From the IMG/VR virus record IMGVR_UViG_3300027896_000002, positions 10,128 to 74,127 of that record: 64,000 nt of DNA; one strand, written 5' to 3'. The DNA is from a virus. The notes under the pieces were generated by a model, which did no database searches, was not told the DNA's origin, and saw only the letters and a list, made by a program, of their open reading frames with translations. Position 1 is the first letter of the stretch; the number at the start of each line of letters is the position of its first letter. Shown here in pieces: positions 1 through 64,000 of the stretch. Position numbers and translations under genes: made by a program.

Positions 1-11
1 ATAAAGACGGC

Positions 12-2333
12 TTGCTCTGTGACATGGAAGGCAAGCCCTATCCGAACGAGCATGCCTGCTGCATCAACGACCCAAAAAAGTATGACCGTATCAGGAGAAA
101 CAATGATAAGTTTGGCAAGGGCATTCACGCTCTCTGGGGGATCAAAAAAGGAAATCCGGTTGAGCTTCAAGCCATTCGGTTTTCTAAGAGTAAGTTCACG
201 CCAGCGGAGGCCCGTAAGTGGTGCAAGGACCATGAGTACAAATGCAAGCCCTTTGAGCCTGCCAGTGAAAAGTGTGCAACGTGTGGCGCAGAGATGGTCT
301 GGAAGTGGTTTATGGAAGATGAGGAAGATGGTGTCTATTCTTGCGAGGCCTGCAAGGGGATCAAGGCAAAAAAGAACGAGTGCAAGTGTGACAACGAGAA
401 GTGTGGCCACACGGTCGCGTGGGATAGCAATTGCCACGGGATGAAGTGCCTCAAGTGTGGCAAGGGAACGTTGAGAAGGGTGAAGAAGACGAAGAAAGAT
501 CTTGAGGGTAAGATGAGTGTTGAAACAAAGAGTGGACGGATGTTTATCGGCATTCATTCTATCCCGACCTTAATTGGCGTTGACATATATTCCGAACCAA
601 AGTTAAGAGAGATACTTGAATTTACAAGAGAATTTCTGAATCGAGGGACTCCAGTGACTTTGATGGCTGACGACGATTCAATCTGTGAGCTTGATAAAGA
701 TAAAATTCGCTTACTTGAAGAGCCGAAAGGAGCTATTCCATATAAGAAGACCCCTTCTGCCAAAGATGATGAGCCTTGGAGCTTAAGGGAAGAGATAGGT
801 AAGGCATCGCTGGATGACTTGAGAGAGATGGCAGTATGGGTTGATGAGAAGCGTCCCAAGGCTAAAGGCTCATACAAGGGAATTCACCACAAGGCTGGTG
901 GAGATTATCCTGTCGTTAAGAAAGCTGTCAGGGCATTGGCGGCCAACCTTTTAAATTCCAGGGGAGGAATTCACATCCCAACCGTTGACTTGAAAAAAGC
1001 ACGAGAGCACTGTGCTTCCCACTACGAAGATCTGGGAATGGGTGAAGTGCCATGGAAGAGCAAGAAGGGAATAGAGTTTGTTGAGTGGGTAGCTATCAGT
1101 TTTGATCTTAGCGGAATTTCTTTTAGGTCGTTTACTGAAGAAGATAATAAAAAGATCTTTGAGAAAGCTAAAACTCTTATTCCAGACCTTGTTGAATTCT
1201 TCAGCCTAGAGTATAAGCAAGACGATTGGGGGTACGGGGATGGTGGAGATGGTGACGGTACTGGAGATAGTGCCGAGCCGAACCTTACCGAAAGCGAGAC
1301 GGTGGTCATCGAGATGATAGATGGCCAGGAGATCCGAGACCGCATGGATAACTTGGGCATTGAGTACACGATGGGCGGCCATCACTACGTTTATCCTGAC
1401 TTGGTTCCAGAGGAAAATAAGATCATCGTCGATGGAAGGATGAGCGATGAGGATATCGTTGCCACAAAAGTTCACGAGTTCACTGAACGTGAGCTTATGA
1501 AGTATTACGACTTTCCCTATAATAACGCCCACGAGATTGCTAACATAGCAGAGGAAGGAGTTCGCCATATCCTGAAAGACTGTGAAGATGGTGGGCACGG
1601 CGGGGTGCTGGGGGATGGCCGTAATCACGATCCTGAACACAGAGGCAACCATCATCACGACCATGGGAGGACGGTAGACCACACGTGGGAGCAGGATGCA
1701 CTCAACGTTGTTAAGGAACTTTATCAGGCTTGGGATGAAATGAAAAAGCTTGGGCAGCATGATGACGAATGCACCTTTGATTCAATATGTCCAGCATGTA
1801 AAACTCCCATAGGGAAATGTGATAAGCACGTTGAAGCGATGGCGACTCGAATTGTAAAAATGGACAAGGCCATTGCTGATTGTGAAGAGAAAATCGGACA
1901 GGGCATCAGCTCAGCTTCAACAGACGTAAGGGATGAGGAGTTGGATTCCTTTATCGATTTTATAAAGACCATGAAGGAGAAGTTTAATTCAATAGAGTTG
2001 ATGGTTGCCGCTTTGACAAATAAGCAGAACGACATGTGCGAGCACTACATCGAAAAATGTTCTGTCTGTGATAAGGTGATCTCATCTTGTCGATGTTCAT
2101 CGAAGGATAAAGTGATCAAGCTTTCTGTTTGTAAGGAGTGCAGAGAGAAGAATAAAACTTCGGAGCCACAAAAGATAGTTGCGGTCAATGGCGGGGATGA
2201 GGAGAAGAGGATGCTTGCTGAGATCTCAAAGCAGCTGTCAAGGGAGTTCAGTGACCTGATAACCCAGTATGAAGAAAATACACGGAAGCTTATCAGGGCT
2301 GAAATCAATAAAGCTAAAGGGAGGGTAGAATAG
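12..2333 (+). CDS. Large multidomain head-morphogenesis protein, 5'-truncated; probably the C-terminal part of a prohead protease/scaffold fusion
   Basis: Frame is open to the window edge; lies directly upstream of the major capsid gene; several CxxC clusters, an HExxE...H segment and a C-terminal coiled coil. Confidence 0.5.
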   Translation: MLCDMEGKPYPNEHACCINDPKKYDRIRRNNDKFGKGIHALWGIKKGNPVELQAIRFSKSKFTPAEARKWCKDHEYKCKPFEPASEKCATCGAEMVWKWFMEDEEDGVYSCEACKGIKAKKNECKCDNEKCGHTVAWDSNCHGMKCLKCGKGTLRRVKKTKKDLEGKMSVETKSGRMFIGIHSIPTLIGVDIYSEPKLREILEFTREFLNRGTPVTLMADDDSICELDKDKIRLLEEPKGAIPYKKTPSAKDDEPWSLREEIGKASLDDLREMAVWVDEKRPKAKGSYKGIHHKAGGDYPVVKKAVRALAANLLNSRGGIHIPTVDLKKAREHCASHYEDLGMGEVPWKSKKGIEFVEWVAISFDLSGISFRSFTEEDNKKIFEKAKTLIPDLVEFFSLEYKQDDWGYGDGGDGDGTGDSAEPNLTESETVVIEMIDGQEIRDRMDNLGIEYTMGGHHYVYPDLVPEENKIIVDGRMSDEDIVATKVHEFTERELMKYYDFPYNNAHEIANIAEEGVRHILKDCEDGGHGGVLGDGRNHDPEHRGNHHHDHGRTVDHTWEQDALNVVKELYQAWDEMKKLGQHDDECTFDSICPACKTPIGKCDKHVEAMATRIVKMDKAIADCEEKIGQGISSASTDVRDEELDSFIDFIKTMKEKFNSIELMVAALTNKQNDMCEHYIEKCSVCDKVISSCRCSSKDKVIKLSVCKECREKNKTSEPQKIVAVNGGDEEKRMLAEISKQLSREFSDLITQYEENTRKLIRAEINKAKGRVE

Positions 2334-2334
2334 A

Positions 2335-2462
2335 GATCCTAACCCGAATAGACGGGATCATCCCAATAGGGATTAACAGGTCGGGTGAAAATAAGATTTA
2401 ACAAGGATTCCACCCTGAATAGACGGAATCACCCAGGACTTAAAGGGGTTAGCAGGACAGGG
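2335..2462 (+). ncRNA. Tandem pair of candidate pseudoknotted RNA motifs in the capsid leader
   Basis: Two units with compensatory pairing: GATCCT/GGGATC vs GATTCC/GGAATC and CCCGA/TCGGG vs CCCTG/CAGGG; conserved AATAGAC and TTARCAGG. Confidence 0.55.
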
Positions 2463-2503
2463 GAAAAAAGAAAATAAAAAACTAAAAAAGGAGGAAACAC
2501 ACT

Positions 2504-3826
2504 ATGGACCCGATAGAAGTTGAAGTTAAAAAGAAAGAGGACGGCTCGTTGTATTTTGACGTGGCTAAGATCATGGAGCACATGCAGAATGGCACCTTAG
2601 GCGTTATTAGGCAGGAGATGAAGAGTCTTTTGCAGGCCGAGGTGAAGACCATTTTTGACAACAGCGATGGGCGTTTTGTCGGTAAAGAAGATAAGTCCAT
2701 CATCGACACAAGCTATTTCAGCAAAGGCTACGCGGCTGGCAGACGGGGTGAAATGGACGGAAGCCAGTTGGCTTTTACCCTGGCTGCTTGTGGTGGGCCG
2801 TGGCTAAAGCTCTCACCGGCTATGGAAAAGTTTGCAAACTTAGTTCGGCTGAGATTCGATCCCAATCAGATTGTCGCTAAGGGAATTAGCATGCAGGACT
2901 ATAACAAGGAGATGTATGATTGGAACAAGAAGGCCGCACTTTCTGGAGCTTTGACAGAGGCTGATGTGGGCGCGATTGTTCCAATTGAGTTCCTTGCAAC
3001 CGTCATTGAGTTTGCGATTGAGCAGAGCAAGATATTGCCCAAGCTCTGGAGAATTCCACTGGGTGCCTATCAGACAAGAATCCCGCAGCTTGCCCAGTCT
3101 GCAGGCAGCTATTTTGGTGGGATTTTGCTCTATCACCCAGAGGAAGCTTACGAGAAGACAGGTACAAAACCAACTTTCGTTTACAAGACCCTGACACCTA
3201 AGAAGTTGATCGGTTTGATTCCGATCTCTGACGAATTGGTTATGGACAGCTCAATCAACATCATCAATTACCTAACGGGCCTTTTCACCAGGGCCTTTCA
3301 GTATGCGTCAGAGGGTGAGGTGATTGCAGGTGCTGGGCTGTTGGGCCAGATGCTGGGCATCACCAGTGACCCTTTTATCAACGTAGTGCCCAGACAGACA
3401 GCAGGGACAGTCAAGAGAGATGATGTGATTAACCTTGAGTCTATCCTTGATGAGAACTTTCAGGACCTTAATTACCTGACAAGGAGAACAACCCTTAATA
3501 TTCTTCGCAAGGAGAAAAATGTTGTTGGCACTCCATTTTACTATGACACGATGGAGTCTGGGCTTGAGAGAGGGGTTGGCCCCCAGCTTAATGGGTATCC
3601 AGTGCTTAAAACTCGGAACGTGCCAGCCACAGGAAAGAAAGGTGACATCATCTGTGGTGAGCTTGGGTATTATCTCTGGGGCATTCGTCAGGACATGACC
3701 ATTGATATGTCAGCCGAGCGATATTTTGAGTACGATGTGAAGGCCATCCGCTTTGTGGTTCGTCAGGACGGACTGCCAGGCGTTTCGATTGCCTTTGCAG
3801 TGCTTGACAGTACCCCAGAATCATAA
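2504..3826 (+). CDS. Major capsid protein, HK97 fold
   Basis: GAIVPIEF...IE, KKLIGLIPISDEL..DS, LNGYPV, FEYDVKAIRFVVRQDG motifs; strong SD AAGGAGG. Confidence 0.92.
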   Translation: MDPIEVEVKKKEDGSLYFDVAKIMEHMQNGTLGVIRQEMKSLLQAEVKTIFDNSDGRFVGKEDKSIIDTSYFSKGYAAGRRGEMDGSQLAFTLAACGGPWLKLSPAMEKFANLVRLRFDPNQIVAKGISMQDYNKEMYDWNKKAALSGALTEADVGAIVPIEFLATVIEFAIEQSKILPKLWRIPLGAYQTRIPQLAQSAGSYFGGILLYHPEEAYEKTGTKPTFVYKTLTPKKLIGLIPISDELVMDSSINIINYLTGLFTRAFQYASEGEVIAGAGLLGQMLGITSDPFINVVPRQTAGTVKRDDVINLESILDENFQDLNYLTRRTTLNILRKEKNVVGTPFYYDTMESGLERGVGPQLNGYPVLKTRNVPATGKKGDIICGELGYYLWGIRQDMTIDMSAERYFEYDVKAIRFVVRQDGLPGVSIAFAVLDSTPES

Positions 3827-3835
3827 GAGCATTCA

Positions 3836-3914
3836 TCATCCAGCCTCCTTTCTGGATTGAACCGTGGCCCAGGGTAGTAGGGTAAACTGAAGACTGGGCC
3901 AATTTAAAAAGGAG
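3836..3914 (+). promoter_or_regulatory. Post-capsid RNA structure whose loop can pair with the next gene's SD
   Basis: Hairpin ATCCAG/CTGGAT with loop CCTCCTTT complementary to AAAGGAG (3908-3914); second hairpin TGGCCCAG/CTGGGCCA. Confidence 0.45.
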
Positions 3915-3918
3915 AATT

Positions 3919-5049
3919 ATGAACAAGGAGATTCCGGAAGTTTTAAAAGACGCCATTTTTACGGATGATAAAAGCATGGTTGAAGTTGAATATACTTTAT
4001 CTGGGTATGGAGGCGCCAAGACCTGGATTAGTGTGGAGCGGGCACTGCTTGGTGAAGCTCATGGAAGATGGAAGATAGTTAGAAGACTTCAGCGGTATGA
4101 TAACAAGATGATGACAGCGGAGATTCCTCCTGATTCTTTAACCAGGGGCAATTTATTCTCTAATGGAACGTATGAAACCAAGGGGGTAAAAAAAAAGAAA
4201 GTAGCTTGGGTTCAGGACCTGGTGATAAGGGGCGGGGCGGAGATCAGCAATGAGCTTGTCATTAGGACTGGGATTGAGTGTGGGTTTAACATCAAGCGAG
4301 TCTTTCAAACGGTGTCTTGTTCCATTATAGAGGACCTGTTGGGTCAGTGTGATCTTATTGTTCTTAATAACATCTGGGCCTTCTCAGATGAGCAAATGAG
4401 GGTTATTAAGATGTTTATCCAGAAGAAGCCTTATGTTAAATATGAGCATGATCATAGAGAGCTTGGCAGATTAGAATTTTCAAAAGGCCTTTTCTCAAAT
4501 TCTAAGCTTAACGTCTTTTTGTCCCCTGCCCATCTTAATAACTATCAAGAGAAGCTTGGGATAGACGGAATCTGTCTGCCTCTTGCCATTGATGTTGATC
4601 TTTTTAAACCTGTACAGGGGGTTGAGAGGAAATCTAACACGGCGCTGATATGTAACGTCAGGCATCTTAGGACATGGTTAAATCTTCAGAAATATGTGGA
4701 CGAGCATCCTGAGATTTTATTTACGGTAATGTTAAACGGTGAGACTAAGGTGGTGGGAGATAATGTTACCACCAGGCCGATGATTCCATATGAAGAGATG
4801 CCTAAACTTTATTCTGGGTTTGAGTACCTTGTCCATATCATGGATGGGTGGGGAGCTGGAGAGAGAGTCTTCTTTGAAGGCATGCTTTGTGGATGTAATG
4901 TGATTTCAAACAAAAGGGTAGGACATACTTCCTGGAATGAGCAGGAATCTATGGGTTGGGTCGTTGATTTTAAAGACGTCAATGGCTTGAGAGAATGGCT
5001 CAAGAAAGCGCCATATCAGTTTTGGAAAGCAATTGACCAAAGAATATAA
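3919..5049 (+). CDS. Glycosyltransferase (GT-B, GT4-like) with N-terminal extension
   Basis: GGAE motif, IDVDLFKP, GERVFFEGMLCGCNVI (E-x-x-x-x-G acceptor/donor motif). Confidence 0.8.
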   Translation: MNKEIPEVLKDAIFTDDKSMVEVEYTLSGYGGAKTWISVERALLGEAHGRWKIVRRLQRYDNKMMTAEIPPDSLTRGNLFSNGTYETKGVKKKKVAWVQDLVIRGGAEISNELVIRTGIECGFNIKRVFQTVSCSIIEDLLGQCDLIVLNNIWAFSDEQMRVIKMFIQKKPYVKYEHDHRELGRLEFSKGLFSNSKLNVFLSPAHLNNYQEKLGIDGICLPLAIDVDLFKPVQGVERKSNTALICNVRHLRTWLNLQKYVDEHPEILFTVMLNGETKVVGDNVTTRPMIPYEEMPKLYSGFEYLVHIMDGWGAGERVFFEGMLCGCNVISNKRVGHTSWNEQESMGWVVDFKDVNGLREWLKKAPYQFWKAIDQRI

Positions 5050-5060
5050 TAGGGATTTAC

Positions 5061-5822
5061 GTGAAAATATTTTGGGCATTTTGCATTTATAATGAAAGAG
5101 AAATGCTTCCTTTCAAGATAGATTTCATGAGAAAGAATGCCATCAATTTTTATGTCTTTGATAATGTAAGCGTAGATGGGTCGTGGGAATGGCTTCAAGA
5201 GAACAAAATTCCGTCTGGTAGGTTCAACTCTGATGGAATGTTCAACCTGACATTAAACCTTAGTTTGTTGACCAAGAAGATTCACGAGGTGAAGCCTGAT
5301 TGGGTTATTATGGCTGGGACAGATACCTTCTATGTCCATGGTAAGAGGACGCTTAGGGAGACGATAGAATCTGTGGACAAGCAGGGATTTAATTGTATCT
5401 ATGATGTTTTTAAATCGTTTCAGTTTATGTTTACTGGGGAAGAAAAACCTGGGGAAGATCCTAGGTTGACTTATATGTATTATGTTTTAAAATCTTTTAA
5501 TAATGTTTGCTGCATTGCCAAGTATTGTTCGCAGCTGAAGTTTAGGTCTGCTGATTGTCTTGTTGTCCCAAAGGCAAAGTTATATCAAGACGGGGATTTT
5601 GTGGCATTGCATTATAGCATGAGGCATGACGCAGAGAACAGGAAGACGGAACAATACATCAGGAGAAAAAAAGCTTGGGATTCGGGGCGTACCGCACGGT
5701 GCTATGGCACTCACTACGAGAGGATCGTGAACAGCGGCCGTTTTATTTTTGATAAAAAAGATCTCCTAGATGTAAGAGATTCTTTTCTTTGGGGGGCTAT
5801 AAGGAAGTCTGTAGAAGCGTGA
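5061..5822 (+). CDS. Glycosyltransferase (GT-A, GT2-like)
   Basis: IYNE..ML, VFDNVSVDGSWEWL, PDWVI...TD motifs. Confidence 0.75.
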   Translation: MKIFWAFCIYNEREMLPFKIDFMRKNAINFYVFDNVSVDGSWEWLQENKIPSGRFNSDGMFNLTLNLSLLTKKIHEVKPDWVIMAGTDTFYVHGKRTLRETIESVDKQGFNCIYDVFKSFQFMFTGEEKPGEDPRLTYMYYVLKSFNNVCCIAKYCSQLKFRSADCLVVPKAKLYQDGDFVALHYSMRHDAENRKTEQYIRRKKAWDSGRTARCYGTHYERIVNSGRFIFDKKDLLDVRDSFLWGAIRKSVEA

Positions 5823-6778
5823 TGAATGTTGTGATGCTTTCTAAACATGATTATGCTGGGAGCGGGTGGCAGATAGTCCAGGCTGTTCGTCGTCACACGA
5901 GGCATAATATTGTGCACGTCAAAACGACCTCCCATAAGCACGGTTATAAGACAGACTATATTCTAGATGGAAAAAATCGGGCAGTTGTTCAAGGGCTTGT
6001 GGACAAGGCTGATGTTGTTCACTTCAAGGGAGATGATCTTCCATCGAGAGATTGGTATGGAGTTAAGATCCCAGAGAAAGTGAAAATTATTCTTACCGTT
6101 GGGGGATCGTTTTTTAGAAGAAATGGAAGGAGGACAGGGCTTAGGCCAATTGAAGAGTATGTTAAAAGATCGGATTTTAGGACTGCCTTGTCTCCTGATT
6201 TGAATTATGATGAATTTAAGTCAGTGTATACTCCATACTTGATCGATAGCGAAAAAGCGGAGTATTCTTGGAAAGAGGATAGGGATGGAAAGTTTGTTAT
6301 TGGCTGCTATCCTGGAGTGAGAAAAGAAAAGGGTTTTGAATCAGTTGTCGAGCCTGCTTGGCGTCAGCTTGAAAAGGAAGGATATAAATTTGAGAAGGTG
6401 TTAACGATTGGAATGACATACGAACAAAGCGTTGGGGCCAAGAAGGGGATGTCAATATTTATAGATCAGATTTCCTTGGCCGGCTGCTATGGGAATTCTG
6501 CTCTTGAGGCCATGCAGTTTGGCATTCCTGTAGTTGCTTATATAGGAGATGTGGCTTTAAAGCATGCCATGGAAGAATTTAAAAAATCTCCGATTATGAA
6601 TCCTGGAAAAACAAAGGAGGGGCTTTATCTTTTACTCAAGAGGATACTGTCAAGAAAAATTGACTTGTCAGATATATCTAAAAAGACGAAATGTTACTGC
6701 GATGGTTTTCACTCCTATACCGTAGGGGCAAGGATATGGAATGAGATTTATGAAAAAGTTGCAAGCAAAAATGTTTAA
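5822..6778 (+). CDS. Glycosyltransferase (GT4-like)
   Basis: IFIDQI...YGNSALEAMQFGIPVV; ATG overlaps upstream TGA (ORF track starts at 5789). Confidence 0.75.
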   Translation: MNVVMLSKHDYAGSGWQIVQAVRRHTRHNIVHVKTTSHKHGYKTDYILDGKNRAVVQGLVDKADVVHFKGDDLPSRDWYGVKIPEKVKIILTVGGSFFRRNGRRTGLRPIEEYVKRSDFRTALSPDLNYDEFKSVYTPYLIDSEKAEYSWKEDRDGKFVIGCYPGVRKEKGFESVVEPAWRQLEKEGYKFEKVLTIGMTYEQSVGAKKGMSIFIDQISLAGCYGNSALEAMQFGIPVVAYIGDVALKHAMEEFKKSPIMNPGKTKEGLYLLLKRILSRKIDLSDISKKTKCYCDGFHSYTVGARIWNEIYEKVASKNV

Positions 6779-7379
6779 AAACGTTTTAGTTGTGTCTCCT
6801 CACACGGATGATGGTGAACTTGGGGCAGGGGGGTCATTGGCTAAATTCTCAAGAGAAGGAAGCCAAATTACTCATCTGGTGTTTTTTGATGGGGAAAAGC
6901 AGTCAGAGGAAATTTTAAAAGAGTTTGAAAAGTCAAACGGTATTTTTGCCCCATCTTCAAACAGGATAGTGGAGAGGCTTAAGATAAGAAGTTATGAAAA
7001 GGACCGTCAAAGAATATTGGATTTAATGATTGAAATTGAAAGAAGTTTTAAACCAGACCTTGTCTTTCTTCCCTCGTCGAGAGACTTTCATCAAGATCAC
7101 ATGACGGTTTCAAGGGAAGGGCTTAGGGCATTTAAATTTTCTACTATCTTCGGTTATGAGGAACCTTGGAATAACCTCGTGTTTGAGACGTCTTGCTTTA
7201 TTGAGATATCAAAAGGAGATCTTTCAAAGAAATTGCGGGCGTTAAATTGTTATAAGTCTCAAAAGGCGCACTATTATTTTTCAGATGAGATTATTCGATC
7301 ACTGGCTTTAGTCAGGGGAATGCAGATCAGGGCTCAGTACGCGGAGGCATTTGAGATCATTAGGATGATTGTTCATTGA
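6741..7379 (+). CDS. PIG-L/LmbE family N-acetylsugar deacetylase
   Basis: SPHTDDGELGAGG and DFHQDH metal-binding motifs; likely start 6771. Confidence 0.9.
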   Translation: MRFMKKLQAKMFKNVLVVSPHTDDGELGAGGSLAKFSREGSQITHLVFFDGEKQSEEILKEFEKSNGIFAPSSNRIVERLKIRSYEKDRQRILDLMIEIERSFKPDLVFLPSSRDFHQDHMTVSREGLRAFKFSTIFGYEEPWNNLVFETSCFIEISKGDLSKKLRALNCYKSQKAHYYFSDEIIRSLALVRGMQIRAQYAEAFEIIRMIVH

Positions 7380-7951
7380 GGAGTAATGGTTTGAAAATGA
7401 TAGAAAGATTCAAGTTTTGTCTGGAGATGAGAGAGAAATGTCCTGAGACTCTTGGGATTCATCCCTCAATAATTATCCCAGAATGGGTTTTAATTGGGAA
7501 AAATGTTTCAATTCATGAGAGAGTTATCTTGGGAAGTCAGGGTTTTGGATTTGCGAGAGATGAGGATGGCCATTGGTTTCATATCCCTCACGTTGGAAAG
7601 GTGATAATTGAGGATGACGTAGAGATATTTGAAGGGACAAATGTTTGCCGTGGTACGCTGGGAGATACTAAAATTGGCAGGGGGACGAAGATTGATGCCT
7701 TATGCCACATTGGGCATAATGCCGTGATAGGAGAAAATTGTATCATAACCGCTCATTGCATGATCGCAGGGTGCGTGATAGGAAATGACGTGTGGGTTGG
7801 CCCAAATTCAACGACTAAGCCCAAGATCCAGATAGCTGACAATGTGCTCATAGGCCAAGGTTCTAATGTCGTTGAGAGTATCCTAAAGCCTGGGGAAGTT
7901 TGGGCAGGAAATCCAGCTCGTTTTTTAAGAATGAGAAAACCGTTTGAGTAG
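7376..7951 (+). CDS. Hexapeptide-repeat acyltransferase (LpxD-like C-terminal part)
   Basis: GSQGFGF, VIIEDDVEI, TKIDALCHIGHN, WAGNPAR. Confidence 0.88.
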   Translation: MRSNGLKMIERFKFCLEMREKCPETLGIHPSIIIPEWVLIGKNVSIHERVILGSQGFGFARDEDGHWFHIPHVGKVIIEDDVEIFEGTNVCRGTLGDTKIGRGTKIDALCHIGHNAVIGENCIITAHCMIAGCVIGNDVWVGPNSTTKPKIQIADNVLIGQGSNVVESILKPGEVWAGNPARFLRMRKPFE

Positions 7952-7962
7952 AAAGGTAAAAA

Positions 7963-8217
7963 ATGTCATTGCATCCGGTGACTGATGAGGAGAGAAGAGC
8001 CAATAACCCAAAGATGTATGTGAGCAACAAGTGGACGATTTGTGAGTTGCTGCGAAAGATTTATATTTTGGCTGAAGCCAGGAATGATACAAGAACAATG
8101 CACCTTTCTCACGACGCTCTTTGCTATGCTAAAAGAATGAATCTTAAGCTAGGCCAAAAAGATCCGAAGTATGGAGAAGAGTGGTATTATGGTAAACGAG
8201 AAAGAAAAAATTATTAA
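7963..8217 (+). CDS. Hypothetical protein
   Basis: ORF with SD inside the glycan cluster. Confidence 0.55.
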   Translation: MSLHPVTDEERRANNPKMYVSNKWTICELLRKIYILAEARNDTRTMHLSHDALCYAKRMNLKLGQKDPKYGEEWYYGKRERKNY

Positions 8218-9136
8218 GAGGGCTTTGGTTACGGGCGGGGCAGGTTTTATAGGCTCTCACTTATGTGAGCGGTTGACGGGCATGGGGATTGAAGTAATTT
8301 CTCTTGATGATTATTCTGCTGGTCACATTGAAAATTTACGGAAAGTTCATTGCAAAAAAGTATATGGAGATGTGCTCAATGAATATTTGGTAATGGACTT
8401 GATGAAAGATGTGGATGTGGTATTTCACAACGCAGCAAGTAAAAAAACCATCTGCATCGCAGATCCTAAACATGATCTTGACGTAAATGCCAAGGGAACT
8501 TTGACACTGCTTACGGCAGCTTTGAAACAGGGGGTAAAAAAATTTATTCATGCATCAACTGGTTCTGTTTATGGACAGCCCTCCTGTTTTCCACAGGACG
8601 AAGATCACCCCTTGAGGCCGATCTCTTATTACGGCGTGAGTAAGTTGGCTGGGGAACGTTACGTTGAAATGTTTTACAAATTGTTTGGTTTAGACACGAC
8701 AATTTTGAGATATTTTCACGTGTATGGGCCTCGACAGGCTAATGGAAAATATGGCGGAGTGGTGGCAATTTTTATTACAGGCATGTTGATGGATTTGCCA
8801 ATATTTATTCACGGGGATGGTAGTCAAGAGAGATCTTTTACCTATGTGAAAGATATAGTAGACATAAATCTGGAAGCAATGAAATCTCCTTTTTCAAGTG
8901 GGCAGGTTTATAATTGTGCCTCTGGGCTGCACGTAAGCGTGCTTGATTTGCATCGGGAACTTGCAAGGCAATTAGATTGTAATGGAAAATCTCCAGTTTA
9001 TACAGAGAGTGATCTGGGAGAAGTTTTTAAGTTTGACGTTTCAAATGAAAAAGTCAAGAAGGATTTGAAGATAAATTTTACGTCGCTCGATGAAGGATTG
9101 CGGGAGACAATATCTTGGTTCAAGGTCAGTGCCTAG
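8171..9136 (+). CDS. NAD-dependent nucleotide-sugar epimerase/dehydratase
   Basis: VTGGAGFIGSHL, YGVSK (YxxxK), LRYFHVYGPRQ. Confidence 0.93.
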   Translation: MEKSGIMVNEKEKIIKRALVTGGAGFIGSHLCERLTGMGIEVISLDDYSAGHIENLRKVHCKKVYGDVLNEYLVMDLMKDVDVVFHNAASKKTICIADPKHDLDVNAKGTLTLLTAALKQGVKKFIHASTGSVYGQPSCFPQDEDHPLRPISYYGVSKLAGERYVEMFYKLFGLDTTILRYFHVYGPRQANGKYGGVVAIFITGMLMDLPIFIHGDGSQERSFTYVKDIVDINLEAMKSPFSSGQVYNCASGLHVSVLDLHRELARQLDCNGKSPVYTESDLGEVFKFDVSNEKVKKDLKINFTSLDEGLRETISWFKVSA

Positions 9137-9855
9137 TAGAGGTGATTGTCTTGAAGATATGTGCTTATCTACCCATTTATAAAAGAGAGGGACTTTTGGC
9201 GGAAACACTTCGAAGATTGAAACACCAGACATTGTCATTTGAGCGTATTGTAACTGTTGGAAGTTGTGACGAGGACAAGGAGATTGCAAAAAAATTTGGG
9301 GTTGATTATATTGGCCATGAAAACCATCCCTTGAGTGATAAGATTCAGGCAGGGGTGTCATACCTTCGTCAATTTAAACCTGATGCAATTATGGGCATAG
9401 GTTCAGATGATTGGGTTACAAGTAATTGGGTTGAGGAGGTCTCCAAATGCTTAGGAGAATTTGATATCATTGGGGCAGACCACTTTTATCTTTTTCTCGT
9501 AGATTCAAAGCCAATACAGTTGATTCGGTACTGTTATCCCTCTTCTCGGTATGGTGAGCCGATGGGCGCAGGCAGATTTGTATCAAGACGGATTTTGGAT
9601 AAGCTTGATTGGAGGCTTTATCCTCGGGGATTTGAATGGGGCCTTGACGGTAAAAGCCACAGCAGGATGGTGGCTTTAGGTGCAACGTACTCATTGTATA
9701 GAAGTGATAAAGCAAAAATCTTATGCCCAAAAGGAATTCAGGGACAATTGACCACTTGGGACCATGCGATCAACTCAGATCGCAGTAAGAAAATTGATGA
9801 TAAGCACTGGATCAGCACAAATTTCCCTGGCGTTGTAATGGAAGGGTCGGTATGA
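9115..9855 (+). CDS. Glycosyltransferase (GT2-like)
   Basis: LPIYKR, GIGSDDW, GAGR motifs. Confidence 0.7.
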   Translation: MVQGQCLVEVIVLKICAYLPIYKREGLLAETLRRLKHQTLSFERIVTVGSCDEDKEIAKKFGVDYIGHENHPLSDKIQAGVSYLRQFKPDAIMGIGSDDWVTSNWVEEVSKCLGEFDIIGADHFYLFLVDSKPIQLIRYCYPSSRYGEPMGAGRFVSRRILDKLDWRLYPRGFEWGLDGKSHSRMVALGATYSLYRSDKAKILCPKGIQGQLTTWDHAINSDRSKKIDDKHWISTNFPGVVMEGSV

Positions 9856-10643
9856 TTCTGATCGTCTCAAGGTTTGGTAGAATGAATAAATATCCAGATC
9901 AGGTTATGATGAGGAAAACATTGGCTGCTTTTTTAAGATCTCTGGACAATCAGACGGATAAGGGCTTCAGGGCTTTCTTAAGCTGCCATGATGTACCAGA
10001 GGGGTTCAATTATCCCTGGCTTGAATGGTGTTCGATGGCCGCTAACCCAGAGAACAGTGGCACAAAATACTGGAAACGATTCCCTATAAATCTAGATGAT
10101 CTTGGAGAAAGAATTGTCTGTACGTATGGCAGCAAAATTCAAGACTCTGGCCGTAAGGGGATTCACTCGGTGATAAAAGCAGGGCAATGGGCATATAGAA
10201 ATGGACTAAAAGATTTTTGGATAATGAGGATGGATAGCGACGACATGCTTGCAAAACGCACGATTGAAACTATTCACGCTCTTGATAAGCAAGGGATAGA
10301 GGCTATTTATAATAGACGCTGTCACATCTTTGACGCACGAACAAGAGAGATTGGGGAATATAATTACAGATCTTCTACAACCTGTAACGCTCTTAAGATG
10401 AGAATTGAGAAAAATATACTCCTGCGTTGGTTTTATCTTTGCACCAATCACACGAGATTTATCTCTGATGTGAGGAGAGATAAAATAAAATTTAAAGAGG
10501 TAGACTGGACTTATTGCATTGTCACTAATTCTAGGAATTCAATTTCTAGCAGGCCAACATTAACCGCAGAGAGATGGGCAAGGAAAATTGGCATGACGAA
10601 GAAATTATCAGATCGCTATGGCTTAGATCAGTTTGGGAGATAA
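9852..10643 (+). CDS. Putative glycosyltransferase (GT-A)
   Basis: SLDNQTDKGF, MRMDSDDML (DxD). Confidence 0.65.
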   Translation: MILIVSRFGRMNKYPDQVMMRKTLAAFLRSLDNQTDKGFRAFLSCHDVPEGFNYPWLEWCSMAANPENSGTKYWKRFPINLDDLGERIVCTYGSKIQDSGRKGIHSVIKAGQWAYRNGLKDFWIMRMDSDDMLAKRTIETIHALDKQGIEAIYNRRCHIFDARTREIGEYNYRSSTTCNALKMRIEKNILLRWFYLCTNHTRFISDVRRDKIKFKEVDWTYCIVTNSRNSISSRPTLTAERWARKIGMTKKLSDRYGLDQFGR

Positions 10644-11379
10644 CGTGATTGACATAATTGTTACAACGTATAATCGACTTCATTTTTTACAAAGTACTCT
10701 TGAAAGTCTTCTTGACAGCGTAACTAGTGAGCTGTTCAAACTTTATATCATTGATGATTGCAGCTTTGACGGGACGAGGGAATATCTTAGCAAGATGAAT
10801 AAATTTCTTGACATTTCTATCATCCTATCTGATGAAAGAAGAGGGGTCGTTCCAAACTTTAATTCTTTGTGGGATACAGTTATTTTAAATGAAAGGCATC
10901 CATTCTTGTGCTATCTGCAGGACGATATAGTTGCAGTGGAAAAAGATTGGCTTACCGTATTGACTGTGGCGTGGCACGAAATGAAAGACGCCTATAAGAT
11001 TGGTTTTTTGAGTGGGTATGATGCTCCAGAGCATCCAACAGAAAGAGAAATAATGTGGATGGGTCGAAATGTAAAGATTAAGAAGTCTACGTCAGGGCAA
11101 AATTTATTCGCTGATAAGAAGTTTTGGGCTTCTATAGGAAAGCCCCCTGAATTAAATTTTAATGGTTCGGTGCGTGGCTTTCCAGACAATGGTAAAGGGT
11201 CTAATATTGATGTCTGGTTTACAGGTTGTTATTCCTTGAGTAAATTTGACCAGAAAAATGCAGCTCCTAATTGTCTTTATAAGCAAGGCAAGAGGGTTAT
11301 GGTTATTCCAATGTTAAAGCATCTTGGCATTGAAAAAAAAGACTCAACTTGGCGACAAAATCGGGTCGGAGGGTTTTAA
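10633..11379 (+). CDS. Glycosyltransferase (GT2)
   Basis: IIVTTYNR, IIDDCSFDGT, YLQDD. Confidence 0.85.
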   Translation: MGDNVIDIIVTTYNRLHFLQSTLESLLDSVTSELFKLYIIDDCSFDGTREYLSKMNKFLDISIILSDERRGVVPNFNSLWDTVILNERHPFLCYLQDDIVAVEKDWLTVLTVAWHEMKDAYKIGFLSGYDAPEHPTEREIMWMGRNVKIKKSTSGQNLFADKKFWASIGKPPELNFNGSVRGFPDNGKGSNIDVWFTGCYSLSKFDQKNAAPNCLYKQGKRVMVIPMLKHLGIEKKDSTWRQNRVGGF

Positions 11380-11385
11380 GGAAAG

Positions 11386-12396
11386 ATGGGAAAAAGCGTA
11401 GCATATTTTGCTAACGGAATTGGAAATTTTATTATGATGATGCCTGCCCTGCAAGCAATGGCAACCTTGGCAGATAACAAGGTAGTAGACATCATTATAG
11501 ATAGCAATTGGGTTGACAACCGAAGACCCGCGGTCGAGGAGATCTGCACAGCTTGGCCTGTAATAGGAAAGATTATAAGGTATCCTAAACAAAAGTTCGA
11601 TAAAAATAGCTATGGGCACTGGTTCTTTACTGTTCATGGAATGACAAATGGCGCAGCCTCTATATTCCTTCCGAGAATGAAAAAGATTATTCCAAAACCC
11701 CACTGGAGATCTTCTCAAACGCATGAGAGAGATTATTATATGAATGTGGCGAGAGGGGTGGGGTACGAAGGTTTAGAACCAGAGATTCAGTTTCCATTGG
11801 CTAAGAATCCTATTGTTAATTTAACAAGGCCAATTATTGGTTTGTGCAATGGGTACTTTCGCACTTTTAATCATTATTGGGATAAAAAGGGATGGCAGTA
11901 TTTTCCAAGGTTGTCAGAAATTTTAGCACTGTATTTTGGTGGGTCTGTTGTTGGCCTTGGCCATGAGAATGAGATTCCAAAGGGGACAAAGCTTATTGTA
12001 GATTATGCAGGCAAACTTTCTATTTTGGAGACAGCTAAGGTTTTATCTCAGCTTGATTTGTTTATTACCACAGATACGGGGCTTATGCATCTGGCAGATG
12101 TACTTAATATCCCCACCATAGCAATGTTTGGGCCAACGCTTGTGACCAAAAACGGGATTAGGGGAGAGAATTCTTATGTTCTGCAAGCGGGCCTTAAGTG
12201 TGTCCCATGTCAGGAGACCTCAGCATATTATATGTGTAAGTTGAATGAATGCATGAGGTCTATTAAAACAGATGATGTGATGGCTAAGGCAAAAGAAATT
12301 TTGGGAGGACATGCCAATGAGCGAAGTTATCATAGCTGGAATTATAAAGTGGAGCGATCTTCAGAATTGGATAGAACCGTCTCCTCTGGATACTGA
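11386..12396 (+). CDS. Glycosyltransferase family 9 (heptosyltransferase-like)
   Basis: GIGN..M..PAL, FITTDTGLMHLA...PTIAMFGPT, CVPC...C...CM. Confidence 0.9.
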   Translation: MGKSVAYFANGIGNFIMMMPALQAMATLADNKVVDIIIDSNWVDNRRPAVEEICTAWPVIGKIIRYPKQKFDKNSYGHWFFTVHGMTNGAASIFLPRMKKIIPKPHWRSSQTHERDYYMNVARGVGYEGLEPEIQFPLAKNPIVNLTRPIIGLCNGYFRTFNHYWDKKGWQYFPRLSEILALYFGGSVVGLGHENEIPKGTKLIVDYAGKLSILETAKVLSQLDLFITTDTGLMHLADVLNIPTIAMFGPTLVTKNGIRGENSYVLQAGLKCVPCQETSAYYMCKLNECMRSIKTDDVMAKAKEILGGHANERSYHSWNYKVERSSELDRTVSSGY

Positions 12397-13000
12397 TCTC
12401 GGAAAGCTAACGCTGATCGGAGAGGGCGTTGTTTCTGACGCTGAAGATTATGTTCATGGAAAAATTAGTCGAGTTGAGGGTGAAATTGCCCATCTCGATG
12501 GGGGTAAAAATTATTTGACTTTACCTCATTTGAATGTCAGCAACGTTTTAATTTGGGAGGATATGAACAGGGTCTTTGGTAGTTCCACTTTGATCAATCC
12601 AAAAAGATATCAAGTTTATGGGCCGAGGGGAATTGCCAGAATTGGGAAGCCTAAGAGCCATTCGATAGGGGGTATTGCCTGGATGGATAGATTTTTCTCC
12701 GATTACTATTGGGATGATTTCTGGTTTGATAGATTTTTTGAGGGGAGGAGAGAATTTATTCATGGCAGGCTTGTAATAAAGGTTCGGTACGATGGGGGTT
12801 GGGATCAAGATACAGTTGAAAAAGGGTTGAAGCTTGCCATGATAACCCAGATTGGATATCGGTACAGAAGAAGAAAAGATCCTGGTCTTTCAACAGTGAG
12901 TTATCCAGATGGGTCGGTGACAAAAATGATGAACATCGATCAATGGCTTCCAGAGGTTAAAGCTACATTGAATAAGTATAAGAGGATATCGTTGATATGA
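12311..13000 (+). CDS. Head-tail connector/adaptor protein
   Basis: VRYDGGW...LKLAM...YRRR and LP.VK..L..YKR C-terminus; position. Confidence 0.7.
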   Translation: MPMSEVIIAGIIKWSDLQNWIEPSPLDTDLGKLTLIGEGVVSDAEDYVHGKISRVEGEIAHLDGGKNYLTLPHLNVSNVLIWEDMNRVFGSSTLINPKRYQVYGPRGIARIGKPKSHSIGGIAWMDRFFSDYYWDDFWFDRFFEGRREFIHGRLVIKVRYDGGWDQDTVEKGLKLAMITQIGYRYRRRKDPGLSTVSYPDGSVTKMMNIDQWLPEVKATLNKYKRISLI

Positions 13001-13656
13001 ATACATTAGATGTTGTCTATGAAAGTAAAATAGATATAAACCAGATCGCGCCATCGTTAACGAAAAAATTAGTTAGGACATTTGATCTTGGTGCTATTTG
13101 GCTGCAGAAACTTATTAGAACGGGATATATGAGTGGGCCAACGTCTGCTAAGTCGGTGAGCGTTAGAACTGGAGCTCTTAGGGCATCGGTGATACCGATT
13201 AAGACTGAAATCAAGGAAGATGCCGTTCAGGCAGGGGTTTCTATTGGTGGGAACATTTCACAAGGAGCAGGTACTCCAGCTGGTCGATATGCAGGGGTTC
13301 ATGTTGGAGGATATAGGTCTACTGTCATATCGGCAAAGAACAAAAAGTTTCTAACCATTCCCCTTACGGCTGCAAAAACTGGAGCAGGGGTAGCAAAAGG
13401 TTCAGCCTTAAGTGGTATTTGGGGTGAGACGTTTATTGCGAAGTCAAAGCAAGGAAATTTAATTATCTTTGGAAGAGAGAAGTTTGTCAAGGGGAAAAAG
13501 ATGGGAGAATTTAAGACGCCTATAGTTCCTCTTTTTCTTTTAAAGAAATCTGTTTCTGTACCAGGGAGAATTCATCCAAATGAAATTCTTGAGACCTTTG
13601 GCCGAAAATTAATTGGAGATTTATCAGCTCTCGGCATAGAAGACATAGGAAAGTGA
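12997..13656 (+). CDS. Neck/tail-completion protein (HK97 gp10-like)
   Basis: VRTGALRASV, YAGVHVGG; position. Confidence 0.6.
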   Translation: MNTLDVVYESKIDINQIAPSLTKKLVRTFDLGAIWLQKLIRTGYMSGPTSAKSVSVRTGALRASVIPIKTEIKEDAVQAGVSIGGNISQGAGTPAGRYAGVHVGGYRSTVISAKNKKFLTIPLTAAKTGAGVAKGSALSGIWGETFIAKSKQGNLIIFGREKFVKGKKMGEFKTPIVPLFLLKKSVSVPGRIHPNEILETFGRKLIGDLSALGIEDIGK

Positions 13657-14333
13657 AAATGGATAAGGTGATCTTAGCGATTGGTGGTGTGGTCATTAAA
13701 ACTGCTTGGGAAGAGTTGAAAGAGGTAGTCAGAAGCGAGAAAGTTGAGATCCTTGTTCATAACGGGGCTTCACTTTTTCATGACTTTCAGAGGGCAACGG
13801 ATAAAATTCTTGCAGCAGCTGGGATGCATTCATATCCGTTGGATGATCTTTTAATTAACAGAGAACTTGATCGACCTGCTGCTAATTTAGTTTGGAGTTG
13901 GATCAGGGGGGCACAGGCACCAGAAGCAAGCGTAACAAGGATTTGCGAGGAGATGAAAATTCCAACTCTTTGCTTCACGGCATTAGGATGTGATTTCTGG
14001 CAGCTTTTTGATCGAGGGTGGGATGAATTCGCGCAGAAAACAAAAAGGGATTTGGCTTTTTTGGCCAATAGGATGGTGGGAGGGCAGTTCCATTATCTTC
14101 TTCTTGGCTCTGCCGTGATTCACCCTGAGATATTTAGATCGGCAATGGCTCTTGCAAAGCCTGGAGTCTTTCGTGCTGATGTCGTGGATTTTAAGGATAT
14201 GTATCGGCCCCGGACAAGGGTTGCCAGGTATGGTTCTTATTATCAAACAGACTTTAAAACTTTTTTAAGAAAATGGCTTAATGAGGATAAAGTTATGCCA
14301 GGATTAGATTTTCAAGACGTAAGCAATCATTAG
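13653..14333 (+). CDS. Deoxyhypusine-synthase-like (NAD-binding fold) protein
   Basis: VHNGASLFHDF, LGSAVIHPEIF and YRP motifs recall bacterial DHS-like proteins; recognised from memory only. Confidence 0.45.
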   Translation: MKMDKVILAIGGVVIKTAWEELKEVVRSEKVEILVHNGASLFHDFQRATDKILAAAGMHSYPLDDLLINRELDRPAANLVWSWIRGAQAPEASVTRICEEMKIPTLCFTALGCDFWQLFDRGWDEFAQKTKRDLAFLANRMVGGQFHYLLLGSAVIHPEIFRSAMALAKPGVFRADVVDFKDMYRPRTRVARYGSYYQTDFKTFLRKWLNEDKVMPGLDFQDVSNH

Positions 14334-14342
14334 AGGTGAAAG

Positions 14343-14792
14343 ATGGCTAAGCCTGTAAAGACAGTTTTTATGGATCTTGTAGAGATAGCCTTGAAGGCAA
14401 CGATCTCATCTGACCATGATGTACAGAGGCGGCCAACTTTACCTATAGATCGGGATACTTATAAAGCCCCATTTATTAGGTTTGCATATACCACGTCAAA
14501 GAGGCGTAGGAATAACAGAGTGCAGCTTATAGAATTCGATCTACACGTTGAAGCTTCTATTGAGAGAACTGCCACAGACAGCGTGGATGTTGTTGGGGAG
14601 ATCTTGCAAGCAGATATAGAAAAGGCCTTGGCAGCGCTCGCCAATTTAAAGGTGAGTGGAAAACCTCAAATGAAAATTGAATGCACAGCAGATGATATTC
14701 TTTATTTTGACGATGAGTTAAAGGCTGGTATGGCAGTTTCAATTTATTCAATCACGTTAATGCATGAGTACGGGGATCCGTACAAATTCTAA
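14343..14792 (+). CDS. Putative tail terminator
   Basis: Size and position immediately before the tail tube gene; ends YGDPY. Confidence 0.55.
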   Translation: MAKPVKTVFMDLVEIALKATISSDHDVQRRPTLPIDRDTYKAPFIRFAYTTSKRRRNNRVQLIEFDLHVEASIERTATDSVDVVGEILQADIEKALAALANLKVSGKPQMKIECTADDILYFDDELKAGMAVSIYSITLMHEYGDPYKF

Positions 14793-14809
14793 AAAAGGAG
14801 GAAAGTAGA

Positions 14810-15337
14810 ATGGAACACACACCGCATGATGTTCAGTTATTGTCACTTGGCAAGGGGATTTTGAAGTTTGACCGGTTTGATGTCGATGGTCTTCCAACTG
14901 GGTTGGTTGATATCGGCAATGCTCCAACCTTCAACCTTACTATAACGGTTGATAAGTTAGAGCATCTTAGCTCGCGTGAAGGTGTCGCGACGATGGACGA
15001 TCAGGTTATTCGGTCGAGAAAGATGGAAGGTGATTTTGAGCTCGATGAACTGGGCCGTGAAAATCTTCGTCTTTGGTTGATGGGCAAGATCGGAAGTTTT
15101 GGCATTAAACCAATGACCGCGGGCGCGATTCAGGGAATGATTGATTTTATAGGAACGAGCGACGTTGGCCCTCGTTATCATTTCCAGGGATGGGTTGTCA
15201 ATCTCTTTCCAAAGGGCTCTCTCGGCTTGATCAGCACTGATTGGGGGAAGATGGGTTTTGATTTTACAATTCTTCAGGATTCGGTTGGGCATCCTGACAG
15301 TCCTTGGGGTGATTTGACCTTGTTGGGTCAATCATAA
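14810..15337 (+). CDS. Major tail tube protein
   Basis: LGKG.L.F, DIGNAPTFNL, PKGSLGLIS..WG motifs; strong SD. Confidence 0.8.
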   Translation: MEHTPHDVQLLSLGKGILKFDRFDVDGLPTGLVDIGNAPTFNLTITVDKLEHLSSREGVATMDDQVIRSRKMEGDFELDELGRENLRLWLMGKIGSFGIKPMTAGAIQGMIDFIGTSDVGPRYHFQGWVVNLFPKGSLGLISTDWGKMGFDFTILQDSVGHPDSPWGDLTLLGQS

Positions 15338-15350
15338 GATTCTAATTTAA

Positions 15351-15797
15351 TTGGAGGTTTTTATGAGAGAAGAATTAAAAAAATCCGAGGCTGAAGTAAT
15401 GTTTCCAGCGATCAGTCTCGATGGGTATCAGTTAAGGCCATGGACTTGGGATCAATTGATATCTGTTTTGCCAGATGTCATGAGTGCCATGGAAAAGGTG
15501 GAGACCCTTAAGATCAATTTTGATCAGATTGAAGCAATGGCTAATGACCCAAGGCAAAAGACAGAGCTGTTTAAACTTTTAGTCCCTGTCTTGATTGCAA
15601 TTGGCCCAATTGTTCTAAACATCATTGCAAAGACGATTGATGAGGATTTGGATAAAATTAAATCTTGGGACGCTTATAAAATTCTTAACATCGCTCTTGT
15701 GATAGCGATTCAGAATGCGTCTAGAATAAAAAACTCGGTCGGCCTCGTGGCAAGTCAGCTGGAGATGATTGGCCCGAGGCCTTTGCTGAAGCAATAG
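15351..15797 (+). CDS. Tail assembly chaperone (gpG-like)
   Basis: Between tube and tape measure genes; contains a slippery site. Confidence 0.75.
   Translation: MEVFMREELKKSEAEVMFPAISLDGYQLRPWTWDQLISVLPDVMSAMEKVETLKINFDQIEAMANDPRQKTELFKLLVPVLIAIGPIVLNIIAKTIDEDLDKIKSWDAYKILNIALVIAIQNASRIKNSVGLVASQLEMIGPRPLLKQ
15728..15734 (+). other. Programmed -1 frameshift slippery site A AAA AAC
   Basis: In-frame ATA AAA AAC; the -1 frame stays open (KLGRPRGKSAGDDWPEAFAEAIEFLISRGH...) into ORF 15803-16060. Confidence 0.8.
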
Positions 15798-15802
15798 AAT
15801 TT

Positions 15803-16060
15803 TTGATTTCAAGGGGCCATCGATTCGAGGATATCTTTAAGGTCTATACGGTTGATCAATTTTTTCTTCTTTTAGAGAAAGCAAGGGTCAATCGAAATAA
15901 GGAAATCCTCGAAGGCTCTTTTGGGGTGAGAGCGGCTTTAGGGGCAAATCAAAGAGAATGGAAGCAATACATTGATTCTTTGATGCCTCGTCCTGAGAAA
16001 GTCAAAGTTTCATCTAAGGTTGAATATCTGCAATTTAGGAGGTTGATGTCACATGGCTGA
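15803..16060 (+). CDS. Tail assembly chaperone frameshift extension (gpT-like)
   Basis: -1 frame relative to the 15351 ORF, reached through the slippery site. Confidence 0.7.
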   Translation: MISRGHRFEDIFKVYTVDQFFLLLEKARVNRNKEILEGSFGVRAALGANQREWKQYIDSLMPRPEKVKVSSKVEYLQFRRLMSHG

Positions 16061-18785
16061 TACCGAACTTGGCACGTTGATCCTGAGATTAAAAGCCGAT
16101 CTTTCTGATTTGAAGAAGGGGCTTAAGGACGCCGAGAATACTATCAAGGGATCTGTTGATACCCAGCAGAAAAGCGCTGGCACCCTTGGCCAATCTATTA
16201 TAGGCATAAAGACACAGTGGCTGGCTCTTGCGGCTGCCGCAGTTGCAATTGCGGCAACGATAAAAAAAGCCTTTGATTGGTCAGAGCTTGGGGCAAGGGC
16301 AGAGGCTATTCAAGAATCCTTTGACGCGATCACTAAAAGCTTTGATGTTAACGGGGCACAGCTTATCGCTAAAATTAAAGACACGGCGGGAGTTTATGTT
16401 AATGAAACTGAGTTGATGGTTTTTACGAATAAGCTTCTTGCCGAAGGCATTGCTGCAGCTGACATTCCAAAATTGTTTGAGGCCGCTCGGGTTGCTGCCA
16501 GGTTAATGGGAACTGACGTCAATGAGGCAATGACATTGGTAACACGGGCTGTCCTTACCTTTCAGACCAGAGGTTTATTCAGGCAAGCTTTCCCAATGGA
16601 ATCAGCAAAGGTTTTTGAAGTATATGCCACAGGCATTGGGCAAGACGTTGACATGCTTAGCACCTTTGCCAAGCAACAAGCAATGGTGAACGAGATCCTA
16701 AAACAATCAGCTGAAAAAATGCAGATACTTGGTGGCCCAGGAGGATTAGTTAGAAATCATTATGAAAATCTTCAATTGCTTAGTTCAGCTTACATGGAAG
16801 CTAAGGAGATGATTGGTAAGTTCATCGTTGATGGGGTCATGTGGCTTTCAGATGCCTTGGGAGGGCTTATTGGGATTGTTGAAAAAACCTATGAGAAAAT
16901 TACCTCTATTCCTAAGGCAATCAAGGGAGTTATTACCAGTGCTTCAGAATTTCTTGGAATAGCATCAAAAGCTCCTCCTCCGTTAGAACTTGCCACTAGT
17001 CATGGCGCTGCAGCCACTCCTGAGCTTGAACTTGCAGTTTCTCATGGTGCAGTTGATAAAGAAAAGAAGTCTTTGGTCGATGAAGACAAGCTTCAAAAGG
17101 CATTGACAAAATTGAGATTAGACGCTGAGAAGGCCCGTATCGACGCTGAAGGGCAGTTAAGAATTTATGGCCTTGAAGCCCAGCATAATCGAATCTTAAC
17201 TGAAGCGGCTAAGGTGGGGGAAGACACCCTTGAAATTGATTTAGCATTTGCTAAGAAAAAGGCCGCTATGGAATTAGCAAATACCCTGGCCTCCCTTAAG
17301 GCCCAAGAAGCAGCCGAGATGGCAACTGCTATCTCTGATAAAAAGACAAGAGAAATACCTGGAATTAAGGAAAAAATCAGACAGCAAGAATTAATCGCCG
17401 AGGGGAAATATCGAGAAGAAATAACCAAACTTGACTTGGATGAAGTAAAAAAGAGAAATGAAAGAAAGCTCGCCATTGATGAAGCTGCCACAAAAACTGA
17501 AATGTCTAATCAGCAAGCCGTTCTTGACCAGGCTCAAGATTATTACGACAGGCTTTTAATCTCTGCTAAGAACTTTTATAAGATCAAAGAAGATATTACT
17601 CTTTCAACCGGAACATCTGAGATCAGGATGCTTCAAGAGAGGCTTGACCTCGAAACTGATGAGGGAAAGAAAGCCGACCTTCGGGCACAAATCGCAGAAA
17701 AAATTAATGCCCTTGAAAAAAAGATCACCAGCGACCGGTGGGAGGGATATAAGGCACTTCAAGCTGAGGCTGACCTTCATAATCAAATTTTGCAAACAGA
17801 TACCAGTCGCCAGAACATGATGATTGACATGGCTCGGGAGAAATTTGAGATAACTGAGGCCGATGCCTTAACAAAAAGAATTCAACTTCAAAATGATCTC
17901 CTTTCAGCGTTGCAAGATCAATTAAATATTACCGATAAGATTAGTGACCCGAAAAAATATGCTGACCTTAAACTTGCGATCACTCAAACTACTGCCCAAA
18001 TTCAAACGATGAATATTTCACTTACCGAGCAAGTGGGGACGTTTGTCCAGCTTAGTGATTTGGGGATGAAACGGTATGCGGATAGTTTGCAGAAGAATCT
18101 TATCACTAACGTGGAAAATTTGGTTCCTAACGCCTTCGATACTGCCGGAAGCTCTGTCAAGGGGTTTATCAATAACCTTGTTGACGGGACAATGTCAGCA
18201 AGTGCAGCCTTAAAAGAAATGGCCAATAGTTTTGCAAAAGGTATATTGAATATGGTGGTTGACATTGGCCTTCTTATTGTAAAGATGGAGATTCTAAAAG
18301 CTCTTGGCTATGGTCAAGGAAGTACACCCGCTGCGGGTGAAAGTAGCTTAGGTGGAATGGGGGGTGGGAGTGGCATCCTTAACGTTGTTGTGGGGCTTAT
18401 TGGTAGCATATTTCAAGGTGGTGGTCAAGTTACTGGTCAATCTGGAATTGATAAAGTTCCAATTCGAGCTACTGTTGGAGAGTTTGTTATTCAACAATCT
18501 GCGGTTAAAAAATATGGATCAGGATTTATGGCAATGATCAACGAGGGAATGCTTGATGTTTCAAAATTAGTGGGAATATCTTCTCGACCACAACCTACTT
18601 TAGCTTTTGCCAGCGGTGGTGAGGTTACCTCTCAACCGACCCAAACGATGAAAAACGAAATTACCCTTATCAATGTCGTTGATTCAAGAGATATGGATAA
18701 ATGGGCAGCATCAGCGGCAGGTCAAAATGCGGTTATTAATGTTCTTAGTTCCAGATTAGCAACCGTAAAAAAGATTGTGAGGTAG
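16053..18785 (+). CDS. Tape measure protein
   Basis: 910 aa, helical and Ala/Leu/Lys-rich; LG.L..RL.AD N-terminus; C-terminal GG.V.G..G.D.VP...GEFVI. Confidence 0.92.
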   Translation: MADTELGTLILRLKADLSDLKKGLKDAENTIKGSVDTQQKSAGTLGQSIIGIKTQWLALAAAAVAIAATIKKAFDWSELGARAEAIQESFDAITKSFDVNGAQLIAKIKDTAGVYVNETELMVFTNKLLAEGIAAADIPKLFEAARVAARLMGTDVNEAMTLVTRAVLTFQTRGLFRQAFPMESAKVFEVYATGIGQDVDMLSTFAKQQAMVNEILKQSAEKMQILGGPGGLVRNHYENLQLLSSAYMEAKEMIGKFIVDGVMWLSDALGGLIGIVEKTYEKITSIPKAIKGVITSASEFLGIASKAPPPLELATSHGAAATPELELAVSHGAVDKEKKSLVDEDKLQKALTKLRLDAEKARIDAEGQLRIYGLEAQHNRILTEAAKVGEDTLEIDLAFAKKKAAMELANTLASLKAQEAAEMATAISDKKTREIPGIKEKIRQQELIAEGKYREEITKLDLDEVKKRNERKLAIDEAATKTEMSNQQAVLDQAQDYYDRLLISAKNFYKIKEDITLSTGTSEIRMLQERLDLETDEGKKADLRAQIAEKINALEKKITSDRWEGYKALQAEADLHNQILQTDTSRQNMMIDMAREKFEITEADALTKRIQLQNDLLSALQDQLNITDKISDPKKYADLKLAITQTTAQIQTMNISLTEQVGTFVQLSDLGMKRYADSLQKNLITNVENLVPNAFDTAGSSVKGFINNLVDGTMSASAALKEMANSFAKGILNMVVDIGLLIVKMEILKALGYGQGSTPAAGESSLGGMGGGSGILNVVVGLIGSIFQGGGQVTGQSGIDKVPIRATVGEFVIQQSAVKKYGSGFMAMINEGMLDVSKLVGISSRPQPTLAFASGGEVTSQPTQTMKNEITLINVVDSRDMDKWAASAAGQNAVINVLSSRLATVKKIVR

Positions 18786-18788
18786 TTT

Positions 18789-19994
18789 TTGAACATCGTA
18801 AGCGATTATCTTCTTCTTAAACCAAATTGGGTAGACCCTGTTAGTTATAAGAGGAAGTGGCAGACGAATATTCAGACAGGGTTAAAGGGGAGCGAGCAGC
18901 GGTCTGCACTTTTCACATGGCCAAGAAGGTCTCTGTCCTATTCGATACTTTCTTTGAATTATTCCAAGACGGCATCTTTGAAGAGGGTGCTCTATAAAAA
19001 TATGCATAATCTTCTGGGAATTCCCTTTTGGCAAGATGGAACTGTCCTGTCGTCTCAAGCTGCTTTTGGGCAGAAGGTCTTAAACGTTAGATCTACTATA
19101 AATAGAAATTTTGAGGTTGGGGGTTTATGTGTCTTGGTTAATTCAGAGGTCAATTTTGAGGATGGGATCATTGACGTTATGTCAAGTACCCAGATCACGT
19201 TGCATAGCAACCTCGCCCACACGTGGCCGATTGGCACGGAAGTTTATCCTGCTATGATTAGTCGAATTCAACCAAGTCAGCAGATTGATATGGCTACCTC
19301 TCTTTACGGAAAAATGAAGATTGATGCTGAAGAAGACTATTATGCTGGAATCGTCAGGCATATTGGTGGAGATGAATCATTTTCATTTTATAAGGGGTCT
19401 CGGGTATTTGACTGCCAGCCGAATTGGAGTTCTGAGCTTAACTACAAGCTCTATCACCCTTATGAGCGGCTTGCGTTCTTGGGCAAAACTTTCTCGATGA
19501 CTCATTATGATGAGACGGCAATTGGTTTAAATGTTCCGTATACCAAATTCAATAAAGCGTCAATTCAGAAGATCATTGACTTTTTTGACAGTCGAAAGGG
19601 AAGGTGGGGAAACTTCTGGATGCCAACATGGCAGAACGACATGATTGTCACTGCTCCTTTTTTAGCGTCAGATAATATCTTGAACATTCGCACGATGGAT
19701 TTTTCCTCTTACTGGCTTGCTGGGGCGATGGGTTCTTATATCATTATCTTCTGGCCTGACTGGACATTTGCGTGTGGAAAAGTAGTTGATGCCACCGCAA
19801 CGACTATTACTTTAGAATCAGTGATTGGAAAAAAGTGCGTTGCTAATCAACGATCACATCTTTTGGTTTGTTTTCTTCTGTGTTCAAGGTTCGATCAGGA
19901 TGAGATTGAAGTCGGATATTTGACCTCTGAGGTTGCTAACGTTAGTCTTTCCTCTCGAGCCTTGTTTGATGAAGTGTCAGTGATGGAATCATGA
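18789..19994 (+). CDS. Distal tail/baseplate protein (GTA-like)
   Basis: EQRSAL..PRRSL, FF..RKGRW..FW.PTW. Confidence 0.65.
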   Translation: MNIVSDYLLLKPNWVDPVSYKRKWQTNIQTGLKGSEQRSALFTWPRRSLSYSILSLNYSKTASLKRVLYKNMHNLLGIPFWQDGTVLSSQAAFGQKVLNVRSTINRNFEVGGLCVLVNSEVNFEDGIIDVMSSTQITLHSNLAHTWPIGTEVYPAMISRIQPSQQIDMATSLYGKMKIDAEEDYYAGIVRHIGGDESFSFYKGSRVFDCQPNWSSELNYKLYHPYERLAFLGKTFSMTHYDETAIGLNVPYTKFNKASIQKIIDFFDSRKGRWGNFWMPTWQNDMIVTAPFLASDNILNIRTMDFSSYWLAGAMGSYIIIFWPDWTFACGKVVDATATTITLESVIGKKCVANQRSHLLVCFLLCSRFDQDEIEVGYLTSEVANVSLSSRALFDEVSVMES

Positions 19995-20839
19995 AAGATG
20001 TTACCTCAGAATATACTAACAAGGAAAAGGCAGCCAAAAGAAAGCCCGTTGAACTTTATCACATTTGGGCAGGCGCCGGGGATCAATTGAATATTAATAC
20101 CTGGTACTATACGAGCGGTGATATTATTGTGTCGTTTGGAACTCCACCCCATGACTATGTTCCTGCCACTTTGAAACGAAGTCTGGTTCAATATGATGCT
20201 TCAAATGAAGTTACAAAAATGACTTTGCAAGCCGCTTACATCGAGAATCCTGCCCTTGAATTTATTAGCATCAACCCGATCGAAATTATTTGGATTGAGG
20301 TAATGAGACTTCACAGGGATCAGGTACCCCTTGAGGCAGACGTGGTCTTTGTTGGGCAGATCAAGAATGTTTCATTTAAGGGGACAGCGGCAAATGCCGA
20401 GTGCGTTGGCTTTGAGCATTTTCTTTCAATGCCAATTCCCCGCTATCGGTATCAACTCACCTGTAACTGGATGCTTTTTGAACCTAAATGTACCTTAGTT
20501 AAAGATGGAAGTAGTCCTGTTTTTAAGGTTGAGACAATCGTGACGGTTGATTCTACGGGGACAATTTTAACCAGTGCAGCTTTCTCTGCATTTGATGACG
20601 GGTACTTTATCTTTGGGTCGCTTGAATTTGGAGATGATGCCCGAACGATCGTCGATCACATTGGGAGTGGGATCACGATCAACTTTAAGATTAAGGCCCT
20701 TGTTAGTGGAGACATTATTAAAGCTTATCCTGGATGCGATGGTAGGATCACAACCTGTAGGGATAAATTTAATAATCTTTTGAATTTTTTAGGGTTTCCT
20801 TTTATCCCAGAAGAAAACCCGACATTAAGGAATTATTAA
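19991..20839 (+). CDS. Tail hub protein (DUF2163/BR0599-like)
   Basis: YQLTC...LF..KC and PGCDG..TC..KFNN..NF.GFPFIP Fe-S-type Cys motif. Confidence 0.85.
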   Translation: MKDVTSEYTNKEKAAKRKPVELYHIWAGAGDQLNINTWYYTSGDIIVSFGTPPHDYVPATLKRSLVQYDASNEVTKMTLQAAYIENPALEFISINPIEIIWIEVMRLHRDQVPLEADVVFVGQIKNVSFKGTAANAECVGFEHFLSMPIPRYRYQLTCNWMLFEPKCTLVKDGSSPVFKVETIVTVDSTGTILTSAAFSAFDDGYFIFGSLEFGDDARTIVDHIGSGITINFKIKALVSGDIIKAYPGCDGRITTCRDKFNNLLNFLGFPFIPEENPTLRNY

Positions 20840-21291
20840 TGAAGTATTTTTTTGAAGACATTGAGCGGCAAAGGAAATTAAGGAAGATTTTAGATGAATG
20901 GATCGGGACGCCTCACCGTCACCACTGTGGCGTAAAGGGGTTGGGGACTGATTGCATTCACTTTGTCGCCCGCGTCCTTGAAGAGATGGGGATATTGAAG
21001 TGGCGAAAGGATTTAGTGCCTGATTATCCACCTGACTGGCACATGCATAATACAAAAGAGCTGTTAAAAGAGCATCTTGAGAAAGAAATTCGAGGCGAGT
21101 GGGTTAACTTGAATACCCTGGTCAATGGTGACATAACCCTTAGTTATTTTGGAAAAGCCTCATCACACGCGGGTATTTACATGGATGGGTCTATCTACCA
21201 GGCTTTGGATCGTATTGGAGTAAGAAAAATTAATTTTAATGATCCGTGGTTAAAAAAACATATAAAATTTGCATATAGGATTTTAATATGA
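20839..21291 (+). CDS. NlpC/P60 family tail-associated peptidase
   Basis: WIGTP.H...KG.G.DC, HAGIY. Confidence 0.9.
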   Translation: MKYFFEDIERQRKLRKILDEWIGTPHRHHCGVKGLGTDCIHFVARVLEEMGILKWRKDLVPDYPPDWHMHNTKELLKEHLEKEIRGEWVNLNTLVNGDITLSYFGKASSHAGIYMDGSIYQALDRIGVRKINFNDPWLKKHIKFAYRILI

Positions 21292-23762
21292 GCACGGGTG
21301 GAGCGATTGGTGGAATATTGGGTGCAGTGATTGGCGCCCTCTTTGCTTATTTTACAGGGGGACTTAGCATTGTAGCAGGCGCCCTTATTGGGGGTTCGAT
21401 TGGTTATACGGTTGGCACTATCATTGATCCTCAAAAGCCAGATGTAAGAACCGCTGGCGTTCCGATTCAGGCCCTTCAATTCATGTCAAATGTGATAGGA
21501 TCTCCAATTCCTGATTTATTGGGGACGGGAAAAATTGTTGGATTTCTTCTTTGTTTTGGAAAAGAAAGAACTGTGGCAACTTGGCAAAGGACTGGAGGGA
21601 AAGGTGGTTCAGGAAGTGGTAGGCAATTCGCTGGTTATAATTATTATGCCTCTTGGGTTGTGGGAATTTGCTTAGGTCCGATTGATTCACTTTATACTAT
21701 TTTTAGAGATTCGGAGGATGTCGTTTGGACGGGTGAGGTTACTCTTCCTGTATCGGGTGGGAAGCAAACGATTGCAATACCAATTATGGGGTCGGTTGAT
21801 TTTTATTTTGGAACGAATGATCATCAACTTAACCCCCGCATTGCGGAGACTTTGCAGGCGGCCAGTCAATTGACTCAAGCCGCTGGAATTTTAAGTGGAG
21901 ACACAGTCATTGAACTTTCTGACAGTACCTTTTTTAATGTTAATGATCGCATCCTTATCTATGGCACAGCTACTGAATTGTCGGCAGATTGGGAAGAAAA
22001 TCATATCATCCAGTTGAAAGCTGGTGCTAATATTACCCTTACCACTCCGATGCTCTATTCTTATGTCAACGCGACAGTCTATAATTACAGTGCAGTTGGA
22101 GGTGTAGGTACCGCGATCAATTATCCATACCGAAATCTTTGTTTCGCTTTCTTTGACGACTGTCTTCTTGGAGGTTCAAACAGAATTCCAAGCATGCAAT
22201 TTGTGATTAGAAAATCTCCGGTTATTGCCTTTTCACCCTTTAATCAGATTCAAACTTTTGATTATAATCCAGCTCATGCCATGTGGTACATTTTGAAGAG
22301 CATGACTGGATTTCCAGAGGGATGGCTTCATGAGGGTGATTTCGCAGATTTGGCAGAAAAACTTGCCCTTGAAAATCGGGGGATTAGCCTTTTGATCGAT
22401 TCACTTCAAGCTTGTCTTAGTTATATTGAAAATATTGACACCCACATCGATGGCATCTTGCGATATGGTTCGGACGGAAAATTTCATCCTAAACTAATCA
22501 GAAATGATTATATTCTTGGAGACCTCCTCTCTATCGATGAATCAATGCTCATAGATGAACCAGAAATTTCGAGGAAAAGTTGGATCGATACCGTCAACGA
22601 GATGAAAGTTCAGTATTCAGAGATTACGGGGACTACAGGAAGAGTTACAGCCATGGGCCAGTATCTTGGATTCATTCCCCTTCATTTAGAAATTGATGGG
22701 GATTATGTCTATGTTTGTGGCCAGCAGGCATACGGCGTAGGAGAAACGAGTTACTATTATGCCGCAGTGAGGAAAATGAATGTAAGTGACTTGATGATAG
22801 TGGACGAGTTTGATCTTCACCAAGCGACTGACAACTTGAACAATGCCTTTTACCGAGTTCACGTGGATGGAGACTATTTGTATTTGGTTGGTTCTTCCTA
22901 CGTAGATGGCAAGGTTCAAACTGTTATTACCAAAAGAGATAAGAATAACCTTGCTATTGGACTTTGGACAAACTATCATTACCTTGGAGATCCAGCTTAT
23001 TCGGTTAACACAGGGATGGATTGCATTACAGATAATTTTTATTTATATGTTACAGAAAGCTGGAATGATGCTTATTACCATCAAGCGGCGTGGAGGCAAA
23101 AATTGAATAAATTGGATGGCTCCTTAATTTGGGAAGGAGGCTGGCCTTCCGTTATGACAGGTTATGATGGGATAGTCGATGCTGATCCCTACGTTATCAT
23201 AGCAGGAACGGCAGGAGGAGATAGGGCCATAGAGAAGATAAATATGGCAACGAATGCGTCTAATATATACAGTGTTTCACGTGATCGCTATTCAAACGAG
23301 GGCATTGTTTTATATGATGATGGCTATTATTATGTTTGTGGTAAAGGTTATGCAACGGCATACGGTGATTTTAGAGTTTCAGTGTTAAAATACGATGACT
23401 TTTTTATAAAGGTCTGGGAATGGACCAAAAATTATTTTACCGCTCCGCCTGATTTAGTTGAAGAATTACTTAACTGCGTGGTAGATGCTTCGGGAGTCTA
23501 TTCGATAGGACGTTTACAATATAACCCAATTCCTGGCATCTATTATTATCAGGCGGTATTTGCAAAGGTGAGCCTTGATGGCTCCCCCCTATGGGATCTT
23601 CAGCATGAGACTCAGTACCGGGCGGCCATGAGAGCGATCGGGCTATTAGATACCGATACCTTTGTAGTTGGAACCTATGACGACAACCAGTCCGTTTCGA
23701 TCGTGGATCGTTATGGCTATCTTGAAAAAAGGCTAACAGCAACGGGGGCAATGATAGGATAA
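21288..23762 (+). CDS. Tail tip (megatron/gpJ-like) N-terminal part fused to a beta-propeller
   Basis: TM-like N-terminus, GICLGPID, DYNPAH, ENRGIS, TVNE.KV.Y; C-terminal ~370 aa with repeated VDGDY.Y.G/KYD blades. Confidence 0.75.
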   Translation: MSTGGAIGGILGAVIGALFAYFTGGLSIVAGALIGGSIGYTVGTIIDPQKPDVRTAGVPIQALQFMSNVIGSPIPDLLGTGKIVGFLLCFGKERTVATWQRTGGKGGSGSGRQFAGYNYYASWVVGICLGPIDSLYTIFRDSEDVVWTGEVTLPVSGGKQTIAIPIMGSVDFYFGTNDHQLNPRIAETLQAASQLTQAAGILSGDTVIELSDSTFFNVNDRILIYGTATELSADWEENHIIQLKAGANITLTTPMLYSYVNATVYNYSAVGGVGTAINYPYRNLCFAFFDDCLLGGSNRIPSMQFVIRKSPVIAFSPFNQIQTFDYNPAHAMWYILKSMTGFPEGWLHEGDFADLAEKLALENRGISLLIDSLQACLSYIENIDTHIDGILRYGSDGKFHPKLIRNDYILGDLLSIDESMLIDEPEISRKSWIDTVNEMKVQYSEITGTTGRVTAMGQYLGFIPLHLEIDGDYVYVCGQQAYGVGETSYYYAAVRKMNVSDLMIVDEFDLHQATDNLNNAFYRVHVDGDYLYLVGSSYVDGKVQTVITKRDKNNLAIGLWTNYHYLGDPAYSVNTGMDCITDNFYLYVTESWNDAYYHQAAWRQKLNKLDGSLIWEGGWPSVMTGYDGIVDADPYVIIAGTAGGDRAIEKINMATNASNIYSVSRDRYSNEGIVLYDDGYYYVCGKGYATAYGDFRVSVLKYDDFFIKVWEWTKNYFTAPPDLVEELLNCVVDASGVYSIGRLQYNPIPGIYYYQAVFAKVSLDGSPLWDLQHETQYRAAMRAIGLLDTDTFVVGTYDDNQSVSIVDRYGYLEKRLTATGAMIG

Positions 23763-23766
23763 TAGA

Positions 23767-25170
23767 ATGACAATAGATGCAATAAACATCAAACAGTCAA
23801 CCGCGGACCCAATGGTCATTGATACTGGGAATCAGAAGATTCAGCAGAGGGTTGCATCAAAGACAGTTCAGTTTGGGCTCTTTACCAATAACCGAAACGC
23901 CGTGTGGGCCTGTAAGAACCAATTGAGAAAGGAGTCCTACCCGTTCGCTACGCTTAATTTAAAGATGAATCGAAACGCTTTTCCCTTTGAGATTGGCGAT
24001 ACCTTTAAGTTCTCTTACTCAAAATATAACATCGTAGACATGGTGGTCAGGGTTCTGCAAAGAAGTGAAGCGGAACTTGAATCAGAGGAGATTAACATCA
24101 TAGTGATGGAAGACCTTTTTCAGATCACTAATACAATTTCAGAATATTCACCTTCTCAAGAACGTTCTCAACCGAGGGTTGATTATGCGGTTAAGAATAT
24201 CATTCACGAAAAGCTCTTTGAACCCGTCTATGCTTGGTCTCTTGGAGAAGTAGCTATAACTCCCCTGGCCGCTCGAGAGTCTCAGATTGACCTTGGGTTC
24301 AATGCTTATATGAGTTTGGATGGTGGGGCTTCCTATTCTCCAAACCCAATTGCCCAGGGATTATTTTTTAGGGCTTATGGGGCACTTATTGGAACCTATC
24401 CCAAGGAGACTTATGAAATCGACGAGCTGGTGGGAATGGTAATCGACTTTTCTAATGCAGATGTTGACTTAATTGAAAGTCAAACTTGGCCTATGATCCT
24501 TTCTGGGAATCAAAATCTTGCTCTTCTTGGAGATGAAATCATTTCTTTTAAGACCATCACACCAATTTCTGGATCTCAGTATAAGCTTGAGGACATAATT
24601 CGAGGGCGCTACGGTACGGAAAAACAGGCCCATGTCGATGGCGAAACCTTCTTTTTTCTTGGCCAAGATATTCCTGTCATTACGAACAATGACATTTCAA
24701 CGGGAGCTGATAGGTTCTTTAAGCTCGTAGGATTTAACGCCGTTGAGTTTGGGGATATTTCGGCGGCAACTGCCATGGAACATCAATTTTTAGGGGTGGC
24801 CAAAACGCCTTATGTCCCGATCAACTTTGAGGCTAACGGTGGCTCATTTGCCTCTCGGTATGATACCGACATCATTCTTACCTGGTCATCAAGGTATCGA
24901 AACAAAGGAGCGGGGATCGGAATTCCAGGGACGGTTCTTTCTGATCTGACCTATGAGGGGTTGTTTGAGATTGAGGTTTGGGTTGGAGGCATCAAGGTAA
25001 GAACCCAAAGCGCCATTGACGCTTTGACATGGACTTATACGGAAGCGATGAACATCTCTGATAATGGTTCTTTGGCGAGCGAGGTAACATTTAAGCTCTC
25101 TAACTATCGAACGGAAGACGGGATCACTTACTATTCAAGCCAAGCTCAAGTGACCTGTAAAAAGAATTAG
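23767..25170 (+). CDS. Tail tip protein C-terminal part
   Basis: SYP...L, EIGD.F, NLALLGDEIISF...RGRYGT motifs of GTA-like megatron. Confidence 0.75.
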   Translation: MTIDAINIKQSTADPMVIDTGNQKIQQRVASKTVQFGLFTNNRNAVWACKNQLRKESYPFATLNLKMNRNAFPFEIGDTFKFSYSKYNIVDMVVRVLQRSEAELESEEINIIVMEDLFQITNTISEYSPSQERSQPRVDYAVKNIIHEKLFEPVYAWSLGEVAITPLAARESQIDLGFNAYMSLDGGASYSPNPIAQGLFFRAYGALIGTYPKETYEIDELVGMVIDFSNADVDLIESQTWPMILSGNQNLALLGDEIISFKTITPISGSQYKLEDIIRGRYGTEKQAHVDGETFFFLGQDIPVITNNDISTGADRFFKLVGFNAVEFGDISAATAMEHQFLGVAKTPYVPINFEANGGSFASRYDTDIILTWSSRYRNKGAGIGIPGTVLSDLTYEGLFEIEVWVGGIKVRTQSAIDALTWTYTEAMNISDNGSLASEVTFKLSNYRTEDGITYYSSQAQVTCKKN

Positions 25171-25181
25171 GAGGAAATTTT

Positions 25182-26402
25182 ATGGACAACGATAAATATG
25201 GCCTTCACGATGTCCTCTATGGAGTGCAGGGTTGGGATGCGATCATGGCCACCGACATGCAGATCATCAACGACCAGATGCCGACGAGAATCATAGGGAC
25301 TCTCGGAGAAACTGTGGTAGCCTACGAAGCCTTGTACCAAAAGGCCGCTGATTCAAAATGGTGGAAGGCTAAGGCGGATGGGGCCAAGCAGCCATGCCAG
25401 GGGTTAGCGGTTGAGGGTGGAGATGCTGATGATGAGATAAGAATTCATCGGATGGGGGAGATTACCAATGTCTCTTGGGCTTGGGCAACTATCGGAGCGG
25501 CCATCTACCTTGACCCCTCTACGGAGGGTGCTTTGACCCAAACGCCTCCAGCTGATAACGTTCAAATAATTGGTTATGCTAAGGCGGCAACCATAATGAT
25601 TGTAATGATTCAGGTGGTTGGCACCGGAACCGTTATGGTTCATGCGCTTGGAGGAGACGCTCATAGCGCTGATCTTAAGGCAAATCTTGACAATAAAATC
25701 TCAGATGGGGATCTTTTTTCTACCCTCCCTGGTGAGATTAACATTTTAACGGAGAAAGATGTTCCTGTCGGAACTGATCTGCTTTTAATTGAGGACAGTG
25801 AAGCAGACAACGCTAAAATGAAGGTGCAAATTGCGAACTTACCCGCTGGTATACCTGCCCCTCATGCACTGGGAGGAGATCAGCACACTGCCGACTCCAA
25901 AGCCAACCTTGATTCTAAATTAACAGACGCGACACTCATTTCCACCCTCCCTGGGGAAATTGCCGTACTTGAAGAAAAAATTATTCTTGACGCTGACGAT
26001 GTGATACTTGCGGAGGATAGTGCCGACGATAATGAAAAGGTAATGGTGAAAGCATCCAATCTTCCTGGCGCTGTTTTCAGCCAGGGCGGAACAATTTATA
26101 AATCAGATGGGATAGTTGACGCAGCCAACATCATTATCTGGGAGGCACCTTTTGCCTGCACGGTGACGAACGTAAAAGGATACCGGGTGGGGGGAACTGG
26201 GGCAACGATCAACGCAAGAAAGAACGGAGCGTCAAATCACCTTTCATCAAACTTATCTTTGTCAAGCACCGATGCCTGGGAAGATGGCGGGGTGGTTCAA
26301 AATACTGCCTATGCCATTGAAGATAAGCTTGAGATCATGTTGGTTTCGGTGGCTGGCAACCCGACTCAGATAGCAATCAAAGTAAATTTCAAGAGGCCTT
26401 AA
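25182..26402 (+). CDS. Tail fibre-like virion protein with two ~70-aa internal repeats
   Basis: KAKAD, IYL....GALTQT.P N-domain; repeat HALGGD.H.AD.KANLD.K...EDS. Confidence 0.7.
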   Translation: MDNDKYGLHDVLYGVQGWDAIMATDMQIINDQMPTRIIGTLGETVVAYEALYQKAADSKWWKAKADGAKQPCQGLAVEGGDADDEIRIHRMGEITNVSWAWATIGAAIYLDPSTEGALTQTPPADNVQIIGYAKAATIMIVMIQVVGTGTVMVHALGGDAHSADLKANLDNKISDGDLFSTLPGEINILTEKDVPVGTDLLLIEDSEADNAKMKVQIANLPAGIPAPHALGGDQHTADSKANLDSKLTDATLISTLPGEIAVLEEKIILDADDVILAEDSADDNEKVMVKASNLPGAVFSQGGTIYKSDGIVDAANIIIWEAPFACTVTNVKGYRVGGTGATINARKNGASNHLSSNLSLSSTDAWEDGGVVQNTAYAIEDKLEIMLVSVAGNPTQIAIKVNFKRP

Positions 26403-26413
26403 AAGAGGTATAA

Positions 26414-27763
26414 ATGGCAAGACTTTGGACTTGTGGCTTTGAGCTAAATTCTACAACCACTGGGATCGAATGGTCTGGTGGTTCTCACAATGTTTCTATT
26501 GGAATAACGAACGTTAGAAGCGGGACCTATTCACTACACTTTCCAGCTAACATCCAAAGTTATATTTATCAGCATTTTAACTCTGGTAATGTCAATGGTC
26601 CTTTCTATTTTCGTATGTATGTCTATGTGACCCATGCCCCAGCAGGTGCATCAGATATTTTAGACTTTCAAGATTCAGGTGGCACTCATAGACTATATGT
26701 ATATCTTAACGCCGATATGACCTTAACCCTGAAAGATGGGGCGGGTGTTACAATAGGGTCATCATCTGCTTTTAGTTTAAATGATTGGCATTGCATAGAA
26801 GCCAGTTATTATAACAATGGGGTGTCTGGAAAGGCTGAATTGGAAGCACGCCTCGACTATGGCGCTTTTGCTTCAACAACGACAGATGCTAATAATGGAA
26901 CAGTTAATCTTGTAAATATTGGAAATGAGTTGAGTGACGCACAATTAATCTTTGACATAGATGACCTCGCGATAAACGACAATACGGGTGCATTTCAGAA
27001 TAGTTATCCAGGAAGCGGAAAAGTAATCCGTTTAAAGCCGAACGCCGATGGAGATGCACACGCATGGCTTAAATCTGGTGGCGGTGCAGGAGATGCAAAC
27101 AACTATAACCAGGTATATGAAGTAACCCCAGATAATGCGGCGACATATCTAAAGGCTTTAAACCTTAACGTAGAGGATTTTTACAATTGTGACAACTCTG
27201 GAATAGGGGCCGGTGATATCGTCAATGTGGTTCAGGTTGGTGTTAGGTTTTCAGGCTATGCCAGTGGTTCTTATGGGCAACAATTTAAGGTTGAGTGTAA
27301 GAAAGCTTCAGCTGGAACAATTGCCCAAGGTTCAGCGATTGTAGGGGTAAATAATTGGAGAACAAATACACCTTCTCTCCCGTTTTTTCCTACTCTTACT
27401 TTACATCAAGACCCAGATGGTGGTGCCTGGACGCAGGCTACGTTAGACACCATGCAGATAGGAATGAAACAAACTGGTTATTATGCAGGTTGTTATGATT
27501 ATGTTTCTACTATATGGGCTTACGTAGATTATACCCCGGCAGCAACCACGACGACTACTACCACTACAACCTCAACTACAACGACGACAACGACGACGAC
27601 CACCACGACGACGACGACGACGACCACCACCACCACTACTACCACCACCACCACCACCACTACTACGACGACCACTACTACGACGACCACTACTACGACG
27701 ACCACTACCACGACGACCACCACTACCTCGCCACCATTATTTGTCCTGTGGCTGAGCGGGTGA
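26414..27763 (+). CDS. Virion beta-sandwich/lectin-like protein with C-terminal poly-Thr tract
   Basis: CGFE N-terminus, RSGTYSL, WHCIE, IDDLAIND; 60 Thr + 1 Ser at 27545-27727. Confidence 0.7.
   Translation: MARLWTCGFELNSTTTGIEWSGGSHNVSIGITNVRSGTYSLHFPANIQSYIYQHFNSGNVNGPFYFRMYVYVTHAPAGASDILDFQDSGGTHRLYVYLNADMTLTLKDGAGVTIGSSSAFSLNDWHCIEASYYNNGVSGKAELEARLDYGAFASTTTDANNGTVNLVNIGNELSDAQLIFDIDDLAINDNTGAFQNSYPGSGKVIRLKPNADGDAHAWLKSGGGAGDANNYNQVYEVTPDNAATYLKALNLNVEDFYNCDNSGIGAGDIVNVVQVGVRFSGYASGSYGQQFKVECKKASAGTIAQGSAIVGVNNWRTNTPSLPFFPTLTLHQDPDGGAWTQATLDTMQIGMKQTGYYAGCYDYVSTIWAYVDYTPAATTTTTTTTTSTTTTTTTTTTTTTTTTTTTTTTTTTTTTTTTTTTTTTTTTTTTTTTTTTTTSPPLFVLWLSG
27545..27727 (+). repeat. Poly-threonine coding tract (ACN codons)
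   Basis: 61 codons mixing ACC/ACG/ACT/ACA with one TCA. Confidence 0.95.
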
Positions 27764-27777
27764 GAAAGGAGAAGATT

Positions 27778-27963
27778 ATGGAAAAAGTTTTATGTAAAGA
27801 TTGTAAGGCTTGGGAAAGAGATGGGGCAGACGGGATATGTTGTAAAAATGCTCCAAGGCCAGAATGTCTTCCAATCGATAAGAAAGGATATACTCTTGTG
27901 TTGCCAAGAACCCAGGCTAATGGAGGATGCTTTGAAGGCATCCTGATAGAGGTGGCAAGTTGA
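27778..27963 (+). CDS. Small Cys-rich protein
   Basis: MEKVLCKDCKAW...C..GC; SD AAGGAG. Confidence 0.6.
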   Translation: MEKVLCKDCKAWERDGADGICCKNAPRPECLPIDKKGYTLVLPRTQANGGCFEGILIEVAS

Positions 27964-29024
27964 AGCTAAGCGTAATTATCCCAAATCGAAACGACACAGT
28001 GATGCTTGCCATCACGGTCAGAAGCATCCTTGAAGAGCTGAAAGCCGTGGAGGGTGGCGGGGAGATCGTGGTCGTTGACAATTCAGACGAGGACCTTTGG
28101 CTAATTTTGAAGACCATGAACGTTAGCCCTCTTGCCCTTCAATACGTCGAGGAGGGGAAAGTTCAACTCATCCATCAAAAGTTTCAAGGTATCTATTCGG
28201 CCAGGGCAGAGGCCATTCGAGCCGCCCGGGGGGAGTATGTCTATAACGTCGACAGCCACATGCTGGTCGGCCACAACACCCTGAAGGATATGGTTGACTT
28301 TATGGACGCAGATAAAGAGGGAAAGGTTGGCTTTGCCTTCTCGCCGATCGGTTGGTTCAGTGCCCACGAGGCCCTTGCAAGGCACGATATCCGAATTGAT
28401 CAGGGGACGATTTTTGGCAGCTGGGGAAAACGGTATTATAGGCCGATGAAGATCTGCTGGAACTTTGGCTCGTGCATCTGTCGAACGAGATGGTTCAATG
28501 AGGATTTTGGAGGATATGGTTTCTTTGATAAAAAAAGAATCTCATGGGGAGGGGGAGAATTTTATGCCGCCATAAAATCCTGGCTTCTTGGATATGAGAA
28601 CTGGGCGGTGCCGACAAGCCCTCAATACCACATTGGGCCATTTTCCAAGGAGATTGAAGCAAGAACATCCTACCGTTTTAGACAGTATGGGGGTTCAGGG
28701 AACGGAAAACTTGGGATAGGGATTTTTGCAGCTTTCTATGCTCTTGGCGGAGACGAGATGAAGGAAGAGGCATGGAACGCAGAAATTGCTGGAGTGGGTA
28801 AAAATTATGGCATCAGCGTCGAGCGAGATTGGGAAACGGCCAAGGAACTTGCCCACGAGGATTGGCTGTGGTTAAAGGAAAAGCAGAAGCTAACCTATTT
28901 TAAGCTCATGGAAAAACAACCCTGGAAAGAGGACGGATGGGGAGATTGGGAAAATTGGAAGCCAGACAAAGACGCTGGGATAAAAAGGGTCTTCAATCTG
29001 GCCAACTTAAAAGTGATTGGTTGA
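27960..29024 (+). CDS. Glycosyltransferase (GT2; ppGalNAc-T-like motifs)
   Basis: SVIIPNRN, EIVVVDN, ARGEY...DSH (DxH), WGGGE. Confidence 0.85.
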   Translation: MKLSVIIPNRNDTVMLAITVRSILEELKAVEGGGEIVVVDNSDEDLWLILKTMNVSPLALQYVEEGKVQLIHQKFQGIYSARAEAIRAARGEYVYNVDSHMLVGHNTLKDMVDFMDADKEGKVGFAFSPIGWFSAHEALARHDIRIDQGTIFGSWGKRYYRPMKICWNFGSCICRTRWFNEDFGGYGFFDKKRISWGGGEFYAAIKSWLLGYENWAVPTSPQYHIGPFSKEIEARTSYRFRQYGGSGNGKLGIGIFAAFYALGGDEMKEEAWNAEIAGVGKNYGISVERDWETAKELAHEDWLWLKEKQKLTYFKLMEKQPWKEDGWGDWENWKPDKDAGIKRVFNLANLKVIG

Positions 29025-29473
29025 AAGGTGTCATCGCTGACGTTCATCCGAGCGTAAAGTTCGGAAAGAATTGTTTAGTCTGGTCTTTTGCCGTGATCTG
29101 TCAGGGCGTGGAGATAGGAGAAAATTGTGCAATCGGTTCGGGGGTGTTTATAGGAAAGAATTGCAGAATAGGCAATAACGTAAGGATCCAAGATAAGGCA
29201 CACTTGACTCCGGGCATGATCGTTGAGAACAATGTCTTCATCGGGCCATGCGTAGTAACAATGAACGATAAATATCCAGTTGTATTAAATCCTGATTATG
29301 CGAAACGGCCCCCTTATTTTGAGGAGGGGTGCTCAATCGGAGCTGGAGCAATCATACTTCCAGGAGTCCGAATAGGGAGGTTCTCTGTAATTGGGGCAGG
29401 GGCTGTCGTGACTAAAGATGTAATAGCAGAATCAATCGTGGTTGGATGCCCTGCAAAAAAGATAACTGATTAG
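28937..29473 (+). CDS. Hexapeptide-repeat N-acyltransferase (WbpD/FdtC-like)
   Basis: VFIGPCVVTMND.YP, SIGAGA.ILPGV.IG, VVGCPAK; start likely near 29021. Confidence 0.88.
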   Translation: MGRLGKLEARQRRWDKKGLQSGQLKSDWLKGVIADVHPSVKFGKNCLVWSFAVICQGVEIGENCAIGSGVFIGKNCRIGNNVRIQDKAHLTPGMIVENNVFIGPCVVTMNDKYPVVLNPDYAKRPPYFEEGCSIGAGAIILPGVRIGRFSVIGAGAVVTKDVIAESIVVGCPAKKITD

Positions 29474-29487
29474 GGAAGGAGATTAAA

Positions 29488-29910
29488 TTGAAAAAACTAA
29501 GATATGGCTTGATCGCTGGTTTCGGGTTGCTTTCTCTCATCTGTTTGTTGAATGGCCAGGCAGATGTTTATCCAGTGGTGGCACCTGAACCTTTTCGATT
29601 TTCTTTAACAGAAGTCGTGGGTTTGGTCAGCGGGATTGTTTCCGTATTTTTGGTTATTATGGGATTTTTGCTCAAGCGAACTGTCTTTGGAGAAATCGAT
29701 GGCGTAAAAAAATCGGTTGAAAAGATGGATACCAAGAAACAGGATAAGTCAATGTGTGAGCAAATTGAATCTACTGCTTGCAGGGATAGAGAAGAGATTA
29801 AGAAAGACCTTAAAGATGGAGTCAAAAAATTCAGCCGAATAGATCGAAACATTGACCGCATCATGATAAAAATGAAACTTCCAATCGAGGGTAATAGGAC
29901 TGATGATTGA
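29488..29910 (+). CDS. Membrane protein with coiled coil (holin/antiholin-like)
   Basis: Signal-like N-terminus, one TM, position at start of lysis module. Confidence 0.45.
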   Translation: MKKLRYGLIAGFGLLSLICLLNGQADVYPVVAPEPFRFSLTEVVGLVSGIVSVFLVIMGFLLKRTVFGEIDGVKKSVEKMDTKKQDKSMCEQIESTACRDREEIKKDLKDGVKKFSRIDRNIDRIMIKMKLPIEGNRTDD

Positions 29911-29926
29911 AGGAGGAAAAGAAATC

Positions 29927-30058
29927 GTGAAAGTAATTGTTTGGAGCGTTGTAATGTTTGCCATGTTTGTGGCGGGGTTGTTTGTTCCTAACGTTCGCAC
30001 CTTGGCTTTATTTGGATTGGTGGCAATATTTTGGGGCTTTGTAGTTTATAGTAAATAA
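29927..30058 (+). CDS. Small two-TM membrane protein
   Basis: GTG start with GGAGG; hydrophobic 43 aa; not in ORF track. Confidence 0.5.
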   Translation: MKVIVWSVVMFAMFVAGLFVPNVRTLALFGLVAIFWGFVVYSK

Positions 30059-30089
30059 ATTTATCAAAAACTAAAGGAGGAAAAAAATT

Positions 30090-30830
30090 ATGAAAAGAAG
30101 ATATGACTGGATACGTGACCTGCCAGACCATAGAGATTTTATGTTTTTGAGGCTGCCGACGAAGATTCCAAACACGGTAGATCTTCGCCCGAAGTGCTCT
30201 CCGATAGAGAATCAGCTACAACTTGGAGCTTGTACGGCTAATGCTGGAGTTGGCATCTATGAATGCCTTGAGCACATTCAGGGGATGAAGTTTGATGATA
30301 AATCCCGTTTGTTTCTATACTATAATACCCGCCTTATCCAAGGAACTGTCAGTACTGACAGTGGGGGAACGATTCGGAATACCTTCAAGGCAGAGGCGAA
30401 ATATGGCATCTGTTCAGAGAAACTGTGGCTATATGATATTCAAAAGTTTGCGGTGTTACCACCGAAAAATTGTTATGCTGACGCGATAAAGCACACAATA
30501 ATTATTTATCAGAGAATGCAGACCCTCGATGATTTGCTCAACTGTCTTGCTCTCGGATTTCCATTTGAATTTGGCTTCTCAGTTTATCAATCTTTTGAAA
30601 GTGATAAAGTGGCGAAGACGGGAATCGTACCAATGCCGAAGAAGACCGAAGCGTTTCTCGGGGGCCATGCGGTAGACGGAGTTGGCTATGAGATGGACAA
30701 GAAGTGGATCATCTGTCGGAACTCGTGGGGTCCGCAGTGGGGGGACTACGGATATTTTTATCTCCCGTTTAATTACATTTCTAATCCTAACCTGGCCGCC
30801 GACTTTTGGATGGCAAAAAAAGAGACGTGA
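30090..30830 (+). CDS. Papain-like C1 cysteine peptidase
   Basis: Q..LGACTANA (Cys), GGHAV (His), RNSWG (Asn). Confidence 0.92.
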   Translation: MKRRYDWIRDLPDHRDFMFLRLPTKIPNTVDLRPKCSPIENQLQLGACTANAGVGIYECLEHIQGMKFDDKSRLFLYYNTRLIQGTVSTDSGGTIRNTFKAEAKYGICSEKLWLYDIQKFAVLPPKNCYADAIKHTIIIYQRMQTLDDLLNCLALGFPFEFGFSVYQSFESDKVAKTGIVPMPKKTEAFLGGHAVDGVGYEMDKKWIICRNSWGPQWGDYGYFYLPFNYISNPNLAADFWMAKKET

Positions 30831-30866
30831 TGCCTAAGACGCTCGTACTGTCTATTCTAAAGAGAG

Positions 30867-31061
30867 GTGATGGTTATGATTGAAATTATTTTGACAGCCA
30901 TTCTTAGAAAGGCCATATTTGCTGCCCTAATAGCTGTAGTATTTTTATGTTGGGACAAAGGGTATTTTAGGGCATTTGATACAGATAAGGTGATAGCAAA
31001 TGATCCACAGGCAATCGCGATTCTTTATGCTGGTCTTTTTATTTCCCTTGCTTTTGCTTAG
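30867..31061 (+). CDS. Small two-TM protein (holin-like)
   Basis: Hydrophobic, directly before the lysin. Confidence 0.5.
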   Translation: MMVMIEIILTAILRKAIFAALIAVVFLCWDKGYFRAFDTDKVIANDPQAIAILYAGLFISLAFA

Positions 31062-31587
31062 CTGTAAGGGGGAAATAACAGCAGAGGCAATAGCTAAGCC
31101 AGTGGCGGCTAAGGTGTCAATTCCTGAACCTGTTGGGAAGTATGATCTTTCTTTCAAGCGCTGGGGAGAGTTTTATTTTCCCTTTGACGACTGGCGCTGG
31201 TGGAAATCTCAGGGGATAGCGGAAAGCAACCTTAACCCAAATGCGGTGTCATGGTGTGGGGCTGTTGGGGTAATGCAAATTATGCCAGCTACTGCAACGG
31301 GTTTAGGCGTAAAGAACAGGTTAGATGCAGAAGAGAGTATCCAGGGAGGAATTAAATACGATAATCAGGTCGATAGAGTTTTTAAAAGTGTTGACCAGCC
31401 AGAGCGAAGGAAATTTATGTTTGCAGGTTACAACGCTGGGCCTGGAAATATTACGAAGGCTAAAAAATTGGCCGGTTCTGATACGTGGGATGTTACCGCA
31501 AATTCTCTTAACCTTGTTACCGGCCATAATTCGTTAGAGACAATAAACTACGTTAAGAGGATCTGCAAAATAAAAAAAGACCTTTAA
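31000..31587 (+). CDS. Lytic transglycosylase endolysin (SLT/MltF-like)
   Basis: AES..NPNAVS..GA.G.MQIMP.T, YNAGPGN, ET.NYV.RI; lipobox-like LLSC. Confidence 0.92.
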   Translation: MIHRQSRFFMLVFLFPLLLLSCKGEITAEAIAKPVAAKVSIPEPVGKYDLSFKRWGEFYFPFDDWRWWKSQGIAESNLNPNAVSWCGAVGVMQIMPATATGLGVKNRLDAEESIQGGIKYDNQVDRVFKSVDQPERRKFMFAGYNAGPGNITKAKKLAGSDTWDVTANSLNLVTGHNSLETINYVKRICKIKKDL

Positions 31588-31602
31588 AGGAGGTGATCAC
31601 AA

Positions 31603-31866
31603 ATGAGAAAATGGCTATCATGGTTTATGTTTTTTTTGATGTCGTGTCTCTTGTTCGTTATCTCTGCGTGTTCGGGGTCAACGACAGGTTCAGCTGTCGA
31701 AAAAACGATCATCCTGATTGTGGTGCTGATGATTGTGGCTATCTGCTTATTGATCGCCTTGGGGATTTTCCTCTACAAGGTATATAAGCACAATAAGGAC
31801 AAAATCGCCGCAGTTCATACTACTGTCAATGAGGTGCAACAAGCTGTGGCCACTCTCAAAAAGTAA
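31603..31866 (+). CDS. Small lipoprotein/membrane protein
   Basis: ISAC lipobox plus TM; SD GGAGG. Confidence 0.55.
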   Translation: MRKWLSWFMFFLMSCLLFVISACSGSTTGSAVEKTIILIVVLMIVAICLLIALGIFLYKVYKHNKDKIAAVHTTVNEVQQAVATLKK

Positions 31867-31872
31867 AAATTC

Positions 31873-31944
31873 ATTCTGGGACGAGGGGTCAAACACGGGT
31901 TAGCCAAGGGCAAGAAATACTCCACCCGTGCCTCGTCCCAGAAT
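31873..31944 (+). other. Long intergenic stem-loop
   Basis: ATTCTGGGACGAGG/CCTCGTCCCAGAAT 14 bp plus inner CACGGGT/ACCCGTG. Confidence 0.7.
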
Positions 31945-31958
31945 AAAGGAAAATAAAC

Positions 31959-32663
31959 ATGAACTTAAAAACAAGGCTTGATCTTTTATGGCAGAGCCCA
32001 CCCGTTTATTTGAAGACCAAAGATCCGGTGGCAATATTCTCTGATCATCACATGAATGATCAAGGCGTGGCAGATTATTTCTTTCCGAACTATCCTCGTT
32101 ACTTAAAAATTCGTAGAAATTATGCAAATAGTGGGTGGGTGACTATTGATTTAGGAGATAGGGAAGATCTCTGGAAATATCCGAAAGTACAAATTATTCG
32201 AGAAAGATACAAGGAAGCCTACGAGCTGGATGAACAACTTCGACGAGAAGGGCTATACTTTAAGGTGGGAGGAAATCACAATATTCAACTTGGGTATCCA
32301 GAAGCCTTAGTTTTAGACCATCCTGCCGGAAAGTTTCTACTGGTTCATGGGTACCAGGGTGATTTTTTTAATGATACGATGTGGCCGATTGCCATGCTGT
32401 TTGTGAGATATGTTGCCGACCCACTTGAAAAGATCGGCATTAAAGACCCTTGGAGCGTGAGCAAGAACCCAAAGAGGCACAAGAAGATAAGGGATGCCTT
32501 GATCTACTGGGCCAATCATGCTGATCCATCTATGACAGGAATGATCGCAGGACACACTCATAAGCAAGAGCAGATTGGGCGTTATTTTAATGTGGGGTGT
32601 GAGATGCATACCCAGCTTGAGTGTATAGAGATTAATCAAACAATTCAACTGAGAACGTGGTAG
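31959..32663 (+). CDS. Calcineurin-like metallophosphoesterase (LpxH-like)
   Basis: SDHH, LGD..D, GNHN, VHG, GHTH. Confidence 0.88.
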   Translation: MNLKTRLDLLWQSPPVYLKTKDPVAIFSDHHMNDQGVADYFFPNYPRYLKIRRNYANSGWVTIDLGDREDLWKYPKVQIIRERYKEAYELDEQLRREGLYFKVGGNHNIQLGYPEALVLDHPAGKFLLVHGYQGDFFNDTMWPIAMLFVRYVADPLEKIGIKDPWSVSKNPKRHKKIRDALIYWANHADPSMTGMIAGHTHKQEQIGRYFNVGCEMHTQLECIEINQTIQLRTW

Positions 32664-32675
32664 GAGGATAAGTTA

Positions 32676-33371
32676 ATGAAAAAAGTTATTCGCTGGTCGG
32701 TAATAGGAATTTTAGTAGGTGTTTTTTCTCCGTATATAATCATAGCTATCTTGAACTTCGTCAACTCCTGGCTTAATAGCTGGAAATTTAATTGGTGAAG
32801 GAGATTAGAGAATGAAAAAGATTATCTATTGGTCAATAATAGTAATTTTGATAGTTGCTCTTTCTCCATTTATAATCTTGTTTATAGCTGGAGATTTAGT
32901 TGGCGAAGGTCTTTCAATGTTAAGTTAAAAGGATGTATAAAAATGGAAATCTATATTGGAATTTTTGGTTTAATTTTGGCTCTCCTTATTTGCTGGCTAA
33001 TTTGGCCGTAGGAGGTGAGTTTATGATTCCTTATATTGTGGTAGGTCTTTTAGTGATAGGTGTGATTTGGAGAAACTGGTAGGAGGTGAATCAGTATGTT
33101 GAAGTATTGGCTATGTCTTATTGCGATTGTAGGTCTGGTTATAGCGGGACTAATATTCAAGACCAAAACAGGTGGAGTGAATGTTATTTTCTTCTTTGCT
33201 TTGATAGCATTAGGTTGGGCATTTTTATTGCTTACAAACAGAAAATGGGAACGGGAGGAATAAATAATGTTACGAATCTTACATAACCAAAAAAGGTATC
33301 AGAGATTTAATCCATTTACACTCATTATGGTGTTGATAGTTATTGCAGTCACATATCTCTTATCAAAGTAA
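32676..33371 (+). other. Array of six tiny membrane-peptide ORFs (32676-32798, 32812-32928, 32943-33011, 33023-33082, 33096-33263, 33267-33371)
   Basis: Each has an ATG with an SD-like motif (GGAG/GGAGG or AAGGA) and a hydrophobic helix; translated by hand. Confidence 0.6.
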
Positions 33372-33390
33372 GAACTGAAAAGGAGGGAGT

Positions 33391-33813
33391 TTGATGGAAC
33401 GAATAATGAAATTTATTAAGATATTTCCATGGTGGTTTTGGATCTTGGTAATTGTAGGCTTGCTTTTTCTATGGCAGGCTTTTTCAGGATGGTCAATGTC
33501 TAAAAAATATTTCGATCTGGCCGTTCAGGGCCTTAAGACAGAAGAGTCTCAGGTCCTTAAAAATAAGGATGAATACATCAAGGCATGTGAGACAGAGATC
33601 AGAGATAAGCAGGTAGAGATCGATCAGATTAAGAAAGAGAAGGCAACGCTACAGATTGATAAAGTCAATTCGGCCGCTGAAGTTGTCCGGCTAAAAAGGA
33701 GCAACGATGACCTTAAAAGGCAGATTCGAGAAATCATTATTCCTGATGATCCTGATCGGATCATTGACGATCTGCGGAAACGCTTTCCCTCAATCCATAA
33801 GATTCAGCCTTGA
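33391..33813 (+). CDS. Putative i-spanin
   Basis: N-terminal TM plus coiled coil at end of lysis module. Confidence 0.55.
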   Translation: MMERIMKFIKIFPWWFWILVIVGLLFLWQAFSGWSMSKKYFDLAVQGLKTEESQVLKNKDEYIKACETEIRDKQVEIDQIKKEKATLQIDKVNSAAEVVRLKRSNDDLKRQIREIIIPDDPDRIIDDLRKRFPSIHKIQP

Positions 33814-34156
33814 GTTTCCTGATCTTAAGGAATGGGATAAGCAGACCCAGGAATATCCGCTTCAAAATAAATTGATTGAAGATCAGGCCAAGACAATTCA
33901 AGAGCTCGAAAAATCTCTCGCCATAGAGATAAAAACCAACGAGCTGAACCAGCGAGAGCTCAATTTAAAAGATCAGATCATTGGCTTAAAAGATCAGGAG
34001 ATAGCGGCAACAAACAGGGCCAACGCTCAGTTAAAAGATGTCACGGATCGAGCTATCAAGCTGGCTGAGATCTCAAAGCCAAAATCCAACTGGGAACTCC
34101 AGGGAATTCTCTCTGGGGTAGCATTGGCTGTTGGATATTTTCTTGGAAGAAGATAA
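33707..34156 (+). CDS. Putative spanin partner/coiled-coil membrane protein
   Basis: Overlaps upstream gene; signal-like N-terminus, coiled coil, C-terminal TM. Confidence 0.5.
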   Translation: MTLKGRFEKSLFLMILIGSLTICGNAFPQSIRFSLEFPDLKEWDKQTQEYPLQNKLIEDQAKTIQELEKSLAIEIKTNELNQRELNLKDQIIGLKDQEIAATNRANAQLKDVTDRAIKLAEISKPKSNWELQGILSGVALAVGYFLGRR

Positions 34157-34573
34157 TTATAAGTAATGACATTCCGCTATCAACGGGTGATCTTTCACTA
34201 GCATCGGGACGATCCAATTTAGGTTAGTAATTATATTTGGGGGTAAAGAATCAATAGAAAATATTTTGACCTCTTCATCAGTTATAGACCTTATGTCTCG
34301 CATAGAGCCAAAGGCGCGAAACACCCAGCACTTCCAGTCTTTACCATTCATCTTTAGGATTATCTCCCAACTTGAGATTTCTAACCCTGCCTCCTCCTTA
34401 AATTCACGGATCATTGCCTTAAGAGGGTCTTCCCCGATCATGACCTTTCCTCCAATCCCGTTGAACCTCCCACTCTGCCATTTTGGCCTATTCTTTTTTA
34501 TTAAGGCTACTGTAGTTTTATCCCCTGAAAAATAAAAACCCAAGACATACCATCTTATAGCAATATTTTTCAC
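34157..34573 (-). CDS. NUDIX hydrolase
   Basis: GGK...GE....AMIREFKEEAG Nudix box. Confidence 0.9.
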   Translation of the reverse strand: MKNIAIRWYVLGFYFSGDKTTVALIKKNRPKWQSGRFNGIGGKVMIGEDPLKAMIREFKEEAGLEISSWEIILKMNGKDWKCWVFRAFGSMRDIRSITDEEVKIFSIDSLPPNIITNLNWIVPMLVKDHPLIAECHYL

Positions 34574-34584
34574 AATGCACCTCC

Positions 34585-35145
34585 TTATTGGTTTTGAACC
34601 AGGACATATAGGTTAGCTAAATTTTCTAAGATTCTATTTTTATAGTGCCCGTCTTTTCCGCCTAGATATAGGTCAAGGGTTTTAGAAATATCTTCACTAC
34701 TCTGTTTGGAGCATTCATCTAGGATCAAAGATCCTGCCCTTATCGATGGTTTAACATCAAACAAATCTCTCCTGTTTTTTGCTATCCCCAACTTTAACAA
34801 GGCAACCTTGTGAGTATCATACATCACCTGAGTTAGGCCAATCGCCCCTTTGCTTGAAATGGCCGTGGGGACAAATTCGCTTTCGACAAAAGTTAAAGCC
34901 AGGACCAAAAGGGGCTTGTGAGTTTTAAGTGACTCTTGAACTATGGTCCTTGCCGTAAATTCAGAAATCCGGCTTGAATGGTCAAAGACCCATTTTGTCA
35001 GGGAGATTTGAACTATCTCATTTCTTAAGCGGTTGGTCTCTTCCTTCTTTGTCTCTGGTAAATTCATCATTTCTAATTGGTATAAAACCCAGATCCCAGT
35101 TCCTATTGCAGTAAGTAAAAGTATCCCAGCAATTAATTTTTTCAT
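34585..35145 (-). CDS. Membrane-anchored SLT lytic transglycosylase
   Basis: VESEF.PTAISSKGAIGLTQV, Y.GG; N-terminal TM. Confidence 0.85.
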   Translation of the reverse strand: MKKLIAGILLLTAIGTGIWVLYQLEMMNLPETKKEETNRLRNEIVQISLTKWVFDHSSRISEFTARTIVQESLKTHKPLLVLALTFVESEFVPTAISSKGAIGLTQVMYDTHKVALLKLGIAKNRRDLFDVKPSIRAGSLILDECSKQSSEDISKTLDLYLGGKDGHYKNRILENLANLYVLVQNQ

Positions 35146-35165
35146 CTTTATTACCTCCCTTTATT

Positions 35166-35594
35166 TTATGCCCATGAAATAATTCTTTTGAATTGTGGCC
35201 AATCAATTGAATTATCCCAAACATGGGTTGCCACATCTTCCATCTGGGCCTTATTTAAGGTCCCAATAAGATAAATCTTTTTCCATGAAAAAATAAGATA
35301 GGTTCGTTCAATTCGAATTAAGAGCCAGCACCATCCACCATTATGGCCACGGTTTTGTAACCATGCTCGCTGTTGGTCAGTAAATCCTGGGACCTTAACA
35401 ATTGTCATTGGATTTTTTGGCCAAGCATCAAGAGACTTCAACTCAATCCAACCATTTATCTTATTGATTCCATATGAAACATCTGGCACCCCAGGTGAAA
35501 GTCGATCTTCATGTCGAGCAGCATCCCATGAGTTTCTCATTCCGCTTCGTAAGTATAGCCATAGAGACCTTTCTGCCATTATTTTGTCCCCCAA
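35166..35594 (-). CDS. PD-(D/E)xK nuclease (VRR-NUC/Holliday junction resolvase-like)
   Basis: PGVPD, GWIELK, QRAW. Confidence 0.8.
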   Translation of the reverse strand: MGDKIMAERSLWLYLRSGMRNSWDAARHEDRLSPGVPDVSYGINKINGWIELKSLDAWPKNPMTIVKVPGFTDQQRAWLQNRGHNGGWCWLLIRIERTYLIFSWKKIYLIGTLNKAQMEDVATHVWDNSIDWPQFKRIISWA

Positions 35595-37501
35595 TTCTCT
35601 ACAAGAGCATGGTCTATGATGATTGGGACCTTAAACTTGATCGTTGTTTCCATGATGTGGATCATTTCCTTAAAGGCCTCTTTTCCCTCTTTCGTCTTTG
35701 GCACAGAAGAAATTAGTTCATCATGAACGGTAAGATGTGGAATTAAAATACCACACAGCCCTGCTTCCCAAATATCAACCATGGCCTTTTTTATAAGGTC
35801 AGCGGCACTTCCCTGGATGATAGCGTTTAGGGCCCGATAGGTATAAGCTCGCTGTACCCCAGGACGTGGTGGAATTTCACCTTTGTCTAAGGCTTCCCAA
35901 ATTTTTTTATTAACTTGTTTAAGCATCAAGCTTTTATCTTCAATGGCATCAAGTTCCTTAGCTAAGGTGTAATCAACTGGAGCCCAGGTAATAAAGCGGC
36001 GCCGCCGGTTTAAAATTGTTTTAACATAGCCCTTTAAAAGAGCCGCGTTGGAAGCAGCCTCAAGGGTAGTTTTCATAAAAGGAATCTTTTCATTATATTC
36101 TTGAAGAAATTTTTCGGCTTCAGTGTACGGAAGTCCCAACTGTCTGGCAAGTTTTCTAAGGCCCATGCCATAGATTAAACCAAAATTAATGTCTTTAGCC
36201 TTTCGCCTTTGCTCTGGTTTACCAATTGTATTTGCGCACCATTGGTGATAGTCAATTTTTGGATTTTCATTATACTCAGCCCTAAATTGATCTGACCCAA
36301 GCCCAATGGCATAATGGGCAAAGATCCGAAATTCAACCTGTGAGTAGTCGGCTTTTCCTAAATCACATCCTTTTTCAGGGATAAACATTGAACGACACAA
36401 TGGCCCCAGTTCTTCATCACGAGCTGGAATAAATTGCAAGTTTGGGTGAGAGCATGAAAAACGCCCAGTAACAGTTCCGTACTCATCTGATAGTAGTTGG
36501 TTGAAAAGACAATGAACTCGGCCATTGATAAGCTGGTCTTTAATCGAGCCTTTCAAAAAGGTTCCAATAAATTTATCAAGGGTACGGCACGCGGTGATTA
36601 ACTTAGGCAACGGATGCTCATGGGCCCTTAACCATTCCTTAACAAAAGAAGGCTTTTTAGTCTTAGCGGTCAGAGGATATTCAACTTTAAATTTGTCAAA
36701 GGCCTTGGCAATATCCTCCGCTGCCTGATAATTAATTTTAAAGCCTACAAGCTTTTTTAATTCAGCGTAGGTTCGTTTTAGACGTTTATTATATTCAATG
36801 ATAGCGTGATTTAACTTAGTTTCATCAATCCGAATACCAATGCGTCTCATCTGTAAAAGTAGCGGGGAAAGCCTAGTCTCAAGCAAGAAAAGGTCCCATA
36901 GCTCTTCGGCCTTTAAAATTGACGCCTGCTTCTTAAAGATTTTAATTGGCAGCCTGACGTCTTGCTTCGCGTAGCAGGTGACTTTTTCAAAGGGAATTTT
37001 CCAAAGGTATTTTTGAACCTTGCCCTTCCACCCACGCTCAAGGCAATAGGCCTCAAGCTCAGTTTCTTCCTTAGTTTCACCTAAATACTTTTTAGCGAGG
37101 GCTCCAAGATTATAGTTGCCAGCGTTGTTCTCATCAAGCAAGGGCTCGGCAATTTGCACATCATACCAAGGTCCTTTTACCTGAACACCTTGCTCGGCTA
37201 AAAAATCAAAATCATATAGAAGGTTAGTCCCAAGCTTTATCTGTGAAACTCGACTAAGTTCTTTTTTAAGCCATGAAAAAACAGCCTTCTTGTTAAGGTT
37301 AGGGCCCCAATCATGGGCGATAGGGTAATATTCACAAAAATCATGGTCAGCGGCAATTGAGACGCCAATGATGTAAGCATCTCGACGAACCCCAGGTCCT
37401 TTTTCTACAAGGTCATCATCTCTGGTCTCAACGTCAATGCTAATGACCTTGGCTCTTGAAAGGTCAGGAAAACTATCTGGTAAATGGTAAAGGTCAGGCA
37501 T
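35579..37501 (-). CDS. polA: Family A DNA polymerase with 3'-5' exonuclease domain
   Basis: DVET exo I, TGRFS...PNLQ, DYSQVEFR, RRKAK.INFG..YG, IQGSAAD, TVHDE. Confidence 0.96.
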   Translation of the reverse strand: MPDLYHLPDSFPDLSRAKVISIDVETRDDDLVEKGPGVRRDAYIIGVSIAADHDFCEYYPIAHDWGPNLNKKAVFSWLKKELSRVSQIKLGTNLLYDFDFLAEQGVQVKGPWYDVQIAEPLLDENNAGNYNLGALAKKYLGETKEETELEAYCLERGWKGKVQKYLWKIPFEKVTCYAKQDVRLPIKIFKKQASILKAEELWDLFLLETRLSPLLLQMRRIGIRIDETKLNHAIIEYNKRLKRTYAELKKLVGFKINYQAAEDIAKAFDKFKVEYPLTAKTKKPSFVKEWLRAHEHPLPKLITACRTLDKFIGTFLKGSIKDQLINGRVHCLFNQLLSDEYGTVTGRFSCSHPNLQFIPARDEELGPLCRSMFIPEKGCDLGKADYSQVEFRIFAHYAIGLGSDQFRAEYNENPKIDYHQWCANTIGKPEQRRKAKDINFGLIYGMGLRKLARQLGLPYTEAEKFLQEYNEKIPFMKTTLEAASNAALLKGYVKTILNRRRRFITWAPVDYTLAKELDAIEDKSLMLKQVNKKIWEALDKGEIPPRPGVQRAYTYRALNAIIQGSAADLIKKAMVDIWEAGLCGILIPHLTVHDELISSVPKTKEGKEAFKEMIHIMETTIKFKVPIIIDHALVENWGTK

Positions 37502-37718
37502 AGCTACCTCATGGCTTCATACCCTGGGTCATTCAGGATCATCCAGGATCATTTTCTTTGGTTAGGTATATATCTTCCTATTAGGGCCCCTTAAAAAGAG
37601 GCTTAAAACATGTCCTCGGGAGCATAAATCTAATCATTTAGGACCATTCAGAATCAACTTTGATCATAAGTACATAACCTTCTATAGGTCTTATGGGATA
37701 ACACCTTAAGACCATGTC

Positions 37719-38225
37719 CTATGCTTCATAGGATAGTACTTTTTCATGGAGGATAGACCATTTGACTCCTAACTCAGAGAACAGTTGCTTTGACCTTTCA
37801 GAACTCTGATAGTCATAGGTGGCCTTAACCTCAACGATACCTACGTTCACGATGGCCTTAGCGCAGTCATAACACGGAAAAATTTTACAGTATAAAATTG
37901 CTCCTTCTACCGTGGGGCCATAGCGAGCCGCTTGTAGAATAGCATTAAGCTCCGCGTGCAAAGTCCTGGCACAATTTTTTGTTTCAATTTGCATATCATT
38001 TGACCAGTATTTTCTTGATTCGATCTCATGTCCAGCCTCATCACAGTGAGGTGCCCCCATTGGAGAGCCAACATGCCCAGTGGCAATGATCCGGCCTTGT
38101 TTCACGATGACTGCCCCAGCCATCCCTCGGTCACAGGTGCCACGCAAAGTAATCGCCTCAACTACGGCTCGATAGTATTCATCCCTTGAAATTCGGCTCA
38201 TAGTTTCTCCTTTCCTGCTAACCAA
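37719..38225 (-). CDS. dCMP deaminase
   Basis: HAELNA and PCYDC zinc motifs. Confidence 0.92.
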   Translation of the reverse strand: MVSRKGETMSRISRDEYYRAVVEAITLRGTCDRGMAGAVIVKQGRIIATGHVGSPMGAPHCDEAGHEIESRKYWSNDMQIETKNCARTLHAELNAILQAARYGPTVEGAILYCKIFPCYDCAKAIVNVGIVEVKATYDYQSSERSKQLFSELGVKWSILHEKVLSYEA

Positions 38226-39070
38226 TTTAATTTCTGTTTTAATAATGGGTCCTTGATCAAGTCAATAAAGCCATCAATCACTGGTAAATACTCTAGCTTA
38301 TTGGCCCGGATAAATTCATCCGTCATCTCAACATTTCGAAGCTCATAGTCAAGTTCAATGCCGCTTTTCAACGTCGAAAGAGGAGTGAACTGACTGTTAG
38401 GGATTAAGTTATGGCTTAAGATCTCATTGACCTTATCATAATGCTCTTGATAAACGTGAAAGCTGCCTTGGATCAGCCGAAATTCTCCTGGCTCAAGCTC
38501 CAAGATGGAGGCAAGAATTAGCTGGAGACAGGTAAAATTATGCACGTCGTAAGGAAACCCGAGCCAGGCATCTTGGCTTCGCATGTAGACGTTAAGATTC
38601 AAGCGCTCAAGGGGCCGGCGGATAAATTGCATAGTGATGGTGCATGGCACGTCCTTGGTTACTGGTGGCTTTTCACGCCAGATAGTTAGGACCGCTTGCC
38701 TGGTCCATGGATCTTGTCGCAGGGCATTTTCAACGTATGATAATTGATCCATGATCTTGGGCCCATAGGCGCCAAAGAACGTGATCCCGTCGTCAGAGTA
38801 AGCTTTAACCTTCTTGCTATAAAAGCCAATCATCTCGACATCATCGCGCCCAAGCAAGATCCAAAGAAGCTCGGCAGCCATGAACCTCTTAGAGGCATTT
38901 CGCACTAAGTTAATGAGGATATTATTCTGGATATTATTAAGTATGGTGCAAAATGGGCTTAGCTCCAAGCACTGATAACCCCGAGGCATGGTTATATTTC
39001 CATAACTCATAAGGTATTCTAAAGCATCCAAGTACAAGGCGTCAATTGAGCTGTTTGAAATAACTAACAT
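38198..39070 (-). CDS. Thymidylate synthase superfamily enzyme, probably a dCMP (hydroxy)methyltransferase
   Basis: TRQA, DVPC catalytic Cys, MRSQDAWLGFPYD with Asp at the ThyA Asn177 position. Confidence 0.8.
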   Translation of the reverse strand: MLVISNSSIDALYLDALEYLMSYGNITMPRGYQCLELSPFCTILNNIQNNILINLVRNASKRFMAAELLWILLGRDDVEMIGFYSKKVKAYSDDGITFFGAYGPKIMDQLSYVENALRQDPWTRQAVLTIWREKPPVTKDVPCTITMQFIRRPLERLNLNVYMRSQDAWLGFPYDVHNFTCLQLILASILELEPGEFRLIQGSFHVYQEHYDKVNEILSHNLIPNSQFTPLSTLKSGIELDYELRNVEMTDEFIRANKLEYLPVIDGFIDLIKDPLLKQKLNWLAGKEKL

Positions 39071-39996
39071 GGGTTTTCTCCTTTCATCGCGGCCTTTAAA
39101 AACTTCACATAGGCCTTAGGTTCATGGGCATGGAAGCGGTGCCAATATTGCGGGTGGGGAATTGTCTGGTGCTTGACTCCAAGGTTTAAAAGCTTTTGAT
39201 GGGCATAGGTACCTAAACCTATCCAAGTTGTATTTTCAAGGTTTAAAAAGTTAACTTCACCTTTAGTCAAGTTAATGGCATTGCAAAGATAAACTAAATC
39301 CTCGGGAACATTTGCTTCTTTGAATCGCTCATAAAGATAACTACTTGCCGGCCCATTGTCAAATGGCAACCCAAGCCAAGTTATTTTCATATTTAGCCTA
39401 TCGCCCACGAACACGACCTTTTCACCATAAATAGTTCCTACCCCTGAACAACAGTTCATAGCTAAGATAGCATGGCTCCTAAGCGGAAGAAGCAATCGTT
39501 CAAGGTGTAAGAGCAAGTCAGCTAGCGCTGTTTCCTTGGTGGCATCATAAAAAAGCAAGGGCCAAAGGTTACAGGAATGGATTAATGTTTTAAACCGAAC
39601 CCAAGCCCTTTGATTATCTTTCAATGAGATCTTCTCATTGGCTAAATTATCATTAAGCCGAGCTTGACAAACTTTGAGCGGGGTCGAGGCATAGATAAAG
39701 ATTGCCCCCTTAAGTCGACAGATGCGCTCGATCACGGCATATTGCAGGTCGCTTATCTTTGAGGCTCCCCGCAGCAGTGGGCCATAAACTCGCTCCCCAA
39801 AATAAGACCGGTCACACACGGTCGGGTAAGAGATGCCTTCAAAAAATGAAGCGTACTCTGACGCTGGGTCATTTCCCGGGGCACTAAAGTGAGCATATTG
39901 ATAATGAAATCGCTCCTCAATCTTTTTTGCCAGGGTAGTTTTTCCTGACTTATCTGGGCCTTCAATGATGATCAACATGACAGGGTCTCCTTTCAA
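39064..39996 (-). CDS. dNMP kinase fused to a UDG-like domain
   Basis: EGPDKSGKTT, CDRS...E.VYG; C-terminal VVFVGD, LG..A, HP motifs. Confidence 0.75.
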   Translation of the reverse strand: MKGDPVMLIIIEGPDKSGKTTLAKKIEERFHYQYAHFSAPGNDPASEYASFFEGISYPTVCDRSYFGERVYGPLLRGASKISDLQYAVIERICRLKGAIFIYASTPLKVCQARLNDNLANEKISLKDNQRAWVRFKTLIHSCNLWPLLFYDATKETALADLLLHLERLLLPLRSHAILAMNCCSGVGTIYGEKVVFVGDRLNMKITWLGLPFDNGPASSYLYERFKEANVPEDLVYLCNAINLTKGEVNFLNLENTTWIGLGTYAHQKLLNLGVKHQTIPHPQYWHRFHAHEPKAYVKFLKAAMKGENPC

Positions 39997-40015
39997 TTCA
40001 ATGGACGTTAAATTC

Positions 40016-40792
40016 TTAATGCCTATGGGGCTTATAGCTTAAGATTGGCTTTTGGCAAAGCCAAACGTTATTGCGGCTTTCATCTGGGTGCAAAGGCGCT
40101 AGGAAACAAGCCATAACATCATGGCTATAATAAGCAAGCAACTCGTCATAAATCTCTCGTTCATGGATACTAAGCGCTGATAAAAAGGATTTTTGATGTG
40201 AGGCGAAGGTGCCAAAACGACCAGTGATCATAAACCCAGTTTCTACGAGCGCTTTTTGAAGCTCAATGATCATCCACTCATGCACATGGTTGCGGGCTGC
40301 CTTGCCGTCAAAGACGGGGGTTGAAAGGATAATCAACCCATCTTGAGCACAGCACTCAAATAACCCACGTAATAAGCATAGACCATTTTCCCTGGTCATG
40401 TGCTCAATTACTTCATAGCAGACCACCACGTCAAATTGCCCATAGAGTTTAATTAACTCTTGGTATCGTTTTACAAAATTAAATTCTGAGTGCCAGTGAG
40501 CCCATTGCCTGATACCTACCTCAGGCAACTTGTTAAGATCTACCCCTACATATAACTTGGGCACTGAACTTTTACTGGCCGTTAAGACATTCATCAATGG
40601 CTTATCCTGCCCACACCCCACGTCTAAGATCTTTGATTTTGGATTAATAAATCGTCTTGTAAAACCCCAGCGAAAAAAGTGGGCGGCATAATCTCGATGT
40701 ACATATTTCCCATGTTGAGCTTCTCGAAGTTGGGTCTGATCAAATTCTCTTTCCTCTCTGACCTTATTTGGATTTCTTATTTCTTGTTTCAT
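40016..40792 (-). CDS. Class I SAM-dependent methyltransferase
   Basis: ILDVGCG, FDVVVCYEVIEH, ILSTP. Confidence 0.9.
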   Translation of the reverse strand: MKQEIRNPNKVREEREFDQTQLREAQHGKYVHRDYAAHFFRWGFTRRFINPKSKILDVGCGQDKPLMNVLTASKSSVPKLYVGVDLNKLPEVGIRQWAHWHSEFNFVKRYQELIKLYGQFDVVVCYEVIEHMTRENGLCLLRGLFECCAQDGLIILSTPVFDGKAARNHVHEWMIIELQKALVETGFMITGRFGTFASHQKSFLSALSIHEREIYDELLAYYSHDVMACFLAPLHPDESRNNVWLCQKPILSYKPHRH

Positions 40793-41139
40793 TAGTACCC
40801 CCTATCTTGGCGTGCTTGATTTTCCGCCATTTTATTTTCATAGGCCTCAAAGATCATTTCAGCATTCATCCCCCACATGATCATAAGTTCCATGGTAAAG
40901 TGAAAGATGTCAATTAGCTCGGTCTGAAGCAAGTCAAAGTTTACTGGCTTAACGGTTCGCTTCCATGGCTTCCAATTGATCTCGTCCCCAGCCTCACCCA
41001 ATTCACAACAGATGGCAAATAATAGGTCTTTAGTTTGCTCTTGGATGAGGGCGTCATTTTTCTTGTCCTCTAAAACTTGTACTCCAAGCCGTTGCATCAA
41101 GGCCTTTTGCATCTCAACTATTTGGCTTAACTTATCCAT
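40792..41139 (-). CDS. Dimeric (all-alpha) dUTPase/dCTPase
   Basis: E..E, WKPWK, ELIDIFHF, K...N..RQ..GY. Confidence 0.88.
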   Translation of the reverse strand: MDKLSQIVEMQKALMQRLGVQVLEDKKNDALIQEQTKDLLFAICCELGEAGDEINWKPWKRTVKPVNFDLLQTELIDIFHFTMELMIMWGMNAEMIFEAYENKMAENQARQDRGY

Positions 41140-41148
41140 TGTTTTATT

Positions 41149-41373
41149 TTACCTCCTTTTCAAAGCAATAAGTTTTTCTACGAGTTTCTCAGTAAACTTT
41201 TGGCGTTTTTCTACCTTATCGAGTGGAAACCACTCCTGTACCCCCTTCCATTTTCCAGGTATTTTTAAATTAGTTACCTTATAACGTAAAAAATGAGCCT
41301 CGACATTTAGTCGAAGGTTAGTCCCGTCCTTATTCTGAGTAGCCCGAATGACAATTATTTGATTATCTCTCAT
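41149..41373 (-). CDS. Hypothetical protein
   Basis: ORF with GGAGG SD. Confidence 0.6.
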   Translation of the reverse strand: MRDNQIIVIRATQNKDGTNLRLNVEAHFLRYKVTNLKIPGKWKGVQEWFPLDKVEKRQKFTEKLVEKLIALKRR

Positions 41374-41413
41374 TTGAATTTACCTCCCTTTATCCAATAG
41401 GTTTAGAAACAGC

Positions 41414-41447
41414 AAAAGGGCTTGAGAAATAAATCCCAAGCCCTTTT
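41414..41447. terminator. Intrinsic terminator-like hairpin
   Basis: AAAAGGGCTTG/CAAGCCCTTTT. Confidence 0.6.
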
Positions 41448-41455
41448 CATTTTGA

Positions 41456-42304
41456 TCATTTGACAAGGCTGTATGTCTCGGTCTTCTTATCATAGTCGGT
41501 GACCAAAAGTTCCTTGGTCCGCTTCGGGTTTTTAAAGATGCTCATGGCACACATCAGGTTGGCCTTGTCAAAGCCAGATCGTTTCATCAAGTCCTTTAAT
41601 GACCAGTTCTTTTTCTCAATGAAAGCAGCCCTGATCTTTCCCATCTTAGAATTTGGGTTTAACTTAAACCCCCTGGCCTTGCCAGATTTTGCTTTTCCCT
41701 TGGCTTTATCTCCCTTGTAATAAGCGCAATCAGCCACGCACTTATTCTTGGGCTTAGCCTGACGCTTTTCGCAGCCGCCAAAGGGGATCCGCTTTTGTTC
41801 CCCGGCGCAATGGATCATTTCGTTTGGCTTTGGGACATCAGCGTCTAGGGTATTTAACCGTTCGATCGCGGTTTTTCGGTCCGTGAACTTATAGACCTTT
41901 TTCCCAGTCCGCTTGTTAAATAGATCAACAAGCTCTTTCATGGTGAGTTGCTCGTACCCCTTTGCTTCTGGCTGTGCTTCCTGCTTCTTGTCGCCAACCA
42001 TCTTTTTATTGGCGTTCGAAATTTCCTCAAGCTCTTTTTTAGTAGATTCTTTTGTCATGGTCTCCTCCGGTTTTTTCACGCACGAGGCGTGGGCCGCGAC
42101 GAACGGCTCAGTTGATTGAACGATAAAGTTATGGCCTATCCTAATTTGGCCATGGCACTCGGAACAAGGAGTGTTCCGGTGTGCTACTTCTGCCTCTAAG
42201 TCCCAAACTTTTACTTGCGTCTCTGCCATTGTCTCCTCCTTTTTTTGTTCAAAGTGACTACCCCAGGGGGCAAAATATTTAGCATCTAACTTTTGCTTTT
42301 TCAT
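41456..42304 (-). CDS. Basic DNA-binding-like protein with internal in-frame starts (42229 and 42058)
   Basis: Lys-rich, winged-HTH-like C-terminus; two internal GGAGGAGAC-ATG leaders. Confidence 0.55.
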   Translation of the reverse strand: MKKQKLDAKYFAPWGSHFEQKKEETMAETQVKVWDLEAEVAHRNTPCSECHGQIRIGHNFIVQSTEPFVAAHASCVKKPEETMTKESTKKELEEISNANKKMVGDKKQEAQPEAKGYEQLTMKELVDLFNKRTGKKVYKFTDRKTAIERLNTLDADVPKPNEMIHCAGEQKRIPFGGCEKRQAKPKNKCVADCAYYKGDKAKGKAKSGKARGFKLNPNSKMGKIRAAFIEKKNWSLKDLMKRSGFDKANLMCAMSIFKNPKRTKELLVTDYDKKTETYSLVK

Positions 42305-42513
42305 CTTTCAACATTTCTCCCATTATGTTCAGAGATGCCTATAAAATTTTTATTGCGTGAATACCATTCCTTCCCATAGGTGCATTTAAGCCAGTTAATG
42401 ACCGTTGGTTTTCCCCTCGGTCTCTTAGGATCTGTCCTTCGTTCTGGCATCTCTGCAAGGACTGAAATCTCATGGGTCTTAGGGTCATAGAGCGTAATTT
42501 TATAGGTTGTCAT
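42301..42513 (-). CDS. Hypothetical protein
   Basis: ORF with GGAGG SD. Confidence 0.6.
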   Translation of the reverse strand: MTTYKITLYDPKTHEISVLAEMPERRTDPKRPRGKPTVINWLKCTYGKEWYSRNKNFIGISEHNGRNVER

Positions 42514-42530
42514 TTTAACCTACCTCCTTT

Positions 42531-43415
42531 TCAAGCCGCCCGTTTTTGCTTGGCCATTTCTTCCATCAAGTGCCACAAGCCACGGTTGACCCGAATATTT
42601 TCGGTAATGCCAGTGATGCCAGGGACCTTTTCCTTATGGACCAAGTGGCCATTTGGGGTTGTGTGCACGGTTCTTTCAAAGCGATTTCCCTTGGTCATTT
42701 TTTCTTGGATCCGATTAAAAATGTTCCAAATGGTTGGGGCCTCATCACTGACGCGAAGGGGCTTTAAAAGAGCTGGGACATCAAAGGTTCGGTCATCAAC
42801 GTGAAAATTAAAACCCTCGCTTGAGGTCTTTGAATCATCCTTGGCATATTTAAGAAGTAAAGTTGACTCGGCAAAGATGATTTGCTCAACGGGCTTGAGC
42901 TCAATTGCCTGATAGGATGAAATCTTCTTTGCAAGTTTAGGAACTTCCTCAATCACCTTATAGCTGGCTTCAATTACTTCTTTTTGCTCTTGCCCAAGAT
43001 GCATGACGTTGATCTGACCAAAGCTGCCCTCACTTACGATCAAGCCATTTAAGCAAGCCAGCTTAAAAAAGCCTGCCATGATTGAGTACCTGGTTGTCCT
43101 ATCATGAGCATTAGTCAAAATTAATTCAGGAGCCAAGTCTCCAACCTTATCAAGGTAGGTGCCCTCTTGCCGAAAACGAACCATATGTTTCTGATAACCC
43201 AACCGATTTTCCTTTAAGACCCGTTGCTCTTGCGCTTTTACCGGATACCAGTTATGATCGCAAAGGCCATCAATCACGTCCATGGTTGAATAAAACCGGT
43301 ACTTAGCGCTTGCCGTAGAAATTGGCTTAGTTTGAATGATGCTTCGAAGCGCCGCTAATTGTTCAAGGGAAATAAAACTTTTGCCATCGCCAATAGTAGT
43401 AATTCTGGTTGTCAT
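42531..43415 (-). CDS. DUF932/DUF945 family protein
   Basis: KHMVRFR, PELILTNAHD, GFF.LACLNG, W..FN..QE. Confidence 0.85.
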   Translation of the reverse strand: MTTRITTIGDGKSFISLEQLAALRSIIQTKPISTASAKYRFYSTMDVIDGLCDHNWYPVKAQEQRVLKENRLGYQKHMVRFRQEGTYLDKVGDLAPELILTNAHDRTTRYSIMAGFFKLACLNGLIVSEGSFGQINVMHLGQEQKEVIEASYKVIEEVPKLAKKISSYQAIELKPVEQIIFAESTLLLKYAKDDSKTSSEGFNFHVDDRTFDVPALLKPLRVSDEAPTIWNIFNRIQEKMTKGNRFERTVHTTPNGHLVHKEKVPGITGITENIRVNRGLWHLMEEMAKQKRAA

Positions 43416-43453
43416 AGGTCTCCTCCTTTTTTAAGTTATTCTGGATGGTTTAA

Positions 43454-43810
43454 TCACCACCCATACCGTTTAAAGGGAAAGGCAAATTCATTAATTGCCC
43501 TCTGCTTCTTTTCATCCATCTTATAGTAAAGGTTAATCACTGTCAACAACATTTCCTTTCCATCTTTTCCCCAGCCCCTCCATTGAACATGGGTTTTAAG
43601 GCAATCAGCATCAGTCACTGCTTCAATTACCTCTGCCCTTGAAATAGTTTTTCTACTTCCATGGCCAATCATAGCCTCTAACCAATCAGAGCCAATTTCC
43701 TGCCATGTTGAACTCATCGCCGAGCTTAATGCCTTTACCTGCTCACTTGTTAGGCCTGTTGCCTTGACCACTTTCGCCAATTCTTTTTCATAAATTTCTT
43801 TTGACATCAT
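43454..43810 (-). CDS. Hypothetical early protein
   Basis: Start placed after the conserved leader (ORF track extends to 43843). Confidence 0.6.
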   Translation of the reverse strand: MMSKEIYEKELAKVVKATGLTSEQVKALSSAMSSTWQEIGSDWLEAMIGHGSRKTISRAEVIEAVTDADCLKTHVQWRGWGKDGKEMLLTVINLYYKMDEKKQRAINEFAFPFKRYGW

Positions 43811-43839
43811 CTTGGTCTCCTCCTTTTGAATTTTATTTT

Positions 43840-43905
43840 GCACTCTTCCTCCCTTAACTTATAAAGCGCCGGCGGGCCTATCATTAGATAAGCCCACCCC
43901 AGGGA
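43840..43905 (-). ncRNA. Candidate pseudoknot RNA motif, copy 1
   Basis: UCCCU/AGGGA; 12-bp hairpin; GCGCUUU/AGAGUGC; conserved GGCG-N6-AAGUUAAGGG. Confidence 0.5.
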
Positions 43906-43906
43906 C

Positions 43907-44101
43907 CTACTTCCTGATGAAGGCGCCGGTCGTTCCCTTTGCAAATTTTCTAATCGCGCTCACGACGCTGGTCAAATCCTTCGGGTCGATTCGCATCGTG
44001 CCAAGAGATGCCTTTCGGTCAGTGGTAAGAAGCATCACGCCAAGGGTCCCACCGTTCTTTTTAATGGCCTTCTTTGCTGGCTTTTTTGCCATGGTCCTCA
44101 C
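43907..44101 (-). CDS. Small basic hypothetical protein
   Basis: ORF with SD. Confidence 0.55.
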   Translation of the reverse strand: MRTMAKKPAKKAIKKNGGTLGVMLLTTDRKASLGTMRIDPKDLTSVVSAIRKFAKGTTGAFIRK

Positions 44102-44134
44102 CTCCTTTCATGGAAAATTTTTACTAATAAAAAA

Positions 44135-44320
44135 TCAACGTAAGTCTATTCTCTCTTTCATTCGGCAATAAATAGGATTCCCAGACCTATCTATAAGTTT
44201 TGGGCTTAAAATGATATGGCATTTTGGACAGGTCAAAGTCTCCCACTTTTTTATCTCCTCTCCCATTGCCATAAATTCATCTCCACATACTGTGCAATAT
44301 AGCATTAAACCCTTTTCCAT
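44135..44320 (-). CDS. Small zinc-ribbon protein
   Basis: CxxC...CxxC. Confidence 0.55.
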   Translation of the reverse strand: MEKGLMLYCTVCGDEFMAMGEEIKKWETLTCPKCHIILSPKLIDRSGNPIYCRMKERIDLR

Positions 44321-44337
44321 TATTTTATTCTCCTTTC

Positions 44338-45105
44338 TTAATGGCCAATTACCCGTTGACCTTGACCTGGGTTATGGCGAAGGGCATTAGCCCTAAGGGA
44401 AACCTCGTTGGCCATTTGCTCACCTCGTCGTTGGCCCTCACTGTTGTGCCGAAACTGGTTTAACCTGTTAGCAGACCTAAGCCCCTTAAGATTTTTCATC
44501 CAATCATTTACCTCAGTCAAGGCCCGATCTAACCTAACCAAGGCGGTGGAGCCAGTAGGAGCTGCTGCGTTTCGCTCGGCATCAAACCGTTTGCTTAGAC
44601 CAAGGACAAAACCATAAAGCCAAGCACTTCGAAAGCCACGAGCTTCAGTCACATCACCATTGTCGCGGCATTCGTAAAAGTACTTGACATATTCCTTCTC
44701 GGCCATCTTCTCCGCAAGCTTATACATGGTTACAAAAAGATATTCGGCAATCTCACGGTCGCTTTTATGCCCAACTAAGCAGATATGATTTGAGCCAACG
44801 GAAATTAAGATCTTACAGAAATGGGCCTTAGCAATGATGCTGGCTAATTGCTCAGACCATTGCTGACGGGCCTTTTTTGAAGTAATTCCTTGAGTTTCAA
44901 AGTCAACCCATACCTTACAAATGGGGTCGGTATCTTCTCTCTTGTCCCAATCAACTTCAGACATAGAAAGATTGTGCTTGAGCAGCAGCTGATTAACCAT
45001 TCCAGCAAAGGCCTCGGCCTCTTCTTGGCTACCAATTTTCTCACATGATTCTGCCTTTGCATGAAGCTTTCGAATCTTGTCAATTACTTTTTCCTCGGTT
45101 GTCAT
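44338..45105 (-). CDS. DUF2786 domain protein
   Basis: KIRKL.AKA....EAE.F......LL.KHNL; F..GF. Confidence 0.8.
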   Translation of the reverse strand: MTTEEKVIDKIRKLHAKAESCEKIGSQEEAEAFAGMVNQLLLKHNLSMSEVDWDKREDTDPICKVWVDFETQGITSKKARQQWSEQLASIIAKAHFCKILISVGSNHICLVGHKSDREIAEYLFVTMYKLAEKMAEKEYVKYFYECRDNGDVTEARGFRSAWLYGFVLGLSKRFDAERNAAAPTGSTALVRLDRALTEVNDWMKNLKGLRSANRLNQFRHNSEGQRRGEQMANEVSLRANALRHNPGQGQRVIGH

Positions 45106-45134
45106 GGTGGTCTCCTCCTTTTAGATTTTATTTT

Positions 45135-45190
45135 GTTACCTACCTGGGATTAAACCCAGGTTTCGGCCATTTAGGCCTCATCAGGGCAAC
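45135..45190 (-). ncRNA. Hammerhead ribozyme (type I), GUA cleavage
   Basis: GUUGCC-CUGAUGA-GGCC UAAAU GGCC-GAAA-CCUGGG UUUAAU CCCAGG-UA-GGUAAC. Confidence 0.93.
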
Positions 45191-45540
45191 TGAATTGAAA
45201 TTTCAAGGCCATCTTTAAAACTTTGAATTGTGAGTGGAATTTCCTTAATCCGTAAAATCTTTGAAAGGTTTTTTCCTTGCAGGTCAGTCAATGGTTCTTT
45301 AAAATACAGGTGCAATAAAGCCCGTTTATAGGAAAAAGGCTTTGTTTCCATGAAGGAATTGTTAAAATACATCTGAGACCTGACAACCTCAATGCCCCTT
45401 CGTTTAAGGATTGGAAACACTGTTGTTATATGCTTATCAGCCAAGTCACTTAAAAGCTTGCAGTTTTTTTCTGCTAAATCTGCCTCAAGTAAAAGTTCTT
45501 GAACTTCCATCTCAATTCGTTCCTTATTAATCTTTTCCAT
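45181..45540 (-). CDS. Hypothetical early protein
   Basis: Conserved leader; stop is the first UGA of a hammerhead core. Confidence 0.65.
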   Translation of the reverse strand: MEKINKERIEMEVQELLLEADLAEKNCKLLSDLADKHITTVFPILKRRGIEVVRSQMYFNNSFMETKPFSYKRALLHLYFKEPLTDLQGKNLSKILRIKEIPLTIQSFKDGLEISIQLP

Positions 45541-45570
45541 GGTCTCCTCCTTTTGAATTTTATTTTATAG

Positions 45571-45756
45571 TTAACAATCAAATTTACTTTCAACCTTAAA
45601 CTTCTTGATCGCTTCATTCAGATAACTTTTCTCAATCTGCTTTCCCGCTGAAACAAGAATCGCATAATCGAGGTCACATCCCTTTAATGTGATCATCAGG
45701 GCTAATTTTAATTGGGCTGGCGTCATTTGCATTATGATGCTTTCTAAATTTTCCAT
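45571..45756 (-). CDS. Hypothetical early protein
   Basis: Conserved leader. Confidence 0.6.
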   Translation of the reverse strand: MENLESIIMQMTPAQLKLALMITLKGCDLDYAILVSAGKQIEKSYLNEAIKKFKVESKFDC

Positions 45757-45782
45757 AGTCTCCTCCTTTTGAATTTTATTTT

Positions 45783-45838
45783 ACCACCGACCCGAGATTA
45801 ATCTCGGGTTTCGACCATTGAGGTCTCATCAGGATGAT
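45783..45838 (-). ncRNA. Hammerhead ribozyme (type I), GUC cleavage
   Basis: AUCAUC-CUGAUGA-GACC UCAAU GGUC-GAAA-CCCGAG AUUAAU CUCGGG-UC-GGUGGU. Confidence 0.94.
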
Positions 45839-46215
45839 TTTCTTGCCTGAAATGTTTCTCCTCTTTTCTCGATGATTGCCCCTAATTGAAAAGCCGCTGC
45901 CATATCTATTAGATCTTGTACCTCCTCTTTAGCAAGTTTAACGGCTCTGGCAACACTCATCTTCCAATTTTTAATGTAATGATCTCGAAGTTGAAAGAGT
46001 AAAGTTTCTTCAAGAACTGGAAGCTCTACCACTTTCATCGTGGTGGTAGATTTATTGCACTCAACTCCCGCCATTGACCGTCGGCATCCACAGCTTCCAT
46101 CCACTGTCTCACCATCACACTCAAAGGAAAAATGAACAATCTCACCTTCCGGTACCCAGCAAAAATCATTTTTCCTTTGCCCCTGCATCTCTTTCGTTGC
46201 CACGATAATCTTCAT
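45829..46215 (-). CDS. Conserved Cys-containing hypothetical protein
   Basis: VAT..QG.R.NDF, C....CGC.R motif. Confidence 0.65.
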   Translation of the reverse strand: MKIIVATKEMQGQRKNDFCWVPEGEIVHFSFECDGETVDGSCGCRRSMAGVECNKSTTTMKVVELPVLEETLLFQLRDHYIKNWKMSVARAVKLAKEEVQDLIDMAAAFQLGAIIEKRGETFQARKSS

Positions 46216-46256
46216 AATCAGTCTCCTCCGTTTTGCCCATTGGGCGGTTAAAGGTT

Positions 46257-46403
46257 TTAATAAATTTCCCTGGCATTGATCGAATCAACTGTGATCTTTG
46301 CTGGCCCATTTTCCAAGGTCATTTTAATATACTCTTCGATCTGCCCGTCACCATCCATCTCACCATCATTGACTTCAATCTCCATTATAACTTTTATCTT
46401 CAT
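46257..46403 (-). CDS. Small acidic hypothetical protein (48 aa)
   Basis: ATG after conserved leader; not in ORF track. Confidence 0.6.
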   Translation of the reverse strand: MKIKVIMEIEVNDGEMDGDGQIEEYIKMTLENGPAKITVDSINAREIY

Positions 46404-46429
46404 GGTCTCCTCCTTTTTAATTTTATTCT

Positions 46430-46484
46430 ATCATCGACCCGAGTTAAACTCGGGTTTCGACCATTTAGGTCTCATCAGGATGAT
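46430..46484 (-). ncRNA. Hammerhead ribozyme (type I), GUC cleavage
   Basis: AUCAUC-CUGAUGA-GACC UAAAU GGUC-GAAA-CCCGAG UUUAA CUCGGG-UC-GAUGAU. Confidence 0.95.
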
Positions 46485-46500
46485 TTTTATATTTTTCTCA

Positions 46501-46779
46501 TTAGATTACTCTTACGATAGAAAGATAAGGTGTCGTATCCTGCTCCAATTTCCATCGCATCCTATCAACTATCAAATTAAGATCCATTCTGTGCGTGAAG
46601 TCTTGCTCCTCACCGTGCTCAAAATTAATGGTCACGATGAACTCCGTCTTCTCCTCGTCCTGCATATTGCTGTGAGAAGAAGAGACTCTCGACTTTGGAA
46701 AAAAAGATGCTGCCACTCTATAAAGACTGTTCATCTCGTTCCATGCTACTGCTCTTTTTTCCTGAATTTTTTTATTCAT
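46501..46779 (-). CDS. Hypothetical early protein
   Basis: Conserved leader. Confidence 0.6.
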   Translation of the reverse strand: MNKKIQEKRAVAWNEMNSLYRVAASFFPKSRVSSSHSNMQDEEKTEFIVTINFEHGEEQDFTHRMDLNLIVDRMRWKLEQDTTPYLSIVRVI

Positions 46780-46814
46780 TTTGGTCTCCTCCTTTTAAAA
46801 TTTGAATTTAAAAT

Positions 46815-47009
46815 TTAAGGCAATACAACAATTTCCAAAGCACCAGGAAAATTTCTTTTTATCTCTTTTAGAGCACTGGTAAAAAATCCATATCTCATTT
46901 CTCTAAAAGCCTGGCCGTTAGAATATTTAATATTAAACCACCATTGACCTTTTCCTTTTGGTTCTTTTCCATGGCTAAAAAAATATTCATTCTTATTTAT
47001 TGCTTTCAT
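46815..47009 (-). CDS. Hypothetical early protein
   Basis: Conserved leader; SHGK.PKG.G.W.F motif. Confidence 0.65.
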   Translation of the reverse strand: MKAINKNEYFFSHGKEPKGKGQWWFNIKYSNGQAFREMRYGFFTSALKEIKRNFPGALEIVVLP

Positions 47010-47037
47010 CTTGGTCTCCTCCTTTTAAATTTTTTAG

Positions 47038-47280
47038 TTAGAACCTGCAGTTAACTTCAAAGTAAGAATCCTTTGGCCATGCTCGCCATATTTTCCAAGC
47101 ATTGATAATCTCGACATGGGGAAATATTTTTTTAATTTGTTCAGCATAACTCTCAGCTGTTTTCCCAAAGGTATAAAAGAATCCAAACCTAAAACTTATC
47201 GTCTTATCCTTTTTGAAGATAATTTTATCAGGATAGATATTGGTCCCATCAATCATCTCTTTGAATTGTCTTTTTGTCAT
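47038..47280 (-). CDS. Hypothetical early protein
   Basis: Conserved leader. Confidence 0.65.
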   Translation of the reverse strand: MTKRQFKEMIDGTNIYPDKIIFKKDKTISFRFGFFYTFGKTAESYAEQIKKIFPHVEIINAWKIWRAWPKDSYFEVNCRF

Positions 47281-47438
47281 GGTCTCCTCCTTTTTTTACT
47301 TAATCCCTTTAACAAGGATTTGAAGTGCGACCGGCTCTAAAGAAAATAGAACCTTAATCGCTGTTAGAAATCCAATGATCTTCCAAATTCCAAAAAAATT
47401 TTTCTTTGTGATGTTGCCTTTCATTTTGGTCTCCTCCT

Positions 47439-47573
47439 TTATTTTTTGATAAGGCTTTTATGAATAATTTTTCCAGTAGAAAGTACAAGAAAACCTCTAC
47501 CATAACCATCTTCCTTTGTTGCTTTTCTAATAATAAAAATTTCCTTATTTCTAAACGTGTAAACTTTTCTCAT
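47439..47573 (-). CDS. Small hypothetical protein (44 aa)
   Basis: ATG after conserved leader; not in ORF track. Confidence 0.55.
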   Translation of the reverse strand: MRKVYTFRNKEIFIIRKATKEDGYGRGFLVLSTGKIIHKSLIKK

Positions 47574-47597
47574 GGTCTCCTCCTTTTAAATTTTAAT

Positions 47598-47672
47598 CGC
47601 GGCTTGCAACCCTTAACTTTTTTACCGCCGGCATGATCTATATCTTAATGATATAAACCACGCCACAGGGTC
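47598..47672 (-). ncRNA. Candidate pseudoknot RNA motif, copy 2
   Basis: GACCCU/AGGGUU; 15-bp hairpin; GCGGU/GCCGC; conserved GGCG-N6-AAGUUAAGGG. Confidence 0.5.
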
Positions 47673-47885
47673 ATTTTGTCTTTTCACTCTTCAGTTGTCA
47701 AGGTTGGTGGCGGATTATTCTAATGATAGGCCTGAAAAATGTTTTTCAGATCCTACGTTCGAAACGCCTTGGTTATTGTCAAAAACTTCTGCCTTTGCCA
47801 ATGAGGCTTGGTCCCCGGCTCGCTTGTTGCCTTTGTTTCTCGCCTCGCTTGCCTCATGATATTTATTAATCTTAACCATGACCTA

Positions 47886-47914
47886 ATCCTACTATATCTA
47901 AATGATAATGTAAA
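47886..47914 (-). promoter_or_regulatory. Sigma70-type early promoter
   Basis: TTTACA-17 nt-TAGGAT with AT-rich upstream region, facing the early gene array. Confidence 0.65.
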
Positions 47915-47941
47915 TACTTTTTTTCATTTCCAGGAAAATAG

Positions 47942-48061
47942 TTTCTAAGTTATTGAAATCATTAGGCTTTTTAATCATTAATTTTTTTTAATTTTAACCA
48001 TTTTTCTGTCTTAAAAAAGCTTCATGGTACATGTTTTTCTAAGTTATTGAAATTATTAGGC
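47942..48061. repeat. 26-bp direct repeat with IHF-like core
   Basis: TTTCTAAGTTATTGAAATYATTAGGC at 47942 and 48036. Confidence 0.7.
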
Positions 48062-48152
48062 CTTTTGAGTTAGAAACTAACACATTTCTCCTGGATAATA
48101 TTATTTTTTTCAATATTCAATTCCATGATGATCTGGACATCATTATAGAGCT

Positions 48153-49637
48153 TTAAACATAAAACCCACGGTCTGTGGTAGGGGTCACTAAAAATAAATT
48201 CTGTTTTGCCCGAGTCATGCCAACGTAGAAAACACGATTCTCAGCATCTGAATTTTTTTCCAAATGCTCTTCAGTTGAACGAGTTAAATCAGTCAATAAA
48301 ACTACGTGATCAGCCTCACCACCCTTAACTCCATGAATAGTGTCAAGATGCACTTTTGGAATGCCAGTTAACTTACGTCCTTTTTTTAAAATTGTAAGGT
48401 AATAGGAACGCTTATCGGCTGTCAATCCAGTCATGGCATCATGCCAAATACCTGGATCGAAGGAGACCAATCCCGACAACCGATAAGCGCCCGGTATTAA
48501 ATCTCGTGGTTTACCAAGATACTGTAAAATTTCTTCGCCCTTTATCTCATCTGTCATTCCGCCCTTTCGCAAGCGTTCATATTCTTGGATAATTTGTACT
48601 TCATCAGGGTTGACTGACACAAATGATCCTCGCATGGTATAAGAAATTCCCTGAGTTATACAAACCTCTTGTAGGATAGATAAAAAACAAACGTTGCGGG
48701 CAAGCAGCAACCAACTACCAGGTAAAGTTAAATCAATTTGATCAAGAGAAGAGCAGCGAACTACCCGGCCTAAATCATCACGAGGCTGTAATTTTTTCTC
48801 GTACCGCTTATCAATTCTTTTAGTCAAGGCCATGGCCTCATTAAAGATCATTTTAGGAAGACGATAGGAGTATGGCAAAATCTCACGCTCATTTTCTCCT
48901 AACTCTAAGAAGCGATTGATATCAGCCCCAGACCATTCATAAATTGCCTGGTCATCATCACCAGCGATATAAAGTCGCTTGGCCTTGGCAAAGGCAATAT
49001 CAACTACCTGCCACTGCAAGGGCGTTAAGTCTTGGGCCTCGTCAATGATCGTGGCCTCAACCCCAATGTCACCCCCATCTTTTACAAAATTCTGAAGCAT
49101 GTCGGTAAAATCAATTAAGCCACGCTTTTGCTTATAGGCCCTTAGAGTTTTTGAAAAGAGCTCAACCATGTGCCATGAAAGGTCCCAATCAGTTTGATGC
49201 CAAACGTCCTTTAAATCTTGCCCAATGTTTCGAGCAAGGTTATCTATGAATAACATCTTGTCACCGTCTCGCATTCCAGAATCATCGTCAATGATCATTT
49301 TACCAATGATTGGGATGCCAAGCAAATCGCCAATTTCCTTTAGGTGCTCAGTTCGTATCACCTGGTCTCTTTTTATTCCAAGTTGACGATAGCATAAAGA
49401 ATGAAGAGTCCTAAAAAAAAGAAAATCTTTTTCCTTCAACTTGAACTTTAGGGCCGCGCGTTGACATGCCTCGTTTACGGCCTTTTTAGTAAAGGAAACA
49501 AAGGCAATCAGGTGGGGCTTTAGGCCACGTGATAGTTCCTCATCCATAACTTCTAAAAGCCTGGTAGTTTTACCTGCCCCAGGACCTCCAAGAATCAACC
49601 TTTTATACATGGGGATTTTTTCTCCTTCCATGGCCAC
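48153..49637 (-). CDS. SF1 UvrD-like helicase
   Basis: GGPGAGKT, IDEAQD, GDDDQAIY, TIHGVKGGE, YVGMTRAK. Confidence 0.93.
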   Translation of the reverse strand: MAMEGEKIPMYKRLILGGPGAGKTTRLLEVMDEELSRGLKPHLIAFVSFTKKAVNEACQRAALKFKLKEKDFLFFRTLHSLCYRQLGIKRDQVIRTEHLKEIGDLLGIPIIGKMIIDDDSGMRDGDKMLFIDNLARNIGQDLKDVWHQTDWDLSWHMVELFSKTLRAYKQKRGLIDFTDMLQNFVKDGGDIGVEATIIDEAQDLTPLQWQVVDIAFAKAKRLYIAGDDDQAIYEWSGADINRFLELGENEREILPYSYRLPKMIFNEAMALTKRIDKRYEKKLQPRDDLGRVVRCSSLDQIDLTLPGSWLLLARNVCFLSILQEVCITQGISYTMRGSFVSVNPDEVQIIQEYERLRKGGMTDEIKGEEILQYLGKPRDLIPGAYRLSGLVSFDPGIWHDAMTGLTADKRSYYLTILKKGRKLTGIPKVHLDTIHGVKGGEADHVVLLTDLTRSTEEHLEKNSDAENRVFYVGMTRAKQNLFLVTPTTDRGFYV

Positions 49638-49974
49638 AGCAAGTTTTTTTTAACAGTTGTTTTTCAAGAAGTTGTAGCACGCGCCCACAAGAACATTTTA
49701 CCGTCCAATGGGTTGGGTATAAAAATGGGTGCCTCATGACCACGGTCAATTGGCCAAATTGCTGCCCGACATAATTACGGTCTTTTTTTAAATGACCATT
49801 AGGGCCCCCATGCCGACGGTTTAAGCCGTTACGCCGAGGCACTCCCCAGCGAGAGAGGTACTTAGCGATCGTAGGCGCAGTGGTTCTAAATTCACGTGCC
49901 AAAGCCCGAAGCGATTTTCCCTTTTTTATATAACCCGTAGTCAAAGCAGTTTTATGTTTATCCCAGAGTTTCAT
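49603..49974 (-). CDS. HTH-containing protein
   Basis: SLRALAREF.T...TI..YL.R.GV; GQQFGQLTV...CSCG resembles HNH-associated N-domains. Confidence 0.55.
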   Translation of the reverse strand: MKLWDKHKTALTTGYIKKGKSLRALAREFRTTAPTIAKYLSRWGVPRRNGLNRRHGGPNGHLKKDRNYVGQQFGQLTVVMRHPFLYPTHWTVKCSCGRVLQLLEKQLLKKTCCGHGRRKNPHV

Positions 49975-49986
49975 TCTTTTCTCCCT

Positions 49987-51489
49987 TTAAAACTCTTGGT
50001 CTTTAATTGATGGCACTTCAAGTGGCTCGGTCTGCGTTGAAAAAGCGGGGATTGCCCAAGCCCTAAAGAATTTTCCCTTGATCTTAAAGGTCTTTACCCC
50101 AGCCTTAAGCTCACGGAGAATGTTCCATGCCTTACGAGATTCAATCATAAATTTTTTCTTACGCAGCCATTCAAGTAAGTCCATTGATCTAAAATAAGTC
50201 CGCTCATTTTCAGTAAAAGGCTTGCCAAGAAGCATTTCTTCAGCTGAACGAGCCCCTGCTCGTTCAGTGCAAAAGCGCTCAATCATTGAAAGAAACTCAC
50301 CACGCAGCCCTGCGTCTTCAGGGGCAGGAAGTGGTTCAGCTTTGCTTAAAAGGTCCTTAATCAAGTTACGCCAAACATTGTCCTTGATCCGATTTGGCAA
50401 AATGTTAAAGCTGTCTACACAAGCCTTGGTAAAACGATTCTGGCTTAAAAAATCCTCTGATGAGGGCAGGGTCAACCGCTTGCCGTCTACGTTTAATAGC
50501 CACATTGGCGGATCAGTTAAAATCTTTATCATCCCGTCCATTATTATCCCTGGATCTTCTCCTGACCGCTTTAACCCAAATTCACGACGCGCACAAATTG
50601 ACCGATTGCAAACGAGCGAGATGGGTGGGTCACTACACTTATAAAAATAATCCTTACGGCCAACTGACTTTAGCGTTCCCTCTACCTCCTTGTCCTTTAA
50701 GGGAGGAATCAAGTAGCGTTTATTCATCTCCCCAGCTTTAACTTGCCAGCTGTCACCATATTTCATCTTGCAAAAAATAGCCAAGTTAAATAGGCCCTTG
50801 TTGCGAGTCCCTTCAGGAAAACCAGCTCGTGCCAAATGCTGTAGGCAAGGGGGACCGCCAACTAGTTCCTCATCTGTCTTTAACTTTAATTCCCCTATTG
50901 TCTTAGCCGTCGTTGAAAGCTTAGCGGCGTAAGTTAAAAATTCCTCGGGGGATAGGGCTTCACCCTTTTTAAGGGCGTAGCGGGTCGTTCTTGCCCCAGC
51001 GAAATAAGGCATATTAATCCATGAACCAACATCATCCTCACCGCCAAGCTCGGCCTGCTTTGGAAAGATTTCTACCTGTGGGTAGCCAAGGAGTACCGCC
51101 CACTCCATTAAATGGTCGCGCACAAATGCCGCTGGGGTTGGCTCACTTAGGAAAAGGTAGAGATGAGCCCCGCCACTTTTCGTGCGGCACACGACCAAAG
51201 GAAGCCCAATTCGATTGACAAGGGCCTCTAACGCAGTAAGGTCAAGGTTATAGACATCAATGTCAATCGCCCCGAAATGACAAAAGTTCTCATCATCAAT
51301 GGGCACGATGCCAAGCCCAACTTTACCAGCTAAGTGGGCTTTCCAAATTTCAACAGTGACAATTTCCTTGAGCGTTTTTGCTTGGCCACCAACTTTTCCT
51401 TGTGTATTTACACCACCCACAGTCTGATACGAGCCATGAGCTCGTTCAAGCCCCTTAAACAGTTCAAGGAACTGTTGTGCTATTGTCAT
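49987..51489 (-). CDS. AEP-type primase with PriCT-like domain
   Basis: GAIDID, TKSGGAHLY, EIFPKQ, GPPCL, EGTRN..LFN. Confidence 0.85.
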   Translation of the reverse strand: MTIAQQFLELFKGLERAHGSYQTVGGVNTQGKVGGQAKTLKEIVTVEIWKAHLAGKVGLGIVPIDDENFCHFGAIDIDVYNLDLTALEALVNRIGLPLVVCRTKSGGAHLYLFLSEPTPAAFVRDHLMEWAVLLGYPQVEIFPKQAELGGEDDVGSWINMPYFAGARTTRYALKKGEALSPEEFLTYAAKLSTTAKTIGELKLKTDEELVGGPPCLQHLARAGFPEGTRNKGLFNLAIFCKMKYGDSWQVKAGEMNKRYLIPPLKDKEVEGTLKSVGRKDYFYKCSDPPISLVCNRSICARREFGLKRSGEDPGIIMDGMIKILTDPPMWLLNVDGKRLTLPSSEDFLSQNRFTKACVDSFNILPNRIKDNVWRNLIKDLLSKAEPLPAPEDAGLRGEFLSMIERFCTERAGARSAEEMLLGKPFTENERTYFRSMDLLEWLRKKKFMIESRKAWNILRELKAGVKTFKIKGKFFRAWAIPAFSTQTEPLEVPSIKDQEF

Positions 51490-51580
51490 GACGTCGCGGC
51501 CTATATTTCATACCCCTATGTGCTTCACCACTTTTTATTCATTTAGGGGTAAGTTTTTTCCTTTCAAAGTTTTTGACAAC

Positions 51581-51621
51581 AACTGGATCAAGGGAAATTT
51601 TAAAAGACCCCTGATCCAGTT
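51581..51621. terminator. Hairpin downstream of the SSB-like gene
   Basis: AACTGGATCA/TGATCCAGTT. Confidence 0.5.
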
Positions 51622-51639
51622 TACTCAATGATCATTTCC

Positions 51640-52491
51640 TTAAAACGCATCATCCTGAACGACTTGATTTGATGGTTCCGCGGCTCTTGCCTTATTGCTA
51701 CTGATTTGCTGGCTAAATTGCTTGGCCAATTCATAAATGTCAACCTCAGAGGTAGGACTAAGCTTATGATCTAACTCGATCATGATACCTTTCCAAGTAC
51801 CTTTGTCATTGCTCTCGGTCACGGTCGTCAGCTTATAGCTGTGTGAAAACATCGGAGGCGTAAACTTCCCACCACTCTTTCCCACGAGCTTGATGGTCTT
51901 CATCAGGGTCATCCAATTTCGTGACTTCTTAAGCTGGGTAGAACTAAGAGCCAGAACAATCATTCTTGGCCCCTGTTCAGTTAGGTGAAGACAAAAATGA
52001 TAGCAGGTATCCACCAGCACGTCCCCATTGTCTAAATTAAACTTGCCGCTCGCGTCACGCTTCAAGACAGTGGTGTCTATATCTTCAAAAAGATGCTCAC
52101 CGCGATAACCACCACCCTGGTCACGTGGGACCCATTCCGTGAATTTGTGCTGATAGCTCGCGGGGACAATGACCACGCCTTTTTTGCCATCATATAATTC
52201 TTTAGTTGCCGTGTTTAAAAACATTCCTGGCTTAGCACCCTTGACATAAGCTCCGTTGTCCTCGGCGCATTGCGGAGAATTTGTTTGCAGCACGATCAAA
52301 AACGGCACGGCATAGGCATCTCGGCCTGCCATCTCGAAGCCAGCGTCTCGGTCAGCCTCAAAGTTCATGAGGCTGGCTGGCAAGTTCTTGGTAGCACCCA
52401 CCGGATGCCTTGTTGATACTTCTTTTCCTACTTTTTTTCCCGTATTTTTTTCGTCTGTCTTTTTCATGATTTCCTCCCTTTCGATTTTCAA
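51640..52491 (-). CDS. Putative ssDNA-binding/annealing protein
   Basis: PFL.VLQ..SP, STQLKKSR.W, acidic DDAF tail; likely start 52467. Confidence 0.65.
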   Translation of the reverse strand: MKIEREEIMKKTDEKNTGKKVGKEVSTRHPVGATKNLPASLMNFEADRDAGFEMAGRDAYAVPFLIVLQTNSPQCAEDNGAYVKGAKPGMFLNTATKELYDGKKGVVIVPASYQHKFTEWVPRDQGGGYRGEHLFEDIDTTVLKRDASGKFNLDNGDVLVDTCYHFCLHLTEQGPRMIVLALSSTQLKKSRNWMTLMKTIKLVGKSGGKFTPPMFSHSYKLTTVTESNDKGTWKGIMIELDHKLSPTSEVDIYELAKQFSQQISSNKARAAEPSNQVVQDDAF

Positions 52492-52601
52492 TGATTATTG
52501 GGTCTGTAATATCGCCACAGTGAAGACAGCGATAACCTTTAAAACGTTCTCCAGTTTCATGGTCAACAAACCATTCACGGCTTAATGGCCCGTGACAAAT
52601 T

Positions 52602-53177
52602 TCACACCTTAGCAGGCTTTTCTCTTGGCCGCTCAACCTTTGCCTCCCGGTATTCAAAAATTTCAAAAAACGTTGGCAATGGGTTACCGGCCTCAAGCTG
52701 CTCTTTTACGAAGGCCTTTAAGGTTCCGCCATGAATACTTTCCTTATGGGCAGAATCATAGCCCTTGGCCATTAATTCTTTTAAAAGTTTCAAAGCCTTT
52801 TTGTCTTCTTTCATGCCAAATTTTGTAACTACCTCATTTTTAATCAAGGAATCAAATTCATTTTCCCGCAACCAGGCAAAAGCCTTAAATTGATTCTCTG
52901 CCTTAATGCTAGCTTCAATTAGTTCTCTGATTGTTACCTTAATGCCAGAGGTTAACTTAAATTCACTAACCCCAATATCTCGCATTAGGTCAGGAATTAA
53001 TCTTCTTCTTAATTCATTTAATTTTAACTGCTTTTGTTCAAGCTTCTCAGTTAAATCCTGTATGACTTTTTCTTGTGTCAATAGAGCTTTGGCTAAAACA
53101 GATAACTGTTTTAACTGGGCATTATTTGGCATCACCATTGCCTCTTTTGCATCTTGTTCAAGGTTCATTTTTTTCAC
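52602..53177 (-). CDS. Conserved replication-module protein
   Basis: IPDLM...G, AF.WLRE...LIK, IH..TL.AFVKE motif, upstream of SSB-like gene. Confidence 0.65.
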   Translation of the reverse strand: MKKMNLEQDAKEAMVMPNNAQLKQLSVLAKALLTQEKVIQDLTEKLEQKQLKLNELRRRLIPDLMRDIGVSEFKLTSGIKVTIRELIEASIKAENQFKAFAWLRENEFDSLIKNEVVTKFGMKEDKKALKLLKELMAKGYDSAHKESIHGGTLKAFVKEQLEAGNPLPTFFEIFEYREAKVERPREKPAKV

Positions 53178-53434
53178 CTCCTTTCATTGATGGTCAATGA
53201 GCAGGATTCACACCTATAGGTTTCCAGCCCCACAGCTTGCTCTGGATAGCCATCATTGACCATTTCAACAATCACCATAGCTTTGACACAATTGGCACCA
53301 GCAAGGTCCTTCATAATCCTCGGGGTGCTCTTCCTCAGCCTCGGTCTTTTTCATTAGCTCATCGTACCGGTCACAATTTTCACGAAGGCTTTTTAACTCT
53401 TCCCATTCTTCAGGGGTCAAGATTTTTCACCTCC

Positions 53435-53698
53435 TTAATTTGGATTTCTTTTTGTAGGAGGATCTGACATTGATCCACCTGGCTTTTCAATTACTTCTCC
53501 CAGGGATTGTTCATCAAAATAAACCCAATCCAACGGTTTTCCATCCTTAAGTTCTGGAGATAATAACCCAACACGAGTGCAGCCATAAAGATATTCTGTC
53601 TTGCACATGGCCACTCCAATAAATCCAGTATGCATGTCCCTATATCTCTCTCCCAATTTTATCATTGCTTTCACCTCCTTCCTCTTTGACTTTATCAT
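53435..53698 (-). CDS. Hypothetical phage protein
   Basis: LG..Y.D..TGF.G......YL.GC, FDE motif. Confidence 0.6.
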   Translation of the reverse strand: MIKSKRKEVKAMIKLGERYRDMHTGFIGVAMCKTEYLYGCTRVGLLSPELKDGKPLDWVYFDEQSLGEVIEKPGGSMSDPPTKRNPN

Positions 53699-53818
53699 CT
53701 AAAAAATCTTGATAGCCATCGTATAAACCGTCCATGTAGTCTTTGCCATGAGGCTCGACACGAACGTCTTGAGTCTGTCCGTCAGCATACCCATGGATAT
53801 ATTCTTCCCAGTTTCTGC

Positions 53819-54391
53819 TCATAACTTCTCTTTAATTTTATCATCAACCAAAAACGTAGCTTCTTGGTCTGCTAAGATTAAAGCCCCAACCAGAGGCATT
53901 GACCGAATAGCCGCGTCAAGAGCATAGTGGTTGGGGTCTTGTTCCCAACTTGACATATGCCAACGAACGGCCAAGGCCTCGGCCTCGGTCAGGGCCATAA
54001 ACCGTTGTAAGATAGCCAGGCTCTTTTCCCCATGTCCCATTGGAAATTGGTCCTTGATTTCCCAAACTATTTTCTTTACCCATTGCCCAGTGCGATCATC
54101 TTTTACATTGCGGGTGCCCCTGACATAAAAGTTTATCTTGCAAAGGTCATGAAAAAGGCTAACTAATACTCGACTCTCTTCATCAACTTTTAAATCATGG
54201 TTTAGGGCTATATGCTCAAGCGCCGCATAGACATTTAAGCTATGGGTCACTAACCCTCCCTCAACGCTAAGGTGATTAAACTTTGAACAAGGAGCCTGAT
54301 AAAAATCAGTTGTGGCCAAGTACTTCATTAGGTCCTTAATCCCCTTGCGCTTGGCCTTAAGGTCAATCAACTTATTAAAGATGTCCCTCAT
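53819..54391 (-). CDS. HD-domain phosphohydrolase
   Basis: GGL..HSLNV, FHDLCK, GHGEKS, RWHM, AD. Confidence 0.9.
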   Translation of the reverse strand: MRDIFNKLIDLKAKRKGIKDLMKYLATTDFYQAPCSKFNHLSVEGGLVTHSLNVYAALEHIALNHDLKVDEESRVLVSLFHDLCKINFYVRGTRNVKDDRTGQWVKKIVWEIKDQFPMGHGEKSLAILQRFMALTEAEALAVRWHMSSWEQDPNHYALDAAIRSMPLVGALILADQEATFLVDDKIKEKL

Positions 54392-55047
54392 TTAGTTTGT
54401 CCTTTCTTGTTCAAATTTTTCCTTTAGCCTTTGAAATTCACCTTCAAATTTTTCTTTCCATGCTTGAAATTTAACATAACAGTCGTCACAAATAATGTCG
54501 CATTCTTCTAGAGTACACCCTGGAAAATCTTTTTCTAATTCTTCTTTCATTTCCCTTAGGTCTTCTGGGCTATCCTCTTCTAATTCTTTTTTACAGCGAG
54601 CGCACGTTTTCATTTTTTACAACCCCTTTTTAGCGATAAGAAATTCTTTTACTTGCTCAGGAGATAGATAAGCAATTCCTAAGTTATAACAAGAATCCTC
54701 TTCCACCACGAGATAACTTCCCTTGTACCCTGAACGAATGATAGTTCGCCTTAAATCTTTTTCCTTGCCCTTGATATCAGCTTGCAAGAAACAAGTGATT
54801 TTTTTAATTTTCATCACTCAACTCCTTCTAAAAAATATTGATCAATCAAAAACCTTATGTACCCTGGGCCATAATTATACCAAGCTTTTTCCCACATCTC
54901 AGGCCAATCTTGCTGCTTATATTCCTTAACCCAGGATTTAAAATCTTTTTTAAATTTTCCCGGGACCTGTTTCCATGGTGCCGAATAATCAGTCCCGTCG
55001 TCATTGACCATTCGCCGTAATGCCTTTAACAGGTCGATTGATCTCAT
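54392..55047 (-). other. Three small hypothetical ORFs (54392-54613, 54617-54817, 54814-55047)
   Basis: Tightly packed co-oriented ORFs. Confidence 0.55.
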
Positions 55048-56502
55048 TTATTTTCTTCTTTTTCCCAGCACTGCTTCAGCTGATTTTCTGGCTCTCTCAT
55101 GCACAGCGCGAACTTGTTCATCAGCCGTGTCGTTGGCAATCAGGTCAATATAAAGCACTGGGTGTTTTAACCCAACTCGATGGCACCGATCTTCTGATTG
55201 ATAGCGGTGCTCATAGGAAAAATCGTTTGAAAAGTAAAAGACCGTCTCCGCGGCATAAAGATCAATGCCAACTCCTGAGGCCTGTTGTCCCACTAAAAAC
55301 CTGGCCTTGCCTCCTTGAAAATTTTTAATCATCTCTGGCCGCTTGTTAGCAGGGATCCCGCCATGGTATTCAGTTACCTGATCATAACCATAAAGTTCCT
55401 TAAGCCTTGTCACAATGGCCATGATCTCGGCGCGAAAGCGAGCCCAAACGATCGTCTTGCCAGGGTGGTCCTCAATGAGCTCAAACAAGAGGTCAAGCTT
55501 AGGGTTTTCTTTTAAAGGCCTAACGGTGCTGGCACCAGGTTCTTTGGATGGCAAAAAGCCCCCAGTGATCTGCTGGCAACGCAATAACCGGGTGATCTGC
55601 AGCGGAGTTAAAAGGCGAAAGTCCTCAAACTCTAACACTCCTTCCTTTTCAACCTGTTGATAAAGGTGACGCTGCTGGGTGGAAAGGTCAACTCCAACAA
55701 CCTTATAGATCTTGGCGGGCAGGTCAAGGCACTCTGTCTTTTCTCGTCGATAGTAATGAGGCTTGAGCCTGTGGCGAAGGTCATCAAGGTGAATGTACTC
55801 GATTAATTCCTCATATTCCCAAGACTTGTCCCCCTTGCGGGTGAACTTTTTTTCCCACCGGCCGTAATTATGCCTGAAAGCGGCGTAAGAATAAAAGCCC
55901 AAGAGCTCGTAGCCTAAAAAAGCAAACTGGCTGTAAACGTCAAATGGAGACTGGGTCACGGGAGTGCCAGTTAAAATTCGCCGGTACTTGGCATGCCGCC
56001 CAAGGGAAATAATCCGCTTAGTGCGTTGGGCGCGAGGGGTCTTGATGCGGGTTGACTCGTCAACAACCATCAAGGTTGGAAATTGGTAAAGCAATTTTAG
56101 CGACAACTCATAAGCGGTCCTTGGGGAAGAGTAGGCTTCCACGTTGACAATGAAAAGCCGAAGGCGCCGTTCTTGAAGGGTAGGGGCCAAGAGCTCAAAG
56201 ACTGCCTCGTTAAAGTATTTAGCCTTTACCCGGCCCGCGCCATATTCCACCATCACGTAGGGACAGTCAAGGTGAAGCGGAACTTGATTTCTTGCCCAGT
56301 TGGAATGAACCCCGTTAGGGGCAACTACCAGCATGGCCTCAATCCGGTGAGCTTTAAAGAGTTTTTCCGCAGTGTCAAGGGCAATCTTAGTTTTCCCCAA
56401 CCCCTGCTCTAGTAGAAAGGCAAAGTTCTTTTTTTCCCACGACAGCTTCAAACATTCGGCCTGGTGCTTAAACGGAGTAGTCTTCATTTTGTGTCTAAGC
56501 AA
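55048..56502 (-). CDS. SNF2-family helicase
   Basis: EQGLGKT, VVDES, LTGTP, QSEDRCHRVG. Confidence 0.93.
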   Translation of the reverse strand: MLRHKMKTTPFKHQAECLKLSWEKKNFAFLLEQGLGKTKIALDTAEKLFKAHRIEAMLVVAPNGVHSNWARNQVPLHLDCPYVMVEYGAGRVKAKYFNEAVFELLAPTLQERRLRLFIVNVEAYSSPRTAYELSLKLLYQFPTLMVVDESTRIKTPRAQRTKRIISLGRHAKYRRILTGTPVTQSPFDVYSQFAFLGYELLGFYSYAAFRHNYGRWEKKFTRKGDKSWEYEELIEYIHLDDLRHRLKPHYYRREKTECLDLPAKIYKVVGVDLSTQQRHLYQQVEKEGVLEFEDFRLLTPLQITRLLRCQQITGGFLPSKEPGASTVRPLKENPKLDLLFELIEDHPGKTIVWARFRAEIMAIVTRLKELYGYDQVTEYHGGIPANKRPEMIKNFQGGKARFLVGQQASGVGIDLYAAETVFYFSNDFSYEHRYQSEDRCHRVGLKHPVLYIDLIANDTADEQVRAVHERARKSAEAVLGKRRK

Positions 56503-56632
56503 TCTCCGTCTGTGTTATAGGGGTCAAACGCATATCGACAACCCTCGTTAAACCCACAGTGAATGCAGGTACAAGTTTTATAATTAATCTCTAATTCTTT
56601 AAACCGGGTTTTTTCTTCTTTAGAAATTTTCC

Positions 56633-56830
56633 TCATATCAGCCCCTTTTGCTTGGCGAGCCACTCAGGAACCTCGACGATATGAGACCATTCCCGAAAGT
56701 CAACCTGGCTTTTTGGCAGCCAGTATTTTTTGTCATCGATTCGAATGTAAATGGCCAATGGCCGGTCTTCAAGCAGCTCGTCGAATTCAATCTCAACCAT
56801 CCCTGATGAAATTAGCCATCTCATTGTCAT
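56633..56830 (-). CDS. Hypothetical phage protein
   Basis: WLPKSQ...PEWLA..KGL motif. Confidence 0.65.
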   Translation of the reverse strand: MTMRWLISSGMVEIEFDELLEDRPLAIYIRIDDKKYWLPKSQVDFREWSHIVEVPEWLAKQKGLI

Positions 56831-56862
56831 AGGATCACTATCTCTTCTTATCTTAGTAGAAG

Positions 56863-56902
56863 GAAAAAAAATTGGAGAGAAGCTTTTAGGCTCCTCTCCA
56901 AT
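56863..56902 (-). terminator. Intrinsic terminator
   Basis: ATTGGAGAG...CTCTCCAAT followed by U-tract on the - strand. Confidence 0.75.
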
Positions 56903-56906
56903 AACA

Positions 56907-57728
56907 TTACTTTACGTCTACCTTTACCCAGCCTTGCTCTTTATACTCTGACTCAGAAACCTTCTTGAGCGGGTCAATCGCCTTGATGAGATAAAATTTT
57001 AAGGTAATCTTTGGGTCAAAGGTATTTACCGCAAATGCCCCAATGCCAGCAACGTTCGACCCCCAGGCAACGGGGTTAACCCCGCCCTGAAAACCCGCCG
57101 CCGAGCCACCCCCACCAGCGTTAGAGCCGATAGACTTTTGCGAGGTCTTGAACGAGACATCAAACCTGATGTTAGTAGTGTCCTTCTGCCCGAACAGGGT
57201 AATGACCTTTGGCACCAATGCAAGAAGGTCTTGGTCATAATCTTCAATTCTGGAAAAGCCCATCCACCTTCCACCCCTTGTGTAAGGCTCGACCCTAATA
57301 ACCTTGTCAGCTTCTTGAACGACCTTTTCCTCACCAGTGGCAGGGTTCATCCAGACTTTTTTCAACTTCAACCTTTGAATAGCGTAAAATTCAGGCACAT
57401 CTCCTTCAGGGATACGGCCTGCCATACCAGGAACCATCTGCAATAGGTATGGTGGTAAATTTTGCGGTTGCTGATAGTTCGGGTAAGATTGAATCACAGC
57501 CAAGGCACCAACATCATTGGTGCTATTATTTGTGGGGCTGCTGCTTGCAGTACCACTAATACTAGGGTTTATGGTAGGGCTAATGGTAGGGGCACTAACA
57601 GCAATCCCAACACCTTTCGAAATTGAATCTGACGTAGCAACCTGAGCTAAAGCCATGACAGGGCTCATCAGCACTACAATCACAGCTAATAAAATTGATT
57701 TTCTTATCACCTTGCTTCCTCCTTTCAA
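56907..57728 (-). CDS. Secreted hypothetical protein
   Basis: Signal peptide (...VMALA-Q), S/T/P-rich N-terminus, Gly-rich segment. Confidence 0.65.
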   Translation of the reverse strand: MKGGSKVIRKSILLAVIVVLMSPVMALAQVATSDSISKGVGIAVSAPTISPTINPSISGTASSSPTNNSTNDVGALAVIQSYPNYQQPQNLPPYLLQMVPGMAGRIPEGDVPEFYAIQRLKLKKVWMNPATGEEKVVQEADKVIRVEPYTRGGRWMGFSRIEDYDQDLLALVPKVITLFGQKDTTNIRFDVSFKTSQKSIGSNAGGGGSAAGFQGGVNPVAWGSNVAGIGAFAVNTFDPKITLKFYLIKAIDPLKKVSESEYKEQGWVKVDVK

Positions 57729-57779
57729 CTGGAAATTAGAATTAGAGGGAAGGAGAAATCCTTCCCTCCTCTAAGGCCA

Positions 57780-58187
57780 TTAAAAACTGCCAAAGGCCCC
57801 GCCACTGACATTTAGCTTGCCGGCAACTGCCCACCCATTAAGGGCAATTCCACCACCAATGGCGGTACCGCTGTTGCCTGCCTGATCGCCCTTAGTAGCT
57901 GTATAGGAAGAACCTTGTAACCCAACAGAGCCGGTGGCTGTGCTCAGATTTCCAGAAGAATTGACTGCAAACCCTGTGCCTCCACCAGAAACAGTGCTAA
58001 TTGCTCCACCATTTTTATCATTGGCGTAGGTAGACTCAGTAACCACTGCTCCACCTGCTGCCCCTGTTAGGTTACCAGCAGCCCCAACCACGGTAAGCTT
58101 TCCGTGGACGCCAAAACCATCCGCAAACACGGGAGTGGTCATTAAAGCAACCGCTAAAACTAAACTAACCAGTAACATCTTTTTCAT
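57780..58187 (-). CDS. Secreted Gly/Ala/Ser-rich protein
   Basis: Signal peptide (...PVFA-D), low-complexity beta-like sequence ending in Phe. Confidence 0.7.
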   Translation of the reverse strand: MKKMLLVSLVLAVALMTTPVFADGFGVHGKLTVVGAAGNLTGAAGGAVVTESTYANDKNGGAISTVSGGGTGFAVNSSGNLSTATGSVGLQGSSYTATKGDQAGNSGTAIGGGIALNGWAVAGKLNVSGGAFGSF

Positions 58188-58220
58188 GATCTTCCTCCTT
58201 TTTAAGATTAAGGTTAAACG

Positions 58221-61200
58221 TTAGGACGCTCCAGTCAACTTGGCACCACCTCCTTTTTTAAGGTACTTGTCCAGATAATGGTAAACGTTCCTGAACTCGT
58301 GATGATAAATCCTGATATAGATCACATGGATCAAGACCCCAAAGCCCATAGAGACATTGACCAAAAGGAATAGGCCAGGAAGTTCTTGACCATAACCGTG
58401 GGTCAGTCCCGTCGCGACCACAGCGAAAAACACCCAGATCGGAATGAAATGCACTTTTGACCCTCTTATTTTTTTTCAGGCTTAATCATCAGGCTTGATC
58501 ATGTTGACTTGCACCTGAACTACCTTAATCGCCTCGTCTGACTCAATCACCCCGTGTGAAAGACGATTCCTGACAAAACTCTTTAGGTCATTGTTGTTAA
58601 GCTTTGTCTTCACCTCAACCGTAACTACTTTCTTTTTTGCCTCCATCCTTGATCACCTCCCTTCAACTTTTTCCTGGCCCAACGGACAAATTTCCTTAAG
58701 TCAAATCTCCAAAACGGCGCCTGCCTGTAACGACTTGCCATCAGCCACTCGCAATAACCAATTCCCTCTTCCAAGTTGGCGTCGGTATAGAGCCTAACCC
58801 TTCCCTCATACCGCCCAGTTTGATGCATAAAGTCCCAGATCATCAGCCGGCAGATTGCCATCAGAATTCAATCCCCCTCATTATGGCCAGGGCAGGTGGC
58901 CTTGGCTTTGGCCTTGACCTTGCCTGCTCAAACAAGATTCCCATGCAAAAGCCCCAGGAGAGACCAATAAAAATTCCCAGGATCATTATAATTTTAACCT
59001 GGTGGCTATATTCCCCCTTCAAGGATAATTTTTTCACCTTATTTTTTCCCCCGTCAAAAGGCCATTCATGAAGGCCACGTCTTCCCTTGACAATTTAACT
59101 TTAACCAAGTCATTTTCCACCTCGACGATCAAATTCAGAAATTTGACGCCCTCAGGAAGGACTGGCATGCCCCCGCACCTGCTTTTAATGGCGCCCGCAA
59201 TTTCCCTCAAGTCTATCGCGACGGCAAACAACGGCTCACTCATCTTTCTTCTTCCTCCGAAACAAGTCGGCTATGAGCTTAGCCGACGAGCCAACCCCAC
59301 CGATTCCAACTAAAAGCTGTCCGAGGATCTTAGCCTCTTGGTAAAAGCCTAGCGTTGATTTTATCTTTAAGAGATCGATCATTTCAGGAACGGCCCATAG
59401 GGTAAATCCCAGGACAATGATGCCAATATAAAATTTCCAAGAACCTAACAGCCTTTTCATTTTTATCCCTTATTCAAAGATCCTCAGCAGAAAGCAGGCC
59501 CCAACGGCCAACAAGAGGCATAAGATAAAGACGACAAGCCCTTTCACCTTAGGTCCCCCACCCTGACCTTTCTTGCCTTAAAAAATTTTCTAACTTGAAT
59601 AGGATTTTTCTTCTTTTGGCACGCCTCCAACCCTACCCAACCAAACGTTGGGCCTTTCATTAAGCAGTGGCCTCTCAGCCTACAAAATTCAAGCTTCCAA
59701 TCACACCCCGAGCCTTTTGACGTCTTTTCCTTCACCTTCTACTCCCTCGACGAGGCCTCTGCCATGTCCTTTTCAATCACCCACATGTTGTTCGATTGAA
59801 CGAGCTTCCTCATAGCGGGTCTTTCAAAATTGAACTTGATGGCCTTAATGAACCCTTCCCACCTGACCACCTTATAAGCTAACTTATAATCCCCGTGGTG
59901 AGCGCTTGTGATTATTATCCCAGAAGAATTTCCCCTGAGGCCAATTTGATTTGTCTCTTCTTCAAAGAAGAGGGCCATCTTCGGACACTTGTTGAAACAC
60001 TTTTCCCAGACTTGGTTGGAAAAAGCCAGGGCTTGATTGGAGACCCGAACCGAATCACCTTCAAAATTCAACTTGCCACCTTTTGGAAAATATCTTTTAA
60101 ACATTTTTTAACCCACTCCCCCTTCCATTACTAAGGCCAAATTATTTAATCAACACAGACAGCTTACAAACGGGGCACATCTTCTTAGGCATTCCCTTCC
60201 CAGTATAGAACATCCTGACATGGTGTTCTTTCCCACACCTTGGGCAAAGCGCAATAATTATTCTCCGATCTGACTTGACATCATGGCCTGAACTCATGCA
60301 GCTTAAACTTGTCCTCAACCAATTTGAAAAAGTCTTTCTCGTCAGCCTGCTGGTTTAATAGCTCAACGATCAGGCTGCCATAAATTGAGTCAACTTTTTC
60401 GGCGACCAACAAATCTGACCTTGATTCCCGGTCAAAATTGTCAACGCGAATGATTTTCATGTTTCCTCCCCTGGCAACTTGCCGTCTGGGGCATGGTACC
60501 TTTTGTTGAGCTCAATCCAGATTTCTGGAAAAGCTTGCCGCAGCTTTACGGCGTTGCCACTGTCTGCCCGCCGCATGGCTGCCTGGATCAGGGCATAAAA
60601 CGGCGGGTCGTTGAGCAGCAGCTCCCTTCCAATGACATAGTCAGCGTAGCTCATATCAATTCCTCCTCGACTGTCACGAGGGCCTCGCAGCGAGGGCAAA
60701 GAAACCTGACCATGGTAGGCATGCCCTCGAAGAGCGCGGGAGTTTCCTCAACATATTTAATTGCGGCCCTGGCGACTAAAAACCTACATTCAGTGCAATA
60801 ATAAAACTCTGAATTTTCCACCTTACCTCCAGTTTTGCCACCACCTGTCAAAAAGTTCCTCAAGGTCTTTCATCACCACCCTGTCAGGCACGCCGCCCGT
60901 TGAGGCGCCAGCCATCAAAATATTTCCCCTCTTATCTTCAACTATCCAATAGAAATGACCACTATTGTAGTAATCGTCAAGGCGCTGGGTCAACTTGACG
61001 TGGTAGCCCCTGATTTTCTTTTTTAAGGTATGTTGAACGATCATTCTCGTCTCTTCGCCGCGGCCATGGCATCGTCAAGGTTATCAAGCAATTCTTGTAG
61101 TTCTTTCTTGCACTCGTTACCCCTTATCAGAGTGAGCGCAACGAATTACCCCGGCAATAATTTTTCCGCCTTCACCAACACAATCTCGATTCAAGATCAC

Positions 61201-61863
61201 CCGATCTACCCCAACAGGCCCATCCCCAAGAAAATTCCCAATGTACACGTCAGCGTCATCGGGCAGTTGGTTCAACAATTTAACAAGGTCTTTTTTCTTC
61301 ATCATTTTTCCTTACCTCTATCTTCCCAAAACATCAAACACCTTTATTCTTTCCACCAAAATCAATATCTTGTTTTGGTCCCTGAGGCAGGTCACATTTT
61401 TCAACGGTTTAAGGATTGCTTGTTCCTCAATAGTTATGTGCGCCTCTACCTCTGCGTCCTCGGTTATTAACCCCGCATCCAGTGATTCTTTTATTCTCCT
61501 TAAATGCTCCCTAACTTTCACTTCTTATCCTATCTCCTTGCTGACAGTTGTGCCTTCTCCAAACAGCCCCTTCCGCTGGAGCCTAAGGCGACGGCGCCAC
61601 CTTCTTGAAAAAGCCAAGTTTACTGTGGCTCTTTCAAAGAGGGCCATTTCAGCCTTTTCTTTTTCTGACAGGGGAATCACAACTTCAAAAAGGCCACAAC
61701 CCCCGCCACAAGACCACCTTACCACCTTCTTATCCGCCGACTTAAATTTTAAGGCACCGTGGCACTTGTGACAATGGCGATAGCGAAAGCTTAAAGGCAA
61801 AATGTATCTCATGCCTATATAAACTCCCTTAAGGCAAACGCCTTTCTCCCTCGCCTCTGACAT
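58221..61863 (-). other. Cluster of ~15 small hypothetical ORFs, several zinc-ribbon or membrane type
   Basis: Co-oriented, overlapping short ORFs (e.g. 59739-60104, 60142-60297, 60281-60460, 61525-61863). Confidence 0.55.
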
Positions 61864-62453
61864 TTGGAGTGTCGTAATTTTGACAATGCCCTGGCCTCAA
61901 TCACCCCGATCCTAACTCTAGTAAGGTTAAAGGCTGAACCTATCCTCTCTAAGGTAGCCTCTTCCTCGTCATTGAGGCCAAACCGCATTTCAATGATTTT
62001 TTTCTCCCTCGGAGTTAAATTAACTAAGGCCTCATTAATTTGTTCCTTTAGCTCAATCAGCTCAACGTGTTCATCTAGGTTTAAGTTAGGTCGATTGAGT
62101 TCAGCGAAAATTTTTTCAGACTCTATCTCCAATTGAAAAGATGACCTTCTTGCTTCCCTTAGATGCTCTGGAAAAATTTCCTCACAGGTCTTATTTAAAG
62201 CCTTGCAAATTTTAACTGCCGTAGGGGTCCAGAAAAAAGGACCATTGATTAAGGATAATTGCCGTTTGAATCTTTTAGAATGCGTAGTAATAGGAGACCT
62301 TTTAAAATTTAAATAATCTCCAAGGGATTGAATATTAACTCCTGCCTTCTTGGCAATTTTACTTTGAGAAATTCCCTTGCCCCATAATTCTTCAGCAGCT
62401 TGAAGGATTAAGTTGTTTTTTATTTTCATCAAAAGTCGTAAGTCTTTAGCCAT
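61815..62453 (-). CDS. HTH plus sigma70 region-4 protein
   Basis: LTPREKKIIEMRFGL....TLE.IG..F.LTR.RI..IE.RAL.KLR (RpoD-like region 4); N-terminal SQSKIAKKAGV HTH. Confidence 0.85.
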   Translation of the reverse strand: MAKDLRLLMKIKNNLILQAAEELWGKGISQSKIAKKAGVNIQSLGDYLNFKRSPITTHSKRFKRQLSLINGPFFWTPTAVKICKALNKTCEEIFPEHLREARRSSFQLEIESEKIFAELNRPNLNLDEHVELIELKEQINEALVNLTPREKKIIEMRFGLNDEEEATLERIGSAFNLTRVRIGVIEARALSKLRHSKCQRRGRKAFALREFI

Positions 62454-62460
62454 AGGCCTG

Positions 62461-62490
62461 ATTATAGCTCAGGCCTTTTATAAATGTAAA
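62461..62490 (-). promoter_or_regulatory. Sigma70-type promoter, probably leaderless transcript
   Basis: TTTACA-18 nt-TATAAT, 7 nt before ATG at 62453; no SD. Confidence 0.6.
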
Positions 62491-62558
62491 TCCTTTTTTT
62501 ATGGTCCTTTGAAAATAAAGATCAAAGAGCTGGCACCTATATATAATGATACGGAAAA

Positions 62559-63065
62559 CAAGCCACGTGATGCTCAGAGGCAAGCCATGTGATGCTTAAT
62601 AATTTCAATAGGTTACAAAAAGATGCTATTTATAAGTTATTGATTTTATTAAGCTTCTTTGACTCAGGGTCCAGAGAGATTTCATTCATCAAGTGATGCA
62701 ACTATGAAAATTCTTCATTAACAACTTCAATAAGTTAGGGGACAATTTCCTGGTTGCATCACATGCATCACATGTAGCTTCAATATGTGATGACTATCTA
62801 ACTTTATGAATTTACAACAACTTTTTGAGCTTTTTCTCTTATAAGGGGTAAAAAGACAATGGAAAAAATGTTTTATTTTTTTTTCTTCAAAACATATGAT
62901 GCAAGTGATACATGTGATGATGCTAAATAATTTTAATAACTTAGAGCATAAGACATAGTGATGCAGATGTGATGTTTGATAATAAAACAGATATTGTTAA
63001 GCCCTTGGGAACTTTAGAAAAATACTTTGATTTATTTCTCCCATTGTCTTTTCACCCCTTATAAG
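62559..63065. repeat. Repeat-rich non-coding region (origin or packaging site candidate)
   Basis: About ten GTGATG(C)-like motifs, IHF consensus at 62633-62645, 25-bp inverted repeat 62838-62862/63041-63065. Confidence 0.6.
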
Positions 63066-63187
63066 GGAGACAGAATTTCCTGGACTTATTAAAAGTATTT
63101 ACATTAAATAAAAAGTTTAAAATATTAAATTATTTATTGTACATTGGCCTTAAAGCATGATATAGACATAGGGCTATAAGGTGAGGC

Positions 63188-63622
63188 ATGAAGAAGAGGA
63201 GTTTAGTTAGTAATAGAGCTCGGGTTAAAATTAAAGTTAAAAAGGGAAGACAGAGACGCCATAACATTCCGCTTGAGGAAATTATCAAGGCCTTGGAATT
63301 GAAGAAGGGATTCGTGTCGATGGCAGCTAAGGCTCTTCGCATTACTCATGGCGGCCTTGATAAAAGAATCCATGGCAGTGAGGAGCTGCAAGAGGCCCTT
63401 CGGTTGATTAATGAAAAAAATCTGGATACGTCAGAATCGACCTTGCTTACTTTGATTAGTAAGAAAAATCTTGGTGCAACCACCTTTCACCTTAAGTGTA
63501 AGGGAAAGAACCGAGGCTATGTTGAGCGGCAAGAGTTAGCAGGCCCTGGTGGAGGCCCAATTCCAATTCAACGGTTAACGGTAGAGTTTATAAAGCCAAG
63601 TCAAGTACGAAAGGAAAAGTAA
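63188..63622 (+). CDS. Putative terminase small subunit
   Basis: HTH (G.VS.AAKAL), A..F.LK.KGK.RGYVERQE..G..GGPI; first gene of the + strand operon. Confidence 0.7.
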   Translation: MKKRSLVSNRARVKIKVKKGRQRRHNIPLEEIIKALELKKGFVSMAAKALRITHGGLDKRIHGSEELQEALRLINEKNLDTSESTLLTLISKKNLGATTFHLKCKGKNRGYVERQELAGPGGGPIPIQRLTVEFIKPSQVRKEK

Positions 63623-63651
63623 TGATTTTGCTTGAATTAGGAAAAATACTT

Positions 63652-64000
63652 AATGGGCTTCATCAGATGAACCTCAAAGTCCATGGGATGTTTAATGGGC
63701 TTCATCCAATGAACCTCAAAGTCCATGGGATGTTCAATGGGCTTCATCCAATGAACCTCAAAGTCCATGGGATGTTCAATGGGCTTCATCCAATGAACCT
63801 CAAAGTCCATGGGATGTTCAATGGGCTTCATCCAATGAACCTCAAAGTCCATGGGATGTTCAATGGGCTTCATCCAATGAACCTCAAAGTCCATGGGATG
63901 TTCAATGGGCTTCATCCAATGAACCTCAAAGTCCATGGGATGTTCAATGGGCTTCATCCAATGAACCTCAAAGTCCATGGGATGTTTAATGGGCTTCATC
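63652..64000. repeat. 42-bp near-perfect tandem repeat, 8 copies plus a partial one, running off the window
   Basis: Unit AATGGGCTTCATCCAATGAACCTCAAAGTCCATGGGATGTTC at 63652, 63694 ... 63988. Confidence 0.95.

Follow-up and report, generated by a model that had tools for sequence, protein, structure and literature searches.

Two copies of a knotted RNA motif in an early operon

The stretch of freshwater phage DNA that we analyzed (64,000 nucleotides; hereafter, the window) contains a small knotted RNA motif between early genes, in two copies on the minus strand (43906-43840 and 47672-47598). The copies are 67–75 nt long, and both consist of CCCUG, a variable hairpin, GGCG-N6-AAGUUAAGGG, and two crossing stems (S1 and S2). 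Both end 16–17 nt ahead of a common ribosome-binding leader, AAAGGAGGAGACC, which is A-rich and includes a Shine-Dalgarno sequence; the 3' ends of copies 1 and 2 are 13 nt and 11 nt ahead of AAAGGAGGAGAC, respectively. An earlier note on this DNA had described two minus-strand copies directly upstream of the gene leader, with the layout CCCUG-N, a hairpin of 12 or 15 bp, and GGCG-N6. We found both copies in place and with this layout. In the window, the pattern CCCTG-N22-44-GGCG-N6-AAGTTAAGGG has two matches, against none in 100 shuffles. The features of the locus are:

47715-47879, minus strand: ORF A, which encodes a small conserved protein (54 aa) and is always immediately upstream of a copy-2-type motif
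47673-47692, minus strand: 5' flank of copy 2, GAAGAGUGAAAAGACAAAAU (20 nt), conserved among copy-2-type instances only
47598-47672, minus strand: motif copy 2, which heads the small-gene array and lies about 40 nt past the stop codon of ORF A
47667-47672, minus strand: 5' strand of S1 in copy 2, GACCCU; its partner AGGGUU is at 47608-47613
47630-47664, minus strand: variable hairpin of copy 2, 15 bp (4 of them G-U), loop AUUAA
47624-47628, minus strand: 5' strand of S2 in copy 2, GCGGU; its partner GCCGC is at 47599-47603
46430-46484, minus strand: hammerhead 1 (type I), 33.7 bits against a gathering threshold of 34, and 45.2 bits for the RAGATH-1 form
45784-45853, minus strand: hammerhead 2 (type I), whose CUGAUGA contains the stop codon of the upstream ORF
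45136-45215, minus strand: hammerhead 3 (type I), whose CUGAUGA contains the stop codon of the upstream ORF
43840-43906, minus strand: motif copy 1, whose first base directly follows the TAG stop codon (43909-43907) of a 64-aa basic ORF
43901-43905, minus strand: 5' strand of S1 in copy 1, UCCCU; its partner AGGGA is at 43850-43854
43871-43898, minus strand: variable hairpin of copy 1, 12 bp (2 of them G-U), loop UAAU
43863-43869, minus strand: 5' strand of S2 in copy 1, GCGCUUU; its partner AGAGUGC is at 43840-43846
43851-43860, minus strand: invariant block AAGUUAAGGG of copy 1, which comprises loop L2 and the 3' strand of S1
41414-41447, minus strand: first strong intrinsic-terminator-like hairpin downstream of the array, 14 bp

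Copy 1 reads G-UCCCU-GG, the hairpin GGUGGGCUUAUC/GAUAGGCCCGCC with its loop UAAU, and then G-GCGCUUU-AUAAGUUA-AGGGA-GGA-AGAGUGC. Copy 2 reads GACCCU-GU, the hairpin GGCGUGGUUUAUAUC/GAUAUAGAUCAUGCC with its loop AUUAA, and then G-GCGGU-AAAAAAGUUA-AGGGUU-GCAA-GCCGC. Contigs of the source run are free of variants within the motifs. ORF A, which is apparently leaderless, is preceded by a predicted promoter (TTTACA-17-TAGGAT) at 47914-47886.

The three hammerheads and the motif copies occupy the same slot: they lie upstream of the common leader, in the same operon and on the same strand. That the motif takes the place of hammerheads had been proposed in the earlier note, and this is borne out by the position of the leader and by a related metagenome contig (L006). 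In L006, the motif precedes an orthologue (85% identity) of the gene behind hammerhead 1 in the window, which puts the two elements in one slot. L006 also ends in a hammerhead. Copy 1 lies at a stop codon, and hammerheads 2 and 3 overlap stop codons, which would suit an element that acts co-transcriptionally.

We discarded a sigma-70 promoter reading of the copy-2 flank (a match to TTGACA-17-CAAAAT) because the relatives have not conserved it and it does not recur elsewhere in the genome. The extra 20 conserved nucleotides upstream in the copy-2 type would be unusual for a small self-cleaver. A stop-codon read-through knot was rejected because copy 2 does not coincide with a stop codon. A look-alike at about 31490-31560 is antisense within a plus-strand ORF, so it is a chance occurrence. 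We found no tRNA-like element.

Fold and distribution of the motif

S1 (5–6 bp, N-CCCU with AGGG-N) crosses S2 (5–7 bp), and the variable hairpin of 12–15 bp lies between them. About 11 unpaired nucleotides are invariant: the G after S1, the G before S2, A-AAGUUA, and the G and A of the last loop. Eleven such bases are more than a simple RNase barrier would need. In each copy, the hairpin and S2 appear in the minimum free energy fold. The folding z-scores are -2.8 and -3.9 for the minus strand and -1.2 and -0.7 for the plus strand. These predicted energies, along with the G-U pairs, point to the transcribed strand.

Across the five distinct sequences, whose diversity all comes from the two paralogues and close relatives, pairing is kept in 98.3% of cells (28–43% in slid controls). 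Nine pairs are doubly changed, a count that none of 500 shuffles reached. Seven of these pairs are in the hairpin, one is in S1 (U-A versus A-U), and one is in S2 (C-G versus G-C); L003 has one C-A mismatch within S2. The covariation that the earlier note reported is real, but with just one doubly changed pair in each crossing stem, it is thin there.

Between the paralogues, CCCUG, CCGGCG, and AAGUUAAGGG are unchanged, while the hairpins have diverged almost wholly. This sequence comparison points to selection on the junction nucleotides, as in ribozymes and aptamers. We consider the motif to be a real, structured, strand-specific, and cis-acting RNA module of the early polycistronic transcript.

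The earlier note had suggested searching metagenomes with a covariance model, and had said that a lack of homologues with covariation would speak against its proposal, which is not the outcome. A model built from copy-2-type sequences only recovers copy 1 (37.3 bits, E = 2.8e-6, 0.95 Mb searched) and scores copy 2 at 101.7 bits. Four metagenome contigs have homologues, in which the base pairing is kept. These contigs have the copy-2 form in the same place, after the small conserved ORF that heads the early gene array. In 5/6 instances, the motif is at the head of the early operon, after its first small ORF (ORF A). There is no hammerhead within 1–2 kb of the motif in L003 and L005. The motif is thus tied more closely to the operon head than to hammerheads. 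The gene downstream of the motif is different in every instance, which suggests a generic rather than a gene-specific role. The window and L006 are 78–84% identical around the motif and 96% identical (72/75) inside it, and the changes in the hairpin preserve pairing.

The strict pattern had no matches in IMG/VR or in 185,579 species genomes, and a relaxed pattern (GCCGGCG-N6-AAGTTAAG) had 37 chance matches in IMG/VR, none of them with the fold. Using blastn against GenBank phages, we found only noise, and searching IMG/VR with three window proteins and ORF A yielded no relatives. A helicase profile identified 80 loci in IMG/VR and 80 in genomes (L090–L169), all at 45% identity or below; helicase homologues at 56–88% identity exist. 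Covariance model R1 identified no motif among the 80 IMG/VR helicase loci, and a descriptor script identified no further motif in L003–L086 and the window. In the sequences searched, the motif family is confined to one very narrow phage clade.

Possible roles of the motif

We tentatively favor the possibility that the motif is an mRNA processing or 5'-end-defining element, as a functional counterpart of the operon's hammerheads. The motif would fold during transcription, between cistrons, and once folded it would fix the 5' end of the message behind it. It might self-cleave as an undescribed small ribozyme, a possibility that takes up about half of the weight we give here. Alternatively, it might be cut, or block a host RNase, which would leave a compact knot ahead of the leader. 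Any cleavage or end-protecting activity is our inference. Phage hammerheads that occur in clusters are believed to divide long transcripts into gene-length mRNAs (PMC3088659). Different, unrelated classes of ribozyme occupy such loci, and it has been suggested that the exact motif is unimportant; other structured RNAs from ribozyme-associated loci failed to cleave on testing (PMC6765202).

By analogy, the context at the operon head would fit a put- or nut-like role about as well. In this somewhat unlikely scenario, the motif would be a processive antitermination or anti-pausing RNA, like HK022 put or EAR: by binding the RNA polymerase that is transcribing it, the nascent knot would allow read-through of downstream terminators into genes for replication and nucleotide metabolism. 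The predicted early promoter lies ~215 nt upstream of the instances at operon heads, and copy 2 is placed like putR, which lies about 270 nt from PR (PMC9378689). As in put, two related cis-RNAs of ~70 nt in a phage early region share sequence and are not tied to a particular downstream gene, and the invariant unpaired nucleotides are compatible with a specific macromolecular contact. However, both copies of the motif are in one operon and have no sequence similarity to put, which folds into two stem-loops and a triplex instead of crossing stems (PMC9378689). The motif also lacks similarity to any GenBank phage and has no Rfam match to EAR or other leaders. Past the strong terminator-like hairpin of 14 bp at 41447-41414, the same strand has more genes, which counts for this scenario, but we found no terminator-like site inside the array. 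To our knowledge, RNA-only antiterminators are very rare, which we counted against a put-like reading. Finally, copy 1 is 4 kb from the promoter of the same operon; because put acts over at least 10 kb without a tether (PMC9378689), a second copy at 4 kb is unexplained. We considered that the second copy might re-arm polymerase after hammerhead cleavage, but dropped this idea because put needs no tether (PMC9378689).

It is rather unlikely that the motif adjusts the translation or stability of the next cistron by serving as an operator, bound by an RNA-binding protein of the phage or host, or as a small-ligand aptamer. The models here are T4 gene 32 and regA-type control, where an unstructured A/U-rich leader comes after a pseudoknot. 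Our pseudoknot also precedes an A/U-rich leader, with a strong Shine-Dalgarno sequence 16–17 nt away, and its single-stranded positions have high information content. But the Shine-Dalgarno sequence is not sequestered by the fold, no riboswitch family matches, and the variety of downstream genes argues against a dedicated operator. Each copy is directly preceded by a small basic ORF (ORF A for copy 2, and for copy 1 the 64-aa ORF at 43907-44101), but the two proteins are not paralogues and neither matches any family. Also, ribosomes stopping at the stop codon would unwind copy 1 in every round.

It is very unlikely that the motif has no RNA function, and is duplicated DNA, a recombination scar at cassette boundaries, or a DNA hairpin by an origin- or operator-like region. 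The shared leader is a site of recombination in what is a mosaic array, and hammerhead 3 also begins with CCCUG (GCCCUGAUGAGG); but the conserved blocks are the unpaired junctions and not the palindrome, and the motif has a higher identity than its flanks. Copy 2 is ~270 nt from conserved 31-nt direct repeats that resemble operators or iterons, but copy 1 is far from these repeats. Furthermore, the hairpins differ in sequence and length and still pair, via compensatory changes that are rich in G-U, on one strand only.

We know of only a handful of classes of natural self-cleaving ribozymes, and the last three were found beside hammerheads in phage-like gene arrays. The motif comes from that same search situation, and it is short and well defined, so it is a cheap ribozyme candidate. 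Should the motif cleave, it would be either a striking permuted variant or a new class of ribozyme. Should it not, a phage early operon would still have a conserved knot at its head, which may prove to be an antiterminator or an operator. Either outcome bears on why phages place RNA devices between small early genes, although the very narrow distribution limits the general importance of the motif.

Comparison with known RNA families

Rfam models had no match to the motif when the whole window was scanned at gathering thresholds, and only noise at E ≤ 10 when we scanned 4.1 kb or each copy alone (for instance, GP_knot2 at 12 bits, with a gathering score of 80). This agrees with the earlier note, which could not match the motif to twister, pistol, twister-sister, or HDV; hatchet is likewise absent. 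The note had also said that its proposal would fail if the motif belonged to a known family, and no family matched even at E ≤ 10. Judged by its sequence, the motif is an uncatalogued RNA and a candidate ribozyme.

The motif is very unlikely to be a divergent known ribozyme, whether a hammerhead that has decayed or a circularly permuted pistol that lacks P1; no Rfam model matches at E ≤ 10. Hammerheads have the core CUGANGA ... GAAA ... UH at a three-way junction of stems I–III. The motif's 5' flank (AAAAU-A-CCUG) is similar to the sequence preceding hammerhead 1, and the motif shares the operon, strand, and pre-leader position of clustered phage hammerheads (Perreault et al. 2011, PMC3088659). 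But the CUGANGA...GAAA core and the three-way junction are absent, as are a GA-tandem partner strand and stem III, whose place is taken by a crossing stem. Across the array, the hammerhead core pattern matches only the three true hammerheads, and RF00163 and RF03152 have no match on the motif.

The likeness to pistol in G40 and in permuted order draws in part on the sequence of the env25 pistol, which serves as a lead only. S1a-hairpin-S2a-S1b-S2b is the PK-P3-P2 order of a pistol that is opened between P2 and the pseudoknot and has its natural ends closed, and the conserved G after the pseudoknot strand is like pistol's G40 (PMC4604425, PMC6154101). Like pistol (RF02679, PMC4604425), the motif is small, contains a pseudoknot, and is found in phage-associated loci; in both, the pseudoknot strand is directly 5' of a variable hairpin, which is followed by a very short junction and a crossing second helix. 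In contrast to pistol, the motif has its strands in a circularly permuted order, offers no place for the ten conserved nucleotides, and lacks P1: the 3' strand of the pseudoknot is within the loop closed by S2, and the bases that flank this strand are unable to form such a helix. The junction between the hairpin and S2 is a single G (43870 or 47629) in 6/6 instances, while the corresponding junction in pistol is strictly conserved at 2 nt (PMC4604425). The pistol model RF02679 had no match at E ≤ 10 when pieces of 131 and 151 nt were scanned alone, and we found no pistol ribozymes in 151 genomes from the class of the Paenibacillus genome behind locus L130.

Twister has P1, P2, P4, the pseudoknots T1 and T2, and conserved adenosines at the cleavage site. 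The motif resembles twister only in a T2-like CCC/GGG pairing and in having an A-rich strand; the upstream partners for P1, P4, and T1 are lacking or vary from one copy to the other, and twister has no Rfam match. HDV-like ribozymes form a nested double pseudoknot (P1-P2-P3-P1'-P1.1-P4-P2') with a catalytic C in J4/2. The motif's hairpin is between S1 and S2 and not after the 5' strand of P2; neither P3 nor P4 can form, the last loop of copy 1 has no C, and there is no Rfam match to HDV-like models. Hatchet has stems P1–P4, conserved nucleotides from P1 to P2 and in bulges between P2 and P3, and cleavage at the base of P1 (PMC6154101), while the motif has one hairpin and two crossing stems and no Rfam match to hatchet.

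In the part of the literature that describes them, RAGATH-type candidates are structured RNAs near genes associated with twister or hammerhead ribozymes (Weinberg et al. 2015, 2017; PMC6765202). The motif differs from these, as so described, in that no RAGATH or other Rfam model matches it and in that it is found in one phage clade rather than in many lineages. Like them, it is a small covarying RNA in the intergenic slots of phage-like arrays of small genes with hammerheads, and this association makes it a candidate ribozyme.

The early array and its ribozymes

The source record is a complete 74-kb IMG/VR phage from a freshwater metagenome, and the window covers 64 kb of it. No cultured phage is closely related to it: the capsid protein is at most 27% identical to that of any GenBank phage. 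On the minus strand, about 15 small genes between about 47.9 and 42 kb make up the early array. Nearly all of these genes are preceded by a shared A-rich leader and the ribosome-binding site AAAGGAGGAGACC, which occurs 13 times on the minus strand (0.4 expected). The features that we discuss are as follows.

Features of the early array (window positions)
47942-47972 and 48036-48066: 31-nt direct repeats (TTTCTAAGTTATTGAAAT[CT]ATTAGGC..), 94 nt apart
47715-47914: ORF A (54 aa; 47-52 aa in relatives) and its promoter
47672-47598, minus strand: motif copy 2, about 40 nt past the stop of ORF A, at the array head
46430-46484: hammerhead 1, type I, complete core, same slot as the motif
45784-45853: hammerhead 2, type I, complete core, same slot as the motif
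45136-45215: hammerhead 3, type I, complete core, same slot as the motif
43906-43840, minus strand: motif copy 1, beginning one base past the stop codon (TAG) of a basic ORF of 64 aa
46421-47292 and 46487-46231: joints in contigs of a minor strain from the source sample

In these minor-strain contigs, the joints at leaders are rearranged and cassettes are joined differently. Also, a 48-aa gene that is seventh in the window's array (46260-46403) is first in the array of L006 (413-556), a metagenome contig from a relative. Together, the rearranged joints and the displaced gene show that the array is a mosaic of cassettes that recombine at a common leader.

The window contains exactly three hammerheads. 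Their cores are perfect, with scores just below the Rfam gathering threshold (33.7 vs. 34 for RF00163); their RAGATH-1 scores are 45.2, 28.6, and 23.0 (gathering threshold 56.3). The default Rfam annotation of this phage reports no RNA. In hammerheads 2 and 3, the stop codon of the upstream ORF lies inside the CUGAUGA core (45829-45832 and 45181-45184), so ribozyme folding and terminating ribosomes must compete.

The motif and the hammerheads fill the same kind of cassette junction, directly 5' of the leader, as the earlier note had described: the three hammerheads lie at other junctions, and the gene behind the motif in L006 is an 85%-identical ortholog of the window gene behind hammerhead 1. 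The L006 contig itself ends in a hammerhead. Another recurring junction element is a small conserved hairpin, GCCCAAUGGGC, within CCUUUAACCGCCCAAUGGGCAAAAC at 46225-46255, before another cassette; it is also found in two relatives (L003, about 905-930, and L006, about 385-410).

Structure and conservation of the motif

We found both copies of the motif exactly where the earlier note had placed them. Each reads N-CCCU, G-N, a hairpin, G, the 5' strand of a second stem (S2), A-AAGUUA, AGGG-N, 3-4 nt, and the 3' strand of S2, so that S2 crosses the N-CCCU/AGGG-N stem (S1). The hairpins have 12 bp (copy 1) and 15 bp (copy 2) and are unrelated in sequence. The strands of S2 are GCGCUUU and AGAGUGC in copy 1 and GCGGU and GCCGC in copy 2. 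The window has two occurrences of the composite pattern, and 100 shuffles have none. In minimum-free-energy folding of both copies, the hairpin and S2 are recovered. The minus strand folds much better than shuffled sequences (z = -2.8 and -3.9); the same does not hold for the plus strand (z = -1.2 and -0.7), as many pairs in the stems are G-U.

A motif-like site on the minus strand at 31490-31560 resembles the 3' half of the motif (GGUAACAAGGUUAAGAG) and has an 8-bp partner upstream. It lies antisense within a 195-aa plus-strand ORF, and we judged it to be due to chance.

The strict pattern had no hits in IMG/VR or in one genome from each of 185,579 species. Four JGI metagenome contigs (L003-L006) contain it; the earlier note had named a lack of homologs with covariation as a refutation, and these four homologs keep the pairing. 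In all four, the motif has the copy-2 form and the surroundings are alike: a helicase gene comes first, followed by a control region that is AT-rich and holds 31-nt direct repeats, a promoter, ORF A, a gap of about 40 nt, the motif itself, the leader, and a first array gene that is different in each contig. Helicase homologs at 56-88% identity also exist, and their contigs would be the best source of copies of intermediate divergence. L006 and the window are syntenic and share 78-84% nucleotide identity, but their motifs agree at 72 of 75 positions, and the changes in the hairpin preserve pairing. A covariance model trained solely on copy-2-type sequences recovers copy 1 (E = 2.8e-6); the 0.95 Mb of more distant phage loci yielded no further hit. 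So far, the motif is known only from this phage and these four close metagenomic relatives.

Across the five distinct sequences, 98.3% of cells are paired in the structure with both crossing stems, versus 28-43% in slid-partner controls. Nine pairs changed on both sides, which was matched by none of 500 shuffles; seven of the nine are in the hairpin. The covariation that had been claimed for the crossing stems is present in both but thin, with one doubly changed pair each: U-A to A-U in S1 (plus one G-U/A-U change) and C-G to G-C in S2, where L003 has a C-A mismatch. Judging from the alignment, the predicted hairpin is certain, and the predicted pseudoknot is supported, but thinly. Conservation is the stronger argument for function: the paralogs keep CCCUG, CCGGCG, and AAGUUAAGGG letter for letter, so about eleven unpaired positions are invariant, while the hairpins have diverged almost completely. 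These results confirm that the motif is a real, strand-specific, pseudoknot-type RNA outside Rfam.

Upstream of the motif, the AT-rich region with the repeats lies between the helicase gene and the early promoter (generally 47860-48150). The direct repeats are kept in all four relatives and look like operators or origin iterons. The promoter, in the window and in the relatives, is TTTACA-17-TATATT/TAGGAT. ORF A starts 6 nt past the -10 element, so its mRNA is probably translated as a leaderless message. The protein contains NKGNKRAGD..LAKAGV.DNNQGV and has no match in Pfam or PHROG.

Possible roles

We tentatively suggest that the motif might process mRNA or define its 5' end, as an equivalent of the hammerheads, with self-cleavage making up about half of that possibility. 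The shared kind of junction fits the earlier note's idea of a processing RNA, and it fits the view that loci of this kind need cleavage and not one particular fold (PMC6765202, PMC3088659). However, tests of other structured RNAs from similar loci showed no cleavage (PMC6765202), and what five of the six instances share is a site behind the early operon's first small ORF, not a hammerhead neighbor.

That site is about 215 nt from the promoter, which recalls the putR layout of phage HK022 (PMC9378689), but it seems unlikely that the motif would be an antitermination RNA like put. A strong terminator-like hairpin (14 bp, A-tract/U-tract, minus strand, 41447-41414) directly follows a 282-aa ORF, and more same-strand genes lie beyond it. 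This hairpin is likely a bidirectional intrinsic terminator that divides the small-gene array from genes for nucleotide metabolism and polymerase. On the other hand, the motif's fold is unlike put, and we found no terminator-like sites inside the early array. Also, put can act untethered (PMC9378689), so the put model leaves the second copy within this operon unexplained.

We doubt that the motif is an operator or aptamer for a protein or ligand, since the Shine-Dalgarno sequence is left free and different genes lie downstream. A purely DNA-level element is very improbable, given that G-U compensation is confined to one strand and that the unpaired blocks are conserved.

Comparison with known ribozymes

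It is hardly credible that the motif is a divergent form of a known ribozyme. Rfam gave no match at gathering thresholds, or at E ≤ 10 with each copy scanned alone. Along with a comparison of features, this bears out the earlier note's failure to match the motif to twister, pistol, or HDV. The conserved core of the hammerhead is absent. For HDV-like ribozymes, the hairpin and second stem come in the wrong order, and there is no place for P3, P4, or the catalytic C. Hatchet has four nested stems (PMC6154101). The likeness to twister is limited to the CCC/GGG pairing and an A-rich strand; the upstream partner strands are absent. Pistol comes closest in shape: opening it between P2 and the pseudoknot strand and closing its natural ends gives the strand order of the motif (pseudoknot-P3-P2-pseudoknot-P2). 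However, the motif lacks P1, and its counterpart of pistol's cleavage-site junction is 1 nt long, whereas pistol strictly conserves 2 nt there (PMC4604425). Because of these mismatches, we placed the motif in none of these families. It is a cheap and well-defined candidate for a self-cleavage assay, and it is best described as a further example of the ribozyme-associated structured RNAs of unknown function.

Follow-up and report, generated by a model that had tools for sequence, protein, structure and literature searches.

Hammerhead ribozymes are known to form clusters around individual genes or short runs of genes in phages and prophages (Perreault et al., 2011, PLoS Comput Biol; PMC3088659), and the idea that such clusters cut a long phage transcript into mRNAs of operon or gene length has already been published for the prophage hammerheads (PMC3088659). 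Comparable tandem prophage hammerheads cleaved in vitro on native fragments of ~2 kb, and one set did so in vivo (PMC3088659). The purpose of the bacterial and phage hammerheads is still an open question (PMC6765202). The stretch of DNA analysed here, a window of 64 kb, is part of an IMG/VR record of 74,127 bp (rated 100% complete by CheckV) from an uncultured freshwater phage. Direct reading and a descriptor scan of both strands of the window gave exactly three complete type I hammerheads, all on the - strand. As in the Perreault clusters, a few kb contain several hammerheads, which point in the direction of the genes and occupy the intervals between these small phage genes, so that the locus has the at least two co-oriented, gene-flanking hammerheads of that cluster type. 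The neighbours are also of a similar accessory or anti-restriction kind, with ardA in the Perreault clusters and DUF932, DUF2786 and DUF7715 here. As opposed to those clusters, the present one belongs to an uncultured phage and its cleavage is a prediction; moreover, its members are all type I hammerheads, whose stem I has a constant length of 6 bp and an A.A cap.

The first element (HH1; 46484-46430, - strand) consists of the stem I strand AUCAUC, the CUGAUGA box, stem-loop II (GACC-UAAAU-GGUC), GAAA, a stem III of 8 bp, the cleavage triplet GUC and the closing strand GAUGAU, with the predicted cut between 46436 and 46435. HH2 (45838-45783, - strand; GUC, cut between 45789 and 45788) has the same core, a stem I formed by AUCAUC and GGUGGU with three G.U pairs, a UCAAU loop and a 9-bp stem III. 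In HH3 (45190-45135, - strand; GUA, cut between 45141 and 45140), GUUGCC pairs with GGUAAC in stem I, stem II is GGCC-UAAAU-GGCC and stem III has 7 bp. Overall, stem I is 6 bp, stem II 4 bp and stem III 7-9 bp long. Each copy carries the complete catalytic core (CUGAUGA, GAAA and U-C/U-C/U-A), defined as C3 U4 G5 A6 N7 G8 A9, G12 A13 A14, A15.1-U16.1 and H17 other than G, and in all three the core is adjoined by the pairs C2.1-G1.1, G10.1-C11.1 and A15.1-U16.1, giving three helices with an open stem I. The positions and strand of the three elements in the initial annotation were reproduced by both approaches; the intact cores, the GUC/GUC/GUA triplets and the covarying stems I-III that it described were also found, and between them the copies show six compensatory double changes. 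Folded in isolation, each element had the hammerhead three-way junction as its minimum-free-energy structure (z of -4.3, -2.0 and -4.1, respectively). In its 128-nt context, HH2 was predicted to give up stem I to alternative pairings. With three G.U pairs, stem I of HH2 is weak.

One might consider the elements as chance look-alikes or dead relics which do not cleave any more, and their Rfam scores could be read in this way. The threshold of the RF00163 model (Hammerhead_1; gathering score 34 bits) was narrowly missed by HH1 (33.7 bits), HH2 reached 15.2 bits and HH3 gave no match. With RF03152 (the RAGATH-1 hammerhead; gathering score 56.3 bits), the best-scoring Rfam family of HH1, all three elements matched below the threshold (45.2, 28.6 and 23.0 bits for HH1, HH2 and HH3). 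The Rfam hammerhead search proposed in the initial annotation thus returned matches for all copies, but none at the gathering score, and at gathering thresholds Rfam marked nothing in the window or in the first 10 kb of the genome. This threshold serves curation and is not a biochemical criterion. Indeed, the ~45 related phage hammerheads from 18 loci all stayed below the RF00163 gathering score. With the RF00163 model, over all 45 positions of which HH1 could be aligned, the elements share the core, the three-stem topology, the open stem I and a 4-bp stem II with the N-A-A-A-U loop, whereas their stem III (7-9 bp) is much longer than that of the model. With RF03152 they have in common the core, the long stem III and, ahead of stem I, a linker rich in A/U; in contrast, the extra 5' hairpin which defines that family does not form, and stem II is ordinary rather than reduced. 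Membership in RAGATH-1 was rejected, as the scores were sub-threshold, the columns of the 5' hairpin contained non-standard pairs and stem II was a regular 4-bp hairpin.

Other statistics speak against chance or decay. In 200 dinucleotide shuffles, the relaxed pattern was matched 0.24 times per shuffle and the strict pattern never, compared with three strict matches observed. A covariance model (R1), built from 30 hammerheads on other phage contigs with the window excluded, scored HH1 at 58.1 bits (E 3e-15), HH2 at 52.2 bits (E 2e-13) and HH3 at 55.0 bits (E 2.7e-14), and in the 64 kb it recognized exactly these three sites and no others. With E-values of 1e-13 to 1e-15 from an independent model, every catalytic nucleotide intact and compensatory changes in the stems, an accidental or dead origin is hardly credible. 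In the family alignment (34 members), 100% of the cells pair, double changes occur in 13 of 16 pairs and the covariation score is 0.918 versus 0.19 for shuffles; as a pairing descriptor had been used to choose these members, there is some circularity in the test. A non-circular test, with a pattern of the core and stem II only, found stems I and III in register in 54 of 57 unique matches. The stems thus covary as expected for type I hammerheads, and the compensatory upkeep of three stems around an invariant core (3/3 here, 54/57 in the family) indicates that the RNA fold is under purifying selection.

The related phage hammerheads share further features to which the three window copies conform: stem I is exactly 6 bp long in 41 of 42 and carries the A.A cap in 38 of 42, while stem II has 4 bp and a U-N-A-A-U loop, its total length being 13 nt in 39 of 42. 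The conservation of the capped 6-bp stem I together with this loop would fit a tertiary contact between stem I and loop II, of the kind needed for fast cutting at cellular Mg2+. Without exception, the family members occupy the interval from a stop codon to the ribosome-binding site that follows, and the median distance between cut and ATG is 26 nt. The corresponding distances here are 32, 32 and 35 nt (ATGs at 46403, 45756 and 45105), in line with the 32-35 nt given in the initial annotation.

The ribozymes are situated within a putative ~6-kb operon containing about 16 small genes (~47.67 to 41.41 kb, - strand). The genes around them all share one strand, with a promoter-like site at one end of this stretch and a strong terminator-like site at the other. 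The former (TTGACA-17-CAAAAT, 47673..47701, - strand) is located upstream of the array's first gene and represents a consensus match only; the latter, a hairpin of 14 pairs followed by a T tract (41414..41447, - strand), likely ends the operon. Primase/helicase genes adjoin the array on one side and nucleotide-metabolism genes on the other; the label 'early' is one we infer from this position and from the placement downstream of the promoter-like site. HH1 is preceded by a 92-aa ORF (46501..46779, - strand) without a confident family match, whose stop TAA (46503-46501) lies 16 nt before the ribozyme, the largest such spacer in the family. Between the HH1 and HH2 cuts, a 647-nt unit opens with a 48-aa ORF (46257..46403, - strand) and continues with a 128-aa DUF7715 protein (45829..46215, - strand; Pfam PF24831, E 5.6e-30, residues 1-126 of 128). 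The next unit, of 648 nt, runs to the HH3 cut and includes a 61-aa ORF (45571..45756, - strand), which opens it, and a 119-aa ORF (45181..45540, - strand) without a family match. Each pair of ribozymes therefore flanks two genes, at a spacing of 647 and 648 nt. The first gene past HH3 encodes a 255-aa DUF2786 + DUF7168 protein (phrog_421; 44338..45105, - strand). An origin of the two units as diverged tandem duplicates was rejected: there was no protein similarity, and the DNA aligned only in the leaders and ribozymes. A second RNA element (47660-47590 and 43915-43827) was not supported as a pistol or twister ribozyme; it had no Rfam match at E<=10, and a pattern search found no copy elsewhere. 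No tRNA was found in the 64-kb window.

The leader GGAGGAGAC stands ahead of 13 genes of the array. Between 42231 and 47586 (- strand), this Shine-Dalgarno leader, AAAGGAGGAGAC, is present in 13 copies, 12 exact and one with a single mismatch, one before each of the 13 genes, against 0.42 copies expected by chance. A hammerhead precedes three of these genes and is absent from the other ten, which means that cleavage is not generally needed for expression. The initial annotation had placed a shared leader just after each cut, and such a leader indeed follows all three, but it is not specific to the hammerheads. Likewise, the products would have a leader in common, as proposed, yet would not be uniform, since the first 6 nt of each differ and the ten ribozyme-less genes have the leader as well. 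The predicted 5'-OH leader of the HH1 3' product (46404..46435, - strand) comprises the 3' strand of stem I, an A-rich tract and AAAGGAGGAGACC, up to the ATG at 46403; those of HH2 (45757..45788, - strand) and HH3 (45106..45140, - strand) run to the ATGs at 45756 and 45105, respectively.

Taken together, the three elements are quite probably functional type I self-cleaving hammerheads embedded in one co-oriented phage operon. That they are placed to cut a polycistronic message just upstream of the next ribosome-binding site is well supported. For the self-processing of this message put forward in the initial annotation, the placement for cutting is backed by sequence, fold, covariation and family context, whereas the cleavage is predicted only; motif, fold, covariation, family and layout are observations, from which we infer transcription as a single unit, cutting in vivo and a benefit to the phage. 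Each ribozyme would fold during transcription once the 3' strand of its stem I emerges, and the cuts are expected after C46436, C45789 and A45141, with the 6-bp stem I melting afterwards. The message would then be divided into four RNAs: one of ~1.2 kb with five small genes, one of 647 nt with the 48-aa and DUF7715 genes, one of 648 nt with the 61-aa and 119-aa genes, and one of ~3.7 kb reaching from DUF2786 through DUF932 to the terminator. Upstream pieces would retain their stop codon and end with a 2',3'-cyclic phosphate behind the hairpins of stems II and III; downstream pieces would start with a 5'-OH, 32-35 nt ahead of the ATG, and expose a very strong, unpaired Shine-Dalgarno site. What becomes of such 5'-OH ends would depend on the host, since they destabilise an RNA where RNase J1 acts but have a neutral or protective effect with RNase E. 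The likely benefit would be a stability and translation of each segment independent of its neighbours, which could allow a differential dosage or timing, or an insulation, of fast-evolving accessory genes. In engineered insulators such as RiboJ, a hammerhead-type ribozyme is set directly upstream of the ribosome-binding site in synthetic operons, where it trims away the RNA context upstream and leaves a defined 5' end; these insulators are artificial, derived from a satellite-RNA ribozyme and equipped with an added hairpin. The arrangement in the phage is natural, by comparison, and an insulating effect would be a reading of its layout.

As the initial annotation noticed, the first UGA of CUGAUGA serves as the stop codon of the upstream gene in two cases, namely the 128-aa ORF at HH2 (TGA 45831-45829) and the 119-aa ORF at HH3 (TGA 45183-45181). 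The last two codons of the DUF7715 gene (UCA UCC) and its stop make up the 5' strand of HH2 stem I and the core, and the C-terminal codons and stop of the 119-aa ORF similarly overlap stem I and the core of HH3. Both stops distinguish this locus from the account of Perreault et al. (2011), in which the phrase 'stop codon' has 0 occurrences (PMC3088659). Such an overlap could mean that cutting is gated by translation, a ribosome on the upstream gene keeping stem I and the core unfolded so that cleavage takes place only without ribosomes there. A stop inside the ribozyme or within 15 nt of it is the rule across 108 related hammerheads; among 100 of them, it lies inside the ribozyme in 63 and at most 15 nt before it in 33 more, and, judging from known ribosome footprints, in nearly all cases stem I and the core would lie beneath a terminating ribosome. 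However, the stops are spread over at least five position classes without preference for the core: 19 of the 100 are core UGAs, 19 are UAAs ending stem I and 10 lie in loop II, the remaining ones being mostly elsewhere in the ribozyme or within 15 nt. The 16-nt spacer of HH1 does not fit well either, tight packing is expected of any compact phage genome, and with cleavage ~45 nt downstream of the stop the cut RNAs terminate normally and require no coupling. We therefore consider such gating unlikely; for the coupling of cleavage to translation that the initial annotation proposed for a ribosome terminating on the core, the stop positions are no evidence either way. Since a stop in or near the ribozyme is the family rule, with five or more position classes, the core UGA is one of several compact packings and not a selected special case.

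A different fate of the excised pieces was considered as well. The 647- and 648-nt units might re-pair their own ends and be ligated, by reversal of the ribozyme reaction or by a host RtcB-type ligase, into circles of the same lengths. Hammerhead cleavage products bear the end chemistry used by RtcB-type ligases. Indeed, GAUGAU of HH1 pairs 6/6 with AUCAUC of HH2, and GGUGGU of HH2 pairs 6/6 with GUUGCC of HH3, although four of the latter pairs are G.U. Within arrays, stem I strands are compatible in 56% of adjacent hammerheads versus 7% between contigs, and the within-genome similarity is 0.77 for stem I versus 0.58 for stem III. These similar stems are also explained by shared ancestry and a constraint on the mRNA 5' end, and a 6-bp helix is a weak clamp across 650 nt; moreover, no other array shows such units of equal length, and Perreault et al. 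sought spliced or circular products of prophage clusters and found none (PMC3088659). Formation of circles is thus very improbable, and the same low probability applies to its extended form, in which the units would be designed for rejoining, each restoring a complete hammerhead from its two ends and being ligated into a circular, exonuclease-proof mRNA, and termination on the ribozyme would time both cutting and rejoining.

It is also conceivable that the hammerheads are active or recently active selfish or neutral cassettes that travel with the leader, maybe as linkers for recombination, with little benefit from RNA cutting. The ribozyme occupies only 3 of about 16 junctions, and the flanked genes are mostly orphans differing between phages (16 of 20 tested without a Pfam family). 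Furthermore, ribozyme classes are interchangeable in one slot, a related locus (L021) carrying 4 hammerheads and then 3 pistol ribozymes, which the second RNA element described above does not resemble. The selection on the fold and the strict position that the ribozymes keep with respect to stop codon and ribosome-binding site oppose this interpretation, and we regard it as quite unlikely. Travel together with the neighbouring UvrD-like helicase was rejected, as R1 gave 0 matches in 80 unrelated helicase loci (878 kb); these loci span many phyla and therefore indicate no host.

Searches for closer relatives were negative. Blastn of positions 44000-48000 found nothing among 50,697 phage records, the core + stem II pattern had 0 matches across 185k species genomes, and a longer lineage-specific pattern had 0 matches in metagenome contigs. 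In viral contigs, there were 0 matches to the leader pattern and no relatives of the 255-aa and 128-aa proteins. Among sequencing runs, a single DNA run, probably of the source sample, and no RNA run was listed for this DNA.

Phages with this layout have been on record since 2011, and this locus is a clean but ordinary example of it. Coming from an uncultured phage and in three copies only, it opens no new route to the purpose of hammerheads. With three ribozymes, four predicted products and two stops inside the core, it does represent a compact test substrate. The Rfam gathering thresholds overlook a whole phage subfamily, so that standard annotation leaves such elements unmarked. To the picture of this family, the locus adds a further case of the ribozyme wedged between stop codon and ribosome-binding site, of the fixed 6-bp A.A-capped stem I and of stem I strands shared within an array.

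Scanning both strands of the whole window with a hammerhead descriptor (core plus stem I of at least 3 bp, stem II of at least 2 bp and stem III of at least 3 bp) returned exactly three matches, HH1, HH2 and HH3 in transcription order, at the same sites where the initial annotation had placed them. All lie on the - strand: HH1 at 46484-46430 (stems I/II/III of 6/4/8 bp, triplet GUC, predicted scissile bond 46436/46435), HH2 at 45838-45783 (6/4/9 bp, GUC, 45789/45788) and HH3 at 45190-45135 (6/4/7 bp, GUA, 45141/45140). Read directly on the - strand (44900-46700), each carries the intact CUGAUGA/GAAA core and the GUA or GUC triplet claimed for it, in the canonical type I order of stem I 5′ strand, CUGAUGA, stem II hairpin, GAAA, stem III hairpin, U-H and stem I 3′ strand. 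The covariation attributed to the stems was borne out by six compensatory double substitutions among the three copies, for example a change of A-U to G-C in stem II and, in stem III, of C-G to U-A and of A-U to G-C. When the window was shuffled 200 times with dinucleotides preserved, the relaxed descriptor matched 0.24 times per shuffle and a strict one (at least 5/3/5 bp) not at all, against three real copies of 6/4/7 bp or better. HH1-HH3 are genuine hammerhead motifs in the textbook clustered arrangement of phage hammerheads, a layout known since 2011.

The minimum free energy structure of each isolated element is a three-way junction (-21.0, -20.4 and -25.1 kcal/mol for HH1, HH2 and HH3), which in the predicted folds HH1 and HH3 retain in a context of about 130 nt. 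In the 128-nt context of HH2 (45743-45870, - strand), its stem I, with three G.U pairs, is lost to competing pairings, whereby the weak 3′ strand GGUGGU is predicted to leave its own 5′ strand and pair around the start codon of the following gene. This misfold could mean slower or conditional cleavage at HH2, or folding noise.

At curated thresholds, Rfam gave no match anywhere in the window. The Rfam search proposed with the initial annotation did give a signal by E-value, with all scores below gathering: HH1 reached 33.7 bits with RF00163 (type I hammerhead), 0.3 bits under the gathering score, while RF03152 (RAGATH-1 hammerhead; gathering score 56.3) scored HH1, HH2 and HH3 at 45.2, 28.6 and 23.0 bits. 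Membership in RAGATH-1 is ruled out, since in the alignment to RF03152 the extra 5′ hairpin of that class is unformed and stem II has the regular form of a 4-bp hairpin. The shortfall extends to related phages: the descriptor picked out about 45 complete type I hammerheads in 18 viral loci (L007, L009-L016 and L018-L026; 144 kb), none of which reached an Rfam gathering score, and Rfam-based annotation therefore systematically overlooks this phage subfamily.

Relatives were retrieved with a pattern specifying the core and stem II only, with stems I and III left free. It matched 20 viral and 56 metagenome contigs and nothing in 185k species genomes; 54 of the 57 unique matches away from contig ends have both of these stems in register (stem I at least 5 bp, stem III at least 4 bp). 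A covariance model (R1) trained on 30 hammerheads from these other contigs, with the window excluded, had only three matches in the window up to E=10, namely HH1, HH2 and HH3 (58.1, 52.2 and 55.0 bits; E 3e-15 to 2e-13), and none in 878 kb of unrelated loci. In a 34-sequence alignment all 540 of 540 cells are paired, double changes occur in 13 of 16 pairs and the covariation score is 0.918 (0.19 in shuffles), a partly circular result because the set was chosen by a pairing descriptor; for this reason the 54 of 57 is the cleaner evidence. In bases 1-480 of the phage record, outside the window, a 42-nt unit (…GAGGTTCATCTGATGAAGCCCATTAAACATCCCATGGACTTT…) is repeated in tandem at least 11 times, right up to the record end. 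Three weak, identical hammerhead-model matches here (13.6 bits) stem from CTGATGA within the units, and the repeats were rejected as hammerheads.

The family has a narrow geometry, which HH1-HH3 all share: in 39 of 42 members stem I has exactly 6 bp, an A.A mismatch forms its cap (preceding A in 41, following A in 38), and in 39 the stem II hairpin including its loop takes up 13 nt (4 bp and U-N-A-A-U). Docking of loop II onto the stem I end would be expected to fix the dimensions in this way; as a general principle, tertiary contacts of this kind make natural hammerheads fast at cellular Mg2+ (PMC3088659). One related viral contig (L021) has a mixed array, in which four type I hammerheads (3516-5459) are directly followed by three pistol ribozymes (+ strand, 5688-5767, 6145-6190 and 6749-6813; above the Rfam gathering score), each before a gene, so that ribozyme classes seem interchangeable in this intergenic slot. 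This apparent exchange, and the variable, mostly orphan genes flanked by hammerheads, suggest that the elements might be passengers or linkers; the strict upkeep of the hammerhead fold argues instead for selection on the RNA.

The window spans bases 10128-74127 of a 74,127-bp virus record rated complete by CheckV, and a freshwater metagenome is the sole sequencing run holding its DNA. Every gene between about 51.5 kb and 40 kb lies on the - strand. First in transcription order are an AEP-type primase, an HTH protein and a UvrD-like helicase, followed by an AT-rich gap with promoter-like sites (best TTGACA-17-CAAAAT, 47701-47673), about 16 small genes (including DUF7715, DUF2786+DUF7168 and DUF932, the others orphans), a strong terminator-like hairpin (41447-41414) and, beyond it, dUTPase and methyltransferase genes. 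The small-gene array containing HH1-HH3 can reasonably be taken as an early or middle operon. A direct repeat of 26 nt, GCCUAAU(A/G)AUUUCAAUAACUUAGAAA, occurs twice beside promoter-like sites in the AT-rich gap (48036-48061 and 47942-47967, - strand), and its copies look like operator sites.

The leader AAAGGAGGAGAC precedes 13 array genes against 0.42 copies expected by chance. It is indeed present after each hammerhead, as initially described, but the other ten copies have none before them, so the leader belongs to the array rather than to the ribozyme. The sole variant leader, AACGGAGGAGAC, is entered by a small G+C-rich hairpin (CCGCCCAAUGGGCAAAACGG) located in the 41 nt that separate the 48-aa gene from the 128-aa gene (46216-46256, - strand), and this hairpin may partly mask the ribosome-binding site of the variant. 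A second structured RNA occupies the hammerhead-type slot twice on the - strand, in the 5′ UTR of the first array gene (47590-47660) and in the 96-nt gap before a 118-aa gene (43827-43915), there followed by the AAAAUAAAAUUCAAAAGGAGG leader as after HH2. Both copies read CCCU, a variable hairpin and CCGGCG-N-U..A.AAGUUAAGGG. They can pair as a pseudoknot with compensatory changes, judging from CCCU with AGGG (ACCCU/AGGGU and UCCCU/AGGGA) and, across that helix, GCGG/CCGC and GCGC/GUGC. This RNA had no Rfam match at E<=10, no further copy by pattern search in viral contigs and no resemblance to the L021 pistol ribozymes.

In two cases the first UGA of CUGAUGA is the upstream stop codon, as previously noted: the TGA at 45831-45829 ends the 128-aa DUF7715 gene within HH2 and that at 45183-45181 ends the 119-aa gene within HH3, the stem I 5′ strand being the last two codons of each. 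The C-terminus of the 128-aa protein is genuine, as the Pfam match spans residues 1-126. The stop of the upstream ORF, callable for 100 related hammerheads, falls at the first core UGA in 19, overlaps the stem I 5′ strand in 34 (19 of them a UAA forming its last three bases), precedes stem I by up to 15 nt in 33, and lies inside loop II in 10 and further downstream, 3′ of loop II, in three; only HH1 has it more than 15 nt before stem I. The cut-to-ATG distance has a median of 26 nt (interquartile range 22-31). The family norm is thus a stop codon inside the ribozyme or close beside it, with no preference for the core. In nearly every member, stem I and the core would be covered by a ribosome terminating there, which allows for, rather than demonstrates, an interplay of translation and cleavage. 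Cleaved RNAs would still terminate normally, the cut being about 45 nt downstream of the stop.

Between successive cuts (45141-46435, - strand) lie units of 647 and 648 nt with a common plan of leader, 48- or 61-aa gene, ribosome-binding site, 128- or 119-aa gene and hammerhead. No homology was detectable between their proteins or DNA. Other hammerhead arrays have no regular spacing, so the near-equality in length is probably coincidence. Rejoining or circularisation of such excised units would fit the stem I strands: the 3′ strand of HH1 pairs with the 5′ strand of HH2 at 6/6 positions and that of HH2 with HH3 at 6/6 (four G.U), strands are compatible in 56% of adjacent pairs in related arrays versus 7% between contigs, and within-genome similarity is higher in stem I than in stem III. 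Common descent of the copies together with constraint on the mRNA 5′ end accounts for this likeness more simply, and Perreault et al. sought circles and found none (PMC3088659).

The best-supported reading of HH1-HH3 is the published one of transcript processing. Perreault et al. (2011) described multiple prophage hammerheads around single genes or short gene blocks, resembling the present array in that several hammerheads flank genes in phage DNA; three tandem arrangements were cleaved in vitro on native fragments of about 2 kb and one in vivo, and the authors proposed that long phage transcripts are cut into mRNAs the length of an operon or a gene (PMC3088659). In a 2019 review, what hammerheads are for still counts as unresolved (PMC6765202). 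Cutting at HH1-HH3, presumably co-transcriptional, would divide a transcript of about 6.2 kb into segments of about 1.2 kb, 647 nt, 648 nt and about 3.7 kb. Upstream segments would end in a structure with a 2′,3′-cyclic phosphate and downstream ones begin with a 5′-OH leader bearing a very strong Shine-Dalgarno site, unpaired in the predicted fold. The segments would become independent in stability and translation. Relatives of the UvrD-like helicase are spread over many phyla and give no pointer to the host, on which it would depend whether the 5′-OH stabilises or destabilises the RNA. Beyond confirmation, the analysis adds to this phage hammerhead subfamily its stop-codon statistics, the fixed length of stem I (6 bp) and its A.A cap, the compatibility of stem I within arrays and the shortfall against Rfam, which makes the subfamily a systematic blind spot of standard annotation.
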